NCBI GenBank assembly: GCA_964606065.1 | Contig: CAZSEX010000001.1 | Span: 112,429 to 176,428 of the forward strand | DNA length: 64,000 bases | Source: an uncultured bacterium | GTDB taxonomy: Bacteria; Hydrothermota; UBA3072 | Reading direction: 5' to 3' | In this document: one piece after another, positions 1 through 64,000 of the stretch | How the letters are laid out: each line of letters opens with the position of its first letter | How positions within the stretch are numbered: position 1 is the stretch's first letter | Notes under the pieces: generated by a model | What the model saw: the letters and a program-made list of their open reading frames with translations, nothing else | The model's database searches: none | What the model was told of the DNA's origin: nothing | Position numbers and translations under genes: made by a program

Positions 1-581
1 CTACTTCTAAAAGCTCTGAACGCTTTTAAGCCTGATATAAGAATCGCGATACCTGTGGGGCAAAAGACGATAAAATTTAGGATTATTTCGTTTGGATTTT
101 TAAAGAAAATCGAAATTATACCGACCATCAGCGGAATTGCAGAAATAATAACGAATCTTCTTAATCCGGAAGAGAAATATATAGATAAAAGAATGGAAAA
201 GATAAAAATTCCCAGGAGGAAACCTTTAAAATGTACCCCGACAAAAAGGTAGCCGAAAAAAGCAAGCAAACCCAATGTTATCGTAATGCCCGAAGGTACG
301 GAATACTTATGCCGTAAAACAGCATAACCCCCTTTAGTCCATGAATATTTAGACCTAAAATATTTCCAGAGCAACAGAGGGGTAACGGAACCGACAATTA
401 TCATTGCTGCGCCGGCTATCTTCAAAACCGGATTTTCTTTATAGATATATATCAAAAAAGCGCCACCGCTTACCAGTAAAAACCATATACCCCAGAGAAT
501 TTCCCAGATTCCGTCCTCCAACCACGACGCCTTTACCCTGTTTTTTAAAGTTTCGATTTTTTCGTTACTTAATGCATCCAT
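1..581 (-). CDS. Hypothetical polytopic membrane protein, 5'-partial in window (runs off the left edge). Starts at ATG 581, preceded by an AAGGGAGAG SD.
   Basis: I translated the minus strand 581->1 by hand: 193 codons with no stop and several hydrophobic helices (ILWGIWFLLVSGGAFLIYIY, ITLGLLAFFGYLFVGV, LLGIFIFSILLSIYF). It is absent from the ORF track, presumably because its stop lies outside the window. A sigma70-like promoter TTGACA-N18-TAATAT sits at 616-645 on the minus strand. Confidence 0.5.
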   Translation of the reverse strand, partial: MDALSNEKIETLKNRVKASWLEDGIWEILWGIWFLLVSGGAFLIYIYKENPVLKIAGAAMIIVGSVTPLLLWKYFRSKYSWTKGGYAVLRHKYSVPSGITITLGLLAFFGYLFVGVHFKGFLLGIFIFSILLSIYFSSGLRRFVIISAIPLMVGIISIFFKNPNEIILNFIVFCPTGIAILISGLKAFRAFRS

Positions 582-722
582 AATCTCTCCCTTTGTTTGT
601 TTTGTAGTTTAGTTTATATTATAAACAAGTTTATACTTTTGTCAAGGGGGAATTTTTGCCACAAAGTCACCAAGACACTAAGGCTTTCAATTGTTGAAAA
701 TTAAAAAGTCAATTTTTAATCC

Positions 723-912
723 GTAGCGCGGGGGTTTATCCTCCGTAAATCGCATGGTAGGGACGAGCCCCAACGCTACTGAGATCATGGAAGTTCGTAG
801 CGCGGGGGTTTATCCCCCGCAAATCGTATGTTGGGGACGAGCCCCAACGCTACTGAGAGCGTGGAAGCGTGTAGCGCGGGGTTTATCCCCCGCGAATCAT
901 CTGGTGGGGACA
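723..912. repeat. Tandem repeat of a 74-bp unit, 2.6 copies. Each unit carries two GC-rich hairpins (CGCGGGGG-TTTAT-CCCCCGCG and GTTGGGG-ACGAG-CCCCAAC) closed by GTAGCG...CGCTAC.
   Basis: Units start at 723, 797 and 871 (GTAGCGCGGGGGTTTATCC...). Copies are about 90 percent identical and the third is truncated. GC-rich palindromes in an AT-rich intergenic region. Confidence 0.8.
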
Positions 913-919
913 ATGAATT

Positions 920-1909
920 TTATATCTTAATCCAGGTTCCTTTTTTATGGCTTTCGATGATTTTATCTATAACTTTCATATTGGCGACTGCGTCTTCGAT
1001 CGGAGTCGGAACCTTTGACTCGTCCAATATTGCCTTGGAAAATGAATCTCCCTGGATTGTATATTGATTGCACGCTTCAAAAATAATTTCTTTAGTTTTC
1101 GTACCTACCTGATGCATAATCTTGCTTTTGTTATCAGGTAAAGGAACAAATGGCATCGGCATTTCTATTTTAACGTCCGCCCCCAATATATCAACGCGGC
1201 TATGCGCTGTCATTTGAGTCGAGCATGTGAATGTGGAAGTGCCCCCTTCGAATTCCAATACGGCGGATACCAGACGATCTATCTTCATTTTGGGATCGTA
1301 TTTAATGGCAGCGCAAACACGAACAGGTTCGCTCCCAAAAAGGAATCGAGATGAAGATATGCAGTAGCAGCCTATATCTAATAAGCCTCCTCCTCCGGTT
1401 TCGAGCTGATTGCGTATATCTTTCGGATTATCATTATAATATGAAAAGATTGAATGAATATTTTTTAACTCGCCAATTTTTCCCTCGTCTAACAATTTTT
1501 TTGCCGTCTGCCATTGGGGGTGAAAACGATACATGCATGCTTCCATTACCTTTAAATCTGAAAATTTCTCCGCTTTTTGCTTAAGACCTTCAGCCTGCTT
1601 GAAATTCATTGAAATTGGTTTTTCGCATAAAACGTGTTTACCCATTTCTAATGATTTAAGCGTCCATTTCGCATGGAGATGATTTGGAAGCGGTATGTAT
1701 ACAGCTTCAATTTCGGGGTCTTCGAGTAATTTTTCGTACGAGCCGTAAGCTCTGGGAATCCGGAGTCGGCGCGCGACATTTTCAGCCTTTTCGATATTGC
1801 GAGATGAAACAGCGCTGATTTGTGAATATTTTCCCTTTTGCATCGCGGGTATTACTTTTTCGACACCGATTTTTGCCGTACCTAATACTCCCCAGGATAT
1901 TTTTTTCAT
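920..1909 (-). CDS. Gfo/Idh/MocA family NAD(P)-dependent oxidoreductase
   Basis: N-terminal Rossmann fold (ISWGVLGTAKIGVEKVIPAMQ ... EAVYIPLPNHLHAKWTLKSLEMGKHVLCEKP), typical of the family. Confidence 0.8.
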   Translation of the reverse strand: MKKISWGVLGTAKIGVEKVIPAMQKGKYSQISAVSSRNIEKAENVARRLRIPRAYGSYEKLLEDPEIEAVYIPLPNHLHAKWTLKSLEMGKHVLCEKPISMNFKQAEGLKQKAEKFSDLKVMEACMYRFHPQWQTAKKLLDEGKIGELKNIHSIFSYYNDNPKDIRNQLETGGGGLLDIGCYCISSSRFLFGSEPVRVCAAIKYDPKMKIDRLVSAVLEFEGGTSTFTCSTQMTAHSRVDILGADVKIEMPMPFVPLPDNKSKIMHQVGTKTKEIIFEACNQYTIQGDSFSKAILDESKVPTPIEDAVANMKVIDKIIESHKKGTWIKI

Positions 1910-1926
1910 TCTGTTTTTCTAAAGAA

Positions 1927-4713
1927 TTAGTTGGATGCTTTTTCTACAGGTCCTGCCGAGGATAATATATTTCTTCTTTTTAATAGCTTCATTAATTCGA
2001 ATATGCCGAGGTATACGGCGGCTGCTCCAAGAACATAAATCCAGTCTAAGAATGAGATGCTCGCGAACGAAAGGAATTTATGGAAAACCGGTCCGTATAC
2101 TCCCAAAAAGACCATACCGGTAGAACCGACTATGGACCACAGAAGTATTTTATTTGTCCAGAAATTCTTACTGAATATCGAATCCTGCTCGAATCTTCGG
2201 GAAAGAATATTCGCGAACTGACAGTATGCTATGGTTAAATAACTGATGGTGGTGGCTTTCGCGTAAAGAAGTGTTTTCTCCATGCCTACATTCAAAGTTA
2301 TTTCGTTTCTGAACATAAAAAGAGCGAAGTTGGTAAATGCCAGCGCCCCTATTATAATCCCCAGAAGTCCGACCTCGAGAGCCGTGAACCGGTTAATTAT
2401 GTAATCTTCCTGATTTCTGGGTTCGGAATTCATTATTCCCTCGGGAGGCGGGTCGTAGGTAAGAAACGTAAGCGGCATTATTTCCGCTAAGAGGTCGATT
2501 GCCAGTATTTGTATGGCGAGAATTGGGATAGCCCAATTTTTCAGAGCTACGGCGGCGAGTCCCAGAATGACGATCGCCAGTTCCGCGCCGTTGGTGGTCA
2601 TGGATGCGAGAACGGTTTTCCTAAGATTAGCGTATATGGTTCTTCCTTCTTTTACCGCGGAGACCAGAGTGGGGAAGCTGTCGTCGAGGAGTACCAGTTG
2701 TGCCGCCTCCTTTGCCACATCCGTGCCTGTTTTCCCCATAGCCACTCCGATGTGCGCGCTTTTTAAGGCTGGCGCGTCGTTTACACCGTCACCGGTTACG
2801 GCAACAATCTGTTTGTCCTCTTCCAGCAGCTTTACAACTCTCAGTTTATCTTCCGGATTCACTCTCGAGAAAATAATCGATTCACTCTTTTTTAATATCT
2901 TCGACAACTCTTTATCGTTCATGTCTTCGAGTTCTTCTCCGGTTACTACCAGCGGTTCCTCTTCTCCCGAAAGCTCTATCTCCTTGCCGACGGCTTTGGC
3001 GGTTATGGCGTGGTCGCCTGTCACTATATAGGTCCTTATTCTTGCCGAGTGACAATCCCTGATTGCTTCCTTTACTCCTTCTTTTGGCGGATCTATCATT
3101 CCCATCAGTCCCAGGAAAATAACGTCTTTTTCTATCTCTTCCATTACGTAATCACTGCCATCGGTTTCCAGAGGGCGGTACGCTATGGCAAGAACTCTCA
3201 GGGCGCGGCTTGAATATTGTTCATTTAATTTTCTTATATTCTCTTTATCCTTCTCTGTTATAGTTTCCTTTTTCCCGTTTCTATATATGTATTTGCTTAT
3301 TGAGAGAACGCTGTCGGTCCCCCCCTTCATTGTCAGGACCTGGCGGTCTTCGAATTGTCTGACGGAACTCATGCGTTTTCTCTCCGAGTCGAATGAGAAT
3401 TCGTGTAATTCGGGATTTTCTTCATCTTCTTTCGGGGACCGGGTTCCTAATTTTGTGGAAAGAGTTATTAATGCCGCTTCCGTGGGGTCGCCTATTGGAT
3501 ACCATGAACCGTGGTTCTCGTCCGGTTCGTGTATTTCCGCGTTGGATGCCATCGTCGCGGCGTCCAGCATAACCTCCATTTCTTCGATTTCTTCATTTGT
3601 GAGAGGTTCTCCGTCTTTTTCTCTGATTTTTCCCTCAGGTTTATAGCCTACGCCGGTTACCTCGTACTCTTTTCCGTCGAACCATACAGTGGTTACAGTC
3701 ATTTCATTTTTGGTCAGGGTTCCGGTTTTATCCGTTGCTATAACTGTTGTCGAACCGAGTGTTTCTACCGAGGAAAGATTTTTGACGACCGCTTTTTTAT
3801 TTGCCAGACGGTTGCTTGCGGTAGAGAGCGCTACTGTAACCTGAGCCGGAAGCGCCTGCGGCACAGCCGCTACAGCGACTCCCAGAGCGTACATCATGCT
3901 GGTAAAAAAACTAAACCCCTGAAGCTGTGAGACAAAGAAGAGGAGTACACTCAGAACTAAAACAATCGCGGTCAAACGGTAGCCCAGAACTTTTAATTCT
4001 CTTTCCAGGGGAGACTCCGCTTTGCCTGTTTCCTCGGTCATTGCCGCGATTTTACCCATTTCCGTGTTCATGCCGGTCGCCACCACGACTCCGAGAGCGT
4101 TTCCGGACGCCACTGTAGTTCCCAGGTAAACCATATTACCTCTGTCCGCCAGAATAGCTTTTTCTTTTATTGCGTTGCTGTGTTTTTCCTGGGGCATGGA
4201 TTCACCGGTAAGAGAAAAATCATTTGTTTCAAGATTAAAAGACTCGATTACTCTAATATCCGCGGGTATCTTGTCTCCTGTTTCGATTTTTATTATATCG
4301 CCGGGAACGAGCTCGTCCTGAGGAATTTCGCTCAATTTTCCGTCTATTATTACCGAAGCCGGAGATTTAATAAGGTCTTTTAGTTTGTCCAGTATTTTTC
4401 CGGCTTTAAATTCCTGAATAAAACCTATTATTGCATTTATAATAACTATAATGAACATTACGGTTCCGTCGCGAAAATTCCCTATAAAATAAGATATTCC
4501 GCCAGCGACTATCAGGAGAATAACCATTACATCTCTGAACTGAGAGATGAATAGAAGCCACTTGGGAACACCGCCTTTGCCCTGAAGTTCGTTCTTCCCG
4601 TATTTTTTTAAGCGTTCCTTTGATTTATCTCTGGGGAGACCTTTTTTAGAGGTACCCAGATTTTCCATGGCTTTTTCCGCGGTTAACTGGTAATATTTTA
4701 TTTCTTCATTCAT
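1927..4713 (-). CDS. Cation-transporting P-type ATPase (type II/III, Ca/Mg-like), 928 aa
   Basis: DKTGTLT phosphorylation site, TGDHAITA, VAVTGDGVNDAPALKSAHIGVAMG hinge, and an N-terminal cation-ATPase domain with 10 predicted TM helices. Confidence 0.9.
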   Translation of the reverse strand: MNEEIKYYQLTAEKAMENLGTSKKGLPRDKSKERLKKYGKNELQGKGGVPKWLLFISQFRDVMVILLIVAGGISYFIGNFRDGTVMFIIVIINAIIGFIQEFKAGKILDKLKDLIKSPASVIIDGKLSEIPQDELVPGDIIKIETGDKIPADIRVIESFNLETNDFSLTGESMPQEKHSNAIKEKAILADRGNMVYLGTTVASGNALGVVVATGMNTEMGKIAAMTEETGKAESPLERELKVLGYRLTAIVLVLSVLLFFVSQLQGFSFFTSMMYALGVAVAAVPQALPAQVTVALSTASNRLANKKAVVKNLSSVETLGSTTVIATDKTGTLTKNEMTVTTVWFDGKEYEVTGVGYKPEGKIREKDGEPLTNEEIEEMEVMLDAATMASNAEIHEPDENHGSWYPIGDPTEAALITLSTKLGTRSPKEDEENPELHEFSFDSERKRMSSVRQFEDRQVLTMKGGTDSVLSISKYIYRNGKKETITEKDKENIRKLNEQYSSRALRVLAIAYRPLETDGSDYVMEEIEKDVIFLGLMGMIDPPKEGVKEAIRDCHSARIRTYIVTGDHAITAKAVGKEIELSGEEEPLVVTGEELEDMNDKELSKILKKSESIIFSRVNPEDKLRVVKLLEEDKQIVAVTGDGVNDAPALKSAHIGVAMGKTGTDVAKEAAQLVLLDDSFPTLVSAVKEGRTIYANLRKTVLASMTTNGAELAIVILGLAAVALKNWAIPILAIQILAIDLLAEIMPLTFLTYDPPPEGIMNSEPRNQEDYIINRFTALEVGLLGIIIGALAFTNFALFMFRNEITLNVGMEKTLLYAKATTISYLTIAYCQFANILSRRFEQDSIFSKNFWTNKILLWSIVGSTGMVFLGVYGPVFHKFLSFASISFLDWIYVLGAAAVYLGIFELMKLLKRRNILSSAGPVEKASN

Positions 4714-4734
4714 TGGAAAATAATAGCGAGAAAG

Positions 4735-5165
4735 TTATATTTTCCCCGGACAATCTTTAATTCTGTTCAGTCCTTCTCTTATTTCGTTTTCATCCAGAGC
4801 ATAGCTGAGACGGATTCTCGAAGGAGCGCCGAACCAGCTGCCCAGATATCCTATTACTTTATAATCCATATAAAGTTTGGTCGCGAATTTTTTAGGTTGA
4901 GACGCTTTCGGAAGCACGTAAAAGGCTCCTTCCGGCTTCCAGAGACTTAAACCCATCTCCTTTAGTCCTTCGTATATTATATCTTTTCTTTCTTCCATAT
5001 TTTGAGCTGATTGGTTACGTATGATTTCGGGCTTTTCATCGCTTTTAGAGCCATATTCTGTCCTACCAGGTTGGTGTTCATGGAAGTGTGTGTTTTCATT
5101 TCGATAATCTTATTCACGAATTTCTGGTCGAGACTCCACAAATAAGCAACACGGACGCCGCACAT
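4735..5165 (-). pseudogene. C-terminal remnant of a class I/II aminotransferase, split across two frames
   Basis: ORFs 4977..5165 and 4735..4998 translate to aminotransferase C-terminal motifs (HTSMNTNLVGQ, GAFYVLPK, RIRLSYA). There is no N-terminal 250 aa, the two pieces are in different frames, and an unrelated ORF sits upstream. Confidence 0.5.
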
Positions 5166-5472
5166 CCTTTTTATCGGATTTTTTTATTTGAGGTCTTTCT
5201 TTTGAGGCTTCTTTTTCCGCTTCTTCCTCTCTTTGAATCGAAGCTTCAACCGACAGAAGAATAATTTTGACATCTTCGAGGGAAGCAAATTTCTCCTCTA
5301 AGAAATCAAGAACTCCTTCTGTTTCTTTTGAAGAAAGAAGAATTTTCATCAGTGTTCTCTCGACTGTTATTTCCTCGTTCCAGTAAGTCAAAACAGGCTG
5401 TTCTTTTAAAGAGGATTCCGCCTCTTCTCTCTTCTCTCCGGGAATAACCATTTCGATTAAACGCAAAGCCAT
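5110..5472 (-). CDS. Hypothetical small acidic protein (120 aa)
   Basis: ORF only, Glu-rich C-terminus, no recognisable motif. Confidence 0.3.
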   Translation of the reverse strand: MALRLIEMVIPGEKREEAESSLKEQPVLTYWNEEITVERTLMKILLSSKETEGVLDFLEEKFASLEDVKIILLSVEASIQREEEAEKEASKERPQIKKSDKKDVRRPCCLFVESRPEIRE

Positions 5473-5894
5473 ACGGTAAATATATCAAAACGAAACAAAT
5501 ATGTCAACAGCACTTCAGATTCGGAGAACCTGGATCCAGCCATTGGTTTTTTACCATTAGGGGCAGTTGCCGAAAGGAATTTGCCACGGGGAGTAATAAT
5601 TATAGGGGGATGGTGTTTAACGCCATGACATTAGGCGTCTGGTAAACCTTTTAAATTCTTCTTTGTTCTTTTGTATATTGTTCCTAAGGATGAAAGCTTC
5701 AGGGTTTAAAATAGTGGATATTCGATGATTTTACTGTATTTAAGTCCGGCTCTGTCTTTAAGGTATACAAGTAATTCTGATCTGAATTATATGGGGACTG
5801 AATTGTAAAAACTCTATGCCCTCTGTGTTCTCCATGTGAGAATTTAATTTTAATTATTGCTTGGTAAAGTTAGGAAAAACTACAATTCCTAAAT

Positions 5895-5921
5895 GTCGTT
5901 GGGGACGAGTCCCAACGCTAC
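5895..5921. repeat. Solo partial copy of the second hairpin of the 74-bp repeat (GTCGTTGGGGACGAGTCCCAACGCTAC)
   Basis: Near-identical to the GTTGGGGACGAGCCCCAACGCTAC part of units at 723-912. Lies in the divergent promoter region upstream of the transglutaminase-like gene. Confidence 0.7.
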
Positions 5922-6067
5922 GGTTTTTTATCTGTGTTGGGCAGTACCTTCAATCATCCTTTATTGTTCTTCCGTGTTCTCTGTGGGCTTTGGTGTTCAA
6001 AATAAGTTCTTTTAAAGCCCTTGACTTTAAAATAAACAAAGTTATTTTTTTTGAAAAAGGAGTAATA

Positions 6068-7474
6068 TTGAGCAAAATAAAAATCTGGGTTCCTGTTATG
6101 CTAATATTGGTAGGAATCAGCGTTATATTTTATATCACTGGAAGTTTTTCTAAACAGAAAGAAGTCTTTTCGGAAGATTTCTTTGAAAAAGGCGCGAATA
6201 CCGAATATCTTGGTGTGTATCTTCAGGGTCATAAAGTGGGGTATCTGGCGTCCAGAATAGACACAGTCGAGAATGGTTACAGGGTCTATTCTACAACATA
6301 CCTTAAACTGGCTCCCGTTCCGGGAATGGAAAAGGAGGTTTCGTACAGAGTGGCTGCCAGTACCGACCTTACGTATAATTTAAAAAGCTTCGAGTTTTCG
6401 ATGACTTCTGGTGATTATTTTTTCGAGGCACAGGGAGAAAGACAAAATGGGAAACTTGCGGTGGATATGAATGTAGCTGGGCAACAAAAAAAGGAAGTGT
6501 ATGATATTAAATCTTCTTATATACCCGCGACAATTGAGGGTCTGGTTAAAACCGGGAAAACGGGTGAATTTCAATTTTTTGATCCCACTCTGCAGTCTAT
6601 ATTTGATATAAAGGTTAAAAATTTAGGTAAAGACACTCTGGATGGAGAACCGGTTACAAAGTACAGCGTCCTGCAGTCGGGAATGGAGATGGTTTTCTGG
6701 ATTTCGGATAAAGGAGAACTTTTGCGTTCCGAATCTCCCATAGGTATGGTCATGAAAAAAGAAGAAAAAGTTGTGAAAGAGGACATCGAAACGGTCGGGT
6801 TTAAATTGTACGATTCCTATGCGATTAGAGTGGATAAAAGAATAAAAAATCCGCGTGAAATAACCATGTTGAAAGTCCGCCTCGATTCGGTCGATTTAAC
6901 AGGACTTCGTATAGAAGATGACAGGCAAACACTGGAAAGTAATGTCCTGACAATCAAGACAGTCGAGCCAGGACAGACGGGTAAGATTCCGAAGGATGTG
7001 GAGGAATTTTTACAGGCGACCGCTTTTATCCCTTCTGCTGATGGAAAGATAAAAAAGATAGCAAAAGAGGTTACAGGAGACAGCAAAGGACTCGAAGCCG
7101 TCGAGAAAATAATTGACTATGTGGATAAAAGGTTGACGGATAAACCCACGTTTTCAATTCCCAACGCTCTCGACGCCTTGAAATCGGGAGAGGGAGATTG
7201 TAATGAGCATGCCGCTCTCACGGTGGCGCTTCTTCGTGCCGTGGAAATTCCTTCCAGGGTCGAAGTGGGACTCGTTTATGTGAGCGGAGCTTTTTATTAT
7301 CATGCCTGGGTGGGTGTTTATCTGGGAGGAAAATGGATATCCACAGATCCGACTTTCGCCCAGCTTATAGCCGATCCTACTCACATAAAATTAGAATATG
7401 GGGGTTTCGAGAATCAGGCGAAACTCTACAGGGTTATAAACAAACTTCAAATCTCGGTTCTGGATTATGATTGA
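6068..7474 (+). CDS. Membrane-anchored transglutaminase-like (cysteine protease superfamily) protein
   Basis: C-terminal core GEGDCNEHAALTVALLRAVEIPSRVEVG...YHAWVGVY...STDPT (Cys-His-Asp). N-terminal TM helix. Start preferred at TTG 6068 (AAAGGAG SD 6056-6062) or ATG 6098. The track's ATG 5861 would run through the repeat element. Confidence 0.65.
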   Translation: MSKIKIWVPVMLILVGISVIFYITGSFSKQKEVFSEDFFEKGANTEYLGVYLQGHKVGYLASRIDTVENGYRVYSTTYLKLAPVPGMEKEVSYRVAASTDLTYNLKSFEFSMTSGDYFFEAQGERQNGKLAVDMNVAGQQKKEVYDIKSSYIPATIEGLVKTGKTGEFQFFDPTLQSIFDIKVKNLGKDTLDGEPVTKYSVLQSGMEMVFWISDKGELLRSESPIGMVMKKEEKVVKEDIETVGFKLYDSYAIRVDKRIKNPREITMLKVRLDSVDLTGLRIEDDRQTLESNVLTIKTVEPGQTGKIPKDVEEFLQATAFIPSADGKIKKIAKEVTGDSKGLEAVEKIIDYVDKRLTDKPTFSIPNALDALKSGEGDCNEHAALTVALLRAVEIPSRVEVGLVYVSGAFYYHAWVGVYLGGKWISTDPTFAQLIADPTHIKLEYGGFENQAKLYRVINKLQISVLDYD

Positions 7475-8204
7475 AATCAAAAATCTTTCCAAGAAATTCG
7501 GAAAGGTTAAAGCGGTCGACAATCTTAATTTAGTAATTACCGGGGGGGAATTATTTGCTTTTTTAGGTCCCAACGGAGCGGGTAAAACCACAACAGTCAA
7601 AATGATTACGGGACTTATATTGCCCACTGAAGGAGAAATTTTTATAAAGGGTATAAGCATGTTGAAAGAACCCGAAAAAGCCAAGAGCTTGATTGCGTAT
7701 ATTCCCGATGAACCTTTTCTTTATCCCGAGTTGACGGGTAAAGAATTCATATTTTTTGTCTCCAGACTTTATGGTATGGAAAAAAATAAGATTGAGAAAA
7801 GAATGGAGTATTTGTTGGAAGAATTCGGTATAAAGGAGTGGATTGATTTTCCCTCTTTGGAATATTCACATGGTATGAGACAGAAAGTGGTATTCTTACA
7901 GGCTTTGATTCATGATCCTGATGTTATTATTATCGATGAACCCATGGTGGGTCTGGATCCGGTTTCAGCTCGGACTGTAAAAAAAATATTAAGGGAGAAG
8001 GTTGACGGCGGGGTTTCTGTTTTTATGTCCACGCATTCTCTCTCTCTGGCGGAAGAAATATCCGATAGAGTGGGGGTAATAGATAACGGGGTTTTAATAG
8101 AAACAGGTGAGGTGTCCGAGCTTAAAAAAAGTTCGGGTGAGACTTATTTGACTTTAGAAGAAATTTATTTTAAACTTACAGAGGAGGAAAAAAGTGCCGT
8201 GTAG
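7467..8204 (+). CDS. ABC transporter ATP-binding protein (ABC-2 type)
   Basis: Walker A GPNGAGKTT, signature YSHGMRQKV, Walker B IIIDEP. 8-nt overlap with the upstream gene. No permease gene adjacent. Confidence 0.9.
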   Translation: MIEIKNLSKKFGKVKAVDNLNLVITGGELFAFLGPNGAGKTTTVKMITGLILPTEGEIFIKGISMLKEPEKAKSLIAYIPDEPFLYPELTGKEFIFFVSRLYGMEKNKIEKRMEYLLEEFGIKEWIDFPSLEYSHGMRQKVVFLQALIHDPDVIIIDEPMVGLDPVSARTVKKILREKVDGGVSVFMSTHSLSLAEEISDRVGVIDNGVLIETGEVSELKKSSGETYLTLEEIYFKLTEEEKSAV

Positions 8205-8817
8205 ATTGGGCGTTTTAGTTTCCGGCAGAGGTTCTAATCTTCAGGCTATTATCGATAAGAGTAAATTCGGAGAAATCGACGCGGAGGTGGCTGTCGTTCT
8301 TTCCGACAACCCGAACGCTCATGCGCTCCAGAGAGCGAAAAAACTGGGGATTGAAGCCCATTATATTGATCCGGAAAACACAAAACCCGTGTTGATCGGT
8401 AAAGCCGAAGATAATTATATTAATGTTTTAAAAAAACATAATGTGGACCTTGTTTGTCTTGCCGGATTTATGAGGGTAGTAAAAGAAAAAATTATATCAG
8501 AATATAAATGGAAAATGATGAACATTCATCCTTCTCTTTTGCCGTCTTTCAAGGGTCTTCGCGCTCAGAAGCAGGCGCTGAATTACGGAGTACGTTTCGC
8601 CGGAGCCACCGTTCATTTCGTTACAGGAAATGTGGATGGAGGTCCAATAATTCTACAGGCTGTGGTTCCGGTTTATCAGGACGATACTGAAGAAATTTTA
8701 TCGAGCAGAATTTTAAGGGAAGAACACAGGATTTATTCTGAAGCTATAGATCTTTTTGCCAAAAACAAATTAAAAATAAAAGAAGGGAAAGTATTTATAA
8801 AGGAAAAAAATGGATAA
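8194..8817 (+). CDS. purN: Phosphoribosylglycinamide formyltransferase
   Basis: LVSGRGSNLQAIID, NIHPSLLPSFKG, HFVTGNVDGGPII (formyl transferase fold). Confidence 0.85.
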   Translation: MPCRLGVLVSGRGSNLQAIIDKSKFGEIDAEVAVVLSDNPNAHALQRAKKLGIEAHYIDPENTKPVLIGKAEDNYINVLKKHNVDLVCLAGFMRVVKEKIISEYKWKMMNIHPSLLPSFKGLRAQKQALNYGVRFAGATVHFVTGNVDGGPIILQAVVPVYQDDTEEILSSRILREEHRIYSEAIDLFAKNKLKIKEGKVFIKEKNG

Positions 8818-9808
8818 TAAATTAAAAATAGGTCTGGCAGGGGCGGGAGCAGTAGCGCAGATTGGTTATTTACCGGTAATTGTAGAGAGAGAAGATCTCG
8901 TTCTCGAAGCTGTCTGTGAATCGAATAGTGAAAAAGTGGATATTATTTCCAGGATGTATAAAACAGAAAAGATATTCACAGATTACGAAAAAATGCTGCA
9001 GGATTCGGAGATAGACACGGTAATCATTGCTACTCCTAATTATCTGCATACGCCCATGGCTATTTCCGCGCTCGAATACGGGAAAAATGTTCTGTGTGAA
9101 ATGCCTCTCGGTCTCGATGCTAAAGAAGTGAAAAACCTGGGAGAAATTGTAGATTCTTCCGGTTTAATCTTAATGCCCGCTTTCAACGGGAGGTTTAGAC
9201 CCGATGTTGGGATATTGAAGGACCTTGTTTTCAACGGAGAATTAGGTAAACTTTCTTTTGCCAAGGCGGGATGGTTGAAATCGTTGCATGAAGAACATCT
9301 CGATGGGTGGAGAAAGGATCCTTTGAAATCGGGAGGGGGAGCTATTATGACCCTGGGAGTGCAAATTCTCGGCTATGTTACTCATCTTTTTGGCGCCAAT
9401 GTTTCCTCGGTTGTCGCGGGATTTCATACTACCGATAAAATTGAGGATTCCGGAATAATGTTTTTGCGCTACAAAGACGGTAAATATCTTTTGCTTGAAG
9501 TTGGGTGGACTCTGCTTTTTGAAAAAGATTTCACTTATTTCAATCTTTATGGAACCGATGGAGTAGGACTTTTAAATCCTCTTAAGATAAAAAAATTGGA
9601 GAACAAAAGGGTTAAAGATATTACTCCCATCAATGTTCCCAAGCACCCGGTCAAAGATTCGTACCATGGTCTCATAGATTGTTTTGTGAAGGCTATCCGA
9701 GAAAAGCATCTAAAAGAGAATACCTGGAAAGACGCTTACAAAATTGCCAAAATAATAGATGCTGCTTACAGATCGGCAGAGGAGAAGAAAGAAATTCACC
9801 TCGATTGA
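8810..9808 (+). CDS. Gfo/Idh/MocA family oxidoreductase (second copy)
   Basis: IGLAGAGAVAQIGYLPV Rossmann motif ... ATPNYLHTPMAISALEYGKNVLCEMP. Confidence 0.7.
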   Translation: MDNKLKIGLAGAGAVAQIGYLPVIVEREDLVLEAVCESNSEKVDIISRMYKTEKIFTDYEKMLQDSEIDTVIIATPNYLHTPMAISALEYGKNVLCEMPLGLDAKEVKNLGEIVDSSGLILMPAFNGRFRPDVGILKDLVFNGELGKLSFAKAGWLKSLHEEHLDGWRKDPLKSGGGAIMTLGVQILGYVTHLFGANVSSVVAGFHTTDKIEDSGIMFLRYKDGKYLLLEVGWTLLFEKDFTYFNLYGTDGVGLLNPLKIKKLENKRVKDITPINVPKHPVKDSYHGLIDCFVKAIREKHLKENTWKDAYKIAKIIDAAYRSAEEKKEIHLD

Positions 9809-9823
9809 GGGTTTTTCTTTACA

Positions 9824-11371
9824 ATGTTGAATTTTATCAAGTGTTTTAAGAATCCTGTTTACAATTATATCCTGCCTGTTTTTGGAGGAATTTGTTTGAC
9901 TCTTTCATTTCCTCCTTTTAATTTTTCCATCCTTGCCTGGATTTCTTTTATCCCTCTGTTTTATTCCCTTCGAGACGGTAAACATAACTTTTTAAAAGGT
10001 TTTATAATGGGTTTTGCTTTTTTTTCTACGCTTATCTACTGGATTCCTTTATCGGATGTAGAAAATACTGTTGTCCCTCAAGTTATTCTCGGGTCTTTTG
10101 TTTTGATGATATATCTTTCTTCTTTTTTCGGTCTTTCGGGTTTTTTATATAACAAATCAAATAAAAGAGGTATTGTGTATTTGTTCCCGATCGTTTTCTC
10201 AGGGCTGGAGTTCCTTCGAAGCCTTTCCTCGGTCTGGGGTTTTACCTGGGGATCGGTTGGTTTTTCTCAGAGCGGCTTAATTCATCTCGTACAGTTCGCC
10301 TCTATTGGAGGTTTGCCACTTGTTACTTTATGGGTTATTTATTTAAACATTTTTATATATTTGTTTTTTAGAAGTTTGAACGAAAAAAGGAAATACCGAA
10401 TGATTTATCTGTTTCTGTTTATTTCTTTTCTTGGAATTCCCTTGTTGTATTCCTGGCAAGTACTTCGAAAAGATATATCGACCGACGAATACGGAACGGT
10501 AGGAGTAATACAACCGAATGTACTGCCGACCAATAAAAGAGAGGGTGGTTTTGAAAGATTACTCAGGATAAAAAATATTATTGAAGAAGCACCTCCTGCC
10601 GATTTATATGTTTTGCCGGAAACAGCATCCCCTTTTTCTGTTTCAAATGACTACGAAACGGAACTTTTTTTTAAGGCCCTTGCGAGGAAAAAAAATGCAC
10701 CTATTATTACGGGAACTCTTGATTATAGAAGAAAAGAAGGGAAAATTATGTATTACAACGCGGCAGCGGTAGTTGATTCGTCCAGTATAAAAGGTATTTA
10801 TAGGAAAGTATATCTCCTTCCCTTTGTAGAGCGTCTGCCTTTCGATGACGTAATCCCGGTTTTGAAGAGAGTTAATCTGGGACAGGGGCAGTATACACCG
10901 GGTGGAGATTTTACGGTTTTTAAAATCGGGGATTTTAAATTTTCCGTTTATATCTGCTATGAAGGTATTTTCCCACAGCTTCTGAGAAAGTTTGTGGAAA
11001 ACGGAGCTGAAGTGCTTGTTAATATTACCGAAGATGGTTGGTTTGGTAGAACCAGCGGTCCTTACCAGCATGCTCAAATGGCGGCTTTTCAATCGATTAT
11101 ATTCAGAAGGGCGGTTGTGAGGTCCGCCAATACCGGTGTCTCTTTCATCTCGGATCCTTACGGTAGGATTTTAAAGAAAACCCGGATTTTTACCGCGGAT
11201 TATATTGTGTGTGAGGTACCTCTTTTGAAATGCCAAACGGTTTACGCGAAAATCGGGAATATTTTTGGATGGGTTTTTTTTCTGGTTGTTTTATTGGTTT
11301 GGGCTGCAGAACCTGCCAAGAAATTTTTTACAAGGAAAAACCGGAAAGATACAAAGGATGTAACTATATAA
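9824..11371 (+). CDS. lnt: Apolipoprotein N-acyltransferase
   Basis: N-terminal multi-TM region plus C-terminal CN-hydrolase domain (LPETASPFSV, YRKVYLLPFVERLPF, ICYEGIFPQ). Confidence 0.85.
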   Translation: MLNFIKCFKNPVYNYILPVFGGICLTLSFPPFNFSILAWISFIPLFYSLRDGKHNFLKGFIMGFAFFSTLIYWIPLSDVENTVVPQVILGSFVLMIYLSSFFGLSGFLYNKSNKRGIVYLFPIVFSGLEFLRSLSSVWGFTWGSVGFSQSGLIHLVQFASIGGLPLVTLWVIYLNIFIYLFFRSLNEKRKYRMIYLFLFISFLGIPLLYSWQVLRKDISTDEYGTVGVIQPNVLPTNKREGGFERLLRIKNIIEEAPPADLYVLPETASPFSVSNDYETELFFKALARKKNAPIITGTLDYRRKEGKIMYYNAAAVVDSSSIKGIYRKVYLLPFVERLPFDDVIPVLKRVNLGQGQYTPGGDFTVFKIGDFKFSVYICYEGIFPQLLRKFVENGAEVLVNITEDGWFGRTSGPYQHAQMAAFQSIIFRRAVVRSANTGVSFISDPYGRILKKTRIFTADYIVCEVPLLKCQTVYAKIGNIFGWVFFLVVLLVWAAEPAKKFFTRKNRKDTKDVTI

Positions 11372-11433
11372 ATGAACAATAAAAGTATTAATTATAAACA
11401 ATTGAAAACTTTGTGTTCTTTGGTGGGGACAAA

Positions 11434-12804
11434 ATGATAAGAAAACAGAATTTCGAGAGTCTTCTCCGTAAAATCAAGCCTTTAGAAAAGATAAAAAAAT
11501 ACGCTGATAAAGCTAATAAAAAAGTTTATCTCGTGGGAGGAATGCTAAGGGACCTTCTGCTTGGTTTTGAAGTTGATGATATCGACATCGCGATAAGCGG
11601 TAAAGGTAAAGATTTCGCGAAGGCGCTCGGCAAATATTTCCGTTTAAAAAAGGATTTGAATGAGTTTAGAGTAACCAATCAGGATCTGAATATAGATGTG
11701 TTGGGTCTTGGCTCTACCGAGATTTTAGATGACCTCGGGAGGAGAGATTTTACCATAAACGCCATGGCATATAATCTTCTCGACAAACGTTTTATAGACC
11801 CCTTTAATGGTGTTAAAGATCTTGAGAACGGTATTATTAGGGCGGTGAGCAGAAGAAGTATAATGGAAGACAGTTGTAGAATTCTCAGGGGTTTGCGTTT
11901 CAGGGCTTATCTGGGTTTCCAGATCGAGGAAAACACCGCGAATTTATTTAAAGAGTATTCGGATAAGCTCTCCGAAGTTTCCCCTGAAAGGATACATTTT
12001 GAACTGACCGCATTATTTGGCGCCGACAAGACCCATCTGGCTATAGTTCCCGAAATTTTTGATAAAATATTTTCCGGGTTTTTAAAAATGAAAGAAATTA
12101 AAGGGGGAAAAATTACTGACAATCTTTTAGAACATTCGATACTTACTCTTGAAAAAATGGAAACCCTTTCTGAAGACTTCTCTATTTTTGGTTTCCACAA
12201 AAAGAAAATAGAAGCTTATTATTCGGGAAACAAGATGGGTCTTAAAATGTCTGCCCTGCTACATGATATAAAAAAGCCCGATGCTATGGAAATAAATGGG
12301 GACGAGGTTCATTTTTACGGACATGATAAAATGGCTTCTGATTGGTTTAAAAGAATCGGAAAAGTACTGAAGTTTTCCACCGAGGAGAGAGATTATATTT
12401 CTAAGTTAATTTTGCATCATATGTGGATTCATCTGCTTGCCGCCCAGGAGGAAATAACCGAGAGGGCAAAGAGAAGATTATGTTTTGAGTTGGGTTCAGA
12501 TGTGATAGGTTTATCTTTGCTTTCGATCGCAGATCAGGCGGCCACAACAGGGAAAATAGACCCCCATTTGGTTGAAGTTTGTAAGAGAATTATTGATTAT
12601 TATTTTTCGATGAAGGATGAAGTAACAGAACCTTTACTTAGAGGTAGAGATATTATTGAAAACTTTAATTTAAGACCGGGGCCGTTGTTTGGGGAGATTT
12701 TAAGTAAAGTACAAATGGCTTACGAAGAGGGAGAAATTAAAACAAAACAAGAAGCTCTTGAATTTGTCAGGAAATACCTTGAAGGTCTTGACATAAGAGA
12801 ATGA
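11434..12804 (+). CDS. cca: tRNA nucleotidyltransferase (CCA-adding) / poly(A) polymerase family protein with HD domain
   Basis: Head domain LVGGMLRDLLLG...DDIDIA, RDFTINAMAY. HD motif LLHDIKKP. Start ATG 11434 preceded by GGTGGGGA; ATG 11413 is also possible. Confidence 0.8.
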   Translation: MIRKQNFESLLRKIKPLEKIKKYADKANKKVYLVGGMLRDLLLGFEVDDIDIAISGKGKDFAKALGKYFRLKKDLNEFRVTNQDLNIDVLGLGSTEILDDLGRRDFTINAMAYNLLDKRFIDPFNGVKDLENGIIRAVSRRSIMEDSCRILRGLRFRAYLGFQIEENTANLFKEYSDKLSEVSPERIHFELTALFGADKTHLAIVPEIFDKIFSGFLKMKEIKGGKITDNLLEHSILTLEKMETLSEDFSIFGFHKKKIEAYYSGNKMGLKMSALLHDIKKPDAMEINGDEVHFYGHDKMASDWFKRIGKVLKFSTEERDYISKLILHHMWIHLLAAQEEITERAKRRLCFELGSDVIGLSLLSIADQAATTGKIDPHLVEVCKRIIDYYFSMKDEVTEPLLRGRDIIENFNLRPGPLFGEILSKVQMAYEEGEIKTKQEALEFVRKYLEGLDIRE

Positions 12805-12842
12805 AAAAGTATCTTGGAATAAACGAAAGGAGGAACTATCGA

Positions 12843-13322
12843 ATGAAAATCAGGTTTATCGCAGCGACATTTATCCTTGTTTTATTTGTATTTGTTGTTG
12901 GCTGCAAAGAAGAAAACGGATTTACCCCACCCGAAGATGGAATGGTCACAAAAAAAATGGCTGAAAACTATGTTAAAGTTTCTGTTGCTCTCACTGATCT
13001 TGCCGAGAATGAAACAGTGAAACTGGCGGAATTCAAGAAGAAACATGAGATCTCTTCCGGGATGAGCGAACTTAGTGACGAAGAGTATAGAAAAGAAAAT
13101 CCCACAGTTGTAGCTGCGTGGGACTCGGTACTGAAAGAATGGAACAGAAAAAAAGATTCTGTGCACGAGGAGCTCGGTATGTCGGAAGAAGAATGGGATT
13201 GGATAGCAGGGGCTATTATATCGCATAAAAACAAGGAAATGAGAGATTTTATCCGGGAAGAATTTGATAGAAGAAAAGGAGAAGAAGACTCGCTACAGAC
13301 ACAACCCACAGATAGTAACTGA
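12843..13322 (+). CDS. Hypothetical lipoprotein
   Basis: AGGAGG SD, signal peptide MKIRFIAATFILVLFVFVVGC (lipobox Cys). Confidence 0.5.
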   Translation: MKIRFIAATFILVLFVFVVGCKEENGFTPPEDGMVTKKMAENYVKVSVALTDLAENETVKLAEFKKKHEISSGMSELSDEEYRKENPTVVAAWDSVLKEWNRKKDSVHEELGMSEEEWDWIAGAIISHKNKEMRDFIREEFDRRKGEEDSLQTQPTDSN

Positions 13323-14004
13323 ACAGGTAAAGTTCCTTTTTTGTTATTACCCTGTAGAATATCCATAAAGCAAGGAGACCGGAGAGAAAAGCTGCCAGGG
13401 TTCCCGGAAGTAAGTTTAAAAAATTTTCTGCATTAGTACCAAGAATTTCAGGTATATTAATTATAAAAGCTCCCAGAAGAGCGGGAATAGCGAGGATGAA
13501 TGAAAATTCGAATGCTTTTTCCCTCTTCACTCCTAAAAGCAACGCTGCGGCTACTGTGAATCCCGACCGTGAAATTCCGGGAGTCAAGGCCAGAGCCTGA
13601 GCGATTCCTATAATAAAAGCGGTTTTTAAATCAACCTCAGATTTGTTCTCTCTTGCCCTCCTGCTTATAAAAAGCATCACACCGGTTACAGAGAAAGTAA
13701 AAGTTACAAGCAGATAATTGTTAAACAGCATTTCCATTTCGTCTTTAAAAATCACACCCAGAATAGCAATAGGTATAGTTCCTACTATGACCGCGAGTAT
13801 TTTTTCTTTTTTAGCGTAATCCCGGATTCTCTTTCGGAAAAATATAATTATCGCTAACAAAGTCGCGAAATGCAGAGTGACTTCCATTACTATGCCTTCG
13901 CCTTTGAAGCCGAGCCAGTATTTTAAGATAACCAGATGACCCGAACTGGATATGGGAAGAAACTCGGTTAACCCCTGGATGATTCCTAAGAATAATTGTT
14001 TCAT
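13249..14004 (-). CDS. uppP: Undecaprenyl-diphosphatase
   Basis: GIIQGLTEFLPISSSGHL and GISRSG motifs, polytopic. Confidence 0.9.
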   Translation of the reverse strand: MKQLFLGIIQGLTEFLPISSSGHLVILKYWLGFKGEGIVMEVTLHFATLLAIIIFFRKRIRDYAKKEKILAVIVGTIPIAILGVIFKDEMEMLFNNYLLVTFTFSVTGVMLFISRRARENKSEVDLKTAFIIGIAQALALTPGISRSGFTVAAALLLGVKREKAFEFSFILAIPALLGAFIINIPEILGTNAENFLNLLPGTLAAFLSGLLALWIFYRVITKKELYLFSYYLWVVSVASLLLLFFYQILPG

Positions 14005-14816
14005 TAATATTTGCTTAGAATAAGCGAGATAATACCGGGTATGATTAAACTTTTTAGTATTCTCTGTGTATTGCTGAACCAGACAGGAGTAGATCTCGCC
14101 CTTTTAATCATTATAAGGACAGGTAATACGATCCCGGAAATGGCGCAAGCTGCGAAAAGTTTGCCGAATATAAAAGAACTAAAAATTATCCATAAAATCA
14201 GAATCCACAATATAAAAACCACTAATTGACGGGTACGTCTTATCCCGAAGGCGACAGGGAAAGTTCGCAATCCCGCCTTTCTATCCCCTATAAGATCTTC
14301 CCCGTCTTTCAGAATTTCTCTCGGTAGACTTATCAAAAAAATCAGGGAAGAGGGCAGTATCGAGTTTTTTAAATTTAGGAAGGCAGCAGAGGCTAAAGCT
14401 CCGACTATTATGGTAAGAGAAAGCAATAAAGATACGGCTATATTTCCGATTAGAGGAAGCCTCTTAAGAAAGGGAGTGTATATAACAAGAGTAAATGTAG
14501 CCGCAAGACCGATTTTCAATAGATTAAAATCTATGATAGTCAGTAAAATGTTTCCTATAACAAAAAGAGAGCCTGAAATCAGTAACGCTTGTTTTTTATT
14601 AAGTTTTCCGGCCGGTATTAACCTCTCCGGTCTATTTACTTCATCTGTTTGAATGTCATAATAATCGTTTATCAGGTTTCCGGCTATGGTAATAATTACG
14701 ACTGCTAAAGCGGCAAGATAGACGTGAATCCCGATTAAAGCCGGGGTAAGAAAACCTCCCAGAATCACAACTCCCCCGGCGGTTAATGCGTTTAAAATTC
14801 TCATTTCTTTAGCCAC
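14004..14816 (-). CDS. UbiA-family prenyltransferase
   Basis: NLINDYYDIQTDEVNRP (NDxxDxxxD) and multiple TM helices. Confidence 0.75.
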   Translation of the reverse strand: MAKEMRILNALTAGGVVILGGFLTPALIGIHVYLAALAVVIITIAGNLINDYYDIQTDEVNRPERLIPAGKLNKKQALLISGSLFVIGNILLTIIDFNLLKIGLAATFTLVIYTPFLKRLPLIGNIAVSLLLSLTIIVGALASAAFLNLKNSILPSSLIFLISLPREILKDGEDLIGDRKAGLRTFPVAFGIRRTRQLVVFILWILILWIIFSSFIFGKLFAACAISGIVLPVLIMIKRARSTPVWFSNTQRILKSLIIPGIISLILSKY

Positions 14817-14887
14817 GCTCTGCTTTTACTTGCCCTATTAAGGGGTGAATAATATCTCTGTGCCCCGTGTTTATTGTTTTTCAATTC

Positions 14888-16882
14888 TTATGATACTTTC
14901 GAGCCTGCAGGGACATCTTCGTCGGGGCTGATAATCGAAATTTTATCGCCGCTGCTCGCGGCGAGAAGCATCCCTTCTGATTTAACTCCCCTTATTGTAG
15001 CAGGTTCTAAATTTGTTGTAACCACTATTCTCTTATTTATCAATTCTTCAGGAGAGTACTGCTGTTTTATTCCTGCTACTATGACGCGTTTTTCTCCTGT
15101 GTCGACGGTAAGTTTGTAAAGCTTGTCTGCTCCCTCAATATCTTCGACTTTTTCGATCATTCCTACTTTTAAACCCATCTGTGCGAAATCATCTATTGTA
15201 ACGTGAGTCATTTTTAACCTCCTTAACTGTTTTTCTATGTCATCATCCTCGATTTTTTTGAAAAGCGGTTCGATTTCTCCGATTTTGTGATTTTCGGGTA
15301 TTTCGATTTCCTTAAGGTGCCCCCATTCTTTTTCCTTTAGATTTAATAAAGAAAAAATTTTCTGCGCGCTAAAAGGTATAAAAAGTTTCCCTATTGTACC
15401 CAGCACATGAATTAAGTGAGAGCATAAGTAAATCGTGGTAGCCGTTCGTTCCGGATTTTTTTTTCTGCTTTCCCAGGGTTTCATTCGGTCGTAATACCTG
15501 TTACCAATTGTACTGGTTTCCATTAATAGTCTTATAGCCTTTCTAAAGTTAAATTTCGAAAGAGAATCATCGATTTTATCTATTAAAGAATTTACTTTCG
15601 ATAGTAATTCTTTGTCTTTTCCGGAAAACTCTTCTGGTTTGGGTATTACGCCTTTATTATATTTGCCAATGAATTTGAGCGTCCTGTTTACGAAGTTCCC
15701 CAGATTATTTATAAGCTCCTGGTTAACCCTTTCCTGGAATTCTTTCCACTTGAATTCCGAATCTCTTGTTTCTGGCATTATGCTGCATAAGTAATATCTC
15801 AGGAAGTCGGGTTCAAAATCTTCAAGATATTCATGCAACCATATAGCCCAATTTCTGCTTGTGGAAATTTGTCTGCCTTCGAGATTCAAATATTCGTTTG
15901 CCGGTATTTCATCCGGCAGAGTAAATTTTTTCGTACCCATGATTATAGCTGGCCATATTATACCGTGAAAAACAATATTGTCCTTTCCGATAAAATGGAT
16001 CAAAGTTGTTTTCGGATCCTGCCAGTAGTCTTTCCATCTATTCGGTTGTCCTATTTTCTCCGCCCATTCGACTGTTGAAGATATGTATCCGAGGGGTGCA
16101 TCGAACCATACATAGAGGACTTTATCCTTTGGAGCCTCATCCAGGGGGACCGGTACACCCCAATTCAGGTCTCTTGTTATGGCTCGAGGACGAAGTCCCT
16201 CACTAAGCCAGCCTTTGAGGTAACTCTTTACCGTTTTTCTCCAGTTCTTTTTTTCTATCCAATCTTCCAATTGGTCCTGAAATTTATCGAGAAGAAGATA
16301 CCAGTGTCTGGTTTCTTTTTTTATAGGTTTACTCCCGCATAATTTACATCTTGGATTTATCAGTTGATCCGCTTCCAGCCAGCTGCCGCATGAATCGCAG
16401 GAATCGCCCCTTGCTTCCTCAAATCCGCAGTAGGGACAGGTTCCTTCTACGTATCTGTCGGGAAGAAATTTCTTGCAATTTTCACAGTAAAATTCTTTGC
16501 TTGTTTTTGCTTCTATATAGCTATTTTCGTATAATTCGAGAAAAATTTTTTGAGATAAATCATGATGGATTTTTCTTGAAGTTCCCGAGAAATTGTCAAA
16601 TTGGATTCCCATGTTATTCAGTGATTCTTTTATAATTTTATGATAACGATTTACCAATTCTTGTGGAGCAATTCCTTCCTTTTCCGCGGAAATGGTTATA
16701 GGTACTCCGTTTTCGTCCGTTCCGCAGATATAAATTACATCTTCTTTTTTTTCCCTTAAAAAACGGGTATAAATATCCGCGGGAAGGTAAACGCCGGCGA
16801 GGTGTCCTATGTGTACCGGTCCGTTCGCATAAGGTAAGGCTCCTGTTACTATTATTTTCCTTTTTTCTTTACTCTGATCCAA
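14888..16882 (-). CDS. metG: Methionine--tRNA ligase with C-terminal tRNA-binding domain
   Basis: PYANGPVHIGHLAGVYLPADIYTRF (HIGH), Zn knuckles CPYCG...CDSCG, C-terminal EMAP-like LKVGMIEKVEDIEGADKLYKLTVDTG. Confidence 0.95.
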   Translation of the reverse strand: MDQSKEKRKIIVTGALPYANGPVHIGHLAGVYLPADIYTRFLREKKEDVIYICGTDENGVPITISAEKEGIAPQELVNRYHKIIKESLNNMGIQFDNFSGTSRKIHHDLSQKIFLELYENSYIEAKTSKEFYCENCKKFLPDRYVEGTCPYCGFEEARGDSCDSCGSWLEADQLINPRCKLCGSKPIKKETRHWYLLLDKFQDQLEDWIEKKNWRKTVKSYLKGWLSEGLRPRAITRDLNWGVPVPLDEAPKDKVLYVWFDAPLGYISSTVEWAEKIGQPNRWKDYWQDPKTTLIHFIGKDNIVFHGIIWPAIIMGTKKFTLPDEIPANEYLNLEGRQISTSRNWAIWLHEYLEDFEPDFLRYYLCSIMPETRDSEFKWKEFQERVNQELINNLGNFVNRTLKFIGKYNKGVIPKPEEFSGKDKELLSKVNSLIDKIDDSLSKFNFRKAIRLLMETSTIGNRYYDRMKPWESRKKNPERTATTIYLCSHLIHVLGTIGKLFIPFSAQKIFSLLNLKEKEWGHLKEIEIPENHKIGEIEPLFKKIEDDDIEKQLRRLKMTHVTIDDFAQMGLKVGMIEKVEDIEGADKLYKLTVDTGEKRVIVAGIKQQYSPEELINKRIVVTTNLEPATIRGVKSEGMLLAASSGDKISIISPDEDVPAGSKVS

Positions 16883-17655
16883 GAATTACCTTTTCTTTTG
16901 ATTTCCTCAAAAGAGATTTCTTCCTGTGTTTCATCTGGGTTTGAAACGGTTACGATACCTGTCAACATATTTCTATGAAGAACCTGACTGTTTCCTTTAT
17001 CCGTTTTTATTACCTCGTTTCTTTCAGGGAAATTTTTACTAATTTCCCTGTAAAAATCATGTTCGTACTGCAAACAGCAGAGCAATCTTCCGCATAGACC
17101 GGAAATTTTCGAAGGGCTGATGTAAATATCCTGTTCTCTCGCCGCCTCGAGTTTTACTCTTGGTTTTTCAGAAAGAAAAGTATTGCAGCAAAGAGGCTTT
17201 CCGCATAACCCCAATCCGCCTAAAAATCCGGCATAATCTCTGACTCCAATGTGACGCAATTCAATTATACAGTTAAACTTACTTTTTAAGTCCTTAACAA
17301 GTTCTCTGAAGTCTATTCTCTTGTCTGCAAGGAAATAGAATTTATATCTTTTACCATCCCATTCCTTATTGGTTCCCACCACTTTCATGTCAAGCTTATG
17401 TTCCTTTACTCTTTTTTTGCAGAAATCGAGCGCCTTTTCTTCGTCTTTTAAAATTTGATTTAATTTCTCTTTTTCGCTGTCATAAATGAGGTGAAGTACT
17501 TTTCCTTCCGGTTCCAGTTTATGACGTATTTCATCTCCAGCTTTTCCCGCGAAACGTTCGTTTTTTATTTCGCAAAGGATGTACTCTCCTTTTTTGAGTG
17601 TAAACTCGGATTCCATGGGATATTTTATGCCGTGAAATCGTACAAAATACAACAT
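16852..17655 (-). CDS. PSP1 C-terminal domain protein (YaaT/RicT-like)
   Basis: GLCGRLLCCLQYE motif. Directly downstream of holB, as in Bacillus holB-yaaT. Confidence 0.8.
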   Translation of the reverse strand: MLYFVRFHGIKYPMESEFTLKKGEYILCEIKNERFAGKAGDEIRHKLEPEGKVLHLIYDSEKEKLNQILKDEEKALDFCKKRVKEHKLDMKVVGTNKEWDGKRYKFYFLADKRIDFRELVKDLKSKFNCIIELRHIGVRDYAGFLGGLGLCGKPLCCNTFLSEKPRVKLEAAREQDIYISPSKISGLCGRLLCCLQYEHDFYREISKNFPERNEVIKTDKGNSQVLHRNMLTGIVTVSNPDETQEEISFEEIKRKGNSWIRVKKKGK

Positions 17656-18542
17656 CAGAAATTTAACAAAAGGTAAAAGATTATTTTTTCTGCGTTAATA
17701 TTCGAGTAGTAGTACCTGTATGAATTTTTCAAAAAACCGAGTGCACTCCAGGCTCTATTAAATGGGATTTCATTATTTTTGTATTTGTCTTCGATTTTTT
17801 TCTGTAAATATTGTAATAGAAATTCTATTTTCCATTCTTTTTTTATTATCTGGGACCAGTTATATAGACGTAATTTCGGGGGTAGAGAAAAAAATATTTT
17901 TTCTAATTTTTCTTCTAATTCCTTTTGGGAGTTCAAAAACAGGGTTTCCTCGATTCCTCTTCCGAAGCGTTCAAGGGATTCGTTTCTGAAAATTTCCTTC
18001 TGCAGCTCGACAGTTAAAGGGCTAAATCTTACCAGCTGGCTTCGGGATAAGATTGTTTCAGGCAGAAGTTTTTTTTCTGTAGTTATAAGAATAAAAATGA
18101 CTTTCGACGGCGGTTCTTCGAGAATTTTCAAAAAAGCATTAAATCCTTCGTTTGTTATCCTGTCGGATTGGACAATTATAACGATTTTCCATTCGTTTTC
18201 CATTGGAGTAACGTATGTATAATCCTGCAATTTCCTTACCGTATCGATTGATATACTGCCTTTTTTCTGTCTGATTTTATAATATTCTTTATTTCTTCTC
18301 ATATTCATTATTTCTTTTTTTTCAAAATCTTCAAATTCGGGAAGTACGACTAAAAGATCCGGGTGAGTATCTTTGAATACTTTATTTTTATCTTTAAGTA
18401 TTTCTGCCGAAAAATTCAATGCCATGGATAGTTTTCCTACCCCGGGAGGTCCATAAAACAGAAAGGTGGATGGAAAATTCCCCTTCTTTAGTATGGAGGA
18501 TAGAATTCTCTTGGGGATTTCCTGACCTTTTATTTCTTCCAT
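17655..18542 (-). CDS. holB: DNA polymerase III subunit delta-prime
   Basis: AAA+ FLFYGPPGVGKLSMALNFSAEIL, small-subunit architecture, synteny with yaaT. Confidence 0.75.
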   Translation of the reverse strand: MEEIKGQEIPKRILSSILKKGNFPSTFLFYGPPGVGKLSMALNFSAEILKDKNKVFKDTHPDLLVVLPEFEDFEKKEIMNMRRNKEYYKIRQKKGSISIDTVRKLQDYTYVTPMENEWKIVIIVQSDRITNEGFNAFLKILEEPPSKVIFILITTEKKLLPETILSRSQLVRFSPLTVELQKEIFRNESLERFGRGIEETLFLNSQKELEEKLEKIFFSLPPKLRLYNWSQIIKKEWKIEFLLQYLQKKIEDKYKNNEIPFNRAWSALGFLKNSYRYYYSNINAEKIIFYLLLNF

Positions 18543-18546
18543 ATAT

Positions 18547-19650
18547 CTATAAATTTATATAATTAAACGGATTAACCGCAACGCCATTTTTCCTTATTTC
18601 AAAGTGAAGGGTTGGGGTTTTTACAGAGCCGGTTTGTCCTACTTTACCTATAACATCGCCTGCCTGAACCTCTGTTCCGTCTTCCACTGTAGCGGAAGCG
18701 AGATGACTGTACAGGGTTACCAATCCTTCTCCATGTTGTATTAAAATTAACTTACCGTAACCAAGAAAATTGTCGCTGTAGACAACTTTACCCGGCGCCA
18801 CTGCTTCTACATCGGTCCCCCAAGGTGTTTCTATATCTATTCCCCTGTTTATGGTTACTGTTCCGTATCTTTCCTCTATTTTTCTTCCGAAATATCCGGT
18901 TACAAAACCGTCTACAGGCAGTTTGATTATTTTTTCGGCAAAAAATTTGCTTCCCGGAGCTTTTTCCTGTTTGGAGAGACTTCTTATTAACTTTTCCAGG
19001 TCTTCCATCGCTTTTTCCATTTCTTTAGACATCGCCACGGCCTTTTTGCTCTCTCCTTCGATTTCGTTCAAATACTCGTTTTTTTCCTTTTTTGTCCTTG
19101 CTAACGCGATTTCTTGATTTTTTACCTCGTCTAATATTTCATCCAGAATTTTCGCTTTTCCTTCGATTCTTTCTTTTTGCAATTTAAGCCGTTCTTCTAA
19201 CCGTTCTATTTCCTCAAGAACTCTTTTATCCTGATCCGCAATTATGGTAAGGAATTTTATTCTTTTGAGCGCGTCGGAAAAAGAATATGAGAGCAGTACA
19301 ACTTCAATAGGATGCAAGGGTCCATGTATATATATTTCTTTAATCCTGTTGCTTAATACTTCTCTTTTTTCTTGAAGTCTATAATGTATTTCGTTCATAA
19401 GAAGTTCAATGTTCTTTTTTTCTTCATTTGTTATTTCCTTTTTTCTCTTAAGCGCATTAATGAGTTCGGTGTATAAGGTTATTTCTTTATCAAGTTCCTG
19501 GATATTTTTTAAAATACCGGTTTTTTCAAATCTCAACTCGGCTATTTTTTCTTTTTGTTCCTTTAGTTGTTGCCGGAGAATTTTTAATCTTTCTTCCGGA
19601 GATTTTACTTCAGCCGAAAGAAGCGCCAATAAAACAAGAAAACAACCCAA
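18547..19650 (-). CDS. EnvC-like murein hydrolase activator: coiled-coil plus degenerate M23/LytM domain
   Basis: Long coiled-coil N-terminus. LytM domain RGIDIETPWGTDVEAVAPGKVVY...GKLILIQHG...TPTLHFEIR. The first catalytic His of HxGxD is Arg and the first His of HLH is Thr. Confidence 0.75.
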   Translation of the reverse strand: MGCFLVLLALLSAEVKSPEERLKILRQQLKEQKEKIAELRFEKTGILKNIQELDKEITLYTELINALKRKKEITNEEKKNIELLMNEIHYRLQEKREVLSNRIKEIYIHGPLHPIEVVLLSYSFSDALKRIKFLTIIADQDKRVLEEIERLEERLKLQKERIEGKAKILDEILDEVKNQEIALARTKKEKNEYLNEIEGESKKAVAMSKEMEKAMEDLEKLIRSLSKQEKAPGSKFFAEKIIKLPVDGFVTGYFGRKIEERYGTVTINRGIDIETPWGTDVEAVAPGKVVYSDNFLGYGKLILIQHGEGLVTLYSHLASATVEDGTEVQAGDVIGKVGQTGSVKTPTLHFEIRKNGVAVNPFNYINL

Positions 19651-19781
19651 GATTTTACCCCAACAGTTTTCTGTCGGTTTTAAGAGAGCTTTCCGGTATT
19701 TTATTCTCTTTTTTAAACGATAAAAAGATTCTTTTCTTCAGGAGCAGAATAATACCGAAAAGGAAAACCAAAAAACTTCTT

Positions 19782-20630
19782 CTATTCATAATAGCCTAAC
19801 CTTTTTACTTCTTCTTTTACTTTTCTCCAGTTTTTTCTAACTGCAACTCTGGTATTCATATATACCTGTCTTCCAAGGAATTTTTCAATGTTCTTACGCG
19901 CCTCGCTCACCACTTTTTTTAATTTTTGTCCTCCTTTTCCGATTATAATACCTTTCTGTGATTCTTTTTCAACAAAAATTTTTATGTCTATTATGTTATC
20001 TTCCATATTCTCCACTTTAACAGCTACAGCGTATGGTATTTCCTGAGAATATTCTTCAAGAACCTTTTCTCTCACGAATTCCTCGATGAAGAACCTCTCC
20101 GGTCTGTCGGATAAGTAATCCTCGGGATAAAATGGTTCTCCCTGGGGTAAGTATTCCTGAAGAGCAGGTATTATTTTATCGGCATTGTCACCCCGTAACG
20201 CAGAAATGGTGAAAACCTTAGTAAAAGATTTTAAATCAATATCTTGTATCAATTTACCGAGGTCGTCCTCTGAAATTAAATCGATCTTATTAACAATCAT
20301 GAAAACCGGTTTATCTACTTTGGAAGGTAAGTCTATTTCTTTCGGGATTTCGCGATGATCTATCATCAGCATTATGACGTCAGAATCTTCTACGGCAAAT
20401 TCGATTTGCTGCTGCATTGCCTTTTCCATTTCATTTCCGGGTTTAAATTGTCCCGGAGTATCCATAAAAATGATTTGATTCCGGTCTTCGGTCCATATCC
20501 CGAAGATTTTATTCCGCGTCGTTTGAGGTTTTGGGGTAACAATAGACAGACTACTGCCTGTAAGGCGATTCATTAAAGTAGACTTACCTACATTGGGTTT
20601 ACCGATTATTGAAACATAACCTGCTTTCAT
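19782..20630 (-). CDS. era: GTPase Era
   Basis: GKPNVGKSTLMNRL, DTPG, NKID, C-terminal KH domain. Start ATG 20630 (MKAGYVSIIG); ATG 20753 would lie upstream of the predicted promoter. Confidence 0.9.
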   Translation of the reverse strand: MKAGYVSIIGKPNVGKSTLMNRLTGSSLSIVTPKPQTTRNKIFGIWTEDRNQIIFMDTPGQFKPGNEMEKAMQQQIEFAVEDSDVIMLMIDHREIPKEIDLPSKVDKPVFMIVNKIDLISEDDLGKLIQDIDLKSFTKVFTISALRGDNADKIIPALQEYLPQGEPFYPEDYLSDRPERFFIEEFVREKVLEEYSQEIPYAVAVKVENMEDNIIDIKIFVEKESQKGIIIGKGGQKLKKVVSEARKNIEKFLGRQVYMNTRVAVRKNWRKVKEEVKRLGYYE

Positions 20631-20668
20631 ATAAGCAAATATATCCCTGTAGCTTGTAAAGTCAAGGG
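20631..20668 (-). promoter_or_regulatory. Core sigma70-like promoter TTGACT-N16-TATATT ending 7 nt before the era ATG (leaderless-type)
   Basis: Minus-strand reading is cccTTGACTttacaagctacagggaTATATTtgcttatATG. Confidence 0.45.
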
Positions 20669-20704
20669 AAGCGGAATTTCGGTTATTAAACCAAACCACA
20701 GATT

Positions 20705-20760
20705 GCACAAGATTATCACAAGAAATTGCACCGCAGAGACGCAGAGGACGCAAAGAAACA
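20705..20760 (-). repeat. Partial copy (about 50 bp core) of the 146-bp dispersed element, upstream of era
   Basis: gattatcacaagaaattgcaccgcagagacgcagaggacgcaaaga matches 57751-57800 and the reverse complement of 51440-51476. Contains TGTGATAAT (extended -10 / Fur-box-like palindrome TGATAATCA) on the minus strand. Confidence 0.7.
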
Positions 20761-20920
20761 AAAAAATTATATAATGTTTTTTAAAACCCATGCTTCAACA
20801 CCCGACGGAATAGAAGTCTTTATTCCGTAGGGCAGGCTGAGAACGCAGAGAACAAATCTTACTTAACCACTAAACGACTTAACTACTCAACAATTCAACC
20901 ATTTAACGGATTCGAAGAAT

Positions 20921-22483
20921 TTACTGTTTTGCTTTTACAACCATTATTTCTTTCGATGTCCAGGCAACAATTTCTCTTCCTCTGTGTAAAAGGGCGAAGA
21001 CTTTTACTTTTATCTGGTCCACGCCTTCGGGAAGTTTACTCGCCTGAAACTCACGATTTAAAATAATCCTGCCTGCCGTTTGGGGGATAACTTTCCAGAT
21101 GACTCCGTAATCAGCGGGTTTTTCATTTAGAATCAAAGGTATTTTGGTGCCTTCAATCACCTCCCGTGAAGAGAAAGTAAAATCAATGAATCCGGAAGCT
21201 GTTTTTACGTCTGTATCTCCATCGTATGAGGATGTATCTGCTATTAAAGACTTATTTTCGCCAATAATTACGAACGCTCTTGCCGGTCTGATGTTTATAT
21301 TCGAGATTGGCTCAGCCATTAAAACTCCAGCCCCGAACCTTCTGGGGACAAAGGTACCATTGTTATTAACAGAGCCGAGATCTTCGGGTATTACTCTCCA
21401 TCGTAAGGGTATTTTTTGGTCGCCTGAGACAGTGAATTGAAATTCGCTGTTAATATCTAAAAAGTGCTTAAAAGAGGGTGTAATTTCTAAGGGTTTAATT
21501 TTATCGGAGGCTATATAAACATCGGCGGAAACGACGCCTTTTCCGAACCTTTCTGGAATAACAGCTATAACTCTGCCTTTTGCGGGAATTTTTCCGGCGA
21601 TAAAAGTACCGTCTTTTCTAATCTGTCCAACCCTCTCGGGTACTACTTTCCATGTGAGCGGAATATTTATATTGCCGAAGCCCTCCGCCTCGACCTTAAA
21701 ATGTGCTATTTCTCCGGTTTTCAGGGTTACGGAGTTGGGAGTTATACGCAGTCCGGTTTCTCCGCTTGCAATCACGATGGCTCGTCCTCGGGTTCCGTTA
21801 TCTTTGCCTACAATCACCGCTTTTCCCGGTACGCTTGCTCTGAATAAACCATTTGAATTTATTTCTCCTATATTGTCGCCTTCGACTCCCCAGGTAATTT
21901 TTTTATTACCTTTTGCTTCAAATTGTACTTTTTCTCCCACTTTTATTCTTACAAACCGCGGAGAAATCCTAATGTCATCTGCCGGTCCGCTTACTCTTAT
22001 AAACGCCGTTTTTATTTCGCCGGTTGTAAGTCGTGCGATTACTCTTCCTCTGCCGCTGTTTTCGGCTGTAAAAACGCCGTTTCTGATATTTCCTATTTCG
22101 GAAGGTATACACTTCCATTCTTTAGCTTTTCCTCCGGTAATTGTGAACCTGATTTGTTCTCCGTTTTTTAAAACCGCGGCTGCGGGAGATATTTTCGCGG
22201 TTTCTCTACTTCCTATTTTAATATAGGCGTATCCGGTTTTTTGTTGTCCGTTTACAATGCTTCGGCATTTAAGAATACCTTTACCTTCTTTTTGTGCCAC
22301 GAAAAAGTTTCCGCGAACCTGCCCGAGAGAATTAGGCACGACGCTAAACGAAAGGTTTCCCCTCATTGGTTTTCCTTCTTTATCCAGAATCTTAACTGTG
22401 AAGGGAATGTTTTCTCCTACTTTGCCTTCTATAGGATTCGGCGATATATGTAAGTCCAGAGACAGTAACAGGAATATCAGCAT
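20921..22483 (-). CDS. Secreted protein with repeated bacterial Ig-like (Big_2-type) domains
   Basis: Signal peptide. Repeats of about 80 aa ending in G(K/R)A(V/I)I.A motifs (GKAVIVGKDNGTRGRAIVIA, AKGRVIAVIP). Last gene of the ECF sigma operon. Confidence 0.55.
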   Translation of the reverse strand: MLIFLLLSLDLHISPNPIEGKVGENIPFTVKILDKEGKPMRGNLSFSVVPNSLGQVRGNFFVAQKEGKGILKCRSIVNGQQKTGYAYIKIGSRETAKISPAAAVLKNGEQIRFTITGGKAKEWKCIPSEIGNIRNGVFTAENSGRGRVIARLTTGEIKTAFIRVSGPADDIRISPRFVRIKVGEKVQFEAKGNKKITWGVEGDNIGEINSNGLFRASVPGKAVIVGKDNGTRGRAIVIASGETGLRITPNSVTLKTGEIAHFKVEAEGFGNINIPLTWKVVPERVGQIRKDGTFIAGKIPAKGRVIAVIPERFGKGVVSADVYIASDKIKPLEITPSFKHFLDINSEFQFTVSGDQKIPLRWRVIPEDLGSVNNNGTFVPRRFGAGVLMAEPISNINIRPARAFVIIGENKSLIADTSSYDGDTDVKTASGFIDFTFSSREVIEGTKIPLILNEKPADYGVIWKVIPQTAGRIILNREFQASKLPEGVDQIKVKVFALLHRGREIVAWTSKEIMVVKAKQ

Positions 22484-23520
22484 TATCCCTCCTTATAGAA
22501 AGTTATGTTTTTTTCTTCTTTTGTTTTAAGAGAAAGGAAATGCAGTCCTTCTTCCAGGGACGGTATGGAATCACTCCCGATAAAGATGATATTCGAATTT
22601 TTCTCTTTAATATAGTTTGTAATTTTTTCTCCGTCCAGGCTTATTTCTATTTCTTCTTCCGGATTTTCCAGTATAAGAACAATTTCAAAATCATTACCCA
22701 CCACGGATCCCTCTTCAGGAAAGACGAAACGGGTTTCTTCAAAACCGCTTCCGGAACCTATTATGCCCGTAAAAGCATCTTCGGTGTAACTATAGGCTGG
22801 CTTTTTTATTTTGGGATCGGTTTTTGCAGCACGGGTAGCCTTTGCTGTACACATATCCATTTTTACTAACGGTCGAGATTCAGACTTTTCGGGAATGGAC
22901 GGGGCTTGTCCCTCGATTTTTTCTCTTTCCGCATAGTTCCGGGTGCTTTCTAATGGAGAATATCCTTTGTCTTTTTTCGCTGAAGTGAAATCCGTTTTCT
23001 TATCCGGTAAAACAAATTTTACCTGCCCGGGCTCTTTCGAAACAGCTCTTAAAGCAGTTTCCTTTTTCTCTTCTTCGTTTTTTTTATGGACAGAAGGAAG
23101 CTTTTCTATTTCTGCTGTTTCGGGGGCTTCCGAAAGTGTTTTTTCCAAAGCCTTTTTAGGCTTTGGAACCGTAGGTATCCGGTCTATTTCTTCCATGTTG
23201 ACCAGGACTGTCGAAACCACTATTATTACAGCCGCGGCGCTTACCGCCAGATATTTCCATCTTATTTTAAGTGTACTTATTATTTGCGGAGTTTCTTTTC
23301 TGGTTGTTTTCTTTAATATATTGTCGATCAAATTATCGGGGCATTGTATTTCTTCTTTTGAAGAATGCAGTTTTCCCACAAGTTTTTTTCTTTCTTCCAG
23401 TTTTTTCGCGCACTCTTCGCAGGATTCGAGGTGTTTCTTTAAAGCCTTAAGTTCTTTATCATCGAGAGCGTTGTCTACATATCCCTGGATTAATTCTTCA
23501 AATTTTCTATGGTCTTTCAT
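22483..23520 (-). CDS. Anti-sigma factor (zinc-finger HC2 type) with single TM helix
   Basis: N-terminal HLESCEECAKK zf-HC2 motif, TM helix WKYLAVSAAAVIIVVSTVLV. 4-nt overlap with the ECF sigma gene. Confidence 0.7.
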   Translation of the reverse strand: MKDHRKFEELIQGYVDNALDDKELKALKKHLESCEECAKKLEERKKLVGKLHSSKEEIQCPDNLIDNILKKTTRKETPQIISTLKIRWKYLAVSAAAVIIVVSTVLVNMEEIDRIPTVPKPKKALEKTLSEAPETAEIEKLPSVHKKNEEEKKETALRAVSKEPGQVKFVLPDKKTDFTSAKKDKGYSPLESTRNYAEREKIEGQAPSIPEKSESRPLVKMDMCTAKATRAAKTDPKIKKPAYSYTEDAFTGIIGSGSGFEETRFVFPEEGSVVGNDFEIVLILENPEEEIEISLDGEKITNYIKEKNSNIIFIGSDSIPSLEEGLHFLSLKTKEEKNITFYKEG

Positions 23521-24047
23521 GATTTCTCCTTAACCAATTCTTCTAATTTGGTAAGAGTTCTATGGAGGCGTGATCTTACCGTACCGATGGGTATTCCCAG
23601 AGTCCTGGCGATGGTTGAATAGTCGCAATCTTCATAGTATCTGAGCACGAGAACTTCCTGGTATTTTCTGGGTAGCTGATGGATCAATTTTTTTATTAGC
23701 TGGCGGTCAGATTTTTCAACCGTGAATTTCTCCGGATTGCCATTGCCTGCGAGGTTTTTTATTTCATCTATAGAGATTTTGCTGTTCTCACGCGCCTGTT
23801 GTCTTCTGTATTTAAAAACAGTATTAAGAGCTATCCTGTATAACCAGGTGTACACGGACGAATCTCCTCTAAAGGACGGGAATCCTCTCCAGGCGTTCAT
23901 AAAAACATCCTGGGTAAGTTCTTTTGTTACTTCATAATTGTTCGTCATATTATAAATCATTTTATAAATCCTCGGGGTATTTTTTTTGACAATTTTTTCA
24001 AACATCTCTTTCCTCTGTTCATATTTTTTGTTCCCCCGTTTCTTCAT
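23517..24047 (-). CDS. ECF-family RNA polymerase sigma-70 factor (RpoE-like)
   Basis: Region 2 QDVFMNAWRGFPSFRGDSSVYTWLYRIALN. Region 4 LPRKYQEVLVLRYYEDCDYSTIARTLGIPIGTVRSRLHR. Confidence 0.9.
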   Translation of the reverse strand: MKKRGNKKYEQRKEMFEKIVKKNTPRIYKMIYNMTNNYEVTKELTQDVFMNAWRGFPSFRGDSSVYTWLYRIALNTVFKYRRQQARENSKISIDEIKNLAGNGNPEKFTVEKSDRQLIKKLIHQLPRKYQEVLVLRYYEDCDYSTIARTLGIPIGTVRSRLHRTLTKLEELVKEKS

Positions 24048-24055
24048 TTGTTTAT

Positions 24056-24083
24056 TTAGATACCAAATTTTCGATTTAGTTCC
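24056..24083 (-). promoter_or_regulatory. Putative ECF (sigmaE-type) autoregulatory promoter GGAACTAAA-N-TCTAA
   Basis: Minus strand reads ttagGGAACTAAAtcgaaaatttggtaTCTAAataaacaaATG. Exactly 18 nt between GGAAC and TCTAA, the same spacing as at 25731 and 27973. Confidence 0.6.
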
Positions 24084-25586
24084 CTAAAAATCGTATTCAT
24101 ATATGATTCTAAGCAGATGTTCTTTATATCCGTTCTCTAAGTATGGGTAATAATTTATGTTTATATTTCCAAGGCTTCCCAGGTTTAATGTTCCGTCCAT
24201 GCTGAAGTCGAAGCTTGTGTTTGAGCCGTTAAGATAAGAGAAAAATCCAATAGACAGCATATGTTTTGCATAATACCATGACAAATTCGATAAAATTCTT
24301 AAGGAATTTGTTTCTTCGAAATATGTTGTTTTTTCGGTCCCCAATGTGTTCTCTATTCGCAGGGAGCCTGAAATCAATTCGAATCCCCCTCCGATATAAC
24401 TGTATTTTTCGTCAAAATATTCTGGGTATTTAGCCCACTGGTATTCCATAATAGGCGCGAAATATGAGGTTAGTTTCCATTTGAATGATTGAATAAGTGA
24501 GATTCCGGGATTTTCCTCTTCTTTATAAACGAGGTACTCGAAATAAGTCGAAAAAGAACCTATTTCGTATATCCCATTCGCGAATCCGGAAAGTCTGCCG
24601 GTGTAAAGATAAGGATTACCGGGCGTTAAATATCCCTCACTGACATTTCTTATGCCGGCTTCCAGACTGTTCAGATTAGATTCAAATATAACTTTTCCTT
24701 CAAAAGCGCTTCCTTCTGTTGTGGAATCGGCGTAAAGGTTGGGATTCCCTTTTGAAAAAGCCCCTTTTATTTTTAACGATAATGCTTTATTTAACCATAA
24801 TCGGGTTTCTCCGGATAAAACAGTGGATTTTTGAGGATCTTCGAATGGGAAAATCATTATATTTGAAGTGTCATCTTCCCCGTAAAAAGCTGTTAAGCCT
24901 ATATATAACGGGTCCTTTTCGAAAGATATTTTACCTCCTAAAAGCAATCTGGGATATTCCGCGAAAAGAGTATCATAATCTTCAGAGTATAGAATAATGG
25001 GAATTAAAGAAAAATTACCTATACCTATTTCGCCGCTTAAGCCATAACCGCCCGGAGAGTATATTGTCAATTCGTCCAGATAAGGCGAAATATAACCGGC
25101 TTCCAGATAATATTTCCCTTTTAAATAACTAAGATAAGGATACCAGTATACAGGATATTCGGGATCATGGTACAGGAAAAATCTCAAATAATTTTCGTTT
25201 TTATAAACAGAAAGGTCCAGCCCTGAAAGAATTTCGTTTTCTGTTGTATAAAAGGTATCCGTCGAATAGGAATTATAATTTCCTATAGATAAATTTCCTG
25301 TAAAAATGTAAGGGTTCTCTTCTGTTTTTTTGATTACTGTAAATGACCATTCTTCGGTTTCGTTTCCGGTTTCTACTTTTATTTTGTGTTTTCCTTCTGT
25401 GGCGTTATTAATTTCGGAGAAAAAATAATCGGATTGCACTTCCCCGGGAAGAGTTTCTCCATCTAAATAGATTTTGATAGATTGTTTTTCTACCGGTGGG
25501 TCGAGCAGAACAGTTATGTCGAATGGGATGGAAGTCGAGTCCCCCGGCGAAATTAAAAAAATAGTTGAAATAATTATTTCAAGCAT
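24084..25586 (-). CDS. Hypothetical secreted / outer-membrane-barrel-like protein (Tyr/Gly-rich, C-terminal ...YEYDF)
   Basis: Alternating beta-strand-like composition and a terminal aromatic residue typical of OMP barrels. First gene of the ECF sigma cluster. Its own sigma70-like promoter (TTGACC-N17-TAAAAT) sits 11 nt before the ATG. Confidence 0.4.
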   Translation of the reverse strand: MLEIIISTIFLISPGDSTSIPFDITVLLDPPVEKQSIKIYLDGETLPGEVQSDYFFSEINNATEGKHKIKVETGNETEEWSFTVIKKTEENPYIFTGNLSIGNYNSYSTDTFYTTENEILSGLDLSVYKNENYLRFFLYHDPEYPVYWYPYLSYLKGKYYLEAGYISPYLDELTIYSPGGYGLSGEIGIGNFSLIPIILYSEDYDTLFAEYPRLLLGGKISFEKDPLYIGLTAFYGEDDTSNIMIFPFEDPQKSTVLSGETRLWLNKALSLKIKGAFSKGNPNLYADSTTEGSAFEGKVIFESNLNSLEAGIRNVSEGYLTPGNPYLYTGRLSGFANGIYEIGSFSTYFEYLVYKEEENPGISLIQSFKWKLTSYFAPIMEYQWAKYPEYFDEKYSYIGGGFELISGSLRIENTLGTEKTTYFEETNSLRILSNLSWYYAKHMLSIGFFSYLNGSNTSFDFSMDGTLNLGSLGNININYYPYLENGYKEHLLRIIYEYDF

Positions 25587-25730
25587 AATTTAGTGCTATT
25601 TTATTGTTTTTTTTACGGTTGGTCAAGGGTGTTTATTATTTAAACCACGAAACACACGAAATACACTAAACCCCACTCCCTTAAAATTTGTGTTCAAAAA
25701 TACACGAAAAAAACCAGGGGCAAGTTTTTT

Positions 25731-25758
25731 TGGAACTAAAATGCGTTTTTGTTATCTA
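25731..25758 (+). promoter_or_regulatory. Putative ECF-sigma-dependent promoter upstream of the serpin gene
   Basis: ttGGAACTAAAatgcgtttttgttaTCTAAtaat, 18-nt gap identical to the sigma gene's own promoter. ATG at 25781 with a GGAGGG SD. Confidence 0.55.
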
Positions 25759-25780
25759 ATAATAAAAACAGGAGGGTAAA

Positions 25781-27013
25781 ATGAGGAATAAAAATGTGTT
25801 CTTTTTATTTGTACTGATTCTGATTTTTGGTTGTGATGTTACTGAACCCACCGAACCGATCAGGGAATTAAGCTCAGCGGAAACGGAACTGATAGAAGCG
25901 GATAATTCTTTCGGGATTAAACTATTTAAAAGGCTTAACGCAGAAACGCCGGATTCGAATGTCTTTATCTCTCCTCTTTCGATTTCGATGGCTCTCGGTA
26001 TGACCTATAACGGGGCCGCCGGGAGTACCGAAGAAGCGATGAGGACCACGCTTGAATTCGGTGATTTATCGATGGGTGAGATAAACGAATCCTATAAAAG
26101 CCTGATAGAATTATTGGAGGGAATAGATTCGGATGTGGAGTTTAATATAGCAAATTCTATCTGGTATAGAGATGACTATACCTTCGAGCAGGATTTTTTT
26201 GACAGGTGCGGTGAATATTTCGACGCGAGAGTGAGCGGCCTCGATTTCGGCAAGCCGCAGGAGGCAAAGGATACGATGGACAACTGGGTGGATGAAAATA
26301 CAAATGGTAAAATCGAAGAAATTGTCGATTATGTCGACCCGATAAATGATGTGATGTTTCTGATAAACGCGATATATTTTAACGGTAACTGGACTTACCG
26401 TTTCGACGAGGAGGATACAGAAGACGGGACATTCTATCTTTTAGGGGGCGAAACAAAAGAGTGCAAGATGATGGAAATAAGAAGCCTTTTTAAGTATTTT
26501 GAAGATTCCCTTTTGCAGGCGATCGATATTCCGTATGGTGACGGGAATTATTCTATGACAGTAATCCTGCCGTATTATTGGAGAGACATTGATGCGTTTA
26601 TTGCGGGATTGACACAGGAGAAGTGGGATGAATGGATGAATGGTTTTTCCGAAGATTCGGTTAATTTGTTTTTACCTAAACTTAAACTGGAATATAAAAT
26701 AGATAAAAATTTGTTAACGGTTCTATCGGATATGGGGATGGAGATCGCTTTCGACCCGTTCGAAGCCGATTTTACCGGGATGTACGCTCCGGGGAACATA
26801 TATATAAGCAGAATAATACACAAGACTTTTTTGGAAGTGGATGAAGAAGGTACGGAAGCCGCGGCAGCCACTGTTGTCGCGATGACGCTTGGGGCAGTCG
26901 AGGACATTTTTCCTACCGTACGCCTGAACAGACCGTTTATTTTCGCAATCAGGGAGAACCATTCCGGTACCATACTTTTCATGGGGAAGATTATCGAGCC
27001 TGTCTGGGATTGA
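25781..27013 (+). CDS. Serpin (serine protease inhibitor) lipoprotein
   Basis: Signal plus lipobox (LILIFGCD). Serpin motifs NAIYFNGNWTYRFD, hinge EEGTEAAAATVVAM, LNRPFIFAIRE. Predicted P1 is acidic (VED/IF). Confidence 0.9.
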   Translation: MRNKNVFFLFVLILIFGCDVTEPTEPIRELSSAETELIEADNSFGIKLFKRLNAETPDSNVFISPLSISMALGMTYNGAAGSTEEAMRTTLEFGDLSMGEINESYKSLIELLEGIDSDVEFNIANSIWYRDDYTFEQDFFDRCGEYFDARVSGLDFGKPQEAKDTMDNWVDENTNGKIEEIVDYVDPINDVMFLINAIYFNGNWTYRFDEEDTEDGTFYLLGGETKECKMMEIRSLFKYFEDSLLQAIDIPYGDGNYSMTVILPYYWRDIDAFIAGLTQEKWDEWMNGFSEDSVNLFLPKLKLEYKIDKNLLTVLSDMGMEIAFDPFEADFTGMYAPGNIYISRIIHKTFLEVDEEGTEAAAATVVAMTLGAVEDIFPTVRLNRPFIFAIRENHSGTILFMGKIIEPVWD

Positions 27014-27068
27014 AAAAAGACGAAAGAGAGTTTTAAGTTTGTTTGGAGAAATAAGCAAGGAGGAGAAC

Positions 27069-27917
27069 ATGAATTATAGGAATTTAGTTGGTGTAACGGT
27101 AATTTTTATGCTTGTTTCCTGCATGGTTTCCGAGGAACCGCTTGACAATTATGTGCATCTTGAATACAACGATTTCATGAAGCTTTCAAATGATGAAATC
27201 GCTGACAGTCTTGCAATAATATTGAATGTTGCACCCGTAACATATAATAAAGTCGTTTCTATCGGGATGTTCTTTTTCGATAATCTTAAATGGGCTATAG
27301 AAGAAGGTCATGAATATATTGCAGAGGATAGTGCGAAAATTATAGTTTGGGTAGACGAGGAAGAGAGTCCTTGTTATGTAACCTATGATTTTAAAAGGAT
27401 TTGGTTTTGGTCTGGTGGAAATTGGACGTATGATGAAGACTCTGTTGTTCTGGAGTTTAAATCAAATCTTGAAAAGACCGGGGTAGATTTAAATTATCCA
27501 TACGATTTAAGAATAAGTAAAAATGAGAATTTCGGCGCTCACTGGTACCGTTTACATATTAATCAAATTTATATCGATTCGGTTGTACACTTTCCGGTTT
27601 TTTATGGGGAATCAGATAGCGATATTAATAAGGTTTACCGTTTACTTGTTAGCAGATGGTATACTAATCTTGATGATATTACAGATACTTTATCAGAGCA
27701 GGCACTAAAGGATAAGGCAGGGGAGTATTTCGAAAATTCCGGAGAAGTTATCTCTATTTCGGATGAATTAGCAATTATGGGATATAAAATTGTCAAAGAC
27801 AAACTCTGCAGAAAAATCGGGAGTGCTGTGATCGATGAATATGGCTCTGAACTTTATTTATATATTGATGTCCAGAATGGAGAAGTAATTAGAGAAGAAG
27901 CTTTGTATTTTGATTAA
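27069..27917 (+). CDS. Hypothetical lipoprotein
   Basis: AAGGAGG SD, signal peptide MNYRNLVGVTVIFMLVSC. No recognisable domain. Confidence 0.45.
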   Translation: MNYRNLVGVTVIFMLVSCMVSEEPLDNYVHLEYNDFMKLSNDEIADSLAIILNVAPVTYNKVVSIGMFFFDNLKWAIEEGHEYIAEDSAKIIVWVDEEESPCYVTYDFKRIWFWSGGNWTYDEDSVVLEFKSNLEKTGVDLNYPYDLRISKNENFGAHWYRLHINQIYIDSVVHFPVFYGESDSDINKVYRLLVSRWYTNLDDITDTLSEQALKDKAGEYFENSGEVISISDELAIMGYKIVKDKLCRKIGSAVIDEYGSELYLYIDVQNGEVIREEALYFD

Positions 27918-27972
27918 TAGTAATATTGTTGATAGATTTTTAAAGCCGAGGAATAGTCCGGACAAAAGCTTT

Positions 27973-28000
27973 GGAACTAAACGAGAGGGGTTTACTCTAA
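27973..28000 (+). promoter_or_regulatory. Putative ECF-sigma-dependent promoter upstream of the lipoprotein gene 28019
   Basis: ttGGAACTAAAcgagaggggtttacTCTAAaaag, same 18-nt spacing. Confidence 0.55.
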
Positions 28001-28018
28001 AAAGTACGGAGGTCCGAA

Positions 28019-28906
28019 ATGAGTAAAAGTAAATTGTTGTTTTTGTCAGTTGTTTTTGTTTTAATGCTTGTTATTGGGTGTGAAAACAATCCAACTGCCA
28101 ACGATATTTCTCTCGATGAAGAAGCAATTCAGAATTACATATCAAATAATCCTGATTTTACCGGATATTTTGAGTTTGATAAATATTACGGAGAGGAAGA
28201 TACTGTAAATCGATTAAGGACCATAACCGGTCCGCATACCTTGTGGTATAGAGAACGGCAGAATATAAACAGAGATATATTCATAAATATAGTAAATGAC
28301 TCAGCCTTTGTTTCCTTCTGGAGTAGAGTTGATGGGATATTTCATATACTTGAAAAAGATACATCCGCGTCTCCGGATACCTTAATCGACCATCAAAAGG
28401 TTCTTGAAGATAACTCTTCTAATTATGCCGTATTTAAACGTTACCCCGGATTATCTTCTTACCGGGGATGGAGACTTGAAAGTTTGACCGGGATAGATGT
28501 AGATGGCAGAGATATCTCACTCGGTGATTGCGTAATTGTTTTTATCGATTCCCTCCGAATTAAATGTGAATCCTACACGGACACGTTATTTGCTACTCCC
28601 CACGTATTTTTCGAGAGAGAAAAACTACTTACTTTTGAAGGAGAGGAAGCAGTCACAATTACCCTTTATTCACATCGTCCTGACGTATATCCTATATATT
28701 CCTATCTGCATGCCAGTACTCTGGGAAGCTGGAAAAGATGGAAATTAGAGGAAACAGAACCCGGAGTATGGGAAGGGGATTGGGTGACTCCGCCAATTCC
28801 CGGAATTAGAACTATCGCATTCGACATTCTGGAAAAGAACACCATCGACGAAGAAGAGAGTGCGTATCTTTCCAACATCTGGTTATTCCCCTACAAAATC
28901 GAGTAA
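28019..28906 (+). CDS. Hypothetical lipoprotein
   Basis: GGAGG SD, signal peptide MSKSKLLFLSVVFVLMLVIGC. No recognisable domain. Confidence 0.45.
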   Translation: MSKSKLLFLSVVFVLMLVIGCENNPTANDISLDEEAIQNYISNNPDFTGYFEFDKYYGEEDTVNRLRTITGPHTLWYRERQNINRDIFINIVNDSAFVSFWSRVDGIFHILEKDTSASPDTLIDHQKVLEDNSSNYAVFKRYPGLSSYRGWRLESLTGIDVDGRDISLGDCVIVFIDSLRIKCESYTDTLFATPHVFFEREKLLTFEGEEAVTITLYSHRPDVYPIYSYLHASTLGSWKRWKLEETEPGVWEGDWVTPPIPGIRTIAFDILEKNTIDEEESAYLSNIWLFPYKIE

Positions 28907-28930
28907 ACTCTGACCTTTTCCGTTTCTTCT

Positions 28931-28965
28931 CAAAGGGGCAGTTTAAGCTGTCCCTTTGTTTTTAA
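28931..28965 (+). terminator. Rho-independent terminator
   Basis: CAAAGGGGCAG-tttaag-CTGTCCCTTTG hairpin followed by TTTTT. Confidence 0.65.
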
Positions 28966-28994
28966 ATTACTTTTTTAAAAAAAATTCCCGACCC

Positions 28995-29029
28995 TTGACA
29001 CTTAGACACAATTATGATAGGTTGTATAG
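28995..29029 (+). promoter_or_regulatory. sigma70-like promoter TTGACA-N17-TAGGTT ending 6 nt before the xseB ATG (leaderless-type)
   Basis: cccTTGACActtagacacaattatgaTAGGTTgtatagATG, with no SD. Confidence 0.45.
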
Positions 29030-29269
29030 ATGAAATTTGAAGAATCGCTGAATAAACTCGAAGATATTGTTAAAAAATTAGAAGAAGGAGAGATTTCTCT
29101 TGAAGAATCTCTACCTTTGTTTGAAAAGGGCATAAAACTTCTGACCGAATTAAAAGAGTATCTGTCACAGGCGGAAACAAAGATAGAAAAATTGATAAAA
29201 GATAGTGAAGGTCAATTTAAAACCGATGAATATAGAGAATTATCTGACGACCTGGAAGAAGAAAGTTGA
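29030..29269 (+). CDS. xseB: Exodeoxyribonuclease VII small subunit
   Basis: FEESLNKLEDIVKKLEEGEISLEESLPLFEKGIKL, typical XseB. Followed by ispA and dxs, as in E. coli. Confidence 0.85.
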   Translation: MKFEESLNKLEDIVKKLEEGEISLEESLPLFEKGIKLLTELKEYLSQAETKIEKLIKDSEGQFKTDEYRELSDDLEEES

Positions 29270-30101
29270 TGATAAGTTAAACGAGTATCTTCCTTCGGAA
29301 GATGAGTATCCCCAATTGTTGCATAAAGCAATGCGGTATTCAGTTCTTTCCGGAGGGAAGAGAATAAGAGCAATTCTTATGATAACCACTTACTCTCTCT
29401 CGGGTGGGCGCAAATTAGATGATATTATGCCTGTTTCTTCGGCTGTCGAGTTTATTCATTCTTATTCGCTGATTCACGACGATTTACCCGCCATGGATGA
29501 TGATGATTATAGAAGAGGAGTTTTAAGCTGTCACAAAAAATTTGGGGAAGCTATCGCCATATTGGCAGGTGATGCTCTTTTTTCACACGCTTTTTATCTG
29601 ATTTCACATAGCGATATCGAAGCAGGACTGAAAGAAAAGACATTTAAAGCGCTAACGGAAGCTATTGGTAACAGGGGAATTATAGGGGGTCAGGTAGAGG
29701 ATGTTTTATCTGATTCCAACAGAAAAGACCCGAAACTTCTAAGGTATATCCATTCTCATAAAACGGCTTCTTTCTTTTCGGCGGTTTGTGAGATGGGAGC
29801 GATTCTTGCAGAAGCCCCGATGGATAAAATTCTAGCTTCGAGAAGGGGAGGGCTTTTACTTGGTATGGCTTTTCAAATTCAGGATGATATTTTAGATGTA
29901 GAAGGCAAAAAAGAAGAAATGGGTAAAGAGGTAGAAAAAGATAAGGACAAACTGACATATCCACTGGTTTATGGAATTGATTTTTCAAAAACGATAGCGA
30001 AAAGATACAGTATGCTCGCGTTAAGAGAATTGAGTGTTTTTGACGATAAGGATAAAATATTTGAAGAGTTGTTAAACTTTTTGCTCGGGCGGAGAAATTA
30101 G
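29226..30101 (+). CDS. ispA: Polyprenyl (farnesyl/geranylgeranyl) diphosphate synthase
   Basis: FARM LIHDDLPAMDDDDYRRG and SARM FQIQDDILD. Overlaps the xseB 3' end; start at 29226 or 29205. Confidence 0.85.
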   Translation: MNIENYLTTWKKKVDDKLNEYLPSEDEYPQLLHKAMRYSVLSGGKRIRAILMITTYSLSGGRKLDDIMPVSSAVEFIHSYSLIHDDLPAMDDDDYRRGVLSCHKKFGEAIAILAGDALFSHAFYLISHSDIEAGLKEKTFKALTEAIGNRGIIGGQVEDVLSDSNRKDPKLLRYIHSHKTASFFSAVCEMGAILAEAPMDKILASRRGGLLLGMAFQIQDDILDVEGKKEEMGKEVEKDKDKLTYPLVYGIDFSKTIAKRYSMLALRELSVFDDKDKIFEELLNFLLGRRN

Positions 30102-30102
30102 A

Positions 30103-30543
30103 ATGACCTCAAATTTATGGCATCTTTTTTTTCTTCCTTATTTAAGCGGCCTATCTTGCCAGTTAATAAAAATTTTTAACCATCGGTTAATGAAAAAGCG
30201 GTTTAAATTTACGTTCAAAAAGTTTTTGGAATTAGGCGGATTGCCGAGCGCTCATTCGGCGGCAACCGCAACCTTGACCACTTTAATGGCAATATATTAT
30301 GGAATAAATTCACCTCTTTTTATACTCTCTTTGTTTCTTTCTTTTTTTATAGTTGGAGAAGCTTTTGTTGTACGAGGCGTTATAAGTCGGCATTCAGAAT
30401 TAATAAGAAAATTGGCGGAGGCAACCGCGAAAAAGGGATTGCTTTCCGACAATTTTCCCGGAAGAATTGGTCATACACCATTTGAAGTAGCGATAGGAAT
30501 AATTTTTGGGGTGTTTTTTGCCCTTGCGTTTATCGGTGTTTAA
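30103..30543 (+). CDS. Divergent PAP2-family (DUF212/YuiD-like) membrane protein
   Basis: GGLPSAHSA motif, 3-4 TM helices. Confidence 0.65.
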   Translation: MTSNLWHLFFLPYLSGLSCQLIKIFNHRLMKKRFKFTFKKFLELGGLPSAHSAATATLTTLMAIYYGINSPLFILSLFLSFFIVGEAFVVRGVISRHSELIRKLAEATAKKGLLSDNFPGRIGHTPFEVAIGIIFGVFFALAFIGV

Positions 30544-32406
30544 ATGTTACTGGAAAAGATTGATTCTCCTGAAGATATAAAAGAATTATCAATAAGAGAA
30601 CTTGAAACTCTCGCGACCGAGATGAGAAATAAAATAATAGAGGTTGTTTCAAAAAACGGTGGACACCTCGCACCCAACCTCGGGGCGGTCGAATTAACAA
30701 TAGCTTTGTTGAAAGTATTCGATCCTCCTCGAGACAAAATAATCTGGGACGTTTCTCATCAGGCGTACGGTTATAAACTCCTAACGGGCAGGAGAGAGGG
30801 TCTCGAGACTATTCGTAAATTCGGAGGCTTAAGCGGTTTTTTGAATAGAGATGAATCTATCTACGACGCTTTCGGTGCCGGGCACGCAAGTACTTCTCTC
30901 TCGGCTGCCCTGGGTTTTGCTATAGCGAGAGATAAGAGAGGGGAAGACAAACATGTCGTTGCGGTTATCGGCGATGGAGCTTTGACGGGTGGTATGGCTT
31001 TAGAGGGTTTAAATCAGATAGGATATTTGAAAAAAGATATGTTGATAATTCTTAATGACAACAAAATGTCGATTGCCAAAAATGTAGGGGGTTTTAGAGA
31101 ATATCTGACGCGTTTGCAATCGGCTGAAATTTATAATCTCATAATGGAAGATACCTGGAATCTTCTCGAAAAGTTGCCCGAAGGACTCAGTAAAAAAGCT
31201 GCCCGTGCGGCGGAAAAGTTGCATATTGGCTTAAAGAATTTGATCGTTCCTAACATTATATTTGAAGAGTTAGGTCTTTCCTATTACGGACCAATCGACG
31301 GACATAATATTAAAGAGTTGACTATGATACTTTCAAAATTAAAGAAAATAAAGAAAGCTAAACTCCTTCATATAATTACGGAAAAAGGTAAGGGATATGA
31401 GCCGGCGAGTAAAGATCCTACTCTTTTCCATGGGTTGGGACCTTTTGAATCCGAAACCGGCAAGGTTATAAAAAAGAAAGGTCCAAAAAAATACTCGGAA
31501 ATTTTCGGGAGAACAGTCGCAAGTGAGGCTGAAAAAAACGAAAATATAATCGCGGTAACCGCAGCCATGCCTGAAGGCACCGGTCTTACGGAATTCAAAG
31601 AGAAATTTCCGGAAAGATTTTTTGACGTGGGGATAGCGGAACAGCACGCTGTAACTTTCGCCGCCGGACTTGCCGCGGAGGGCTTACGTCCTGTTTGTGC
31701 CATATATTCGACCTTCCTCCAGAGAGCGCTCGATCAGGTAATACATGACGTAGCTCTGCAGAGATTACCGGTAATTTTCTGTCTGGATAGAGCGGGTTTT
31801 ACTCCCGGTGATGGACCCACACATCACGGCGTTTTCGATCTATCTTATTTAAGATTGGTCCCGAATATGTTGATAATGGTCCCACGTGATGAAGTGGAAT
31901 TAAAAAGAATGTTTAAAACCGCTCTTCTTAACACCGACGGACCTTCGGTATTGCGTTATCCGAGGGGGCAATCCGTTGGAGTAAAAAATCCTGCCAGAAT
32001 ACAGCCGGTTCCTTTAAATAAAGCTGATATTTTGCGGAAAGGTAAAGATTTCCTTATATTGACTGTGGGACCTATAGTTTATGAGGTGCTCGAAGCTATC
32101 AAAGAATTAAAAAGGATTGATCCGACAATCGTCGACGCCAGGTTTGTTAAACCTCTTGATGAAGAAACAATTTTGAATCTTTCTTTAGAGAGCAAAAAGA
32201 TAATAACTGTCGAAGCTAATACTGTAATCGGTGGTTTTGGCAGTGCCGTTTTAGAATTTCTTAATGAAAAATCTGTACAAAGGGAAGTTTTACGGATAGC
32301 TATCCCCGACCGTTTTATCGAACATGGAGAAAAAGATAAACTGTTTGAGTTGGTCAGGATGGACAGGAGAAATTTGAAAGAGAGAATTAGTAAATTTTTA
32401 AAATGA
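30544..32406 (+). CDS. dxs: 1-deoxy-D-xylulose-5-phosphate synthase
   Basis: GGHLAPNLGAVELTIAL, GDGALTGGMALE, DVGIAEQHAVTFAAGLA, 620 aa. Confidence 0.95.
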   Translation: MLLEKIDSPEDIKELSIRELETLATEMRNKIIEVVSKNGGHLAPNLGAVELTIALLKVFDPPRDKIIWDVSHQAYGYKLLTGRREGLETIRKFGGLSGFLNRDESIYDAFGAGHASTSLSAALGFAIARDKRGEDKHVVAVIGDGALTGGMALEGLNQIGYLKKDMLIILNDNKMSIAKNVGGFREYLTRLQSAEIYNLIMEDTWNLLEKLPEGLSKKAARAAEKLHIGLKNLIVPNIIFEELGLSYYGPIDGHNIKELTMILSKLKKIKKAKLLHIITEKGKGYEPASKDPTLFHGLGPFESETGKVIKKKGPKKYSEIFGRTVASEAEKNENIIAVTAAMPEGTGLTEFKEKFPERFFDVGIAEQHAVTFAAGLAAEGLRPVCAIYSTFLQRALDQVIHDVALQRLPVIFCLDRAGFTPGDGPTHHGVFDLSYLRLVPNMLIMVPRDEVELKRMFKTALLNTDGPSVLRYPRGQSVGVKNPARIQPVPLNKADILRKGKDFLILTVGPIVYEVLEAIKELKRIDPTIVDARFVKPLDEETILNLSLESKKIITVEANTVIGGFGSAVLEFLNEKSVQREVLRIAIPDRFIEHGEKDKLFELVRMDRRNLKERISKFLK

Positions 32407-33221
32407 AAGAAAGAACCTTGAAAGACAATGTTAGGTTTTCCGGCGTTGGCGTTCATACCGGAAGAGAGTCAAAAGTCGTGCTCGAACCGGCAGAAGCAGA
32501 CGGTATAGTATTTTTAAAAAATGGTGTGGAGATTTCCGGTACTCTGGACAATTTAAGGTCTTGCGAGAGAGAAGTTTCTCTCTCGAAGAATGGTGAAGAA
32601 GTGAGAAGTGTGGAACACTTGATGAGTGCTTTTTACGCCTGTGGAATTGATCACGTTAAAGTAAACGTCGAAGGTGATGAAATACCGGCTCTGGACGGAA
32701 GCGCGTACCCTTTTATTTCGGGGATCGAAAAAGTCGGCGTAGAAGAATTAACAAAAGAGAAAAAAATTTTTTATATTAATAACAACATTACTGTGGAGGC
32801 TAAAGGTTGTTTCGCTTACTGTAATCCGTTTAAGAATTTAAAAATCCATTATGTTATTTCTTATGACCATCCGTTACTCCGACACCAGGAATATGTTTTC
32901 AACGGGAAATCCAATTTTAAAGAAGATATAGCTATTTGTAGAACGTTCGGATTTCTTTCCTGGAAAGAAAAATTAAATAGAAAAGGTTTTGCGCTTGGAG
33001 CGTCCGAGGAAAACACTCTGGTTTATACGGAAGATGGATTGTTGAATGAGGATCGTTTTCCGGACGAAGCTGTAAAACACAAGATAGCAGATCTGATGGG
33101 TGAATTATACCTGATAAAACCTGTTCCGATCGGGGAATATTTCGTTTTTAGAGGAGGTCATTCACTGCATTTACGTTTAATAAAAGAAATTAAAAGGAGT
33201 AGAGATGAAATTCGATATTGA
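32403..33221 (+). CDS. lpxC: UDP-3-O-acyl-N-acetylglucosamine deacetylase
   Basis: FSGVGVHTGR, EHLMSAFYACGIDHV, HKIADLMGELYL. Confidence 0.9.
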   Translation: MKERTLKDNVRFSGVGVHTGRESKVVLEPAEADGIVFLKNGVEISGTLDNLRSCEREVSLSKNGEEVRSVEHLMSAFYACGIDHVKVNVEGDEIPALDGSAYPFISGIEKVGVEELTKEKKIFYINNNITVEAKGCFAYCNPFKNLKIHYVISYDHPLLRHQEYVFNGKSNFKEDIAICRTFGFLSWKEKLNRKGFALGASEENTLVYTEDGLLNEDRFPDEAVKHKIADLMGELYLIKPVPIGEYFVFRGGHSLHLRLIKEIKRSRDEIRY

Positions 33222-33645
33222 AAAAATACTCGAGTTTATGCCTCATAGATATCCTTTTTTGTTGATCGATAAAGTCGATGTCATAAATGAGGATGAGGCT
33301 ATAGGCATAAAGAATGTAACTTATAACGAACCTTTTTTTATGGGACACTTTCCCGGAGATCCCATAATGCCAGGGGTTCTTATAATTGAATCGATGGCTC
33401 AGGCGGGAGGATTTCTGCTTTTCAATAAAATCGAAAATCCGGAAAAGGCAAATGTTTATTTTACAACTATTACTAAAGCAAAATTCAGAAAACCTGTTCG
33501 TCCGGGAGATGTTCTGGAACACAGGATAAAGCTTACGGGATTCAGGTCTAATTTTTGTAAATTAGAAGCTAAATCTTTTGTGGAAGGAGATCTGGTAGCT
33601 GAAAGTTTTTTATCGGCGGCTATTGTAGAACGGAAAGGGTTATAG
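33205..33645 (+). CDS. fabZ: 3-hydroxyacyl-ACP dehydratase
   Basis: ILEFMPHRYPFLLIDKV, FFMGHFPGDPIMPGVLIIESMAQAGG. Confidence 0.9.
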   Translation: MKFDIEKILEFMPHRYPFLLIDKVDVINEDEAIGIKNVTYNEPFFMGHFPGDPIMPGVLIIESMAQAGGFLLFNKIENPEKANVYFTTITKAKFRKPVRPGDVLEHRIKLTGFRSNFCKLEAKSFVEGDLVAESFLSAAIVERKGL

Positions 33646-34403
33646 TGCACGAAGATATTCACCCCGAAGCTAAAATAGCGGAAGATGTGAAAATCGGTTC
33701 GGGATGTTTGATCGAAAAAGACGTTATAATAGGAAAGGGGACGAGAATATCTAAAGGGGTTATCATCAAAAGCGGGGTCAGAATCGGAAAAAACAATGAT
33801 ATACATCCTTATGTAGCAATTGGTGGTACGCCTCAGGATACTAAACGCGAAAAAAAGACAGGTAAAATAATAATAGGGGATTCAAATACAATAAGAGAGT
33901 TTTCCACAGTCAATCTCCCTATCGGAGAAGAAAAGGAAACAAAAATCGGAAATAATAATTACTTCATGGCTTATTCTCACATTGGTCATAACTGCAAAAT
34001 AGGGAACAACGTTCTTCTTGTAAATGGGGCAACGCTTGGAGGTTACACTGAAGTCGAAGATTTTGTTTATATATCGGCTTTTGTACCGGTCCATCAATGG
34101 GTAAGAATCGGTGCTTATTCATTGATAGGTGGTGGTTTTCGAATAATAAAAGATCTGGTTCCCTTTGCCATGGCTGCCGGTTCACCACTTCGAGTTGTTT
34201 CGTATAATTCTCGTGGTCTTCGGAGAAACGGGTTTTCACAGATGCGAATAGAAGAAATAAAAAAAGCTTTTCGCATACTGTTTAGATCGGGACTCAACAC
34301 AAAGCAAGCTGTGGAAAAACTTGAGGATGATTCCAAAAATAATAGGGATGTTGAACGTATTATCGAGTTTATTAACAAATCCAGGAGAGGAATAATTAAA
34401 TAG
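33645..34403 (+). CDS. lpxA: Acyl-ACP--UDP-GlcNAc O-acyltransferase
   Basis: Left-handed beta-helix hexapeptide repeats (IHPEAKIAEDVKIGSGCLIEKDVIIGKG...). Synteny lpxC-fabZ-lpxA. Confidence 0.85.
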   Translation: MHEDIHPEAKIAEDVKIGSGCLIEKDVIIGKGTRISKGVIIKSGVRIGKNNDIHPYVAIGGTPQDTKREKKTGKIIIGDSNTIREFSTVNLPIGEEKETKIGNNNYFMAYSHIGHNCKIGNNVLLVNGATLGGYTEVEDFVYISAFVPVHQWVRIGAYSLIGGGFRIIKDLVPFAMAAGSPLRVVSYNSRGLRRNGFSQMRIEEIKKAFRILFRSGLNTKQAVEKLEDDSKNNRDVERIIEFINKSRRGIIK

Positions 34404-34680
34404 CTTCTTATAGTTGCTAAAATTCAAAAAGAAAAGAATATTAACCACAGAGGATACAGAGAAATGATTGTGTTAAAAAAGAAAAAAAGACTGAGAACAC
34501 AGAGAGAAAAACAAATAAAAACTCTGTGCTCTCCATGGTAAAAAAAATCCGGGGTTGAAAAAGAGGAGCTATATGTGTTTTTCATTTTGCTTTTTAAACT
34601 TTAATATTTCATTTTTAGAGGGAACGAAATTAAATGAGATGCTTTTTAAAAAAAAATATGAGTGATACTCTACGTTAAAA

Positions 34681-35328
34681 ATGAAGAATATTAACTCTAT
34701 AATTGACCACACAAATTTGAAATGCGCCGCAAGCGAAAAAGATATTGTTAAATTATGCGAGGAAGCTCTGGAATATAATTTCAGAGGGGTTTGTGTAAAT
34801 CCTATATGGATTTCTCTCGTTTCCGCTTTTTTAAAGAGCGCTTCTATAAAAATAATTTCCGTTTGTGATTTTCCTTTAGGTGCCTCATTAACTGTTGTTC
34901 GAAAAAAAGAAGCAGAAATGGTGATTGAAAATGGGGCAGAAGAAGTTGATATTGTAATGCAGATACCTCTTTTAAAAAGTAAAAGATATAGGGGAATAGA
35001 ACGGGATTTAAAAGAAATCGCTAACGTTGTCCATCCCGAAGGAAAAATTAAAGTCATTATTGAAGCTCCGATCTTATCCCCTGAAGAAATATTGTCAGCG
35101 GTAAAAATTGCAGAAGATGCCGGTGCGGACTTTATTAAGTCCGGTACCGGCACAAATGGACCTGTAACGATTGCTCAAATAGAAAACATAAAAAAAGCGA
35201 CGAAACTACCAATAAAGGCGGCGGGAGGAATAAAAAGTATGAAAAAGGTCGAAAAACTTTTAAATGCCGGAGCCTCGGTTTTCGGGAGTTCAAATTCTCT
35301 CGAGATAATTAAGATTAAAAACAGATGA
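34681..35328 (+). CDS. deoC: Deoxyribose-phosphate aldolase
   Basis: IDHTNLK, GVCVNP, DFIKSGTG (Schiff-base Lys region), KAAGGI. Confidence 0.85.
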   Translation: MKNINSIIDHTNLKCAASEKDIVKLCEEALEYNFRGVCVNPIWISLVSAFLKSASIKIISVCDFPLGASLTVVRKKEAEMVIENGAEEVDIVMQIPLLKSKRYRGIERDLKEIANVVHPEGKIKVIIEAPILSPEEILSAVKIAEDAGADFIKSGTGTNGPVTIAQIENIKKATKLPIKAAGGIKSMKKVEKLLNAGASVFGSSNSLEIIKIKNR

Positions 35329-36335
35329 AAAAAAGAGTTGGATTCATTCTTAGCTTTTTTATATCCATCGTTTTTTTGTTTTTGGCTTTTAAAAAAGTTG
35401 ACGTAAAAGAAATAGGAGAATCATTACTGAAAGCGAATTTGTTATATTTTATGCTTACTATTTTTATCACATTTATCGCTTTCTTTCTTCGTGCGGTAAG
35501 ATGGAAAATGCTTTTAAATCCTATAAAAAACTTCCGCCTGTCTGTAATTTTTAATGCCACCATGATAGGATTTATGTGTAACTACACGTTGCCTGCCAGA
35601 TTAGGAGAAGTGGTAAGAGCATACCTCATAGGCAGCAGGGAAAATATCAGTAAGAGTGCGGCTTTCGCCACAATAATAGTGGAAAGAGTAATGGATGTTT
35701 TTACTTTATCTTTTTTTGCTGCTATTATCTTAGTCTTTTTTCCTGTGCCGATTTATTTAAGAAAAATAGGAGCTGCGATTGCTGTTTTAAATATTCTGGT
35801 TTTTGTACTTCTGGTATTTATACATAAAAAAAGCACAATATTCATCAGAATTGTCGAAAAACCATTATCGATATTTGGGGAAAAAGTAAAAGAGAAGATT
35901 AAAAAACTTATTCTCGCTTTTATAGAAGGGCTTAACATTCTTGAAAACCGCTTTAATTTTATTCTGGTAGTGCTGCTATCTTTTGTTGTTTGGGGTGTAA
36001 CCGGTTTACATTTCTATGTTTTATTCTTTTCGTTCCCGATTACTCTGCCTCTCTATGCGGCTTTTCTGGATATGGTGGTTCTTACCTTTGGCATTATGAT
36101 TCCTTCAACCTCAGGTTTTATCGGAACATTCCAGTTTTTCGTAAAAGAGGGATTGATGCTTTTTCATATTGATCCGAATATGGCTCTGAGTTATTCTATT
36201 CTGCTTTATTTTTCTCAATTCTTACTTGTGGTTGGTGTGGGATTGGTTTCCCTGTGGCTGTGGGGAATTAACTTTAAGAAATTAAAGACTAAGGCTTCTT
36301 CTTATAATTTGTTAGAGAAAAGACAAAAAGGATGA
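35325..36335 (+). CDS. Flippase-like / UPF0104 (lysylphosphatidylglycerol-synthase TM-domain) family membrane protein
   Basis: Polytopic, LPARLGEVVRAYLIG motif characteristic of the family. Confidence 0.55.
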   Translation: MKKRVGFILSFFISIVFLFLAFKKVDVKEIGESLLKANLLYFMLTIFITFIAFFLRAVRWKMLLNPIKNFRLSVIFNATMIGFMCNYTLPARLGEVVRAYLIGSRENISKSAAFATIIVERVMDVFTLSFFAAIILVFFPVPIYLRKIGAAIAVLNILVFVLLVFIHKKSTIFIRIVEKPLSIFGEKVKEKIKKLILAFIEGLNILENRFNFILVVLLSFVVWGVTGLHFYVLFFSFPITLPLYAAFLDMVVLTFGIMIPSTSGFIGTFQFFVKEGLMLFHIDPNMALSYSILLYFSQFLLVVGVGLVSLWLWGINFKKLKTKASSYNLLEKRQKG

Positions 36336-38535
36336 TGGTGAACAACAAAGTCGCAATCGAGATATTCCTTCCTCTGATAAATGAATCCGGCTTAAAAACG
36401 AAATTTACTTTATGGCTTCCCTCCGGAACGGGTACAGCTTTAAAAGCCACAAAGGCTTTTATTATTTTTTCTTCTCTACCATCGATATAGGCTTTCCACC
36501 CGGGATAAAAGTGTTCACTTAAAAAAAGTATGGCTTTCCGGGTCGAATTTGTTTTTAATAGAATAGAATTCTCATTGTATTCAGTAATTTGTACGGAATC
36601 TTTCACTTCGGTTACATCCTTCCTGTCCGGAAAAGGTTTTTCGTCTAAAATTATTTTTTCCCTGTAATTAAAATTGCCGTTGTTGAGTAACTCAAAAACC
36701 TCGTTTTTATCCTTTGCAACCAGATAATTATAATAAAACTTTACTCTTGGTAAATAATTTTCCCTCTCAAGTAAAAATATTTTTCCTTCGTTTTCTGCCA
36801 ATGTATATTTAACGTTATAAAGATCAAAACGAACGTTTTGATTAAGTGTTTCGGACATTATATTGAAATCCATTAGCTTGAGAGGCATAAGTCCCTGGAG
36901 AGTATAAAATTTATGTACACATCCTATATTTCTCGGGAAAACCAAACCCAGGTTCTTAATTCGCAGGTTAGTTCTATAATATTCCGATCCCTGTCTTGCA
37001 AAAAAACTTACCGGTTCACTTCTGATAAAGTAATCTTCCGGTTTGATGCTTCCCTCAAAAACTCCAAAGCAAGCCAGAAATAAATCAACAAAAACGAAAA
37101 GCGAAAGTACAATCGGCATACACTTAAGATTTTTTAGCTTCTCGAAATGAAAAAATATCAGCGCTGTAGACAATATAACAATTAAACTGATAAAAGAATA
37201 TTCTCTCGCGATATTAAAACTTCTGTAACTATCAAAAGCTTCTCTGAATAATCCTGCGACAAATAAAAGTATAAAAAAAGCAAAAACAAGTAGCAAAATT
37301 AATATTTTTTTTGTTACTCTTTTTTCCACTGGATTTGTTAACATGTTTTTTATCCCGTAACCGGCAAGGATTATCATCGAAAAGTTAAAGATATAGATAA
37401 ATCTTGCGGGGCACCTGAATTTATGAAAAACAGGTGTTAAATAAACCAGATAATAAGCAAAGCCGTATTTGCCGAGTGCGAACAATATGGAAAGCAACGC
37501 GGCTATAGCAAAAAAACCGATTTTGAAATTCCTGTCGCGTAGCAAGGCATTTACGGCAAAAACAAGCGGTAATATCCCGAGATATATCGCCATTTCCCAG
37601 GTCGAATAATAAGGCATCTTTATCCAGGAATCATTGACGAGAGGAGATGGATTCCCAAAAAACTTTGGTATAAGAATATTAATAAATCTCAACGGATGAA
37701 AAGAAACATCTGTGGCAAGATTATAATTCCATCCTACCGCTCTTGTTGCAATTTCCGTAAATTCTATAGAAGGTAGCAACTGAATGGCAAATAAACCGAC
37801 ACCGATGATAAACATAGTAATACTCTGTAATATTAAATAAAAGCTATTTTTAATATTTTTTTTAATAAAGACTTCTTTGATTACATGTGAAAGTATGTAT
37901 AGGGAAACAAGAGAAAAACCCATAAGAGCAAAATGAGGAAAACCCGTGTATAGATTCAAAGCTATTACAATTCCTCCAAATACAGTGAAAAGCCAATTTT
38001 TTTTCTCAATTAGATGAAGGACAATCAAAAAAAGCAATGGCAGCCATATCATTGATTCCAAAACAACCGGCTGGACAGATCGGTAAACTAATTGAGGAAG
38101 CATGACATATATAAGAGAACAAAAGAAAGCTGAAAATTTATGGTTGAGTAATTTTTTCGTAAATAGAAACATAAAGATACCGCCTAAATAGACATGTATA
38201 ATTGTTATCAATTGAAGCGCTCTTGAAGAGAGCATACCCTTGTAAATAAAAGGTGTTAAAAGTAAGTTAAACGGATAAAGTGTCGACGATTGAACATCGG
38301 CTTGAAAAACCGTTCCGCCAGTTAGGAATGGATTCCACAGAGGAAACACTCCTTTACTTAAAGAGCTTGCCGCCAAATGTCTATACGGATACCAGAGAAA
38401 AAGAGCATCATCCCAGAAAAAAGTTTTGCCTATTAATACTCTAAAGTAAAGAAATACTATTGGAGCAACCAGAAATAGCAGATACAGCCAATCGGGGTAT
38501 TTTTCTGATTGCTTAAAAGTCAACTGATTTTCCAT
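36289..38535 (-). CDS. YfhO-family polytopic membrane protein (predicted polyprenyl-phosphate-sugar-dependent glycosyltransferase)
   Basis: 748 aa, N-terminal FFWDDALFLWYPYRHL...PLWNPFLTGGTVFQAD. About 13 TM helices plus a C-terminal extracytoplasmic domain. Overlaps the GT2 gene upstream. Confidence 0.6.
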   Translation of the reverse strand: MENQLTFKQSEKYPDWLYLLFLVAPIVFLYFRVLIGKTFFWDDALFLWYPYRHLAASSLSKGVFPLWNPFLTGGTVFQADVQSSTLYPFNLLLTPFIYKGMLSSRALQLITIIHVYLGGIFMFLFTKKLLNHKFSAFFCSLIYVMLPQLVYRSVQPVVLESMIWLPLLFLIVLHLIEKKNWLFTVFGGIVIALNLYTGFPHFALMGFSLVSLYILSHVIKEVFIKKNIKNSFYLILQSITMFIIGVGLFAIQLLPSIEFTEIATRAVGWNYNLATDVSFHPLRFINILIPKFFGNPSPLVNDSWIKMPYYSTWEMAIYLGILPLVFAVNALLRDRNFKIGFFAIAALLSILFALGKYGFAYYLVYLTPVFHKFRCPARFIYIFNFSMIILAGYGIKNMLTNPVEKRVTKKILILLLVFAFFILLFVAGLFREAFDSYRSFNIAREYSFISLIVILSTALIFFHFEKLKNLKCMPIVLSLFVFVDLFLACFGVFEGSIKPEDYFIRSEPVSFFARQGSEYYRTNLRIKNLGLVFPRNIGCVHKFYTLQGLMPLKLMDFNIMSETLNQNVRFDLYNVKYTLAENEGKIFLLERENYLPRVKFYYNYLVAKDKNEVFELLNNGNFNYREKIILDEKPFPDRKDVTEVKDSVQITEYNENSILLKTNSTRKAILFLSEHFYPGWKAYIDGREEKIIKAFVAFKAVPVPEGSHKVNFVFKPDSFIRGRNISIATLLFTIILFVFSLTNYKKKP

Positions 38536-39227
38536 TTTAGATATAGAAGTCCCTTTATGGTGCGCAGGGTTTCCTTCAGGGGATTTACGCTTGTTTCTCC
38601 TCCTGTTCTGGGGTAATGTTTGACGGGAAAATCGACAATTTTAAACCCAAGTTTAGTTGCTTTAGCAAGAATTTCTGTTTCCACCATAAAATTCGAACTT
38701 TCTATTTTGATTTGCTTTAATTTTTCCTTTCTAAACAATTTAAACGCGCATTCAATATCTCCGGCTTTAATTCCCAGAAAAACTCTGGCGATAAGATTAT
38801 AAATATCGGAAGCAAACTTTCTGAAAGGGGAGATAGACTTGTTTGTTCTAAAACCGGAAACAATATCGGCTTTATCTATCAGTTTCTTTAGACCTTTGAT
38901 ATCTTCTATGTTATACTGATTATCCGCGTCCGTATAAAAAATGTATTTCCCTTCCGCGTTTTTAAAGCCGGTATTTAAAGCTGCGGCTTTGCCTCTATTT
39001 GTTTTATGGGATATAAGAAAAACCTCTGAATTTTTATTCGTTAATCTTTTAACTATGTTTGACGTGTTGTCGTTACTCGCGTCATCTACTACGATGACCT
39101 CAAATCGTTTAAAGTATCTTTTGCCAACCTTCACAGACTCAGTGATGGCTTTTTCAATATTTTCCGCTTCGTTATATGCGGGGATTACTATGGATAGTTC
39201 GGGATTCTGCTCTCTTTTTCTTTTCAT
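38520..39227 (-). CDS. Family 2 glycosyltransferase, polyprenyl-phosphate sugar synthase type (GtrB/CsbB-like)
   Basis: LSIVIPAYNEAENI, VIVVDDASNDNT, DADNQY. Confidence 0.85.
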   Translation of the reverse strand: MKRKREQNPELSIVIPAYNEAENIEKAITESVKVGKRYFKRFEVIVVDDASNDNTSNIVKRLTNKNSEVFLISHKTNRGKAAALNTGFKNAEGKYIFYTDADNQYNIEDIKGLKKLIDKADIVSGFRTNKSISPFRKFASDIYNLIARVFLGIKAGDIECAFKLFRKEKLKQIKIESSNFMVETEILAKATKLGFKIVDFPVKHYPRTGGETSVNPLKETLRTIKGLLYLKWKIS

Positions 39228-39258
39228 ACAACCATAATATAAAAAATAGATTACTATG

Positions 39259-39761
39259 TCAAGATTTTAAATTATTATTATTAAAGTTCAATTGTGTTCG
39301 CTGATTTGCACCATGTTTAAAAGATAACGCATTTGGGGGACGCGCCTTGATACACTCACCACACCTGATGCAATCCACAGATTCCGGGACTAAGGTAAAT
39401 TTATTGAAAATACCGTAGATGGCTCCCAGAGGGCAGGCGAAACGGCAAAAGGGTTTTTGATAAATATTGAAAGACATAAATATTACCACATCGCCATTTT
39501 GATAAGAAAAAAAACACCGATAAGAGTTCTGAGGGTGGAATACAATAAAAGCATTGGAGTGCCTCCTTCCATCCTTCTGCCGGGCACAATTTGCAAAATT
39601 ATGGTTAGGTTATAAAAGTTTTTATCCTGTAAAGTATTTCCTGTAAAAATCCGAAAGTACAAATCCGTCCGGTATACTAATCTTCCCAGGAGTATTCCTA
39701 AAAATCCCGTAAAGCCTGATACGTAAATCGGAAAATTCCTGGCACCGGTAAAATTTTGCAT
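39259..39761 (-). pseudogene. NapH/MauN-like membrane 4Fe-4S binding protein, frameshifted (three overlapping frames) and probably truncated
   Basis: Frame A carries KPFCRFACPLGAIYG and CIRCGECIKARP ferredoxin motifs. Frames B and C carry TM segments. The frames join across an A8/T8 homopolymer at 39508-39515. Confidence 0.4.
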
Positions 39762-39899
39762 AGACTCGAGAGGGCGCGAAAAACGGGGCGACTCGATTTT
39801 CTGTGGTTCGTTTTTTCGGGATACGCTGTGTTGTTTGCCTTTACGCAGTTAGCCGTAGAAAAGAAAAGTTATAAAAAAAAGAATTTTATTCAAATGTTT

Positions 39900-40133
39900 C
39901 TATCTTATATTTAAAAATCTTCTCAGTTTGCCCTCGTCAAAACCGACTACTTTGTGGTTTCCAAAAAGTATAACCGGAACTCCTGTCTGACCGGTTTTTC
40001 TTTTCAGTTCTTTCGCGGCTTCGGGATATCTCGATACATTTATTTCTTTGAATTTGATGCCGTGTTCTTTTAAAAATTTCTTTACCCGCATGCAATATGG
40101 GCAACTGGAGCTTGTATAAACTTTTATGGTCAT
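39900..40133 (-). CDS. Glutaredoxin
   Basis: KVYTSSSCPYCMRVKKFLKEHGIKFKEINV...GVPVILFGNHKVVGFD. Confidence 0.85.
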   Translation of the reverse strand: MTIKVYTSSSCPYCMRVKKFLKEHGIKFKEINVSRYPEAAKELKRKTGQTGVPVILFGNHKVVGFDEGKLRRFLNIR

Positions 40134-41089
40134 TTTATTCCTTCAAGAAATTTATACGCTTCATGTCCGGCTATAGCACCGTCCCCGACGGAAGTTGCTA
40201 TCTGTCGCAGAGGGGTGTTTCTTACGTCACCCGCGGCAAAAACCCCATTAACCGAGGTCCTCAAGCGTTCATCCGTAACGATAAAACCCCTATCGTCCAA
40301 TTCTAAACTGTCTTTGATTAATTCGTTATTTGGGACTTCGCCGGCATAAATGAAAGCACCTTTTACCTCAAGTTTTTTTATTTCTCCGTTTGTTATATTT
40401 TTTATTTCTACGCTGTTTAACATTTTTTCTCCGCTAAAACCCACTACGCAATGAGAAACCAGCAGGTCTATTTTATCAGCTTCTTTTAACCTGTCTACAA
40501 GTATGGGCTCCGCTGTGGAGTGGTCGAGCAGTTCGACTATGGTTATATGTTTTGCGAACCTTGAAAGATAAAGAGACTCCTGAACCCCGGAATTTCCCGC
40601 CCCGATCACGGTAATATTTTCTCCTTCAAAAAAGGGTGCGTCGCAGGTTGCACAAAAAGAGATGCCTTTATGCGTGAACTCTTCTTCACCGGGCACGCCT
40701 AATTTCTTGGTGGAAGTACCTGTAGCCAGGATAATGCTATCGGAAGAATAAGCACCGCTGGAGGTTTCTATTAGAAAGGGCTTATCATTTAATTTTAATC
40801 CAATGACTTCTTCAGTTAGGATTTTGGCTCCGAATTTTTCGGCGTGTTTAGCATATAAAGATCCCAGTTTTTCTCCGGCTATTCCCTCCGCGAAACCAGG
40901 ATAGTTCTCGATTTTTTCTACATTAACAACATATCCGCCGGGGACGACTTTTTCGAATACCGCGGTCTCTACTTTAGATCTGCCTAAATAGATAGCTGCG
41001 GCCAAACCGGCTGGTCCGCTGCCTATTATAGCCGCGGAATAATGTTTCTTTTTGCTGTCGTTACCGGTTTTTATAATAGAAAAATCCAT
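40130..41089 (-). CDS. trxB: Thioredoxin-disulfide reductase
   Basis: IIGSGPAGLAAAIYLGRS FAD site, CATCD redox motif, VIGAGNSGVQESLYL NADPH site. Confidence 0.9.
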   Translation of the reverse strand: MDFSIIKTGNDSKKKHYSAAIIGSGPAGLAAAIYLGRSKVETAVFEKVVPGGYVVNVEKIENYPGFAEGIAGEKLGSLYAKHAEKFGAKILTEEVIGLKLNDKPFLIETSSGAYSSDSIILATGTSTKKLGVPGEEEFTHKGISFCATCDAPFFEGENITVIGAGNSGVQESLYLSRFAKHITIVELLDHSTAEPILVDRLKEADKIDLLVSHCVVGFSGEKMLNSVEIKNITNGEIKKLEVKGAFIYAGEVPNNELIKDSLELDDRGFIVTDERLRTSVNGVFAAGDVRNTPLRQIATSVGDGAIAGHEAYKFLEGIK

Positions 41090-41734
41090 TTATTCTAAAG
41101 CTTCCTTGATTTTGTCAAGAAACATCTTTGGTGGCATGTTTCCCACAAAACTTTTTTTATCGTTAACGATTATATGAGGTACACTCGAAACCTCGTATTT
41201 TATTGAGAGTTCCTGGAAATAATTGGCATCGACCATAGAAGCTTTTACGTTTTTATTTGCCAGAGAAAGCTGATGCGCGGTTCTGACAGCACCCGGGCAG
41301 TAAGGACAACTAAGGGTTATAAAGACTTTTATATCCACGGGTTCTTTAATTTCCTGTGAACCTTTTACAACATCTTCAGGCAACGAAAGGTTGTCTGAAC
41401 CCATATCTTTTATTCCTTCTATCAGGGAAACAAATTCATGCCCCGCCGGAACTCCGTAAAAATTTATAAATCCGTTTCTTTCTGATTTTACTTTTATCGA
41501 GGGGCAAAGAGTTAACCCTTCAATTCTCATCCTATCCGAGTCACCACAATTTTCAACTGTAAGAGACAAATTATCATTAAGCGACGCAAGTTCTTCCAAC
41601 AATTTAATCGTCTGTTTCGAATACTCGGATTCGTTTTTTTCTCTTTTTAAATAGAGGAGGTTGACTTCTCTTTTTAAGTTCTTGCCAAACTCTTCTTTCA
41701 AGTATTTCCTATCTTCTTCGCTTATTAAACTCAT
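41090..41734 (-). CDS. Thioredoxin-fold protein disulfide oxidoreductase-like (glutaredoxin-like domain protein)
   Basis: FITLSCPYCPGAVRTAHQL...SVPHIIVN in the C-terminal unit, and an N-terminal thioredoxin-like unit without CxxC. Operonic with trxB and grx. Confidence 0.5.
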   Translation of the reverse strand: MSLISEEDRKYLKEEFGKNLKREVNLLYLKREKNESEYSKQTIKLLEELASLNDNLSLTVENCGDSDRMRIEGLTLCPSIKVKSERNGFINFYGVPAGHEFVSLIEGIKDMGSDNLSLPEDVVKGSQEIKEPVDIKVFITLSCPYCPGAVRTAHQLSLANKNVKASMVDANYFQELSIKYEVSSVPHIIVNDKKSFVGNMPPKMFLDKIKEALE

Positions 41735-41867
41735 TTTCCCTCCTATTTGTCGAAAATATATATGTAGGGTTAAAAGTCAAGAGGTAACGTTGTAATTACC
41801 TCAAATTCGGGGTTTCGGATTTAGAATATAGGATTTAGCGGAAAAATAAAGTCGAAAAGCTGGCAGT

Positions 41868-41912
41868 AAAAATTAGAATAAAAACAGAAACTTTGCGTTT
41901 TTTACGGCTTTG
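41868..41912 (+). repeat. Partial copy of the 146-bp element (cagtaaaaat...ctttgcgtttttta)
   Basis: ggcagtaaaaattagaataaaaacagaaactttgcgttttttacgg, compared with 51419-51452 gacagtaaaaatctttgcgttttttgtg. Confidence 0.45.
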
Positions 41913-42001
41913 TTAGCAGGTTGTAATATCGAACGTTAAAAACAAAAAATAAATTTTTTTATCTGTGCTTTCAGTGTTCCCGTGTACCTGTGTGGAGAAG
42001 T

Positions 42002-42808
42002 TTATTTATTGTTGATTTTATCCGCGATTTTTTTCAAAGCCTTTGTGGCGGAAGAATCGGGAAAATTCTCAACGTAAAGTATTCCTTGATCCGCTGCTTT
42101 AACTATTTCCGGATCTATAGGAATTGCTCCTAAAAACGGTATTCCCATTTTTTTTGCGAGCTTTTCGCCTCCGCCTATTTTGAATAAGGGAATTTCTTTT
42201 CCGCAATAAGGACATATAAGACCGCTCATGTTTTCCACTATACCGAGTAATTCCAGATTCAATTTGCGGGCAAAATCTATAGATTTTTTCACATCCAGGA
42301 TTGAAATTTCCTGGGGAGTCGTTACTATGATAGCGCTGCTCGCGGGTACCAGTTGCGCCATTGATAGCGGTTCATCCCCCGTGCCTGGGGGGGAGTCGAC
42401 AATCAGCCAGTCGAGTTTGCCCCAATTAATATCCTTAAGAAACTGCCTAATTACTTTCATTTTTAAAGGTCCTCTCCAGATTACAGCCTGGTTTTCTTCT
42501 GGCAGCAAAAACGCCATGGAAACAAGCTTGAGATTTTCCGATATTCGAACCGGCTCGATTCTGTTTTCTCCGGGACTTTGAAGTCTTTCTTTATCTACAC
42601 CTAACATCTTGGGAAGATTAGGTCCATGGATATCAATGTCCAGCAAACCTATTTTTTTGCCCTTTTCGGCTAAAGCCAGCGCTAAATTGCTGGCGACTGT
42701 GCTCTTACCAACACCGCCTTTGCCGCTAATTACCATTACAACTTTATTTATTTCACCTAAATTCTTTTTTATCGCTTCGTTTTGGTCACCTATATCCGTG
42801 TTTTGCAT
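42002..42808 (-). CDS. mrp: Mrp/NBP35/ApbC-family Fe-S cluster carrier ATPase
   Basis: VISGKGGVGKSTVASNLALALAEKG P-loop, CPYCG cluster-binding CxxC. Confidence 0.9.
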   Translation of the reverse strand: MQNTDIGDQNEAIKKNLGEINKVVMVISGKGGVGKSTVASNLALALAEKGKKIGLLDIDIHGPNLPKMLGVDKERLQSPGENRIEPVRISENLKLVSMAFLLPEENQAVIWRGPLKMKVIRQFLKDINWGKLDWLIVDSPPGTGDEPLSMAQLVPASSAIIVTTPQEISILDVKKSIDFARKLNLELLGIVENMSGLICPYCGKEIPLFKIGGGEKLAKKMGIPFLGAIPIDPEIVKAADQGILYVENFPDSSATKALKKIADKINNK

Positions 42809-42833
42809 TTGATCTCCTTGTTAAACGTTGTTT

Positions 42834-43637
42834 TTATTTTTGCTGCTTTTTATCAAGTGATAATTTTATTTTCGTTCCGCATCCCGAACCAATGAAATTT
42901 TTTCCCCATGCTTCTTTGAATAATTCTGTTGCTTTTTCGCCTGTGCAATGTGAAGGAGCAATTTTTTTAACTTTCAAACTTTTTAATTCACTTACGATTT
43001 TTTTAATTGTACTTTCAGATGAAGAATAAAGATGGAATCCTCCGAGAATCATATAGATATTTTTCTTAAAATAATTGTTAACAAAACTCGCAATATTCAC
43101 TATTCCCGGGTGAGAGCAACCGGTGAGCACGACAAGACCTTCCGGTGTATCGATGATGAGAGATTGTTCCTTTATTGATGTCCCTAATTCTCCGGTCGAC
43201 CAAACGTTTTCGCATATCTTTAGAGGGTCCTTTACGGTTACTATTTTTCCTGTTTTGCTCTTTACGTTGTTTTTAAAATCATCAGGGAAAGAGGCAGGAA
43301 GGTAAACTGTGACCTTATTGTTTTTTTTAAGGAAAGAGTAAAGACCTCCTACATGGTCGTAATGAATATGCGATAAAATCACTAACTCGACTCTCGCAGG
43401 ATCGATTTTTAGTTTTTCCATGTTAGACAAAAGAATAGAGCCATCACCACCGGTGTCGAACATTATAGTTTTTTCAACCCCTTCAATAAAAAAAGATATA
43501 CCCCAGGCTGTTTTCAAGTTTTCGTTAAACGGAACGTTATTATAGATCCCGGTTATAGTAATTTCCTTTGCGCTGCCCAAATGTGAGAATGCGCAAAACA
43601 GTGTGAAAACCATTATAGTTTTAAATATTTTATACAT
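42834..43637 (-). CDS. Secreted MBL-fold metallo-hydrolase
   Basis: Signal peptide, ILSHIHYDHVGG metallo-beta-lactamase motif. Confidence 0.7.
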   Translation of the reverse strand: MYKIFKTIMVFTLFCAFSHLGSAKEITITGIYNNVPFNENLKTAWGISFFIEGVEKTIMFDTGGDGSILLSNMEKLKIDPARVELVILSHIHYDHVGGLYSFLKKNNKVTVYLPASFPDDFKNNVKSKTGKIVTVKDPLKICENVWSTGELGTSIKEQSLIIDTPEGLVVLTGCSHPGIVNIASFVNNYFKKNIYMILGGFHLYSSSESTIKKIVSELKSLKVKKIAPSHCTGEKATELFKEAWGKNFIGSGCGTKIKLSLDKKQQK

Positions 43638-43750
43638 TTCTTTAAACTCCTCTAAAATTAACTATAAACTTATAATCGCTTTTGTCAATGGAATCCCCTT
43701 GACATAATTTGATTATTAATTATTCTTACAAACAAGCAAAAGGAGGCTAA

Positions 43751-44260
43751 ATGAACAGAATTACTCTAAGAATTCTCGATGTACTTATAATTATTGCCTT
43801 TTTGGGTTTATTGTATATTTTAATTGAACCACAGTATAAAAACGCGAAAATAGTCGCCAAAGAAAGAAAATTACAATCAAATATGTATACTGTCAGAGCC
43901 GCAATAGAAAGGTATAGAGCCTTTAATATGGAAAAGATCCCCTATTCATTAGATACGATATATTCACAAATCGAAGTTCTTGAAGTTCCGTTAAATCCTT
44001 ACACGGAGAATAAAATGGGGCTATCCGATCTAAATAAATTCTTATACGATGTTCCCTCTCAAATCGAAAGTACCGATACCAGCGGTTATCATGCGGATTT
44101 GCGGGGAAATCCGGGAGAAATAATGATCGGTTTTTTAATAGACGTTGCAAAAGAAGATACAATAGCCAGAAGTTACGGTATGATAGGATTTAATGGAGAA
44201 GGCAAACCGCTTACGATAACAGAAGGAGAAAAAGTCAGAATAGTAGTGATCGAAGAATAA
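43751..44260 (+). CDS. Hypothetical N-terminally anchored protein with pseudopilin-like N-terminal helix
   Basis: RITLRILDVLIIIAFLGLLYILIEP hydrophobic helix followed by AKIVAKERKLQSNMYTVRAAIERY (GspG-like pattern) but lacking the G-F-T-L-I-E prepilin site. sigma70-like promoter TTGACA-N16-TATTCT at 43705-43733. Confidence 0.35.
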   Translation: MNRITLRILDVLIIIAFLGLLYILIEPQYKNAKIVAKERKLQSNMYTVRAAIERYRAFNMEKIPYSLDTIYSQIEVLEVPLNPYTENKMGLSDLNKFLYDVPSQIESTDTSGYHADLRGNPGEIMIGFLIDVAKEDTIARSYGMIGFNGEGKPLTITEGEKVRIVVIEE

Positions 44261-44270
44261 GTGTAAATGT

Positions 44271-45149
44271 TTGGAACTTTTAAATCCTGAAGTTTTAGAA
44301 AAAATCAGAACCCTGAATCTCAGGGCAAAAATAATAGTTAAGGGTTTTTTAACCGGTTTACATGAAAGTCCGTATCATGGTTTTTCTCTGGAATTTAAAC
44401 AACATCGCCCATACTATCAGGGAGACCCTATTAATAGAATTAACTGGAAATTGTACGCTAGAACCGAGCGGTTTTATTTAAAGAAGTATCGAGCTGAGAC
44501 GAACTTGTCCGCGTTTTTGCTGTTGGATAAAAGTAATTCTATGAATTTCGGGAAAGAAATTTCTAAATTTTATTACGCCCGTACACTTGCAGCTTCTCTT
44601 GCTTATTTATTGCTCCAGCAGAATGATTCAGTGGGGTTGGTTCTTTTTGATTCCGAAATAGAATCTTTTATACCCGCAAGAAGCCAGACAAATCATCTAA
44701 AGCATTTATTGGGGGCTCTTAGCAGAAATGAACCATCGGGGAAAACTTCTATTTCCAATGTAATTTTTCAATTGCTCCCTTTAATTAAAAAAAGAAGTCT
44801 TTTCATCTTGTTTTCCGATTTACTTGAAGAACCGGAAAAAGTTATTAAAAATATTAATGTAATGAAAGCGAAAAAGCATGAGATTATTGTTTTTCACATT
44901 CTCGACAGAGAAGAACTGGATTTTTCTTTTCGCGGCGAATCTATGTTTAAAGATATGGAGGATTCGAAAACCGTTCAGGTAGATCCTGAAAACCTGCGAG
45001 GTATATATAGAAGTAAGTTAGATCGATTTCTTTCAACCTACAGGAACGGTTTCGCCCCTTCACGTGTCGATTATTTTCAGGTGGTCACTGATGTTCCATA
45101 TGATAGAGTGCTTACGGAATACCTGGAAAAGAGGAAGAGACTTTCATGA
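44271..45149 (+). CDS. DUF58 domain protein (MoxR/vWA-associated)
   Basis: HESPYHGFSLEFKQHRPYYQGDPINRINWKLYARTERFYLKKY. Confidence 0.75.
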   Translation: MELLNPEVLEKIRTLNLRAKIIVKGFLTGLHESPYHGFSLEFKQHRPYYQGDPINRINWKLYARTERFYLKKYRAETNLSAFLLLDKSNSMNFGKEISKFYYARTLAASLAYLLLQQNDSVGLVLFDSEIESFIPARSQTNHLKHLLGALSRNEPSGKTSISNVIFQLLPLIKKRSLFILFSDLLEEPEKVIKNINVMKAKKHEIIVFHILDREELDFSFRGESMFKDMEDSKTVQVDPENLRGIYRSKLDRFLSTYRNGFAPSRVDYFQVVTDVPYDRVLTEYLEKRKRLS

Positions 45150-46771
45150 GTTTTTCCTCCTTTTTCTTGCTCCTGCCTCTTATAGCGGTGCCGATAATAA
45201 TGCATTTTATATCGAGAAAGCAGCTTAAAAGAACTGATTTCCCTACACTGCTTTTTTTCGTGAAAAGTGAAATGAGACTTGTCAGATGGTTTCGTCTTAA
45301 AGAGCTTCTTTTGTTGATAACCCGCGTTTTTTTATTGTTGTTGTTAATTTTAGCCGCTGCGAATTTAAAAATACCTTTTAAATTTTTCGACCGAGCTGAA
45401 GTTTTGATTGTAGATGGATCGCCCTCTATGGAGAAATTCGAAATGGGACGGAAGAACGCTTTTATTGTACCGACAATCTCGGGCATCCCTCGATTTTCAT
45501 ATTATCTGAAAAAGCATCCGGTTGGTGTTCTAATCACAGATGTTCAAAGAAATGGTTTTTCAGAAATAATCAAAAAAGGGGGAAAATTTCCTGGAATAAG
45601 AGTTAAAAGGGAGAATTTCCCTGCGGGTAATATGGGCATTGTAGCCGCTTCCTCGAGTCCGGCTTTTGAAGGAGAGGAATTTGTTGTAAATTTTAAGATT
45701 TTAAACGAATACAAAAAGAATAAGAAAACCATTTTGTTATTAAAGGCGAGCGACAGGATAATAAAAGAAGAAAATGTAATTCTAAAAGTTGGAGATAATT
45801 TAATGTCTTTCGATATAAAGTTACCGAAAGGAATATTTGCTTTTTCTCTGGAGCTTGAAGATAAAGAGGGGTTTCTTTTTGATAATAAATTTTATTTTGT
45901 GGTAAACGTGCATGAGAAAAGAAATATTTATGTCCTGTCGGATAGTTTTTCGGCGCGTCTAATGGCAGCTCTTTCTCATTCTTATTTTAGAGTAAAATGG
46001 GGCAGAGAACTCGCTGATGTAAATGGGGATTTTTTTTTCGCGTGCGACATGAGTGAAAAGGATATCTCCGGTTTACTTCAAAGTACGGTTCCCGGTATTG
46101 TTTGCGTGCAAGGAAAAACAAATACTTTGATTTCCAATAAAATTTCCAATAAAATTTCAACTGTTATAGAAAGATCTGTTTTTGATAAATTGTTATGTCC
46201 GGAGGGCTTGAGCGAGATTCCGGTGAGATATAATTGTCTTATAACTGAAGGGACGGAATTTTTATATTTTGAAAACGGTGATCCATTTCTTAATAGAATA
46301 AAAAACCATTTAATTCTACCGATTTCACTCGAGAAAAATGATTTGTCGCTGCATCCTGTTTTTATACCTTTTCTTTTTGGTTTGATTAACTTTTTATCTG
46401 ATGAGATGATTCATAGCAGTAATATTAGAATGGATGAAGAGATAATAATAGAAAGCTCTTTTAAGCCAGGTATAATAGCCCCTGAAGGCATTACGTATGA
46501 GCCGACTCGAGTTGGACAAAACATTTATGTGTTTACAGAAACAAAAGAATGCGGATTTTACAAGATAACCGATGGGAAAACAGTCAAAGGACTTGTGGCT
46601 GTAAATACACATCCAACCGAGTCTAAAATCGAAAGCCTTTCTGAGGAGGAAATTATATTTGTATTCGGAAAACAAAACCTTTTTAACGGAGTCAACTTTT
46701 TTCTTGTTATAGCTTTTCTATGTTTTGTTTTATCTGTTTTCCTGGAAAGGAAAATTTTTAGAATCAAATAA
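45146..46771 (+). CDS. BatA-like protein: aerotolerance-regulator N-terminal double-TM domain plus vWA domain
   Basis: N-terminus FFLLLPLIAVPIIMHFISRKQLKRTDFPTLLFF. MIDAS LIVDGSPSM. C-terminal TM helix. Confidence 0.6.
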   Translation: MSFSSFFLLLPLIAVPIIMHFISRKQLKRTDFPTLLFFVKSEMRLVRWFRLKELLLLITRVFLLLLLILAAANLKIPFKFFDRAEVLIVDGSPSMEKFEMGRKNAFIVPTISGIPRFSYYLKKHPVGVLITDVQRNGFSEIIKKGGKFPGIRVKRENFPAGNMGIVAASSSPAFEGEEFVVNFKILNEYKKNKKTILLLKASDRIIKEENVILKVGDNLMSFDIKLPKGIFAFSLELEDKEGFLFDNKFYFVVNVHEKRNIYVLSDSFSARLMAALSHSYFRVKWGRELADVNGDFFFACDMSEKDISGLLQSTVPGIVCVQGKTNTLISNKISNKISTVIERSVFDKLLCPEGLSEIPVRYNCLITEGTEFLYFENGDPFLNRIKNHLILPISLEKNDLSLHPVFIPFLFGLINFLSDEMIHSSNIRMDEEIIIESSFKPGIIAPEGITYEPTRVGQNIYVFTETKECGFYKITDGKTVKGLVAVNTHPTESKIESLSEEEIIFVFGKQNLFNGVNFFLVIAFLCFVLSVFLERKIFRIK

Positions 46772-47512
46772 AGAATATATTTCTTTTTCTATTTCTTTTT
46801 CTATCGAACTTTCAAGGTCGTCTCTTTCTGCCTTTCCTTTGTTTTTTTCGTCCTTGAGCCGTGCGCTTTCTAAAAGAAGATAATGCAATGGAGTGTCTAT
46901 TGTTTTCTGGGTATTTCTGCATTTGGACAGTATATCAATTTCGGCTTTTTCTAAAGAAAGAAGTTCTAACGCGGCCTCCGTGCCTGTTTCTCTTGCAGTT
47001 TTGGCTCCTATCAGAGAACCGTCTGAAAAATATAAAAATCCTTTGTTGCCTTCGTAATCGATTTCTAAGGTGCAGGTTTTGGATTCAATTTCTATAAGCT
47101 GTAAAAAGGAAGGTAAAGAAAATCCTCTGACGTGTCCTTCTGTTTCAGAGTTAAGGCCTTCTAATATTTTGCCTTCGAGGTCCTTTATGTCGAAAGGTTT
47201 TTCAAGGTAGAGAAAAGCGTTCAGTTTCTTGAGCCGCTCTTCGATCTGAGGCGTACCAAAAGATGTCATTACAATTACCGGAATACCCGGGTGTTTCTTG
47301 CTCATATACGCGAGCAACTCGAGACCATCCATTACAGGCATACCTATATCCGTTACAACCAGATCGATTTCATTGGAATTAAGTGTGTCCGCCGCTTCTT
47401 TTCCGTTCTCGGCAATGTGCACTTTTAGCCTGTCCCTGTGACTACCACAAAGATAAGATTTAATCGTCTCCAGCGTCGGCTTGAAATCGTCGACAATCAA
47501 AACTTCTTTCAT
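46730..47512 (-). CDS. Response regulator: receiver domain plus DUF4388-like C-terminal domain
   Basis: VLIVDDF...DLVVTDIGMPVMDGLELL...PVIVMTSFG, then FSLPSFLQLIEIESKTCTLEI. Confidence 0.7.
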   Translation of the reverse strand: MKEVLIVDDFKPTLETIKSYLCGSHRDRLKVHIAENGKEAADTLNSNEIDLVVTDIGMPVMDGLELLAYMSKKHPGIPVIVMTSFGTPQIEERLKKLNAFLYLEKPFDIKDLEGKILEGLNSETEGHVRGFSLPSFLQLIEIESKTCTLEIDYEGNKGFLYFSDGSLIGAKTARETGTEAALELLSLEKAEIDILSKCRNTQKTIDTPLHYLLLESARLKDEKNKGKAERDDLESSIEKEIEKEIYSLFDSKNFPFQENR

Positions 47513-47670
47513 AACTAAAAATGTGGTGCAAAAATTGTTCCAGAATTAAGGACTTGAAAACCAAATACATAGAAATTAAGACCGTGTAAATTTTGTAAAA
47601 ATTCAATTATATTAGTATATAATTTTTTACGTGAGTTGCATGTATGTGTTTTTGCGTTAAATTAAGAATC

Positions 47671-49386
47671 ATGTTTTCCGTGAAGTGTTTATTTGTGATA
47701 TTTATTTTTTTGTCGGTTGGCGGTGGAGAGTGGCCGCTTCCTGAAAGAAAAGGGCTGACTTCATCTTTCGGAGAGTGGAGGGATAGTCATCTCCACGCGG
47801 GCATCGATCTTCCTGTAAATGGAATAGGAGAAGTGATTTACTCTGTTTGCGATGGCTGGGTAATGAGGGTCAGAACTTCTCCATGGGGTTACGGAAAAGC
47901 GGTTTATGTTAAGAACGGCAGAGGAGAAATTTTCGTTTACGCCCATCTCAATTCTTTTTCTAAAGAATTGGATAAGAAGGTCAGAAAAGAACAGTTAAGA
48001 AGATTGTCTTACGCAGTAGATATGTGGTTTAAGGAAGGAGAAATCCCAGTTGAGAAAGGAGAGGTAATTGCTTACGCCGGACGTTCAGGGTGTTCTGCGC
48101 CTCACCTGCATTTTGAATTAAGAGACAAAAATAATTGTCCTGTCGACCCTTTTGTTCGTGGTTTTGATGTTGCGGACACTATCCCTCCGGTCATTAAGGC
48201 GATCCGGTTTGTTCCTCTTGATGAATTCTCGATGGTTTCCGGTTCTCATCTGGGGAAAGTTTTCGAAGTTGTCACAGACACCGTTTCCGTTTTTGTCCAG
48301 GGTGTGGCAGGCATATCGATAGAAACCGAGGATAGGGTAAACAACAGGTCGGGTCGTCTCGGTCCAAAAACAATCAGATTATATAAAAACGATTTATTAA
48401 TAAGAACCGAATTTATAGATAGGTTTTCCTACTCGAACTATACCGATTCCCGGTTCCTTTTTGACTTTGCGTACAGGATAAAAACAGGGAGAAAATTCAG
48501 AAGATTGTTTACTGTCCCGGGAAATGGTTTCCGTTTTTACAGGGGTGGGGATGGGATTATAACAGAAAACGATACAGGCAGTTATTCGATTGAGGTTTAT
48601 GATGGATCAGGGAACATGAGTTCTCTGTTTGTCAATTTGCTGGATTCTTCGGGAAGAAAGAATGTCAACTCGAGCGATTCGCTCTACGAGAAAATACTTT
48701 TCGAAACAAACGGGTTTCAGATTTTCGGTAAATGGTATAATTTGAAGGCAACCAGGGAATTTTTAAAATCGGGCGATTCGTTGGCTATATGGAATTTTAC
48801 AAAGAAAAAGTTTCTAAATTTGGAATCTCCTGACGGCAAATGCAAAATACTTTTAAACGAGGGAGAAACAATCAACACGAAGTTGATAGCTATCAGGACA
48901 AAATCCGGGGAAGAAAACATGTGGAGTTGGGAACCATCCATACCCTTTCAAAGGAAAGTTAAAATTAAAGTAAAGATTCCCCCTGACAAAAAATTCGTTT
49001 CTTTCTATGAAAAAAACGGTTCACAGTGGAGTTTTTGTTCTTCGAAAAAAGAAGGCGCTTATCTGGTAGGTTTTATAGGTCATCTGGGCACCTTTTCTTT
49101 GATTGAAGATTCTTTGGCCCCTGTTGTTTCTTTATCTAAAAAATATTTTTCTTCAAAAGTTCCGCTGAGGATTAACGTGTGGGATCCTTTGTCGGGCGTG
49201 GACTTCTATTCTATAAAAACTTTCATCGATGATAAGCAAACCGTTTTCAGGTATGATCCTCAGAGAAAAAGATTGATTTTTGAATATCCGGAGGAGATAT
49301 CGAAGGGCAAACACAAATTGGTGCTTACGTTAAGTGATAAGCAGGGAAACAAAACCTCCGGGGAGTGGAAGATTGTCAAGAAGTAA
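47671..49386 (+). CDS. Secreted M23-family metallopeptidase (catalytically intact) with large C-terminal domain
   Basis: HLHAGIDL (HxGxD) and GRSGCSAPHLHFELR (HxH) are intact. Signal peptide. Start ATG 47671 preferred over 47644. Confidence 0.75.
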   Translation: MFSVKCLFVIFIFLSVGGGEWPLPERKGLTSSFGEWRDSHLHAGIDLPVNGIGEVIYSVCDGWVMRVRTSPWGYGKAVYVKNGRGEIFVYAHLNSFSKELDKKVRKEQLRRLSYAVDMWFKEGEIPVEKGEVIAYAGRSGCSAPHLHFELRDKNNCPVDPFVRGFDVADTIPPVIKAIRFVPLDEFSMVSGSHLGKVFEVVTDTVSVFVQGVAGISIETEDRVNNRSGRLGPKTIRLYKNDLLIRTEFIDRFSYSNYTDSRFLFDFAYRIKTGRKFRRLFTVPGNGFRFYRGGDGIITENDTGSYSIEVYDGSGNMSSLFVNLLDSSGRKNVNSSDSLYEKILFETNGFQIFGKWYNLKATREFLKSGDSLAIWNFTKKKFLNLESPDGKCKILLNEGETINTKLIAIRTKSGEENMWSWEPSIPFQRKVKIKVKIPPDKKFVSFYEKNGSQWSFCSSKKEGAYLVGFIGHLGTFSLIEDSLAPVVSLSKKYFSSKVPLRINVWDPLSGVDFYSIKTFIDDKQTVFRYDPQRKRLIFEYPEEISKGKHKLVLTLSDKQGNKTSGEWKIVKK

Positions 49387-49429
49387 CCATGGAGGATACG
49401 GAGAAAAATTATGTTGTTTTTCCCAATCT

Positions 49430-49580
49430 CGATTAGAAATTGTAGGAGCGGCTTCCCAGCCGCGATAAGAAATTGTAGGAGAGGTTTCCTCGTCCTGTGG
49501 AATAGGGGTTCATCAGGTAACAGATTCTATTCCACGGGACAAGCCGCGATAATCGGGACAGGGATGTCCCTCCTACAAGA
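49430..49580. ncRNA. Candidate structured RNA / palindromic element in the M23-to-lipoprotein intergenic region
   Basis: AAATTGTAGGAG occurs twice (49436, 49469) and CTCCTACAA (49569) is its complement. A 12-bp stem CCTGTGGAATAG / CTATTCCACGGG (49492-49536), GGGACA-GGGA-TGTCCC (49553-49568), CGGCT-tccca-GCCG. Strand undetermined. Confidence 0.3.
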
Positions 49581-49696
49581 AAAAAGGTAAGGATAGCAAT
49601 CTGAGAAAATCTGCGTGCTATTAAAAATTTAGGGGAGGAGTGGTGAGGAACCATTAACGATTTACGATTCACCATTCACTAAAAACCGGAGGATAA

Positions 49697-50557
49697 ATGA
49701 GGAAAATATGGATATTAATTAGTTTGATAATTGTTTTGTTGATGTTTACGGGATGTAGCATAGAGACGACTTATTGGCAGAATTGGGAAGCTCCCAATTG
49801 GACAAGCGATGGGAAGATAGTATTTCTTGAAGACGAGGGAGAACAAAAGATAAATAGTTGGGGCAATATGGTTGGTGGAAGTCAAACAATTACGCTTTAC
49901 GAGATAGATGAAGATGGAAATAATTTGCAGCAGATAAGAGAAATAATATCCTGTGACTTTGAAAGTGGTAGCGTCCTGGGCCCTATATCTACTTCGAGTG
50001 TCGGAGATTGGGTGGTTTTAAGCATGGAAGACTGGAGAAGAGGAGACCATTATCCTGTCATGTATACGGTTAAAAGAGATGGAGATTCTCTTTCGGAGAT
50101 AGGAAGCGGAAGAAATCCCGATTTTTCACCCGATGCATCACAGATTGTTTATGAGAAACCAAATGAAGGTATATGGATAATGGATAGGGATGGAGGGAAT
50201 GATCATCAGATAATTGCGGATGGTAAGGATCCAGCTTGGTCTCCAGATGGTAAAAGGATAGCATTTTATAAGGATTACAAGGGTTTATTAGTTTCCAATA
50301 CAAGCGGAAGTGTAATAGATTCCTTCAATTTTCGCCACTATCCTGATTGGGGTCCACCAGATTCAAACGCCTTAGTAGCAACACATTATGGTCTTGACAG
50401 AGGAGTAATTATATATATAGAAACGCATAATGAAGACACAACAGGGATCCTCAGTGGAGAATGGCCAATCAAGTGGTCTCCCTATGGGGCTCTTTTTATA
50501 TGTAATAAAACCATTTATCAGAGAAATGGAGCTGAGATTTTTAGTCTTGTACCTTAA
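49697..50557 (+). CDS. Lipoprotein with TolB-like PD40 beta-propeller repeats
   Basis: Lipobox LLMFTGCS. NPDFSPDASQIVYE, DPAWSPDGKRIAFY repeats. Confidence 0.55.
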   Translation: MRKIWILISLIIVLLMFTGCSIETTYWQNWEAPNWTSDGKIVFLEDEGEQKINSWGNMVGGSQTITLYEIDEDGNNLQQIREIISCDFESGSVLGPISTSSVGDWVVLSMEDWRRGDHYPVMYTVKRDGDSLSEIGSGRNPDFSPDASQIVYEKPNEGIWIMDRDGGNDHQIIADGKDPAWSPDGKRIAFYKDYKGLLVSNTSGSVIDSFNFRHYPDWGPPDSNALVATHYGLDRGVIIYIETHNEDTTGILSGEWPIKWSPYGALFICNKTIYQRNGAEIFSLVP

Positions 50558-50566
50558 GGAGGGAAT

Positions 50567-51337
50567 ATGATGCAAAAAATTCTATTAAAATTATTTATCT
50601 TGTTTATAGTTTCAATAAACGTATTAGCAGAACCTTACAAACCGTATCCGGTAATTTTCGTACACGGTCTCGGCTCCAGTTCGGGCGCTTGGGGTGCGCC
50701 TACACGTCTCAGAAGTGACTCTATACCTGAGGATTCGCTGGTATCAGGGCACACCTACAAACATTTCCTTGATTATATGGATCCTTATGCGATTGTGTGG
50801 GATGAATTTGACTCAACTTATACACATCCAGGAGGAACTCCGGGACATCCTAACCCTGATCCCGCTTACCCCAACAAAACCTTTCTCGAGGTGATTAATT
50901 TCAATTATAATCGTGGGAGTATTGATAGAGATACCGAATATGACAGTCCTGATTATAAGGGGCAGGGAGATGAGTTGTGGCACAGGATAAAAGAAGTTCT
51001 TGATGAGTATTATGGAGAAGGACAATGGGAAGATAACAGAAACGCGAAAGTGATTCTCGTTGGACATTCTATGGGAGCATTAGCTACAAGGCAGGCTATA
51101 AAAGAAGATGTGATTTATCATGATTCCCTACTTGTTCCTCATCTCGATAAAGTTATAACAATGGGTTCTCCTTTATCTGGTTCTATCTGGCCAACCCAGT
51201 TCCTGAGATTTCCTTTTGGAAATACTTTGTTCGTATGGCATCCGATTTCACAGCTAAACCAGTCAGTTGTGAAGAAATTAAGAAATTTATTCCATTGGGC
51301 AAGCCCCGTAGGGAAAGATGACTGTATCGGGGTGTGA
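50567..51337 (+). CDS. Secreted alpha/beta-hydrolase, lipase/esterase-like
   Basis: Signal peptide, PVIFVHGLGSSSGAW, nucleophile elbow VGHSMGA. Confidence 0.7.
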   Translation: MMQKILLKLFILFIVSINVLAEPYKPYPVIFVHGLGSSSGAWGAPTRLRSDSIPEDSLVSGHTYKHFLDYMDPYAIVWDEFDSTYTHPGGTPGHPNPDPAYPNKTFLEVINFNYNRGSIDRDTEYDSPDYKGQGDELWHRIKEVLDEYYGEGQWEDNRNAKVILVGHSMGALATRQAIKEDVIYHDSLLVPHLDKVITMGSPLSGSIWPTQFLRFPFGNTLFVWHPISQLNQSVVKKLRNLFHWASPVGKDDCIGV

Positions 51338-51343
51338 TTTGTT

Positions 51344-51489
51344 GTCACTTAATTTATTTGATGTGTTAGTACGTGAGTGTGTTGGTGGGTAAAAAACAGC
51401 CCAACCGACAAACAGATTGACAGTAAAAATCTTTGCGTTTTTTGTGTCTCTGCGGTGCAATTTTCTTGTGATAATCAGTGTAATCTCCT
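51344..51489 (+). repeat. 146-bp dispersed element, copy A (inverted partner at 57742-57887)
   Basis: About 96 percent identical to the reverse complement of 57742-57887. Contains TTGACAgtaaaaatctttgcg and TTCTTGTGATAATCA (extended -10 / TGATAATCA palindrome) oriented towards the 51566 gene. Confidence 0.85.
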
Positions 51490-51565
51490 GATTCTTGTTT
51501 GGAGTTTTGGAGTGGCTCTTGACAACCAAATTATTTTATGTATCCTAAATTCAAACGGAGGATAG

Positions 51566-52963
51566 ATGTTAACAGTTGAAAAAATTGGCGGAGTTTCGAT
51601 GTCGAAATTCCACGATGTGCTGAAAAACATAATTATTGGTAATCGTAGGAAAGGGAACTACTACAATCGGATTTTTGTCGTCTCCGCTTACGAAAACGTG
51701 ACCAATTGGCTCTTAGAACATAAGAAAACCGGTGAACCCGGAGTTTATTCGGAATTTGTGGCTCAAGGAAAATGCGATAAGGCCATGGAAGGTGTTCTTG
51801 ATAAACTGCTGAAAATAAACAGGTGTTTTGTCGATATCGGGTTGGATCTCGATGTGGCTGACAGTTTTATAAAAAACAGGATTCTTGAAGCTAAAAATTA
51901 TCTTCATAGCATGGCTAATGTTTTAGCTTCCGGTTACCTTGAAAGGGAGAGTATTTTGCTCGCGGCGCGAGAAGTTTTAGCTTCAATCGGTGAAACCCAT
52001 TCGGCTTTCAACACAGCAAATATTCTTCAGCATAATAATATTAATTCCACTTTTGTTGATTTATGTGGCTTTGAAGATTCAGAGTTGCTGAGTATTGATC
52101 AGAGAATACATAAGAAACTAAAAGAAATAAATTTTTCCGGAACCCTGGCTGTTGTTACCGGATATACGAAAGGAACGGAAGGGATTATGAGAGAATTTGA
52201 TAGAGGGTATTCGGAAATCACTTTCAGCAAGGTCGCAGTCGAGGTGGGAGCTACGGAAGCCGTAATTCATAAGGGATTTCACCTTTCATCCGCCGATCCA
52301 AAAGTGGTGGGAGAAGATAAAGCAATTCCCGTTGGATATACGAACTTCAATGTGGCGGATCAACTCGCGGATATAGGGATGGAAGCCATCCATCCTAAAG
52401 CGGCTAAACTTCTTGAATTGGCAGGAATACACATCAGAATAAAAAATACTTTTGAACCCGAACACGAAGGAACACTTATTTCTAAAGACTATGTAGGAGA
52501 AAAATCAAGGGTGGAAGTAATTTCCGGAAGCGATAAAGTTGTTGCTCTGGAAGTTCACGATCCTTTAATGGTAGGTGAGGTTGGAGCTGACCTTGAATTG
52601 ATGAAAATATTTAAGAAATGTGGAATAAGTTACATTTTGAAGGCAACTGATGCTAATAGCATATCGATGGTAATATGGGAGAAGGATTGGAGCAAAGAAT
52701 TGGAAAAAGAGTTGAAAGAGAAATATTATAGAATTACAGCTAAGAGAGCAGCAGTTCTTTGTGTGGTTGGTAGCAACATAGCGAATCCTGGGATTCTTGA
52801 AAAAACAACTAAATTGTTAGCAAAGGAAAAGATTAATGTTGAATGCGTTTCGCAGTCAATGCAGCAGGTTAATATGCAGTTTGTTATTCAGAGGAAGGAT
52901 TACAAAAGAGCTGTTGTTGCTTTGAATGATGCTCTTTGCGTTGAAGCGGAACTTGCGAAGTGA
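51566..52963 (+). CDS. Aspartate kinase (amino-acid kinase domain plus two ACT domains)
   Basis: VEKIGGVSM / IFVVSAYENVTNWLLE (compare VQKFGGTSV / VVVSAM.G.TN.L), HPKAAKLLELAGIHIRIKNTFEPEHEGTLIS, C-terminal ACT VLCVVGSNIANPGILEKTTKLLAKEKINVECVSQS. Confidence 0.7.
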   Translation: MLTVEKIGGVSMSKFHDVLKNIIIGNRRKGNYYNRIFVVSAYENVTNWLLEHKKTGEPGVYSEFVAQGKCDKAMEGVLDKLLKINRCFVDIGLDLDVADSFIKNRILEAKNYLHSMANVLASGYLERESILLAAREVLASIGETHSAFNTANILQHNNINSTFVDLCGFEDSELLSIDQRIHKKLKEINFSGTLAVVTGYTKGTEGIMREFDRGYSEITFSKVAVEVGATEAVIHKGFHLSSADPKVVGEDKAIPVGYTNFNVADQLADIGMEAIHPKAAKLLELAGIHIRIKNTFEPEHEGTLISKDYVGEKSRVEVISGSDKVVALEVHDPLMVGEVGADLELMKIFKKCGISYILKATDANSISMVIWEKDWSKELEKELKEKYYRITAKRAAVLCVVGSNIANPGILEKTTKLLAKEKINVECVSQSMQQVNMQFVIQRKDYKRAVVALNDALCVEAELAK

Positions 52964-53014
52964 TGTTTAAATCGGAAGAACTTTTTGATTGAAAAAAAGA
53001 GGAGATTGCTGTAA

Positions 53015-54229
53015 ATGTCTGAAATAAAAAACATCGGAATTATAACAAGTGGAGGAGATTGCGGCGGTCTAAACGCCGTTGTACGCGGAGCAGCTTTCAT
53101 GACTATGGCAAACGGGGTTTCAGCCTACGTTATTCCAAACGGTTACGCAGGATTGTATAATCTTATAGATATGGAGAAATTAGCCAGGTTGGATGAAAGG
53201 AGGGTTGATACGATAAATTCGACTCTTGCAGGTTCGGAAGCCGGACATTCCAGGGTAAAGATAAAAAAAATAAAGGATGAGAATAAATACAAAAGAATCA
53301 AAGAAGGGCTTAAAAAATTCAAAATAGGTGGTCTGGTTATTTCCGGCGGAGATGACACGGGCAGCGTGGTGGTAGATCTTGCGAATCAGGGTATCCCGTG
53401 TGTCCACGCTCCCAAAACAATGGATCTCGATCTTCAAACTTATTCCGTTGGAGCGGATTCGGCTATCAGCAGAGTTTCCAGTTTTGTATCAGATCTCAAA
53501 ACTACAGGACAGAGTCACAACAGAGTAATGGTGATTGAAGTGTTTGGAAGGTACGCCGGGCATACTGCATTTAGAGGAGGTGTAGGCGCTGACGCGGATT
53601 GTATTTTGGTTCCGGAAATACCGGTAGATTTCGATGTCGTATATAAGCATATGAAAAAGAATTTTATGAGAAGGATAATCGATAGCGATGTAAATGCGGG
53701 TACCTATTCGATTGTTGTAGCGGAAGGTATGAAGAACGCATCCGGAGAGGAATTGATCGACGAAACCGTCGGAGTCGACGCTTTCGGACACAAAAAATTA
53801 GCCGGGGCAGGCAGATATGTTCGGAAACAACTGGAAAATAGACTGAAAGCAGACCCTGAAATAAAAAAATTCATGAAGGAACAGGGAATGTTCGTTCCCG
53901 AATTGTACGAGGTTCCTGAAGTCCGTGATGTTAAACCGGAGCATCTTGTCCGTTCCGGAAAATCTTCGGCTTTCGATGTAAACTTCGGGATGGAAGCCGG
54001 AGCCGGAGCTGTGGTTCTCTTGCTTAACGGATTGAGCGGAGTAACCGTTCAGGATGTCAAGAAAGGAAAAATAAGGTATCTTCCCACGGATAAAGCGATA
54101 AAAGAGCGGAGTGTGGATCTTGAGATGGTTTCTTTTTACGAGAATCTCGGATTTTGCTTTGGGAGAAATCCCGATAGACGTAAGGCGGAATTTGAAGAAA
54201 ATAAAGGGGTGGTAGAACGCCATCTTTAG
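53015..54229 (+). CDS. 6-phosphofructokinase, PPi-dependent-type signatures
   Basis: IGIITSGGDCGGLNAVVRGA, GGDDTGS (GGDD rather than GGDG), PKTMDLDL (Lys where ATP-PFKs have Gly in G-T-I-D-N-D). Confidence 0.8.
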   Translation: MSEIKNIGIITSGGDCGGLNAVVRGAAFMTMANGVSAYVIPNGYAGLYNLIDMEKLARLDERRVDTINSTLAGSEAGHSRVKIKKIKDENKYKRIKEGLKKFKIGGLVISGGDDTGSVVVDLANQGIPCVHAPKTMDLDLQTYSVGADSAISRVSSFVSDLKTTGQSHNRVMVIEVFGRYAGHTAFRGGVGADADCILVPEIPVDFDVVYKHMKKNFMRRIIDSDVNAGTYSIVVAEGMKNASGEELIDETVGVDAFGHKKLAGAGRYVRKQLENRLKADPEIKKFMKEQGMFVPELYEVPEVRDVKPEHLVRSGKSSAFDVNFGMEAGAGAVVLLLNGLSGVTVQDVKKGKIRYLPTDKAIKERSVDLEMVSFYENLGFCFGRNPDRRKAEFEENKGVVERHL

Positions 54230-54239
54230 ATTGTAAAAA

Positions 54240-54480
54240 ATAACAGAGGAGAAGAAGAAAACACCAAAAATAATCGTATACTCGACTCCTCCCTGTCCTT
54301 ATTATAATTCAGGTCAAGGATTATTTGGATAATAAAGGTGTTGAAATCGAGTAAAAGGATGTTTCGAAGGATAGAGCCGCTGTCAGAATAATGATTGAAA
54401 AGTCCGGAGAAATAGGTGCTCCTCAAATTGATATAAATTGAACTATCATAGCCGGTTCCAACATAGACGTGATAGATGAA
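54240..54480 (+). pseudogene. Decayed glutaredoxin gene (frameshift after CPY plus two in-frame stops, no start codon)
   Basis: KIIVYSTPPCPY then a +1 shift to VKDYLDNKGVEIE*KDVSKDRAAVRIMIEKSGEIGAPQIDIN*TIIAGSNIDVIDEKL. This is a clear Grx/NrdH-like sequence interrupted by TAA and TGA. Confidence 0.55.
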
Positions 54481-54496
54481 AAGTTAAGGAGGGGAA

Positions 54497-54970
54497 ATGG
54501 CGATCTTTGAAGAAAAAGAGATTTTTAAGTTTGCTATAAGAATTGAAGAAAACGGTGAAAAATTTTATCGTTTTGCTTGCAATCTGACGGACAATGAGGA
54601 AACAAAAAAAATGTTTAATTATCTTGCGGATGAAGAAGTAAAACATAAGAAAACTTTTACCCGTCTTCTTTCCGAAATAACCAAGGACGTCTCTTTTGAG
54701 AATTACTCTGATGAGTATTTTGATTATCTGAAGTGTTATGTCGATAATGTGATTTTTACTGAGGAACAATTGGAAAAACAACAGAAAGAGGTAAAAGATG
54801 TTCTTTCTGCCATTAAATTCGCAATGCAAAAGGAGTTAGATTCAGTTCTTTATTATCACGAGGTTGAGAAATTTATACCTGCCAACCAGAAAAGTTTGAT
54901 AGAAGAGATAATCGCCGAAGAACGAAAACATTACTCGAAATTATCGGAGATGAAAAAAAACCTTAAATGA
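54497..54970 (+). CDS. Rubrerythrin/ferritin-like diiron-carboxylate protein (no rubredoxin domain)
   Basis: Two E...ExxH half-sites: ENGEKFYRF...ADEEVKHKK and QKELDSVLYYHE...IAEERKHYS. Confidence 0.65.
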   Translation: MAIFEEKEIFKFAIRIEENGEKFYRFACNLTDNEETKKMFNYLADEEVKHKKTFTRLLSEITKDVSFENYSDEYFDYLKCYVDNVIFTEEQLEKQQKEVKDVLSAIKFAMQKELDSVLYYHEVEKFIPANQKSLIEEIIAEERKHYSKLSEMKKNLK

Positions 54971-54971
54971 T

Positions 54972-55766
54972 TTGATAAAAAAAAGAGGTTCTTTTTCCTT
55001 AAAAATTATCGTCTTAGGCTCTGGAAGTTGTGTTCCTTCTCATAAAAGATATCCCGCTTCCTATTTTTTTTACCCGTTTAACTCAAATGAAAACTGGCTT
55101 GTCGATATAGGCGAGGGAGCTCTTTTTCGACTGTCGGAAGCTGGTTTATCTTACAAGGAAATAGACAGGATATTTGTAAGCCACACCCACCCCGATCACA
55201 TCGGAGCGCTTGTATCATTACTGCTTGCTTTAAATTACACTCCCGGCTTTAAACGGGAAAAACCTTTATATATATACGGTCCCGAAGACGTCGGCGAATA
55301 TCTTCAAATGCATCTAAAATTTGCTCCTTATTTGAAGAGTAGTTTTCCGATGGAGTTTATTCCGGTCTTACCGGACCATAAAATGGAAATCAAAAACTGT
55401 TTATTGGAGACGAAAAAAATGAAGCATTTTAACCCGACTCTGGGCTATAGATGGGATTTCGGAAGGTGTGCTGTGGTTTATGGAGCTGACGGCGGTTTTT
55501 CGAAAACTCTGATTCAACTTGCTTACGACGCGGATTTTTTGATTCTGGAGAGTTCTTACCCTGCAGAGAAACCTGTGACCGGCCACCTAACAACAAAGGA
55601 GGCGGGGGAGATCGCAAGAGAAGCAAGAGCTAAGCGATTGATGCTAACCCACTTTTATCCTGAAGTTGCGGAGATGGATGTTGGAGACATAAAAAAAGAA
55701 GTAAAATTATCCGGTTACGAAGGAGAAATTATCGCGGCAAAGGATTTAATGACACTACAGGTATAA
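54972..55766 (+). CDS. MBL-fold metallo-hydrolase (RNase Z-like)
   Basis: IIVLGSGSCVPS, VSHTHPDHIGAL, LMLTHFYP. Confidence 0.7.
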   Translation: MIKKRGSFSLKIIVLGSGSCVPSHKRYPASYFFYPFNSNENWLVDIGEGALFRLSEAGLSYKEIDRIFVSHTHPDHIGALVSLLLALNYTPGFKREKPLYIYGPEDVGEYLQMHLKFAPYLKSSFPMEFIPVLPDHKMEIKNCLLETKKMKHFNPTLGYRWDFGRCAVVYGADGGFSKTLIQLAYDADFLILESSYPAEKPVTGHLTTKEAGEIAREARAKRLMLTHFYPEVAEMDVGDIKKEVKLSGYEGEIIAAKDLMTLQV

Positions 55767-55807
55767 ATTTATGAAGGTGTTCGATGTGAAATTGAATGTT
55801 ATTAAAA

Positions 55808-56920
55808 TTAAACGCCTTCGCCCGAGGTGGCTATTTCTATCAATTCGTCCAGTTTTTTCTCAAGGTTGGCGGGTAATCCGCGGATACCCTTCTCCAGGAA
55901 ACCTCTTATCAAAAGAGCTCTCGAGGTTTCTTCGTCGAGTCCTCGCGACATGAGGTAATTAAGCTGCTCTCCGGCGATTTTACCAATTGAAGCCTCATGC
56001 GAAAGTTCTGTATCCATAATATTCGCTTTTAACTCGGGTATTGTATAGACCGAACTTTTATCATCGAGAAGCAAGCCGTTACATTCAGTATGTCCTCTTG
56101 TGTCTTTTTCGTTACCTTCAATGTAAGCTCTGGAGATAACACGACTACTTTTCAGCGCGATTCTGCTTATTATTTCGCAGTTAGCTCCTTTACCATTTAA
56201 AATCCCCCTGGTTCCCATATCAATCGTAGAACCGGATTTTCCATATATAACAGAGCTGAATTTACCCACAGCCCCGTCAGAGAAGTAGGCTACCGGGTTG
56301 CTCTGGATTTTCTTTACCCGGGTTAAAGCAATATAATTCGAAGTGAAAACGGCATCTTTCCCAACATCTGTAGCCGTTCTCGGATATACTACAGTTTCCG
56401 CCCCCCAATCGTGAATCATGGTATAAGTAAGTTCCGCTTTTTCCCGAATAAACATCTCGGTAATGGCGATATGATTTCCCATGGTTACCAGATTGCCTGT
56501 GGCGCAGCCGTTTATAATATTTAACTCTGAAAGCGGTTCAAGAACGATAATATTGTGAAGCACCTGTTTGAATCCCTGATTATGAAGAAAAAAACAGGAT
56601 TGAAAAGGTGCTTCAATTTTGGCTCCTTCTTTAACGTATATAAAACTACCGAGTAACTCTTTCTGAGTTGAAACTTCTCTGGTGTACTCATCCTGTTCTC
56701 TTTTTACAAGAGAAAACATCAGACTCTTTACCCAGTCATATACTTCGACAGCGAAAGAAATGGGCATTACAATAAGGTCTTCTTCATTCGATGAAGACTC
56801 TGCGGTGTTATTGTCGGCGATAAGAAAAGATCCGGATCTTTTTGTTTTCCCTGTTATGTCAAAGCCAACCCGGGTCAGGTTCGCAATCTCTGCTTCTAAA
56901 TTTTTGTCAAGTTTTTTCAC
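55808..56920 (-). CDS. Fe-S cluster assembly protein, SufB/SufD family (short form)
   Basis: SufBD beta-helix core ...YPRTATDVGKDAVFTSNYIALTRV...GHTECNGLLLDDKSSVYTIPEL. Overlaps sufC by 14 nt. Confidence 0.8.
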   Translation of the reverse strand: MKKLDKNLEAEIANLTRVGFDITGKTKRSGSFLIADNNTAESSSNEEDLIVMPISFAVEVYDWVKSLMFSLVKREQDEYTREVSTQKELLGSFIYVKEGAKIEAPFQSCFFLHNQGFKQVLHNIIVLEPLSELNIINGCATGNLVTMGNHIAITEMFIREKAELTYTMIHDWGAETVVYPRTATDVGKDAVFTSNYIALTRVKKIQSNPVAYFSDGAVGKFSSVIYGKSGSTIDMGTRGILNGKGANCEIISRIALKSSRVISRAYIEGNEKDTRGHTECNGLLLDDKSSVYTIPELKANIMDTELSHEASIGKIAGEQLNYLMSRGLDEETSRALLIRGFLEKGIRGLPANLEKKLDELIEIATSGEGV

Positions 56921-57674
56921 CTGTTCGAGATTCCTTAATACATCTTACAAAACCGTATTTTTTTACCTGATCAAAAATATCGAGAGGAGAGCCAAAACAC
57001 TTGACTTTACCGTTCACAATAACATATCCCTTGTCGGCATGTAACTCTTCAAGAATCATTCCCGAATGAGTGACAATTATACCGCTGTTTTTTCTTTCTC
57101 TTATAAGTTTATCTTTTTGCAGTAGTTTTCTGATAATACTCACCATCAATTTTATGTTGTCTACATCTACGCCCGAATCGGGCTCATCAAGCATGACGAG
57201 TTGCGGATTCTGGGCTACAAGTTGCAAAAGCTCATTTTTTCTTCTTTCCCCCCCGGAAAACCCAACATTGATTTCTCTCTCTAAATAATTTTCCATCCCT
57301 GCTTTTCTGGCAACTTCCTCGGGGGCTTTTTCATCCGAAACCATAGCTTTTAAAAGAACTCTGAGAGAAACGCCTTCCACTACAGGAGGATGTTGAAAGG
57401 CGAGTCCTATACCGGCTTTTGCTCTTGCCGTAAGATTCCAATCAAGAATCGAATTACCCCTGAAAAGTATATCCCCTTCTACGACTTTATATTCCGGTAA
57501 TCCCATAATGGCGTTTACCAGTGTGGTTTTTCCCGAACCGTTCGGACCAAAAACGATGTGAGTTTCTCCTTCCTTCACCGTCATGTCGAGTCCCTGAAGA
57601 AGACACTTACCCCCGACTTCAACACCGAGCCTTTTAACTTCTAACAAAACACCCTTATCTTCAGAATCAGACAT
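56907..57674 (-). CDS. sufC: Fe-S cluster assembly ATPase SufC
   Basis: GPNGSGKTT, FSGGERRKNELLQL, MLDEPDSGVDV. Start ATG 57674 (MSDSEDKG) lies 7 nt after a TAAAAT -10 box (leaderless-type); the track's ATG 57722 lies inside the promoter. Confidence 0.9.
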   Translation of the reverse strand: MSDSEDKGVLLEVKRLGVEVGGKCLLQGLDMTVKEGETHIVFGPNGSGKTTLVNAIMGLPEYKVVEGDILFRGNSILDWNLTARAKAGIGLAFQHPPVVEGVSLRVLLKAMVSDEKAPEEVARKAGMENYLEREINVGFSGGERRKNELLQLVAQNPQLVMLDEPDSGVDVDNIKLMVSIIRKLLQKDKLIRERKNSGIIVTHSGMILEELHADKGYVIVNGKVKCFGSPLDIFDQVKKYGFVRCIKESRTGEKT

Positions 57675-57720
57675 ATTGTTAATTTTAGCGTAAAAGGAAT
57701 GGTTGTCAAGAGCCGACCGC
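57675..57720 (-). promoter_or_regulatory. Core promoter TTGACA-N16-TAAAAT abutting the sufC ATG. It shares the 15-mer GGCTCTTGACAACCA with the 51566 gene's upstream region.
   Basis: Minus strand reads ggctcTTGACAaccattccttttacgcTAAAATtaacaatATG. At 51505-51521 the sequence is ggctcTTGACAaccaaattattttatgTATCCT. Confidence 0.5.
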
Positions 57721-57741
57721 AACCTCCAATAGGAACCACAG

Positions 57742-57887
57742 GACTACACTGATTATCACAAGAAAATTGCACCGCAGAGACACAAAGAACGCAAAGATTT
57801 TTACTGTCAATCTGTTTGTCGGGTGGGCTGTTTTTTACCCATCAACACCACTCACGTACTAACACATCAATTAAATTAAGCGATAAC
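57742..57887 (-). repeat. 146-bp dispersed element, copy B (inverted relative to copy A)
   Basis: See copy A. Five differences across 146 bp. Confidence 0.85.
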
Positions 57888-58056
57888 AAATCCTATTCCG
57901 ATACAGCAATCATTCCTTCCGGGACAGGCTCAATAGAATAGAAGTTCTTGCGAAATATTTTCCCATTCCACAGGACAGACAAAGAAGTGGAGTTGACTTG
58001 ACTTTTCATAATAAAACTACTATAATTTTTAATAATATAGGGGATATATTAAAAAA

Positions 58057-60480
58057 ATGAAAAGATGTCTCGTGTTATTTATAGTGTTTTCTTTTTTTTG
58101 TACAACAGTTACACTCCCGGCTATTTTTGCTAATAGCACCAGAACGATAAAAACAGGTATTTATGAAAATGAACCCAAGATATTCACAGATAATGAAAAA
58201 CCTTCCGGTTTCTGGGTGGAACTTTTAAACCATATAGCTTTACGAGAAAATTGGAATATCGAGTGGGTACATGGTACCTGGAATGAATGCCTGCAAAGAT
58301 TGGAGGAAGGTAAAATAGATTTGATGCCGGATGTTGCCTATACAAAGGTGAGAGCAAAAAAATATGCTTTTCAGAACGAAACGGTTTTTATCAGCTGGGC
58401 GAGAGTCTATGTGCCGGTAGGTTCGGGGATTCAATCTTTTCTCGATCTTAATGGTAAAAGAATAGCGGTCTTAAAAGGCAGTGTTAATTATATAGGAATA
58501 GATGGGGTAAAGGAATTAACAGAAAAATTCGGGATCGAATGTATTTTCGTAGAAACAGATAATTATAACGACGTGTTTAAACTATTGGAAAAAAAAGAAG
58601 CTGACGCGGGTGTTGTGAACAAAAATTTTGGCAACTTAAACGAAAAGGAATATAAAGTTAAAAGAACTGCCGTAGTTTTCCAGCCGGCGGATTTAAGATT
58701 TGCTTTTTCGAAAAAAACCGCTTTAACGCCTCTTTTGATTACAAGAACAGACCATAACATTAAAGAGATGAAGGCTAATAAGGGTTCGATATATTATAAT
58801 TTATTGGAAAAACATTTTGAGGGACCGATTACTAAGAAACTTGTAATGCCCTCCTGGGTAAAGGAAACTATGTTCACAATCTGCGGTTTATTATTTTTTC
58901 TTTTGATGGTATCGATAGCATCCGGAATTCAGATCAAGAGAAAGACAAAACAGCTCAAAGAAAGCGAGGAGAGATACAAAACTTTGTTTGAAAATTCCCC
59001 GGAAGGTATACTTGTAGCCGAAGTTAAAAGTAAACGATTTTTATATGCCAACCCTGCGATATGTGATATGTTGGGATATTCTAAGGAGGAATTGCAACAA
59101 ATGGGGGCATATGATATCTATCCGAAAGACTCGGTGAAAGATGTGGTTTCCGATTTCGAGGCTCAGGCGCGCGGGGAGAAAACTTTAGTTCCGCTTGTTC
59201 CCTGTTTACGAAAAGATGGTACAACAATATATACCGATATAGCTACAACTAAGATGAATATACAGGACAGGGAGTGCAACGTGGGTTTCTTTACGGACAA
59301 AACAGATTATAAAAAAGCCGAAGAAGAAAAAGAAAAAATAAATTTACAGTTACTACAGGCACAGAAGATGGAATCTGTGGGTAGGTTGGCGGGAACAATC
59401 GCTCATGATTTTAATAACCTCCTGACAGCGATAATCGGCTACGGCAGTCTCCTCCGGGATGAAATTCCGCCCGGTGATTCTAAACGAGAGATGGTAGAAG
59501 AGATTCTTTTTGCTGCAAATCAGGCGGCAAGACTCACAGGTCAGCTTCTTACCTTTAGTCGGAAAAGTTCGACAGAACTCGAAGTGATGGACTTTAATTC
59601 CGTAGTAAAGGAAGTTAAAGGTATGATCGACCGCTTGATCGGAGAAAATATCGTTTTTTCGAGTGATATCGCGAAAGGTTCAATAAAAATCAAGGGAGAT
59701 ACCACTCAAATAAAACAGGTGATTTTAAACTTGATTGTTAACGCGCGGGACGCGATGCCCAGGGGTGGAGAATTATACATAAAGACAGAAAAAATTGCTA
59801 TTGAAGATAGAGAAACCGATAGAATAACTTATTCTTACCCGGGAGAATTTGTTTGTTTAACAGTTTTGGACACGGGCGAGGGAATGAGTAAGGATAAGCT
59901 GGCGAAAGTATTTGACCCATTCTACACAACAAAAGAAAAGGGAACCGGGCTCGGTTTGTCAGTGGCCCACGAAATTATAAAGAAGCATAATGGTTGGATA
60001 AACGTGGAAAGTGAAGTTTCTAAAGGATCCACATTTAAAGTTTACCTTCCTTTGTGTTATGAAGAAAAAGAAACGAAAAGTAACGAAGTTATTTCTGTCG
60101 AAAAATTACGTGGAAAAGGAGAAACGATACTTGTCGTGGAAGACGAAGAGATTACGCGAGCGTTCATTTTGAAAGTTCTAAGGGAAAACGGATATTTCGT
60201 ATTAGAGGCTGAGTGCCTCGAAGAGGCTAATGAGATTTACGAAGAAAATAAAGATAGGATAAAAATGGTTTTTAGCGACGTTGTTTTGTCGGACGGAAGT
60301 GGTTTGGCATTTGTCGAAAAACTTACCTCTAAAAACGAGAAACTTAAAGTTCTTCTAAGCAGTGGTTATATGGGTAATAAGGCTGAGATTTTACGTGTTG
60401 CCGGAAATAAATTTAACTTTTTAGAAAAACCATACGATGTTTCCCGACTATTGAAAAAAATTAAAGAAATTTTGTCTTGA
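58057..60480 (+). CDS. Hybrid sensor histidine kinase: periplasmic solute-binding-like domain, TM, PAS, HisKA, HATPase and a C-terminal receiver
   Basis: SBP_bac_3-like N-terminus (TIKTGIYENEPKIFTD). PAS ERYKTLFENSPEGILV. H-box AGTIAHDFNNLLTAI. G-box GTGLGLSV. Receiver ILVVEDEE...FSDVVLSDGSG. Confidence 0.9.
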   Translation: MKRCLVLFIVFSFFCTTVTLPAIFANSTRTIKTGIYENEPKIFTDNEKPSGFWVELLNHIALRENWNIEWVHGTWNECLQRLEEGKIDLMPDVAYTKVRAKKYAFQNETVFISWARVYVPVGSGIQSFLDLNGKRIAVLKGSVNYIGIDGVKELTEKFGIECIFVETDNYNDVFKLLEKKEADAGVVNKNFGNLNEKEYKVKRTAVVFQPADLRFAFSKKTALTPLLITRTDHNIKEMKANKGSIYYNLLEKHFEGPITKKLVMPSWVKETMFTICGLLFFLLMVSIASGIQIKRKTKQLKESEERYKTLFENSPEGILVAEVKSKRFLYANPAICDMLGYSKEELQQMGAYDIYPKDSVKDVVSDFEAQARGEKTLVPLVPCLRKDGTTIYTDIATTKMNIQDRECNVGFFTDKTDYKKAEEEKEKINLQLLQAQKMESVGRLAGTIAHDFNNLLTAIIGYGSLLRDEIPPGDSKREMVEEILFAANQAARLTGQLLTFSRKSSTELEVMDFNSVVKEVKGMIDRLIGENIVFSSDIAKGSIKIKGDTTQIKQVILNLIVNARDAMPRGGELYIKTEKIAIEDRETDRITYSYPGEFVCLTVLDTGEGMSKDKLAKVFDPFYTTKEKGTGLGLSVAHEIIKKHNGWINVESEVSKGSTFKVYLPLCYEEKETKSNEVISVEKLRGKGETILVVEDEEITRAFILKVLRENGYFVLEAECLEEANEIYEENKDRIKMVFSDVVLSDGSGLAFVEKLTSKNEKLKVLLSSGYMGNKAEILRVAGNKFNFLEKPYDVSRLLKKIKEILS

Positions 60481-61881
60481 TTATTCTTTTCCCGTCCAGC
60501 AGTATGTGCAAAAATTGTTTTCGTCAAGACCGGTTGCTTTTAACATGTCTTCTAATCGCTGGTATTTAAGTGAGCTTACATTCAGGTCCTTTTCCATTTC
60601 CTTTATCATTAGGGAATATTGCCTGGAATCAGGATCGAGGTAAGGTTCGACATTTTCAATGTGTTTTCCGTGTATTTTTTTGATTATTCTTCTGGCGAAT
60701 AATTCGTCTATTTTTCTCGTGGAGAAAAGATATTTGCATGGAAACATAAGAGCAGGACAGGCGGTTCTCACATGTATTTCTTTTGCTCCTGCATTCCAGA
60801 GTTTAACAAGAAGATAGTTTTTTAATTGGGTCCCCCTTACAATCGAATCTTCGGTTATTATGAGCCTCTGGTTTTTAATCAGAGATTCCGCGGTTATCTG
60901 TTTCATTAACGCTACTAAATCTCTTCTCTCCTGAGTCGGGGGAACATAACTTCTTGCCCACCCCGGAGTATATTTAAGCAGAGGTGTTTTTACAGGCATT
61001 CCCGATTCGTACGAATAGCCAAATGAGTAAGCTGTGCCTGAATCCGCTATTCCCGTGACAAGATCGGCGTCTGTGTTATCATTGCGCGCCATTAGTCTTC
61101 CGGAATCCTCTCTGAACTCTTCTACGTTTTTACCTTCGTATTCCGAAGCGGGGAATCCGGTATAAACGTAGAGAAAAGCGCATAGACGCAGGTCTTTGCC
61201 GGCTTCTTTTAACACTTCTGTTTTGTTCTCGGTCAAGAGCATTACTTCTCCGGGACCGAGAAATTTTTTTGTGGTAAACCCCAGGTTTTTATACGAACAG
61301 GTCTCCGAAACCACAATTTTAGCGCCCTTTTTTTCTCCTAAAACAAGAGGAGTTCTTCCGTATTTATCTCTTGCCGCATACAGCCCTTCTTTTCCTAAAA
61401 GAAGCAAGGACATGGAACCGTCGATACGCGACCGCATATATTTTATTCCATCGATCAGATTTTTTCCTTTGTTAATCAAATTTGCCACCAGTTCTATTTG
61501 GTTTGGGCAACCGTTTACCGTTTCGGAAAATATAGTGCCTTCAGAGGTTAATTCGTTTGCGAGTTCGATTTGGTTGTTAATGAAACCTGTGCCGCAGATA
61601 GAGTATTCTCCGAATTTTAGTCTGAGAATAAGAGGTTGGGTATCCCTGTCGCTTATTACTCCGATACCACAGTGACCTTCCATAAGCGCATAGTCGATAT
61701 CTTCTAAAAATCTTGTTTTGAATTGCGCTTTTTCTATCGTGTGTATTTTTTTCTGCAGCTTTTTCCCGTCGAAGATTGCCAGCCCGCCGTATGAGGTTCC
61801 GAGATGAGAATGATAATCGGTCGCGTAAAAAAGGTCTTCCTTGCATTCTTTTTTTGTAACAATACCAACGATTCCGCCCAT
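60481..61881 (-). CDS. purF: Amidophosphoribosyltransferase (PurF) with Gly replacing the N-terminal catalytic Cys
   Basis: PRTase and Fe-S regions align with B. subtilis PurF (ADLVTGIADSGTAYSFGYS, C-terminal NFCTYCWTGKE). The N-terminus is MGGIVGI (GGC codon) where PurF has MCG/ECG. AGAGAGGA SD 8 nt upstream. Confidence 0.8.
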   Translation of the reverse strand: MGGIVGIVTKKECKEDLFYATDYHSHLGTSYGGLAIFDGKKLQKKIHTIEKAQFKTRFLEDIDYALMEGHCGIGVISDRDTQPLILRLKFGEYSICGTGFINNQIELANELTSEGTIFSETVNGCPNQIELVANLINKGKNLIDGIKYMRSRIDGSMSLLLLGKEGLYAARDKYGRTPLVLGEKKGAKIVVSETCSYKNLGFTTKKFLGPGEVMLLTENKTEVLKEAGKDLRLCAFLYVYTGFPASEYEGKNVEEFREDSGRLMARNDNTDADLVTGIADSGTAYSFGYSYESGMPVKTPLLKYTPGWARSYVPPTQERRDLVALMKQITAESLIKNQRLIITEDSIVRGTQLKNYLLVKLWNAGAKEIHVRTACPALMFPCKYLFSTRKIDELFARRIIKKIHGKHIENVEPYLDPDSRQYSLMIKEMEKDLNVSSLKYQRLEDMLKATGLDENNFCTYCWTGKE

Positions 61882-62115
61882 TTTTTTGTTTTCCTCTCTT
61901 TTAGCATTAAAATGAATTTTTATTCAGCTATATTCAATAATATACAAGAGCTTATTATTTTTGCAAGTACAAAAAATTTGCCGCAAAGTTACAAAATTTT
62001 TAATTCGCAATGTTGGAAACAAACTCCAAAGCTACTTTTAATTCGGGGTTTGTCCCGTGGAAAGCAGGTAAAAGATGGCAAAAGCAACAATTCCAACCCA
62101 TGAAAGACTAAAAAA

Positions 62116-62133
62116 CAGCCCAATCATTCGTTA
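62116..62133 (+). repeat. Short partial copy of the 146-bp element (TAAAAAACAGCCCAATC)
   Basis: Matches 51390-51406 gtaaaaaacagcccaacc. Lies in the purF upstream region. Confidence 0.4.
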
Positions 62134-62291
62134 GAGTCATGTCACAGGGATATTAATCGTGCGAAAAACTCGATATGGACCTTTGCGGATATCCGTTCTG
62201 TATTAAAAAGAGAACTGATTACAAATTTCGGCTTTGGAAAGTATTGATGTCTATGTCGAAGATTCGGTGTATTTAACGATAGAAGGGAATA

Positions 62292-63584
62292 CTAACGGCG
62301 AATTCTCTTCAAAGCTTCATTTAAAAGTTTTATAGCGCAGAATTTTCCGCACATCGAACAGGTCTCCTCGAATTCAGGAGTCGTTTTATATCTTATTTCC
62401 TCGGCTTTTTTAGCGTCTATGACCAGTTTAAATTGCGTTTTCCAGTCCATTTTTTTTCTCGCGAGTGAAATTTCTCTATCCCAATCTTTCGCACCAGGAA
62501 TACCCTTTGCTATATCACCCGCATGAGCGGCTATTCGTGCTGCAATTACACCTTTTTCGACATCTTCCAGGTCGGGTATCCCGAGGTGCTCTGAAGGTGT
62601 AACGTAACAGAGAAAATCGGCTCCGTAAGAAGCCGCCACAGCTCCGCCGATTGCCGAAACAATGTGATCGTAGCCGGGAGCAACGTCTGTAACCAAAGGT
62701 CCCAAAACGTAAAAAGGTGCTCCGTGGCAGACTTTTTTTTCGATTTTAACATTCATTTCGATTTCATTTATTGGGACATGACCGGGACCCTCGATTATGA
62801 CTTGAACATCTCTTTCATGAGCTCTCTTAGTTAATTCTCCGAGAATACTCAACTCATGAAATTGGGCCCTATCGGACGAATCTTCAATGGCGCCTGGGCG
62901 GAATCCGTCTCCCAGAGAAAGGGTTATATCATACTTAGAAGCGATGTCCAGAATTCTATCGAAGTTAGTATATAAAGGGTTTTCTCTTTCGTTGTAAAGC
63001 ATCCAGGTTAAGAGGAATGTTCCACCCCTTGAAACAACGTCCATTATTCTGCTTTGATTTCTGAGACGTTCGAAAGTTTCTATAGTAACTCCGCAGTGAA
63101 GAGTCATAAAGTCTACTCCCTCTTTTGCCTGTTCCTCGATAACTTCGAAGATTTTGTTCTCAGTCATGTGAATTATACCACCATTTTCTTTAACGGCTTC
63201 TATTGCTGCTTGATATACGGGAACTGTACCAAGAGGCACAGATGTTTTTTTCAGGATTTCTTTTCTGATTTTCTTAATGTCTCCTCCGGTAGAAAGATCC
63301 ATTATCGTATCGGCGCCAGCTTTCTCGGCTAAAATAGCTTTTTCTACTTCGAGATTTATGTCGGATTTATCAGTGGAAGTTCCAATATTGGCGTTTACTT
63401 TTGTGGTAAGAGGAAACCCGATTCCTGTCGGCTTTACGCCTTTTCGCTTCTCGTTTTTTGTTATTATTATTTTTCTCTCGAGAATATTTTCAACCAGAAT
63501 ATCGAGATTTATATTTTCCGAATCCGCAACTTTACGAACTATGGAAGGAACCCGTCCCTTTTTCAGTTCGGTAATAATTCCCAA
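62292..63584 (-). CDS. thiC: Phosphomethylpyrimidine synthase
   Basis: 430 aa, GAPFYVLGPLVTDVAPGYDHI, C-terminal CSMCGKFCA cluster motif. Confidence 0.9.
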   Translation of the reverse strand: MGIITELKKGRVPSIVRKVADSENINLDILVENILERKIIITKNEKRKGVKPTGIGFPLTTKVNANIGTSTDKSDINLEVEKAILAEKAGADTIMDLSTGGDIKKIRKEILKKTSVPLGTVPVYQAAIEAVKENGGIIHMTENKIFEVIEEQAKEGVDFMTLHCGVTIETFERLRNQSRIMDVVSRGGTFLLTWMLYNERENPLYTNFDRILDIASKYDITLSLGDGFRPGAIEDSSDRAQFHELSILGELTKRAHERDVQVIIEGPGHVPINEIEMNVKIEKKVCHGAPFYVLGPLVTDVAPGYDHIVSAIGGAVAASYGADFLCYVTPSEHLGIPDLEDVEKGVIAARIAAHAGDIAKGIPGAKDWDREISLARKKMDWKTQFKLVIDAKKAEEIRYKTTPEFEETCSMCGKFCAIKLLNEALKRIRR

Positions 63585-64000
63585 CTAATTACCTCCAAAA
63601 ATAAAGTTTTCCGGGTCTAAATTAACATTTTCTTTTTTTACCTCATAATAAAGATATGGATAGGGAGCTCTTCCTGATTGCCCGACGTGGCCTATCACAG
63701 TACCTCTTTTTACGGTTTCTCCTGTTTTGACAGTGTAATTAAACAGATGAGCGTAAGAGCTTACAAAACCGCAGGAATGTGAAATTTCAACAAAAAGACC
63801 TTTACCTTTTTCGTTCCCCACCTGTTTTACTACTCCATCACCGGTTGAAACCACAGGAGCGTTCAATACCGCCAGAATGCTTATTCCCTTATGAGGTTTT
63901 TTCTTACCAGTATAGGGATCTACCTGTTCTCCAAATTTACGCATAATACGTCCTTTTACCGGAATTATAGATGGTATAGAACTCAAAACAGAATGATTTA
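63585..64000 (-). CDS. LytM/M23-domain protein with degenerate active site (probable amidase activator, NlpD/EnvC-like); N-terminus outside the window or ATG 63986
   Basis: HKGISILA (Asp of HxGxD replaced by Ser), GHVGQSGRAPYPYLYYEV (HLH replaced by YLY). Confidence 0.55.
   Translation of the reverse strand, partial: NHSVLSSIPSIIPVKGRIMRKFGEQVDPYTGKKKPHKGISILAVLNAPVVSTGDGVVKQVGNEKGKGLFVEISHSCGFVSSYAHLFNYTVKTGETVKRGTVIGHVGQSGRAPYPYLYYEVKKENVNLDPENFIFGGN

Follow-up and report, generated by a model that had tools for sequence, protein, structure and literature searches.

The stretch of DNA analysed here, referred to as the window, comprises 64,000 nucleotides from an uncultured bacterium, and close to its beginning a GC-rich tandem repeat separates two genes that are both located on the minus strand. 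The upstream gene encodes a Gfo/Idh/MocA oxidoreductase, and the next gene downstream of the array encodes a membrane protein. The array lies 8 nt past the oxidoreductase stop codon and 77 nt upstream of a perfect TTGACA-16-TATAAT promoter, in agreement with a preliminary description of this DNA, which had placed it between the stop of an oxidoreductase gene and the promoter of the following gene. Tandem Repeats Finder identified positions 722-911 as a tandem repeat with a period of 74, 2.6 copies, 87% matches, 0 indels and a score of 282. An independent repeat search of the window recovered the same units in the same register and added a partial family member at 5898-5921, and the 74-bp double-hairpin tandem repeat of 2.6 units reported earlier was thereby upheld by both programs. 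A 19-nt core pattern matched three times in the window, compared with 0.01 matches expected from shuffles.

Each repeat unit consists of two 24-nt GC hairpins, each carrying an unpaired 5'-GTAGC tag, which are inverted relative to each other and face heads-out. The arm on the plus strand (arm A) is GTAGC-GCGGGGG-TTTAT-CCCCCGC, and the second arm (arm B) is GTAGC-GTTGGGG-CTCGT-CCCCAAC on its own strand, or GTTGGGG-ACGAG-CCCCAAC-GCTAC on the plus strand. Within an arm, a GC stem of 7 bp closes a 5-nt loop, and GTAGC stays unpaired on a single side only; every arm in the window starts with GTAGC, and arms A and B are only ~71% identical. The inter-arm spacers in the array measure 9 nt, giving a doublet core of 57 nt, and the linkers between doublets measure 17 nt. 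Reading of the sequence confirmed the GTAGCG...CGCTAC ends and both internal hairpins as they had been described. The features are collected in Table 1.

Table 1. Coordinates of the repeat array, the solo arm and the neighbouring features in the window.
Feature	Position	Strand	Basis or remark
Arm A copy 1, degenerate: GTAGC GCGGGGG TTTAT CCTCCGT	723..746	+	On the GTAG strand, the stem has G·T wobbles at two positions
Arm B copy 1, degenerate: minus strand GTAGC GTTGGGG CTCGT CCCTACC	756..779	-	Sequence reading and repeat register
Linker 1 TGAGATCATGGAAGTTC, repeated along with the doublet	780..796	.	Sequence reading and Tandem Repeats Finder
Arm A copy 2, intact: GTAGC GCGGGGG TTTAT CCCCCGC	797..820	+	Sequence reading and hairpin maps
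Inter-arm spacer of 9 nt, AAATCGTAT; its place is taken by a RAYT (REP-associated tyrosine transposase) gene in related loci	821..829	.	
Arm B copy 2, intact: minus strand GTAGC GTTGGGG CTCGT CCCCAAC	830..853	-	
Linker 2 TGAGAGCGTGGAAGCGT	854..870	.	Sequence reading and Tandem Repeats Finder
Arm A copy 3, 5' stem half short of one G	871..893	+	
Truncated arm B GGTGGGGAC, interrupted in its loop at a distance of 8 nt from the oxidoreductase stop codon; the truncation is shared by relative L118	903..911	-	
Solo arm B (REP singlet) GTTGGGGACGAGTCCCAACGCTAC: minus strand GTAGC GTTGGGA CTCGT CCCCAAC	5898..5921	-	Divergent intergenic region
Upstream gene, Gfo/Idh/MocA oxidoreductase, stop codon 920-922	920..1909	-	Array would fall in its 3' untranslated region
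Promoter TTGACA-16-TATAAT of the downstream gene (ATG at 581)	618..645	-	Kept in relatives without the array

The solo half-copy previously noted about 5 kb away is present, but it starts at 5898 and not at 5895 as first given. No partner arm A was found upstream of this solo arm B. The array and the solo arm are the only two loci of arm hairpins in the 64-kb window, a density far below that of classic REP-rich genomes.

A search for further copies, which had been proposed in the preliminary description, was positive. The arm-B 20-mer GGGACGAGYCCCAACGCTAC had 10 exact matches in three species-representative MAGs, two of which are labelled Cloacimonadota, and a slightly relaxed arm-B pattern was present in 107 metagenome stretches. 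The copies are strongly extragenic, with 21% of 135 matches located inside stop-free stretches of at least 150 codons, which hold 81% of all bases (p ~7e-50). A GTAG lay within 70 nt upstream, in the heads-out orientation, for 71 of the 135 arm-B copies, and a hairpin then followed in most of those. The partner arms used for the covariation analysis (copies of arm A) were chosen solely by this GTAG tetranucleotide upstream of arm B. Their stems had 82.9% of cells paired, compared with 54.1% in shuffles, and the covariation score was 0.705 against 0.227 in shuffles, a value reached by none of 500 shuffles and undercut by all slid controls, with changes on both sides of the stem in 7 of 7 pairs. 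The hairpins are thus kept by compensatory changes, a check that had likewise been proposed. In all fetched loci, GTAG[CA] stood on exactly one side in 155 of 233 perfect GC-rich hairpins with a 7-bp stem and a 5-nt loop, and on both sides in 0. Sequence conservation ends at the tag, and no conserved target or extension past GTAG was found, only A/T richness. Many arm-B variants were wobble-compatible solely on the GTAG strand, a comparison that is confounded by transition bias and shared descent; given this confounding, the asymmetry between A·C and G·T mismatches is suggestive as an indicator of the folding strand and was not relied on.

Tandem arrays of the same doublet with other linkers were present in contigs L077 (period 65, 4.7 copies), L074 (period 65, 2.8 copies) and L086 (period 68, 2 copies), and tandem arrays of equivalent doublets in L064 (period 96, 3.8 copies, with variant arms) and L125 (period 92, 3.3 copies). 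Among the contigs L011-L117, the exact arm-B 20-mer occurred at GC contents from 33% to 63%, and arm B was paired there with many arm-A stems (GCGGGGG, GCCGAGG, GTCGCCC, GCGGGAC, GTTGCAC and others). The GTCG-for-GTTG variant of arm B predominates in GC-rich contigs, and its T·G wobble occurs only on the GTAG strand.

Relatives sharing the gene order aminotransferase, P-type ATPase, oxidoreductase and membrane protein made it possible to compare the orthologous site. In L118, whose oxidoreductase is 88% identical, the array has the same ends, including the truncated arm B, and exactly one unit fewer, with a clean 73-nt alignment gap. In L119 to L122 (77-80% identical, same synteny) there is no element; the intergenic region of 207-210 nt is AT-rich, unrelated and without hairpins, and the promoter downstream of the array is conserved despite the missing element. 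Copy number therefore varies among related genomes, for which a check had been suggested, by one unit in L118 and down to none in L119 to L122. Presence and absence of the element at an orthologous site, by which REPIN mobility may be judged, were both seen. The absence in L119 to L122 could also represent a deletion in these relatives and not an insertion in the lineage of the window. On the side of the window towards the solo arm, positions 4735-5165 (minus strand) hold only the 3' part of an aminotransferase gene (residues 209-350 of 351, with a frameshift near 4983-4992), which is intact in L123. Synteny with L123 stops at ~5165, and the solo REP lies ~730 nt beyond that break.

A gene for a Y1/HUH transposase of 153-156 aa is enclosed, in related metagenome contigs, by the same two arms oriented as in the window. 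The copy in L008 (5391-5861) encodes a 156-aa protein with a Pfam Y1_Tnp match (E 2e-17), and an arm hairpin follows ~45 nt downstream of the ORF. This protein, the one copy scanned, exceeded the cutoff of 80 on the NCBIfam model NF047646, 'REP-associated tyrosine transposase', with 102.7 bits, but stayed below that of the IS200 model (44.5 bits; cutoff 55). It aligned to the E. coli TnpA-REP (YafM; PDB 4ER8) with an E-value of 1.6e-7, and the HUH (PDHIH), IWQ...R and YI.NNPV tyrosine motifs were conserved; its best PDB sequence match was ISDra2 TnpA, with an E-value about that of TnpA-REP. Homologs of 59-65% identity were detected by tblastn in six further loci, always at most 100 nt from a hairpin, and these loci had been fetched by DNA pattern only. 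The RAYT gene is flanked by same-type REPs in L008, L049/L114, L074, L064 and L093, and in L074 the tandem A-B arrays of period 65 flank it on both sides.

The order in L114 and L049 is arm A (GTAGC-GCGGGGG-TTCAT-CCCCCGC), 48 nt, the RAYT gene, 27 nt and arm B inverted. The window unit has the same arm types in the same orientation, with 9 nt in place of the RAYT gene. Since the same arms sit to the left and right of the RAYT gene in relatives, the window unit represents a gene-less, non-autonomous derivative of this layout. L049, L114 and L036 have flanks in common and are therefore one locus, not several insertions. A tblastn search of the 64-kb window with the L008 protein returned no RAYT homolog (best E 2.2), and no tnpB was present beside the RAYT-type transposase in the gene tables examined. 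GTAG-tagged hairpins, with other stems, also flank more distant RAYT homologs (47-62% identity), whose labels are WOR-3, Dehalococcoidia, Planctomycetota and LCP-89, and the WOR-3 and Dehalococcoidia loci keep the two loop types of the window, TTYAT and CTYGT. A copy 99% identical to the L008 RAYT is labelled candidate division WOR-3. The nearest named ThiC homologs (73-88% identity) carry this label too, which differs from the Cloacimonadota label of MAGs sharing the hairpin.

Some of these loci have further repeats around the transposase gene. In L008, a direct repeat of arm B together with ~50-60 nt of conserved downstream sequence (…CGCTACGGRAATGAGATTTATTTCACCGCAAAGA…AAATATGAATAAAA) at 5214-5290 and 5906-5985 brackets the RAYT gene, and two more GTAGC-tagged hairpins are located directly upstream of its start codon. 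The conserved tail that follows arm B in L008 also follows arm B in L098 and L111. In L125, which is labelled Dehalococcoidia, positions 770-2570 hold a RAYT gene surrounded, over ~1.8 kb, by densely packed GTAG-tagged hairpins that form tandem arrays with periods of 68-92. These hairpins are GTAG-GGGCGGGT-CTTGT-ACCCGCCC and GTAGT-GGCGGGG-TTTAT-CCCCGCC; their loop types match those of the window arms and their stems differ.

Considering all the above results, we concluded that the 74-bp repeat is very probably a tandem cluster of REPINs (REP doublets), a non-coding mobile DNA dependent on a RAYT that is known here from relatives only. Each unit is a GTAG-tagged REP heterodimer of the HH type (a REPIN), and its tandem arrangement with a 17-nt linker resembles a BIME-2 or REPIN cluster. 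The palindromes have the length (24 nt, within the 20-40 bp of REPs), GC-rich 7-bp stem, 5-nt loop and one-sided GTAG of GTAG-tagged REPs, and their stems are maintained by complementary changes across related copies. Like the arms of a REPIN, the two inverted REPs are separated by a short spacer of 9 nt and can fold as one long, imperfect hairpin. As in BIME-2-like clusters, a head-to-tail REP pair with its linker varies in copy number, L118 having one unit fewer. The preliminary description had argued for a DNA-level mobile or REP-like element and against a cis-regulatory RNA, and this proposal agrees with what was observed in anatomy and family, in the existence of other copies and their extragenic bias, in compensatory changes, in copy-number and presence differences at the orthologous site, and in the arms that flank RAYT-type genes in relatives.

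We infer RAYT-mediated mobilisation, the mechanism of amplification and any RNA-level effect from the literature, and the model proposed here follows what is established for E. coli TnpA-REP and IS200/IS605. A RAYT whose gene lies at another place in the genome would bind the folded hairpin and its 5' GTAG tag on single-stranded DNA, and by cutting and rejoining the DNA it would allow doublets to spread through extragenic space. Singlets such as the solo arm B would represent decayed or partial doublets. After insertion, the doublet and its 17-nt linker may have multiplied on the spot, through slipped-strand or unequal recombination of direct repeats, resulting in the 2.6-unit array. The one-unit difference from L118 would be accounted for by such local amplification or contraction through recombination or slippage between direct repeats.

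In E. coli, BIME-2 elements consist of alternating inverted Y and Z2 REPs with short conserved linkers and a variable number of tandem units, and the GTAG 5' of the hairpin is recognised by the HUH/Y1 enzyme TnpA-REP. Binding of gyrase and IHF is also known for BIMEs, and binding by Pol I is counted among the properties of BIME-2 as well. The window array shares with BIME-2 the two inverted REP types, the short conserved linkers, the variable unit number and the GTAG 5' of the hairpin. In contrast, the window hairpins are simple 7-bp stems, whereas the stems in E. coli are longer and bulged, and the RAYT of the relatives has low sequence identity to TnpA-REP (the E-value of 1.6e-7 given above) while sharing its HUH, WQ..R and Y motifs. 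BIMEs of E. coli represent the same concept as tandem REPIN clusters (PMC6006769).

Several features have counterparts in Pseudomonas fluorescens SBW25, in which tandem REPIN clusters include flanking sequence, some lie beside RAYT genes, and singlets were interpreted as REPIN remnants (Bertels and Rainey, 2011; PMC3116915). Like the window unit, SBW25 REPINs comprise two inverted REPs with a short spacer, can be folded as one long hairpin and form ordered tandem clusters, and the counterpart of their singlets in the window is the solo arm B. Unlike SBW25 REPINs, the window arms are different sequences (a heterodimer, ~71% identical) with a spacer of only 9 nt, and the host is an AT-rich (39% GC) uncultivated lineage of anaerobe type and not a pseudomonad. 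REPs of the GTAG-tagged super-family were described as carrying an unpaired terminal GTAG and stems of 6-9 bp, with complementary stem variants and G·T pairs; they form HH dimers, in which GTAG faces outwards, and clusters that consist of dimers repeated head to tail along with adjacent DNA, and REPtrons were reported as well (Di Nocera et al., 2013; PMC3733652). As far as the passages of that paper used here go, the window shares the GTAG tag, the stem length class, the complementary stem variants, the G·T pairs, the HH heterodimers and the tandem dimer clusters. None of the species named in these passages is WOR-3 or Cloacimonadota, and 'Cloacimon' is absent from the text. That paper distinguishes 24 families, one of which may coincide with the consensus of the window arms, a 7-bp stem with the loops TTYAT and CTYGT.

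The transposase linkage also bears on another origin, in which the unit is a PATE- or MITE-like miniature of an autonomous IS200/IS605 element that still transposes as a unit, instead of a REPIN served by a single-copy domesticated RAYT. IS200/IS605 elements share a Y1/HUH transposase acting on subterminal single-stranded-DNA hairpins, and their miniatures are ends without the gene. In L114 and L049, arm A, the Y1 transposase and arm B together have the compact look of a complete small IS, the best PDB match is ISDra2 TnpA at about the same E-value as TnpA-REP, and the occurrence of the RAYT subfamily in MAGs labelled as several phyla could reflect horizontal spread. We nevertheless consider this origin unlikely. 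The protein passes the RAYT model and fails the IS200 model, no tnpB accompanies it in the gene tables examined, and the apparent recurrence in L049, L114 and L036 is one locus with shared flanks. Moreover, their inversion and GTAG tags give the end hairpins the form known from REPtrons, whereas the LE and RE of IS200/IS605 are on the same strand (PMC6006769).

Readings at the RNA level depend on how the unit folds. As RNA, its minimum-energy fold is one long hairpin in which arm A pairs with arm B (-34.5 kcal/mol), imperfect because the arms are only ~71% alike. The three-way junction by which the RNA form had first been described reaches -28.7 kcal/mol, 5.8 kcal/mol worse, and is therefore a possible but not a predicted conformer; as a description it is feasible and weak. 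With DNA folding parameters, two local hairpins were preferred over the pairing of arm A with arm B, and the three-way junction is simply two inverted GTAG-tagged REPs written as a single strand. A structured cis-regulatory or small RNA, made of tandem three-way junctions and controlling the oxidoreductase or the downstream membrane-protein gene, would be in keeping with the better folding of the region than of shuffles (z -5.2 on the plus strand, -3.5 on the minus strand) and with a weak likeness to Guanidine-II (13.6 bits) and MDR-NUDIX (15.8 bits). However, these best local Rfam scores are below the gathering thresholds of 32 and 54.9, the same hairpins turn up next to many unrelated genes, in either orientation, and four syntenic relatives, with genes and promoter retained, have no element in that intergenic region; together with the energy penalty of the junction, this makes such an RNA very unlikely. 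Another origin, in which the host evolved a terminator or mRNA-stabiliser cassette by local duplication without any relation to a transposase, would suit stable hairpins directly 3' of a stop codon in a unidirectional gene pair, but the hairpins lack T-runs, the sole terminator-like match within the array has a stem of 5 pairs and lies on the wrong strand, and identical arms occur in more than 100 other loci and flank RAYT genes, so that we regard it as extremely unlikely. A stabilising role can coexist with the REP explanation and does not amount to a different origin. A degenerate CRISPR array or remnant might be suggested by the period of 74 bp, about the sum of a ~37 repeat and a ~37 spacer, and by the palindromic repeats. 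In such an array the spacers would differ, whereas here the entire 74-nt period, 'spacers' included, is 87% conserved among units, two different inverted hairpins with their linkers alternate as repeats, and the same hairpins also occur as scattered single copies and on the flanks of transposase genes. With the 'spacers' conserved, CRISPR is excluded for practical purposes, as the preliminary description had also held.

Two further candidates were set aside. Rfam returned no match at gathering thresholds in the whole 64-kb window and, at a permissive E-value in 500-1100, only sub-threshold matches at chance level (blv_FSE, c4-2, MDR-NUDIX and Guanidine-II); known Rfam RNA families were rejected, all scores being under their gathering thresholds. 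An attC/integron site, for which GTTGGGG...CCCCAAC offers a GTTRRRY / RYYYAAC look-alike, appeared improbable and was dropped, the palindrome having only a 5-nt loop and carrying the GTAG tag.

With the repeat taken as a REPIN cluster, its position may still have consequences for the transcript. No terminator was found between the oxidoreductase stop codon and the array, and since the array begins 8 nt after the stop, it is probably co-transcribed with the oxidoreductase as part of its 3' UTR. The array hairpins could then act as a barrier to 3' exonucleases and stabilise the oxidoreductase mRNA, a putative by-product role.

The window element is a member of a well-described kind, with new arm sequences and a new host lineage of the uncultivated WOR-3/Cloacimonadota type, and not a new RNA or system. 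To our knowledge, work on REPIN-RAYT systems has dealt almost exclusively with Proteobacteria and Cyanobacteria, and the usual picture of them is strictly vertical and lineage-specific. A literature search on REPs and RAYTs in Cloacimonadota, WOR-3 and Dehalococcoidia gave no linking paper, and the few co-occurrences were not about REP elements there. A clear REPIN-RAYT case in MAGs of the WOR-3/Cloacimonadota type is a useful comparative data point on how such elements arise and persist. In this case the RAYT lies precisely between the two arm types, and orthologous sites show both presence or absence and a one-unit change. For annotation, the assignment of this conspicuous GC-rich repeat to REP/REPIN with RAYT argues against labelling it a riboswitch, sRNA or CRISPR array. 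In practice, such arrays break short-read assemblies, and they could serve as strain markers.

It is possible, and we propose it only tentatively, that one undescribed REP-RAYT super-family is shared by several phyla that are uncultivated and mostly anaerobic (the labels on RAYT homologs being WOR-3/Cloacimonadota, Dehalococcoidia, Planctomycetota and LCP-89), with an obligate heterodimer in the WOR-3/Cloacimonadota-type and Dehalococcoidia loci, loops TTYAT and CTYGT, freely covarying stems and the RAYT between the arm types. If this were true, the two ends of the REPIN would have remained distinct as left and right, as in a deletion derivative of an IS-like unit that is still complete. The exact arm-B 24-mer would also have moved between genomes of 33-63% GC, against the strictly vertical picture.

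The window contains other repeats as well. At 49420-49580, between two plus-strand genes, there is a second intergenic cluster of GTAG-headed GC hairpins, including a 33-bp tandem repeat of 2.1 copies. These hairpins (GTAGGAG-CGGCT-TCCC-AGCCG and, on the minus strand, GTAGGAG-GGACA-TCCC-TGTCC) have a head and stems unlike those of arms A and B, and the cluster probably represents another REP family of this genome. An inverted repeat of ~220 bp, with 128 nt at 90% identity, occupies 51288-51506 and 57721-57940. Both copies end in GGCTCTTGACAACC just upstream of a gene start (51566, plus; 57722, minus), an arrangement resembling a promoter-region module that was duplicated and now encloses 6.2 kb.

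A triple 8-nt periodic motif, CRCNNAG x3 (e.g. CACAAAGTCACCAAGACACTAAG), is located at 660-682, 20732-20755 and 57773-57796, and in inverted form at ~51430-51463; it was found three times in the window and in 0 of 100 shuffles. Read on the other strand, it is CTTNGTG x3, after which comes GCAAAAATT or GGTGCAATTT, and TTGACA boxes are located 12-70 nt further downstream. The motif is shortened in L118 and missing from L119 to L122. Similar motifs adjoin REPs in L001, L006, L009, L087 and L092.

Follow-up and report, generated by a model that had tools for sequence, protein, structure and literature searches.

Does the RpoE-like ECF sigma factor encoded in this DNA from an uncultured WOR-3 bacterium read the three copies of a two-box motif that lie beside it, and does it in this way control a serpin and lipoproteins as well as its own operon? 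A preliminary description of the 64-kb stretch analysed here as a whole (the window) had proposed an envelope-stress regulon of this kind. ECF (group IV) sigma factors are small proteins of about 170–220 amino acids with only domains 2 and 4. Their cognate anti-sigma factor is co-transcribed, and they drive their own expression from a promoter with AAC in the -35 box and a conserved -10 box.

Organization of the sigma operon and of the serpin cluster

Domain searches bore out the gene identities first proposed for the region (Table 1), namely a sigma factor with Sigma70_r2 (residues 20–86), Sigma70_r4_2 (residues 116–168) and no other domain, a zf-HC2 anti-sigma factor, a Pfam serpin, and lipoprotein-type N-termini on three downstream proteins. 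The sigma factor scored 108 bits with the sigma70-ECF model TIGR02937 (cut-off 43) and 101.9 bits with the RpoE equivalog TIGR02939, below the cut-off of 236. Among solved structures, E. coli sigmaE (1OR7, E = 1e-21) is closest to it in sequence, and region 2 is nearly identical in the two proteins (FRGDSSVYTWLYRIALNT here, FRGDSAFYTWLYRIAVNT in E. coli). The start was placed at 24047 because the N-terminal 14 residues are conserved in orthologs and Met15 is not. No Shine-Dalgarno (SD) sequence was found at this start, whereas the neighbouring genes carry GGAGG; since a ribosome-binding site is lacking and the -10 box described below ends 8 nt before the ATG, the sigma mRNA is probably leaderless or nearly so.

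Table 1. Genes and predicted regulatory sites of the locus.
Feature	Coordinates	Strand	Description and basis
Big_2 protein	20921..22483	-	520 aa, bacterial Ig-like repeats; third gene of the sigma operon; strong SD
Anti-sigma factor	22483..23520	-	345 aa; zf-HC2 domain
Sigma factor	23517..24047	-	176 aa; ECF (group IV), RpoE-like; domain matches and orthologs
Predicted ECF-type promoter, sigma operon	24056..24083	-	GGAACTAAATCGAAAATTTGGTATCTAA; same position in 21 related loci
Outer-membrane beta-barrel	24084..25586	-	500 aa, ~22–24 strands, C-terminal ...YEYDF; AF2 model and Foldseek
Sigma70-type promoter-like site, barrel gene	25598..25626	-	TTGACC-17-TAAAAT; same layout in L162 and L166
Predicted ECF-type promoter, serpin	25732..25759	+	GGAACTAAAATGCGTTTTTGTTATCTAA; 7 further loci have it ahead of their first serpin
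Serpin	25781..27013	+	410 aa, signal peptide with FGC lipobox; Pfam match
Putative lipoprotein	27069..27917	+	282 aa, LVSC lipobox; 55 nt after the serpin
Predicted ECF-type promoter, 295-aa lipoprotein	27973..28000	+	GGAACTAAACGAGAGGGGTTTACTCTAA; kept in 4 further loci
Putative lipoprotein	28019..28906	+	295 aa, VIGC lipobox; lineage-restricted family
Intrinsic-terminator-like hairpin	28931..28958	+	strong; 12 bp stem and T run; closes the serpin/lipoprotein cluster

The anti-sigma factor consists of an N-terminal zinc motif (H4...H30-x3-C34-x2-C37; PF13490, E = 3.6e-9), one transmembrane helix (about residues 88–108), a long, charged linker and, at the C-terminus, a conserved domain of ~85 amino acids. 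Its extracytoplasmic part, made of the charged linker and the small conserved beta domain, gave no Pfam match. The protein is predicted to be an anti-sigma factor of the zinc-binding (ZAS) type, cognate to the sigma factor. Its start overlaps the sigma stop by 4 nt (ATGA), an arrangement kept in all ortholog loci, and the start of the Big_2 gene overlaps the anti-sigma stop in turn; the Big_2 gene was found downstream of the anti-sigma gene in every complete ortholog locus.

The outer-membrane assignment of the gene upstream of the sigma factor held and could be specified as a large beta-barrel, with a pLDDT of 75.5 overall and 85–95 in the barrel. The top Foldseek matches were FimD/PapC, BtuB, LamB, AlgE and LptD, a likeness to large barrels that is generic, and searches of the 500-aa protein against Pfam and NCBIfam gave no match. 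The gene adjoins the sigma operon on its upstream side in all ortholog loci, at 45–75% identity. Its sigma70-like site ends 11 nt before the ATG, and it has no SD. Because no terminator was found between the barrel gene and the sigma gene, read-through from this site (25626–25598) could provide added transcription of the sigma factor.

The serpin match (PF00079, E = 2.3e-114) covers residues 40–407, and the hinge EEGTEAAAAT is of the canonical inhibitory type (P15–P9: G-T-E-A-A-A-A); the hinge EEGTEAAAATVV is conserved in all serpin paralogs and the distal loop is variable. In the serpin, the 282-aa and the 295-aa proteins, a hydrophobic stretch ends in ...LIFGC, ...MLVSC and ...LVIGC, respectively. 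The lipobox cysteine, Cys21, is invariant in 33 homologs. The first protein is thus a predicted lipid-anchored inhibitory serpin. The genes lnt, lpxA and lpxC are present in the window, and the host is a diderm. The 295-aa lipoprotein is predicted to form Ig-like beta-sandwiches. The 282-aa gene has its own SD, and an ortholog occupies the same position in L172; since neither a motif of its own nor an intervening terminator was found after the serpin gene, it is probably co-transcribed with the serpin. A weak sigma70-like site (25612–25639, 9/12 matches) was also noticed upstream of the serpin.

A two-box motif occurs three times in the window

The preliminary description had reported a thrice-repeated promoter architecture. 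Three GGAAC-N18-TCTAA sites were indeed recovered, against 0.23 expected from dinucleotide shuffles of the window, but the literal form, GGAACTAAA followed by 18 nt and TCTAA, gave 0 matches; the 18 nt are counted from the end of GGAAC, so that the motif reads GGAACTAAA-N14-TCTAA. The second site, first placed at 25731–25758, lies one base further on. The earlier statement that no other promoter of the window has the motif was confirmed, since exact scans, scans allowing at most 2 mismatches in the 14 specified bases and a PWM scan added no site; by PWM the three sites scored 48, 39 and 21 bits and the next best -2.

All three copies are intergenic, oriented toward their gene and located 8–21 nt upstream of start codons, with a T-tract before GGAAC. 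The sigma promoter had been described as buried in the upstream gene. We found that its -35 box begins one base past the TAG stop of that gene, and that the overlap with coding sequence is limited to the T-rich stretch ahead of the -35 box. The distance from TCTAA to the ATG is 21 nt for the serpin, with the SD AGGAGGG within this short leader, and 18 nt for the 295-aa lipoprotein. No extended repeat common to the three sites was found beyond the motif, and the longest inverted repeat of the region, between the sigma and serpin promoters, covers 44 nt at 70%.

The motif is conserved at the same three gene families

The motif was then sought in related WOR-3 DNA (25 loci, 408 kb in total) and, for contrast, in unrelated loci totalling 1.69 Mb. 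All 34 exact matches in the WOR-3 DNA fell at the same three gene families (21 at the sigma operon, 8 at the first serpin, 5 at the 295-aa lipoprotein family). The unrelated loci gave 3 matches, two of them upstream of an ECF homolog. The link survives rearrangement, since the motifs are intact in L172, with ~9 kb between serpin cluster and sigma operon, and in L173, with the cluster on a contig that lacks the operon, and since in distant orthologs with an inserted FecR-domain gene the promoter still stands right behind the barrel-gene stop. In L169, a fifth further locus with the 295-aa lipoprotein, the motif of this gene is a one-mismatch variant. The motif was absent from the more distant WOR-3 serpins of L170 and L171 (52–58% identity), and TATAA replaces TCTAA in the most distant 295-aa homolog (L174). 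The regulon is therefore confined to one sub-lineage.

Probable recognition of the motif by the adjacent sigma factor

In E. coli sigmaE, the -35 box is contacted by P166, T169, R171, S172 and R176 (PMC1540707), among which R171, S172 and R176 read the G's of GGAAC. The equivalents in this sigma factor, P153, T156, R158, S159 and R163, are invariant in 26 orthologs, and its recognition helix PIGTVRSRLHR matches PVGTVRSRIFR of E. coli. The adjacent sigma factor thus has exactly the residues expected to read GGAAC, and no second sigma factor is encoded within the 64-kb window. Both observations speak against a paralogous ECF sigma factor, encoded elsewhere, as the main reader of a genuine ECF-type promoter that would have the adjacent sigma factor as merely one target. 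Such a paralog would fit with GGAAC...TC(T/C/A)AA being common to many RpoE-like sigma factors, with the presence of the motif upstream in 12 of 135 loci with distant homologs in other phyla (about 0.4 expected), and with an inspection that covered 64 kb of this genome. The motif nevertheless stays with the sigma operon in 21/21 ortholog loci, even past a gene insertion, which is a signature of autoregulation, and we hold this alternative to be improbable.

The footprint over 24 unique sites bears on a second alternative, that the two boxes form a conventional transcription-factor site or belong to a small mobile or duplicated element. GGAAC, TCTAA and the 18-nt distance are invariant, while spacer and flanks vary; the boxes form neither a palindrome nor a direct repeat; and the distance to the start codon is short and fixed per family (8 nt for sigma, 20–22 for the serpin, 18–36 for the 295-aa lipoprotein). 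Serpins in relatives are often tandemly amplified, and the duplications carried the motif along, leaving decayed copies before serpins 2 and 3 in L169, as a duplicated element might. Similarity ends at the motif, however, and no Rfam family matched in the region, which makes this explanation very improbable. A functionless coincidence in AT-rich intergenic DNA has a negligible probability, and the comparative data all but refute it: at 39% G+C, TCTAA-like and A/T-rich strings occur often, yet none of 100 dinucleotide shuffles of the window reached at least three matches, and the 34 matches kept orthologous positions despite 25–55% protein divergence of the flanking genes.

Taken together, the restriction of all WOR-3 matches to the same families, and boxes and spacing that stay fixed while the spacer drifts, make it likely that the three copies serve as promoters for RNA polymerase bound to the RpoE-like ECF sigma factor encoded next to them.

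A proposed regulatory circuit

The -35 box would be GGAAC(T/C)AA and the -10 box (A)TCTAA, in the geometry of E. coli sigmaE promoters, and the transcription start sites and the operon structure are likewise predicted. The first copy would drive the operon of the sigma factor, the anti-sigma factor and the Big_2 protein, giving positive autoregulation, with the sigma factor most likely made from an mRNA that has no leader or hardly any. The second would serve the lipid-anchored inhibitory serpin and probably also the 282-aa lipoprotein, and the third the lineage-specific 295-aa lipoprotein. At rest, the membrane-spanning zinc-finger anti-sigma factor would keep the sigma factor inactive, until a presumed extracytoplasmic signal inactivates it and turns on both the loop and the output genes. 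ECF sigma factors typically regulate themselves and lie close to their targets (PMC7826278).

The regulon put forward in the preliminary description thus has strong comparative support, but "envelope stress" is a label and not a finding. It would be a small stress-type regulon, ordinary in kind, and further targets may lie beyond the 64 kb. Its serpin output had been thought undescribed, and the literature searched likewise contained no report of a serpin tied to an ECF sigma factor.

A bolder and rather unlikely interpretation is that the module is a protease-sensing circuit ending in a surface serpin coat. Secreted serine proteases, whether foreign or the cell's own, would cut the anti-sigma factor in its charged extracytoplasmic linker, which is exposed and probably disordered, or would act via the conserved outer-membrane barrel and Big_2 partners. 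The freed sigma factor would amplify itself from its leaderless transcript, and lipid-anchored serpins, with reactive loops diversifying through tandem duplication, would coat the surface. If true, the cell would have an inducible shield against proteases, comparable to the sensing of lysozyme by sigmaV-RsiV, and it would be the first case in which an ECF system is shown to detect proteolytic attack and respond with a serpin.

Comparison with known systems

The match to E. coli sigmaE promoters noted at the outset was upheld. These promoters read GGAACTT-N16-TCAAA, with a 5–6 nt discriminator and an A/T-rich upstream region (PMC1312014). The geometry is the same here (GGAACTA-N16-TCTAA, 10/12 consensus bases in agreement), and the two systems share identical -35 contact residues, a nearly identical region 2, the A/T-rich upstream region and autoregulation. 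The pair had been called RpoE-like, which is right for the sigma factor; the anti-sigma factor is of the ZAS type (zf-HC2) and not RseA, so the module is not the RpoE-RseA-RseB-RseC system (ECF02) of E. coli. That system was rejected, given also the RpoE equivalog score below cut-off and the Big_2 gene downstream, and no RseA, RseB or RseC family was detected in the window. E. coli RpoE is activated through the DegS/RseP proteolytic cascade, triggered by unfolded OMP C-termini. No DegS or RseP homolog was found within the window. Whereas RpoE has OMP-folding and LPS targets, the targets predicted here comprise a serpin and orphan lipoproteins, the sigma factor is probably leaderless, and the module is flanked by a conserved outer-membrane barrel and a Big_2 protein.

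Surface signalling by a TonB-dependent transducer with FecR and FecI was also considered, as an outer-membrane barrel invariably adjoins the sigma/anti-sigma pair and distant orthologs add a FecR-domain protein. It was rejected: the barrel gave no match to a TonB-dependent receptor, plug or signalling domain, the anti-sigma factor has no FecR domain, and the sigma factor is RpoE-like and not FecI-like.

Transmembrane ZAS anti-sigma/ECF pairs include ChrR-RpoE of Rhodobacter, RslA-SigL and RsdA-SigD. The pair described here shares with them the H...H-x3-C-x2-C motif, one transmembrane helix, an extracytoplasmic domain and translational coupling, although its anti-sigma factor did not reach the cut-off of either the ChrR or the RsrA model. 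The sigmaV-RsiV system, a stress-specific circuit whose output is the resistance factor that fits its signal, has the same layout, with an ECF sigma factor, a membrane anti-sigma factor, a very small regulon and a dedicated extracytoplasmic protective protein. Its inducer, lysozyme, is reported to bind the anti-sigma factor directly (PMC4183432). RsiV is unrelated to the present anti-sigma factor, and the likeness is an analogy of logic only. In Bifidobacterium breve, a two-component system adjoins the serpin operon, and induction is by proteases, papain among them (PMC8012564). There too, a serpin is under a dedicated envelope-spanning signalling system encoded beside it. This actinobacterium uses a histidine kinase and a response regulator, whereas the WOR-3 module uses an ECF sigma factor and an anti-sigma factor and, unlike B. 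breve, has serpins that are predicted diderm lipoproteins, often tandemly amplified.

Organization of the locus

The minus strand is transcribed in the order 500-aa protein, ECF sigma factor, anti-sigma factor and Big_2-repeat protein, and the serpin and two putative lipoproteins are encoded on the plus strand. The genes around this module (era, xseB, ispA, dxs, lpxC, fabZ, lpxA, lnt, bacA and others) are those of an ordinary chromosome and indicate a diderm that makes lipoproteins. Wherever a homolog of the sigma factor or of the serpin bears a source name, it is given as candidate division WOR-3. A possible paralogy of the two lipoproteins (282 and 295 aa) was rejected on direct comparison, and the five unannotated proteins gave no match to the PADLOC defence models. 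The 295-aa lipoprotein belongs to an extremely restricted family, for which 5.8 billion proteins yielded 34 relatives (all of 43–100% identity), and so does the 500-aa barrel protein, with 16 representatives among 1.84 billion.

Features of the sigma/serpin locus and of its predicted promoters (window positions; SD, Shine-Dalgarno sequence)
Feature	Position	Strand	Description
Big_2-repeat protein, 520 aa	20921-22483	-	start overlaps anti-sigma stop
Anti-sigma factor, 345 aa	22483-23520	-	zf-HC2 domain (H4...H30-x3-C34-x2-C37), one transmembrane helix; start overlaps sigma stop
ECF sigma factor, 176 aa	23517-24047	-	Sigma70_r2 + r4_2
Predicted promoter, sigma operon	24056-24083	-	motif match; TCTAA to ATG at 24047, 8 nt
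Predicted outer-membrane barrel protein, 500 aa	24084-25586	-	no family match
Sigma70-like promoter site, barrel gene	25598-25626	-	TTGACC-17-TAAAAT; ends 11 nt before ATG at 25586, no SD
Predicted promoter, serpin	25732-25759	+	motif match; TCTAA to ATG at 25781, 21 nt
Serpin, 410 aa	25781-27013	+	Pfam E = 2e-114; inhibitory hinge EEGTEAAAAT; FGC lipobox
Putative lipoprotein, 282 aa	27069-27917	+	
Predicted promoter, 295-aa lipoprotein	27973-28000	+	motif match; TCTAA to ATG at 28019, 18 nt
Putative lipoprotein, 295 aa	28019-28906	+	
Strong terminator-like hairpin	28931-28958	+	

The 500-aa and 520-aa proteins both look exported. Each has a short, hydrophobic N-terminus without a positively charged n-region, and ISP comes next (MLEIIISTIFLISPGD and MLIFLLLSLDLHISPN, encoded at 25586-25530 and 22483-22430, respectively). 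These N-termini are atypical signal peptides, in a region where the structure model has low confidence. In the intergenic region that separates the barrel gene from the divergent serpin promoter, a sequence of about 17 nt (core ACACGAAA) is present as three direct repeats (25641-25714), which could be an operator or merely low-complexity sequence. The copies were not seen in relatives, in which this space is filled by a gene for a DUF4870 (MamF/MmsF-like) membrane protein with a sigma70-type promoter, directly upstream of the serpin promoter (L168 8247-8600, L169 8210-8563, L173 1550-1903). No DUF4870 gene is present in the window.

A single predicted promoter motif precedes three putative transcription units

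The preliminary description had reported three copies of a promoter written as GGAACTAAA, 18 nt and TCTAA. Taken literally this pattern has no match in the window, because the 18 nt had been counted from the end of GGAAC; in the form GGAAC-N18-TCTAA, which equals GGAACTAAA-N14-TCTAA, it occurs exactly three times in the 64 kb. By chance 0.23 matches are expected, and none of 100 dinucleotide-preserving shuffles reached three. All three sites are intergenic and oriented toward a start codon, and they have no common sequence beyond the motif. Tolerating up to two mismatches gave no further site in the window, and a position weight matrix derived from related sites scored 48, 39 and 21 bits at the three sites and -2 or lower everywhere else (best shuffle score, 9.7). 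The statement that no other promoter of the window carries the motif thus holds, neither the relaxed patterns nor the matrix adding members to the regulon. An Rfam search of positions 20000-30000 gave no match.

Conservation was studied in 25 WOR-3 loci besides the window, totalling 408 kb. The sigma orthologs form a tight clade of 50–100% identity, the next homologs being below 45%, and a scan of genome contigs contributed 3 true orthologs among 80 loci, the remainder serving as negative control. All 34 exact matches to GGAAC-N18-TCTAA in the 408 kb lie directly upstream of the same three gene families, namely the sigma operon (21), the first serpin of a cluster (8) and the 295-aa lipoprotein family (5), and the exact motif was found nowhere else in these loci. 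Relaxed matches in them (N17 or N19, or TCNAA) are intragenic and look like chance. Unrelated loci (1.69 Mb) contained three matches, two of which are upstream of that locus's ECF homolog. Among 24 unique sites, both boxes, the 18-nt distance and the preceding T-tract are invariant or nearly so, whereas the flanks and the spacer, except for a T-rich patch, are variable. In alignments of the regions upstream of the serpin and lipoprotein genes, conservation is likewise limited to the two boxes, the T-tract ahead of them, the T-rich patch within the spacer, and the Shine-Dalgarno sequence.

As judged from these comparisons, the link between motif and gene persists through rearrangement. In L172 a distance of about 9 kb, occupied by pst/pho genes, separates the serpin/282-aa/295-aa cluster from the sigma operon, and both motifs are kept; in L173 the serpin and lipoprotein cluster has both motifs on a contig that carries no sigma operon. 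In the most distant sigma orthologs (L090, L164 and L165; sigma 58–61% identical), an inserted FecR-domain gene with its own Shine-Dalgarno sequence separates the sigma gene from the ECF promoter, and the motif still stands right after the stop of the barrel gene. The inserted protein (PF04773) has 391–393 aa (L164 5471-6652, L165 8806-9987, L090 ~8806-9981). The lipoprotein site of L169 has a single mismatch (CGAAC). Tandem serpin genes, in two to three copies, were observed in L168 (8747-12560), L169 (8711-12534) and L173 (2050-4570); their hinges are identical, their distal reactive loops are very different, and an intact ECF motif is found at the first copy only, decayed copies preceding serpins 2 and 3 of L169. 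The more distant WOR-3 serpins (L170 and L171, 52–58% identity) and the most distant 295-aa homolog (L174) have no intact motif, which indicates that the regulon belongs to one sub-lineage. Taken together, the motif itself is confirmed, and its reading as the promoter of a regulon is supported by strong comparative evidence.

The sigma gene is probably leaderless

The sigma orthologs share an N-terminal stretch of 14 residues (MKKRGNKK.EQRKE) of constant length and largely conserved sequence. Met15 (24005, with AGGAAAGAG upstream) was considered as the true start and rejected, since most orthologs have I, L, V, T or R at this position; conservation of residues 1–14 together with this replacement places the start of translation at 24047. 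The short distance of 8 nt from TCTAA to this ATG (ATAAACAA; 7 nt in L162) is found in every close ortholog. No Shine-Dalgarno sequence precedes the sigma ATG; GGAGG-type sites precede the serpin, both lipoprotein genes and the Big_2 gene. Given a discriminator of 5–6 nt, the sigma transcript would start 0–3 nt before the AUG, so that the mRNA of the sigma gene is probably leaderless. The promoter layout of the barrel gene is conserved in L162 and L166, and the start of both SD-less genes, barrel and sigma, 8–11 nt past a -10 box suggests near-leaderless mRNAs. Since the barrel and sigma genes have no terminator between them, read-through transcripts may exist, on which the sigma gene would have no Shine-Dalgarno sequence. 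In L164, L165 and L090 the sigma gene is not expected to be leaderless, because the FecR gene has a normal Shine-Dalgarno sequence.

The upstream gene encodes a predicted outer-membrane barrel

The 500-aa protein was modelled with AlphaFold from an alignment of 10 sequences, at a pLDDT of 75.5 overall and of 85–95 at residues ~120–480. The model predicts an all-beta barrel of ~22–24 long strands, preceded by ~90 residues that form a poorly modelled N-terminal domain. Foldseek returned only large outer-membrane barrels as its best PDB matches (FimD/PapC ushers, BtuB, LamB, AlgE and LptD), and the protein ends in ...YEYDF. The model, the matches and this C-terminus support the earlier proposal that the gene encodes an outer-membrane protein. 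The sigma promoter had also been described as buried in the end of this gene, which proved incorrect: the core promoter lies outside, GGAAC beginning one base past the TAG codon, and the overlap with the last codons is limited to the T-rich stretch that precedes the -35 box. A resemblance between the C-terminal domain of the anti-sigma factor and the N-terminal domain of the barrel was considered and gave no alignment.

Proposed circuit and significance

We propose a standard ECF circuit, in which the membrane anti-sigma factor, of the zinc-finger (ZAS) type, would sequester the sigma factor until an extracytoplasmic cue inactivates it. The freed sigma factor would then transcribe its own operon, as a positive feedback, as well as the 295-aa gene and the serpin gene, the latter together with the 282-aa gene. 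The locus probably encodes an autoregulated RpoE-like ECF regulon, with a putatively leaderless sigma gene and with the serpin and orphan lipoproteins as outputs. These outputs, already put forward in the preliminary description, are backed by strong comparative evidence. The "envelope stress" invoked there is only a label.

Several features may bear on the cue. In distant orthologs the extracytoplasmic C-terminal domain of the anti-sigma factor (~85 aa) is 51–62% conserved, versus 37–50% for the cytoplasmic zinc-finger domain, and the K/E/P-rich linker varies in length, the whole protein having 244–348 aa across orthologs (L162–L165 compared). The sigma/anti-sigma pair is invariably flanked by the genes of the outer-membrane barrel and of the Big_2 protein. 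The serpins, predicted to be inhibitory and anchored at the surface, have distal reactive loops that differ between paralogs and between orthologs, and are amplified in relatives. These features would be compatible with sensing of proteolytic attack. If this is the trigger, it would be a new class of input for ECF signalling, and would explain the amplification of serpins with variable reactive loops in these sediment bacteria.

The preliminary description had stated that a serpin was not known as an ECF envelope-stress output, and none of the open-access texts searched connects a serpin with an ECF sigma factor. Serpin and ECF sigma/anti-sigma occurred together in only one paper, as unrelated topics, and "WOR-3" with "serpin" in none; serpins and protease inhibitors are both absent from the main text of the ECF re-classification paper. 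By this prediction, a bacterial serpin is controlled by an ECF sigma/anti-sigma switch, and the uncultured phylum WOR-3 gains a concrete, testable regulon with a single sigma factor, a single 28-nt promoter rule and three transcription units. The compact sigma/promoter pair is also predicted to be movable into an E. coli reporter host, or to be usable as a part of genetic switches.

Comparison with known ECF systems

The solved structures closest to the sigma factor are those of E. coli sigmaE (1OR7, 6JBQ), together with two closely similar chains, 6IN7 and 8Z6G, which we take to be Pseudomonas AlgU. Region 2 is nearly identical (FRGDSSVYTWLYRIALNT in the window, FRGDSAFYTWLYRIAVNT in E. coli sigmaE). 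Residues P166, T169, R171, S172 and R176 of sigmaE align with P153, T156, R158, S159 and R163, all five invariant in 26 orthologs. As Lane and Darst have shown for sigmaE, the two G's of GGAACTT are read by R176 and S172 and the G opposite the C by R171, a serine at position 172 correlating with G at -34 (PMC1540707). SigmaE promoters consist of GGAACTT, a strongly preferred 16-nt spacer and TCAAA, with a 5–6 nt discriminator and an A/T-rich upstream region (Rhodius et al., PMC1312014); the geometry of GGAACTA-N16-TCTAA is the same.

Among distant ECF homologs of other phyla, 12 of 135 loci have GGAAC-N18/19-(G)TC(T/C/A)AA within 300 nt upstream (~0.4 expected), so that the motif type is the general RpoE-like one, shared far outside WOR-3. 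The homologs with such promoters (29–39% identity) come from Planctomycetes, Armatimonadetes and other phyla (for example L005 9905-9932 and L021 9808-9835).

At the promoter, the sigma factor is thus predicted to work like E. coli sigmaE. The system is however not a member of the RpoE-RseABC group, its RpoE equivalog score being 102 bits against a cut-off of 236 and its anti-sigma factor being of the ZAS type instead. Nor is it of the FecIRA type, because the barrel is devoid of TonB-receptor features. The basic mechanism is still that of the standard ECF paradigm.

Follow-up and report, generated by a model that had tools for sequence, protein, structure and literature searches.

The BIMEs of enterobacteria and the BOX elements of Streptococcus pneumoniae are intergenic mosaics of a few short dispersed modules, variable in number and order, which are lineage-specific, are copied between loci and sometimes adjoin promoters. 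Ectopic gene conversion and inverted segmental duplication are known between IS copies, rrn operons and REP clusters, and the short tandemly repeated repetitive (STRR) sequences are dispersed intergenic arrays of tandem heptamers, sometimes located in promoter regions. STRR sequences belong to filamentous cyanobacteria (PMC2670836). A REP is a palindrome of 20-40 bp, one end of which carries a GTAG (or CGTC) tag that stays unpaired (PMC3733652), and REP/REPIN elements are mobilised by RAYT transposases (PMC3733652, PMC3116915).

In the window, by which we mean the whole 64-kb stretch of DNA analysed, an inverted repeat encloses six genes, and each of its arms lies upstream of an outermost gene and faces inward, as an earlier note on this DNA had described. 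We consider this repeat as the product of recombination between upstream regions rich in repeats, through gene conversion or ectopic duplication, and not as a device, with a probability of roughly 0.55. Like BIMEs and BOX, the arms are, on the comparisons given below, a mosaic of short, dispersed, lineage-specific repeats close to promoters; unlike them, the modules are unrelated in sequence and mostly precede promoters instead of following genes, and their palindromic character is weak. We know of no protein that associates with them. Two of the modules have counterparts of their own. The (CTYTGYG N1-3)n arrays are dispersed intergenic tandem heptamers as in STRR sequences, from which they differ in the phylum, in the heptamer with its 1-3-nt spacers and in their polarity to the downstream -35 box, the latter not being reported for STRR sequences as far as we know. 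Element d is similar to REP/REPIN elements in being small (~56 nt), multi-copy and intergenic, in containing GTA(A/G)GG, in showing an insertion polymorphism and in occurring in tandem or nested clusters; copy number and mobility hence agree, and the tagged palindrome does not, since the element folds into a 9-bp stem with a 19-nt loop (dG -7.8 kcal/mol, z -1.25) and has the GTA within the stem, not as an unpaired tag. Nor does either 200-nt arm, taken in full, form a palindromic unit. As in ectopic conversion, the locus has a paralogous patch of near-identity that is bounded by non-homologous or older sequence, is missing in sister genomes with the same gene order and is a substrate for RecA-mediated inversion; in this case, unlike the usual ones, the patch is short (~200 bp), wholly non-coding in origin and placed at two promoters.

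The inverted repeat was recovered alike by the repeat search, MAFFT and blastn, and it is the longest repeat of the window. The best local alignment pairs 51280-51528 (+) with 57949-57700 (-) over 251 columns, with 85.3% identity (E = 5e-74), and the next-longest repeats are a tandem with a 74-nt period at 722-911 (87% over 117 nt) and a partial third copy of 58-65 nt at 20694-20756. The earlier note had reported near-identical repeats of 146 bp with about five differences; the repeats are real and larger than that, and the differences are more numerous. Precisely, the core 51347-51486 is identical at 133 of 141 columns (94%), with 6 substitutions and 1 indel in register, and within the wider limits of the earlier note (Table 1) the identity is 92.5-94%, the longest perfect runs being 42, 35, 21 and 18 nt. 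Owing to the indel, the right-arm coordinates given previously were ~3 nt out of register. Outward of the core, at 51280-51343, similarity goes on at 70% and overlaps the final 50 nt of the ORF at 50567-51337; at 51490-51513 identity is down to 54%. The identity steps along the arms (70, 94, 54 and 100%) are heterogeneous (Fisher p = 6e-5), which fits conversion tracts, and the very high identity of the core could also stem from selection. The tract boundaries were placed at 51288 and about 51489, and the modules of the left arm follow one another in the order d (51300-51333), f, e, A-run with heptamer array (51425-51463) and TTGTGATAATCAGTGTAATC.

Table 1. Coordinates in the window of the repeat copies, predicted promoters and associated genes
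Feature	Position	Strand	Remark
Left arm	51288..51489	+	Probable derived copy, upstream of the aspartokinase operon
Right arm	57739..57941	-	Upstream of sufC, the ancestral position by collinearity
High-identity core, limits of the earlier note	51344..51489	+	Partner 57739-57885
Third, partial copy (heptamer array and TTCTTGTGATAATC)	20694..20760	-	Upstream of era, 45 nt from the -35 box (20665)
Native aspartokinase core promoter, predicted	51514..51546	+	GGCTCTTGACAACCA, -35 TTGACA, 16-nt spacer, TATCCT
Native sufC core promoter, predicted	57682..57714	-	GGCTCTTGACAACCA, TTGACA-16-TAAAAT
Alpha/beta-hydrolase ORF	50567..51337	+	Last 16 codons and stop codon from the left arm
Glutaredoxin pseudogene inside the block	54264..54507	+	65% identity to the intact L005 gene

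The gene content ascribed to the block was confirmed, with Pfam matches to aspartokinase, PFK, rubrerythrin, MBL hydrolase, SufBD and SufC and with a glutaredoxin relic that carries two in-frame stops and a CPYC to CPYY change. Outside the block, residues 241-256 of the hydrolase that adjoins the left arm match by tblastn the non-coding sufC-upstream DNA of L001 and L005, and the C-terminus of this protein does not align with its homologues.

We compared the locus with the three closest loci having the same gene order, i.e. aspartokinase to MBL hydrolase with convergent sufBC (L001, L005 and L006). In these the two upstream regions share 14-15 nt around the -35 box and no long repeat; beyond the promoter sequence, their heptamer arrays match over at most 80 nt (74-83%). 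The repeat is therefore not kept in relatives with the same gene order, an outcome that the earlier note itself had named as counting against its proposal, and the comparison marks the inverted repeat as a derived feature of this genome. At the position of the left arm the relatives have unrelated sequence; the arm has an abrupt start at 51288, within an ORF, and only from 51512 on is the DNA homologous to the orthologous region upstream of aspartokinase. The right arm has the same module order as the sufC-upstream regions of L001 and L005, its homology to the relatives extends ~40-60 nt past the arm, and outside the equivalent of 51288 the sites matching L005 are 15 for the right arm versus 3 for the left one. 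Such collinearity places the right arm at its ancestral position upstream of sufC, and we infer that the left arm is the copy. At 51293-51347, the left arm is nearer to the outgroup than the right arm (14 sites versus 0), so that a single copying from sufC to aspartokinase is insufficient and a second event must be assumed. A heptamer array is present upstream of the aspartokinase promoter in every relative except L002, and comparable repeats were seen in L003 (94 nt at 85%), L007 (63 nt at 98%, inverted and 6.3 kb apart) and L117 (210 nt at 81%).

An independent Logan contig of the same species (L004) begins ~60 nt downstream of the left arm, as might be seen if the repeat were an artefact of metagenome assembly with a chimeric join at this point. 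However, the arms differ at 7 core positions and strongly beyond the core, hence they are not collapsed or duplicated reads, and the gene order on either side agrees with that of the relatives; we regard an artefact as highly improbable.

The core promoters have a different history from the DNA that precedes them. The 15-mer GGCTCTTGACAACCA is exact at 51514-51528 and 57700-57714 and, as claimed before, it contains the TTGACA that serves as -35 in the best sigma-70-like sites at both ends (TTGACA-16-TATCCT and TTGACA-16-TAAAAT). The predicted aspartokinase core promoter is conserved in all 7 close relatives compared (range L001-L011), the DNA upstream of it is different in every species compared, and GGCTCTTGACAACC is found upstream of sufC in L001, L005 and L006 too. 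Judging from these alignments, the core promoters of the lineage are conserved and everything upstream of them turns over quickly.

The modules of the arms are dispersed well outside this locus. The third copy, a 60-nt partial one (58-65 nt), is absent upstream of era in the closest relatives, and it shows that the array-plus-TGATAATC part, at least, has spread beyond the two arms. Element d has 10 copies among the loci from relatives, and L099 has it as a cleanly inserted 56 nt that L091 and L094 lack, with no obvious target duplication at this polymorphism. The pair of modules d and f precedes era in L092, and the two are also found together in L005 and in the window. The density of the heptamer arrays is 0.81 per 10 kb in close relatives and zero in shuffled sequence, and similar arrays were found in at least one distant lineage. 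In the lineage of the window the arrays are oriented to the promoters downstream: 20 of 31 point at a TTGAC[AT] -35 box within 130 nt and 2 of 31 point away, against a background of 5%.

The same dispersal could be produced by a non-autonomous MITE- or REPIN-like element, represented by the ~200-nt composite or by its 140-nt core, that was inserted independently at both promoters and partly at era. Element d is mobile, d and f travel as a pair, the array/TGATAATC part has three copies in 64 kb, and the outer part of the left arm is nearer to L005 than that of the right arm. Nevertheless, collinearity with the orthologous DNA upstream of sufC in the relatives shows that the right arm is not an insertion, and the arm ends have neither terminal inverted repeats nor target-site duplications: TATTCCATTGGG... 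and ...CAGTGTAATC are not complementary, the flanking bases differ and no internal terminal inverted repeat was listed. By Pfam, no transposase, integrase or recombinase was found among the ~50 window proteins, including all genes between and beside the arms, nor was a RAYT gene among the proteins scanned in these 64 kb of genome, where the copies are two full and one partial. The 29-nt core pattern was not found by exact matching in 185,579 species genomes or in JGI metagenome contigs, nor by blastn in plasmids and phages. We consider independent insertion rather unlikely. Of the alternatives proposed previously, the duplicated module and the MITE-like element came closest, in that the arms are a duplicated mosaic of dispersed, partly mobile short repeats, and they lack the ends of a MITE. 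A composite transposon or IS-bounded segment was rejected, as there is no transposase in or between the terminal repeats; the earlier note had likewise set aside a classical composite transposon.

It had also proposed an inversion switch, in which the arms would be the recombination sites for a programmed inversion of the 6.2-kb block. The inverted layout is suitable, and the perfect runs of 42 and 35 nt are long enough for homologous recombination, but there is no recombinase or invertase in the window, the arms enclose the two operons together with their promoters, so that flipping alters no promoter-gene linkage, and the gene order is the same in relatives without the arms. A switch is hence very improbable.

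A further reading is selection on a shared regulatory sequence. The repeat core could be a portable promoter-upstream cassette, made of an A-run, a phased CTYTGYG/TGTGnnAATC array and a T/G-rich tail, polar and lineage-wide, that passed from sufC to aspartokinase and partly to era; as a selected operator, activator array or upstream promoter it would tie sufCB, and in part era, to the aspartokinase/PFK/rubrerythrin operon. The core is still 94% identical while its flanks have diverged, TTCTTGTGATAATC, found in the window search in both arms and the third copy, lies 41, 42 and 45 nt upstream of the -35 box in the three copies, TGTGATAAT resembles an extended -10 element, and arrays facing a downstream TTGAC[AT] prevail (20/31 versus 2 facing away). 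On the other hand, the repeat is not kept in relatives at any of the three promoters (aspartokinase, sufC and era), and the two arms, being copies of each other, count as one observation. Both the cassette and its selected role appear unlikely to us.

A Fur/PerR operator, the specific site suggested in the earlier note, was rejected on the consensus match and on the tests of conservation and regulon. The 19-bp Fur consensus GATAATGATAATCATTATC has no match in the window at < = 3 mismatches, and the candidate site agrees with it at 12 of 19 positions (a hand count, for the central 9-mer only). TGATAATCA was found in the two arms only, with 0.8 occurrences expected by chance, and the 9-mer palindrome is broken in the era copy (TGATAATCT). 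The TTCTTGTGATAATC motif does not precede the thioredoxin reductase, thioredoxin, glutaredoxin or NUBPL genes of the window, nor aspartokinase, sufC and era in the relatives, and its third occurrence is at era, a gene of neither iron nor redox function.

It is extremely improbable that each arm encodes a small RNA, a 5′ leader or a micro-protein. Both arms have in common a 22-codon TTG-initiated ORF (MTVKIFAFFVSLRCNFLVIISV), whose identity is simply a consequence of the DNA identity; a 1-nt deletion breaks it in the era copy, no conserved ORF was found in the arms, and the arms lie upstream of the predicted -35/-10 sites. A structured cis-regulatory RNA or sRNA was rejected: Rfam gave no match for the arms, whether at the gathering threshold or with E relaxed to 10, and the arms have no stable fold, the z values against shuffled sequence (-1.43, +0.53 and -0.59) being not significant.

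The recombination that we favour may have proceeded as follows. The background is an upstream DNA that forms a fast-changing mosaic of CTYTGYG arrays, the ~56-nt mobile element d and other oligomer arrays. After the split from the nearest sequenced relatives, ~200 bp of the sufC-upstream mosaic would have been copied, inverted, before the aspartokinase promoter, with the heptamer arrays already present in both upstream regions as the seeds of a duplication or non-allelic gene conversion. The copied tract presumably ran outward and stopped in the loop of the d hairpin, overwriting the 3′ end of the adjoining hydrolase gene. A later, further change in the right arm's d module would then have left a 94% core between segments of 70% and 54%. 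The repeat so formed would be selectively neutral.

As a consequence, both operons would now have common DNA from about -60 to -260, plus whatever binds there. The arms, with perfect identity of at most 42 bp, could allow a rare RecA-dependent inversion of the 6.2-kb block, which would leave each operon with its own promoter. If the cassette reading were true, its copying would rewire the sufC, aspartokinase and partly the era genes into one regulatory group, and the cassettes might serve as binding sites for a global factor or shield promoters against read-in transcription. For annotation, the tempting calls of a Fur/PerR operator, a riboswitch, a transposon or a phase switch lack support at this locus, and dispersed repeats can clip neighbouring genes, as in the hydrolase, whose C-terminus and stop codon appear repeat-derived. 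On a small scale, the locus may be a clean illustration of how unrelated promoters swap upstream DNA by way of dispersed short repeats. More widely, in this lineage without a cultured member, conserved core promoters have in front of them heptamer arrays that are hypervariable and oriented, together with a ~56-nt mobile element; the repeat itself is ordinary in that context, and the hypervariable upstream pattern could indicate an undescribed promoter-proximal DNA-binding system.

The earlier note had described inverted repeats of 146 bp, nearly identical, with about five differences between them. The repeat was confirmed but is longer: 51280-51528 and 57949-57700 gave a single match of 251 columns with 85.3% identity (E = 5e-74, gapped alignment and blastn), and the core alone, which is the 146-nt part of high identity, carries six substitutions and one indel. 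A repeat search recovered the same arms as two pairs, 51379-51506 with 57721-57848 (90%) and 51288-51396 with 57832-57940 (77%). This is the longest repeat within the window, the only others being a tandem of 74-nt period (722-911) and a partial third copy of 58-65 nt (20694-20756). The arms are not equally alike along their length, and between the outer part and the core the difference in identity is significant (Fisher p = 6e-5); the core is preserved better than its flanks, and the longest perfect runs between the arms are of 42 and 35 nt.

Features of the inverted repeat, its modules and the related dispersed repeats (L numbers are loci from relatives)
Feature	Locus	Position	Strand	Detail
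Left arm, upstream of the aspartokinase operon	window	51288-51489	+	
Right arm, upstream of sufC	window	57739-57941	-	
Outer part of repeat	window	51280-51343		70% identity between arms
Core, containing TGTGATAAT	window	51344-51489		92.5% identity; 94% across 51347-51486
Gap between core and promoter	window	51490-51513		54% identity
15-mer GGCTCTTGACAACCA	window	51514-51528		exact between arms
Module d	right arm, L001, L005			GGAATAG/CTATTCC hairpin and CCCCGTAGGGAAGGATGACTGTATCGGG
Module f	right arm, L001, L005			TGATTTGTTGTYACTTAATTT
Module e	right arm, L001, L005			GTTAG...GTGGG...AAAAAAC
A-run and TGYG array				next in order after module e
ATCAGTGTAATCT				last in module order
Third, partial copy, upstream of era	window	20694-20760	-	
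Heptamer arrays	window	5812-5835, 14854-14873, 34521-34541, 41891-41920, 41965-42001, 51425-51463	+	
Heptamer arrays	window	20723-20760, 20835-20860, 34439-34462, 57764-57802	-	
Element d	L099	3794-3851		
Element d	L003	9713-9770, 14359-14411		
Element d	L117	394-513, 3737-3797		
Element d	L092	3776-3810		
Element d	window	51300-51333		

Pfam agrees with the gene content that had been read between the arms (aspartokinase, PPi-PFK, rubrerythrin-like, MBL hydrolase, sufCB), and a tblastn search using a relative's intact gene shows that the supposed glutaredoxin relic (54264-54507) is indeed one, with in-frame stops. The -35 box in the shared 15-mer belongs, as proposed, to the best sigma-70-like site of each upstream region (TTGACA-16-TATCCT and TTGACA-16-TAAAAT, one per region). 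An extended -35 sequence, GGCTCTTGACAAC(C), is common to the aspartokinase and sufC promoters also in L001, L005 and L006, the closest loci with the same gene order, which are without the long repeat; it is ancestral to both promoters, a weak hint that it is a common property of the two, independent of the repeat. Other promoters in the window have only CYCTTGAC in common with 51514-51528 and 57700-57714.

For the comparison with relatives we took eight close aspartokinase loci. The homologues at 82-89% amino-acid identity came from uncultured-bacterium MAGs and sediment metagenomes, the nearest named aspartokinases being those of Bacteroidales (69% identity). Most loci keep the synteny of BatA, a response regulator, M23 peptidase, aspartokinase, PFK, Grx, Rbr and MBL hydrolase, and in the closest group (L001, L005, L006) the convergent sufB-sufC pair is present as well. 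In these three loci the aspartokinase- and sufC-upstream regions have in common only the 14-15 nt of GGCTCTTGACAAC(C) and matches between heptamer arrays (at most 80 nt, 74-83%); the window genome thus shows, in its long repeat, a derived state.

The two arms differ in their relation to the orthologous regions. In a four-way alignment the right arm has the same module order as the sufC-upstream DNA of L001 and L005, and its homology to that DNA extends 40-60 nt past the arm; outside the equivalent of position 51288, the outgroup is matched at 15 sites by the right arm and at 3 by the left. The right arm thus stands at the ancestral position. Upstream of aspartokinase, seven relatives aligned by eye keep the stretch from GGCTCTTGACAAC to the ATG throughout and differ between species further upstream, and the homology of the left arm to the orthologous region starts only at 51512. 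The left arm begins abruptly at 51288, within the ORF 50567-51337, to which it provides the last 16 codons and the stop codon. The C-terminal ~30 residues of this ORF are unalignable with its homologues, and a tblastn search with residues 241-256 led to non-coding sufC-upstream DNA of L001 and L005. By these comparisons the left arm is, in all probability, the copy. Between 51293 and 51347, however, there are 14 sites at which the left arm agrees with the outgroup against the right arm, and the reverse is never seen; the d module of the right arm must therefore have been altered or overwritten after copying, so that at least two events are needed.

The locus has also been unstable in other respects when set beside L001 and L005, given the glutaredoxin pseudogene and three further changes in gene content. 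A PD40-repeat gene and an alpha/beta-hydrolase gene (49697-51337) lie between M23 peptidase and aspartokinase in the window genome only (compared with L001, L002, L006, L008 and L086), M23 peptidase being immediately upstream of aspartokinase in relatives. The pair occurs in a sister species (L086) in another context, with the hydrolase cut to 191 aa, and this context did not reveal the origin of the left arm. The HPP-family and DUF6036 genes found between MBL hydrolase and sufB in L001 (14206-15345) and L005 (5258-6397) are missing at 55767-55807, and beyond sufC there is a hybrid histidine kinase in the window versus Metallophos-NusB-RibH-RibBA in L005.

The blocks of which the arms are made are dispersed. 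The part of the core that holds the array and TTCTTGTGATAATC is present a third time, upstream of era, with the 17-mer TCTCTGCGGTGCAATTT and the 14-mer TTCTTGTGATAATC exact. Across the 11 relatives compared, the era core promoter TTTCCCTTGACTTTATAAGTGATAGGGATATATTTGCTTATATG is always kept and the DNA upstream of it varies from species to species; nothing of the third copy was found upstream of era in the closest relatives, L089 (85% Era identity) and L090 (80%). At the locus L099, compared with the otherwise near-identical L091 and L094, there is a clean insertion of 56 nt, GCCTGCCCCGTAAGGAAGAATGACTGTATCGGGGTAGGGAGGAACAACTGTACCAGG, with no obvious target duplication, which represents module d in full (element d). 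Element d is mobile. Its copies are found in L003 (two, as direct repeats flanking the aspartokinase-MBL operon), in L117 (four, in tandem and nested forms), in L092, L099, L001 and L005 and in the left arm of the window; in L092 modules d and f stand together upstream of era, as in the arms. Comparable repeats a few kb apart occur in L003 (94 nt, 85%), in L007 (63 nt, 98%, inverted, 6.3 kb apart) and in L117 (210 nt, 81%).

As mosaics of short dispersed modules, the arms behave in the manner of BIME or BOX sequences. Element d is similar to REP/REPIN sequences: it is like them in size and copy number, has the GTA(A/G)GG motif and inserts without obvious duplication. It fails the structure of a REP, defined as a palindrome of 20-40 bp whose GTAG tag is unpaired (PMC3733652), as it has only a 9-bp stem with a 19-nt loop (z = -1.25), and no RAYT gene was seen among the window proteins scanned. 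Closer to a canonical REP are the three tandem units of ~74 nt at 722-911 (87% identity), each with GTAG followed by the hairpin CGTAGCGCGGGGGTTTATCCCCCGC and with a second hairpin, GTTGGGGACGAGCCCCAAC. Another repeat cluster was observed at 49420-49580, in the interval from the M23 peptidase gene to the PD40 gene, with two occurrences of AGAAATTGTAGGAG(C/A)GG... and a CCTGTGGAATAG...CTATTCCACGGG hairpin (DNA fold z -2.67) that is akin to 20800-20840 and to the right arm's outer hairpin. In L005 and L001 the 1.1 kb upstream of sufC contain three tandem units of ~65 nt, AAAACCGTGCCCGYTCGG.TCCGAGG.ATTTT.C.TGA.CAGCACCC (L005 8790-9010, minus strand).

The heptamer arrays, (CTYTGYG N1-3)n, lie in many intergenic regions of the window and in various loci from L001 to L117, a frequent form being an A-run, the array, GTTCAA, a T-run and GGGTGGGG. 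Since an nhmmer profile of the array was too short for significant E-values, we used regex counts with controls, which gave 0.81 arrays per 10 kb in the window and close relatives; Bacteroidales aspartokinase loci (1.1 Mb) had 0.05 per 10 kb and shuffled sequence had none. The arrays are polar: in 20/31 a TTGAC[AT] follows on the same strand no more than 130 nt downstream, 2/31 point away, and the background is 5%. With orthologous positions removed, about 10-13 independent arrays aim at a promoter and 2 away; this polarity is only suggestive, because the sample is biased towards two promoters. The arrays are alike in description to the cyanobacterial STRR sequences, and a literature search by sequence strings gave unrelated primer matches only. 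In a distant lineage (Era 46-47% identical) a similar array, TTCTTTGCGTCCTTTGCGTCTCTGCGGTGA, occurs as inverted pairs (L120 7270-7400 and 8066-8110; L104 6618-7470), the reverse-complement array directly after a stop codon and the forward one just before the next gene; these pairs could form a long hairpin, a terminator or a REPIN-like unit.

This polarity, together with the better preservation of the core and the position of TTCTTGTGATAATC, whose distance to the -35 box downstream is 42, 41 and 45 nt in the three copies, would fit a regulatory reading, and the earlier note had proposed an iron or peroxide regulator site of the Fur/PerR type. The proposed site agrees with 12/19 of the Fur consensus, with no match at up to 3 mismatches, and pattern scans for Fur, TGATAATCA and Rex gave no support, no Rex-like site being present in the core. 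As for a conserved operator of any kind, the 9-mer palindrome is broken in the era copy, and none of the other redox and Fe-S genes in the window has the motif, which is also not kept at the aspartokinase, sufC or era promoter in relatives. That the repeats are not conserved in relatives of the same gene order is the outcome that the earlier note had named as refuting its proposal. We consider it improbable that the copied core works as an oriented cassette upstream of promoters, characteristic of this uncultured group, and has moved from one promoter to another.

Other identities of the arms were also considered. Rfam gave no family over the window at gathering threshold and, for 51000-58300 with E relaxed to 10, no relevant match, a tRNA/tmRNA scan found none, and a structured RNA was rejected, as the folds of both arms and the reverse strand are no better than shuffles (z = -1.43, +0.53 and -0.59). 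At the same Rfam threshold no TPP riboswitch was reported in the window, which has ThiC at 62292-63584, its start codon abutted by an M23-peptidase ORF. The sole ORF common to both arms, a TTG-initiated frame of 22 codons, was rejected as coding: it is identical between the arms because the DNA is, and a 1-nt deletion breaks it in the third copy. That no transposase lies between the repeats holds more widely, no transposase or recombinase being among the ~50 window proteins scanned; a full-length serpin gene (25781-27013; Pfam Serpin, E 2e-114) was noticed in this bacterial genome. The arm ends have neither terminal inverted repeats nor target duplications, so a classical MITE was rejected. 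Blastn of the arm against plasmid and phage collections gave no match and the element d pattern was found in no viral contigs; on the evidence available the arms have no relation to plasmids or phages. The exact 29-nt core pattern had zero matches in GTDB species genomes and in JGI metagenome contigs.

As a whole, the repeat fits a known process, namely ectopic duplication or conversion between repeats that are dispersed. Heptamer arrays in inverted orientation are ancestral to both upstream regions and could have supplied the homology for non-allelic recombination. A gene-conversion or duplication tract of ~200 bp would have begun at these arrays and copied the sufC-upstream mosaic outward as far as the loop of the d hairpin, overwriting the native DNA that preceded the aspartokinase array and, with it, the end of the hydrolase gene. 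The shared 15-mer was also considered as the junction, and this idea was dropped because the 24 nt between core and promoter, only 54% identical, look native to each locus. Thus, among the readings first offered, duplication stands, as a duplicated mosaic of dispersed repeats; the iron or peroxide operator and the switch do not.

The perfect runs of the arms could permit rare homologous inversion of the block. An inversion switch, as the earlier note had suggested, does not follow, since both promoters are inside the arms with their operons and flipping leaves their linkage in cis unchanged; a recombinase is also missing among the window proteins. The repeat in the window is the largest example seen, yet of the same kind as those of relatives, and it is ordinary for the lineage; as its consequence, the two operons would now have common DNA from about -60 to -260.
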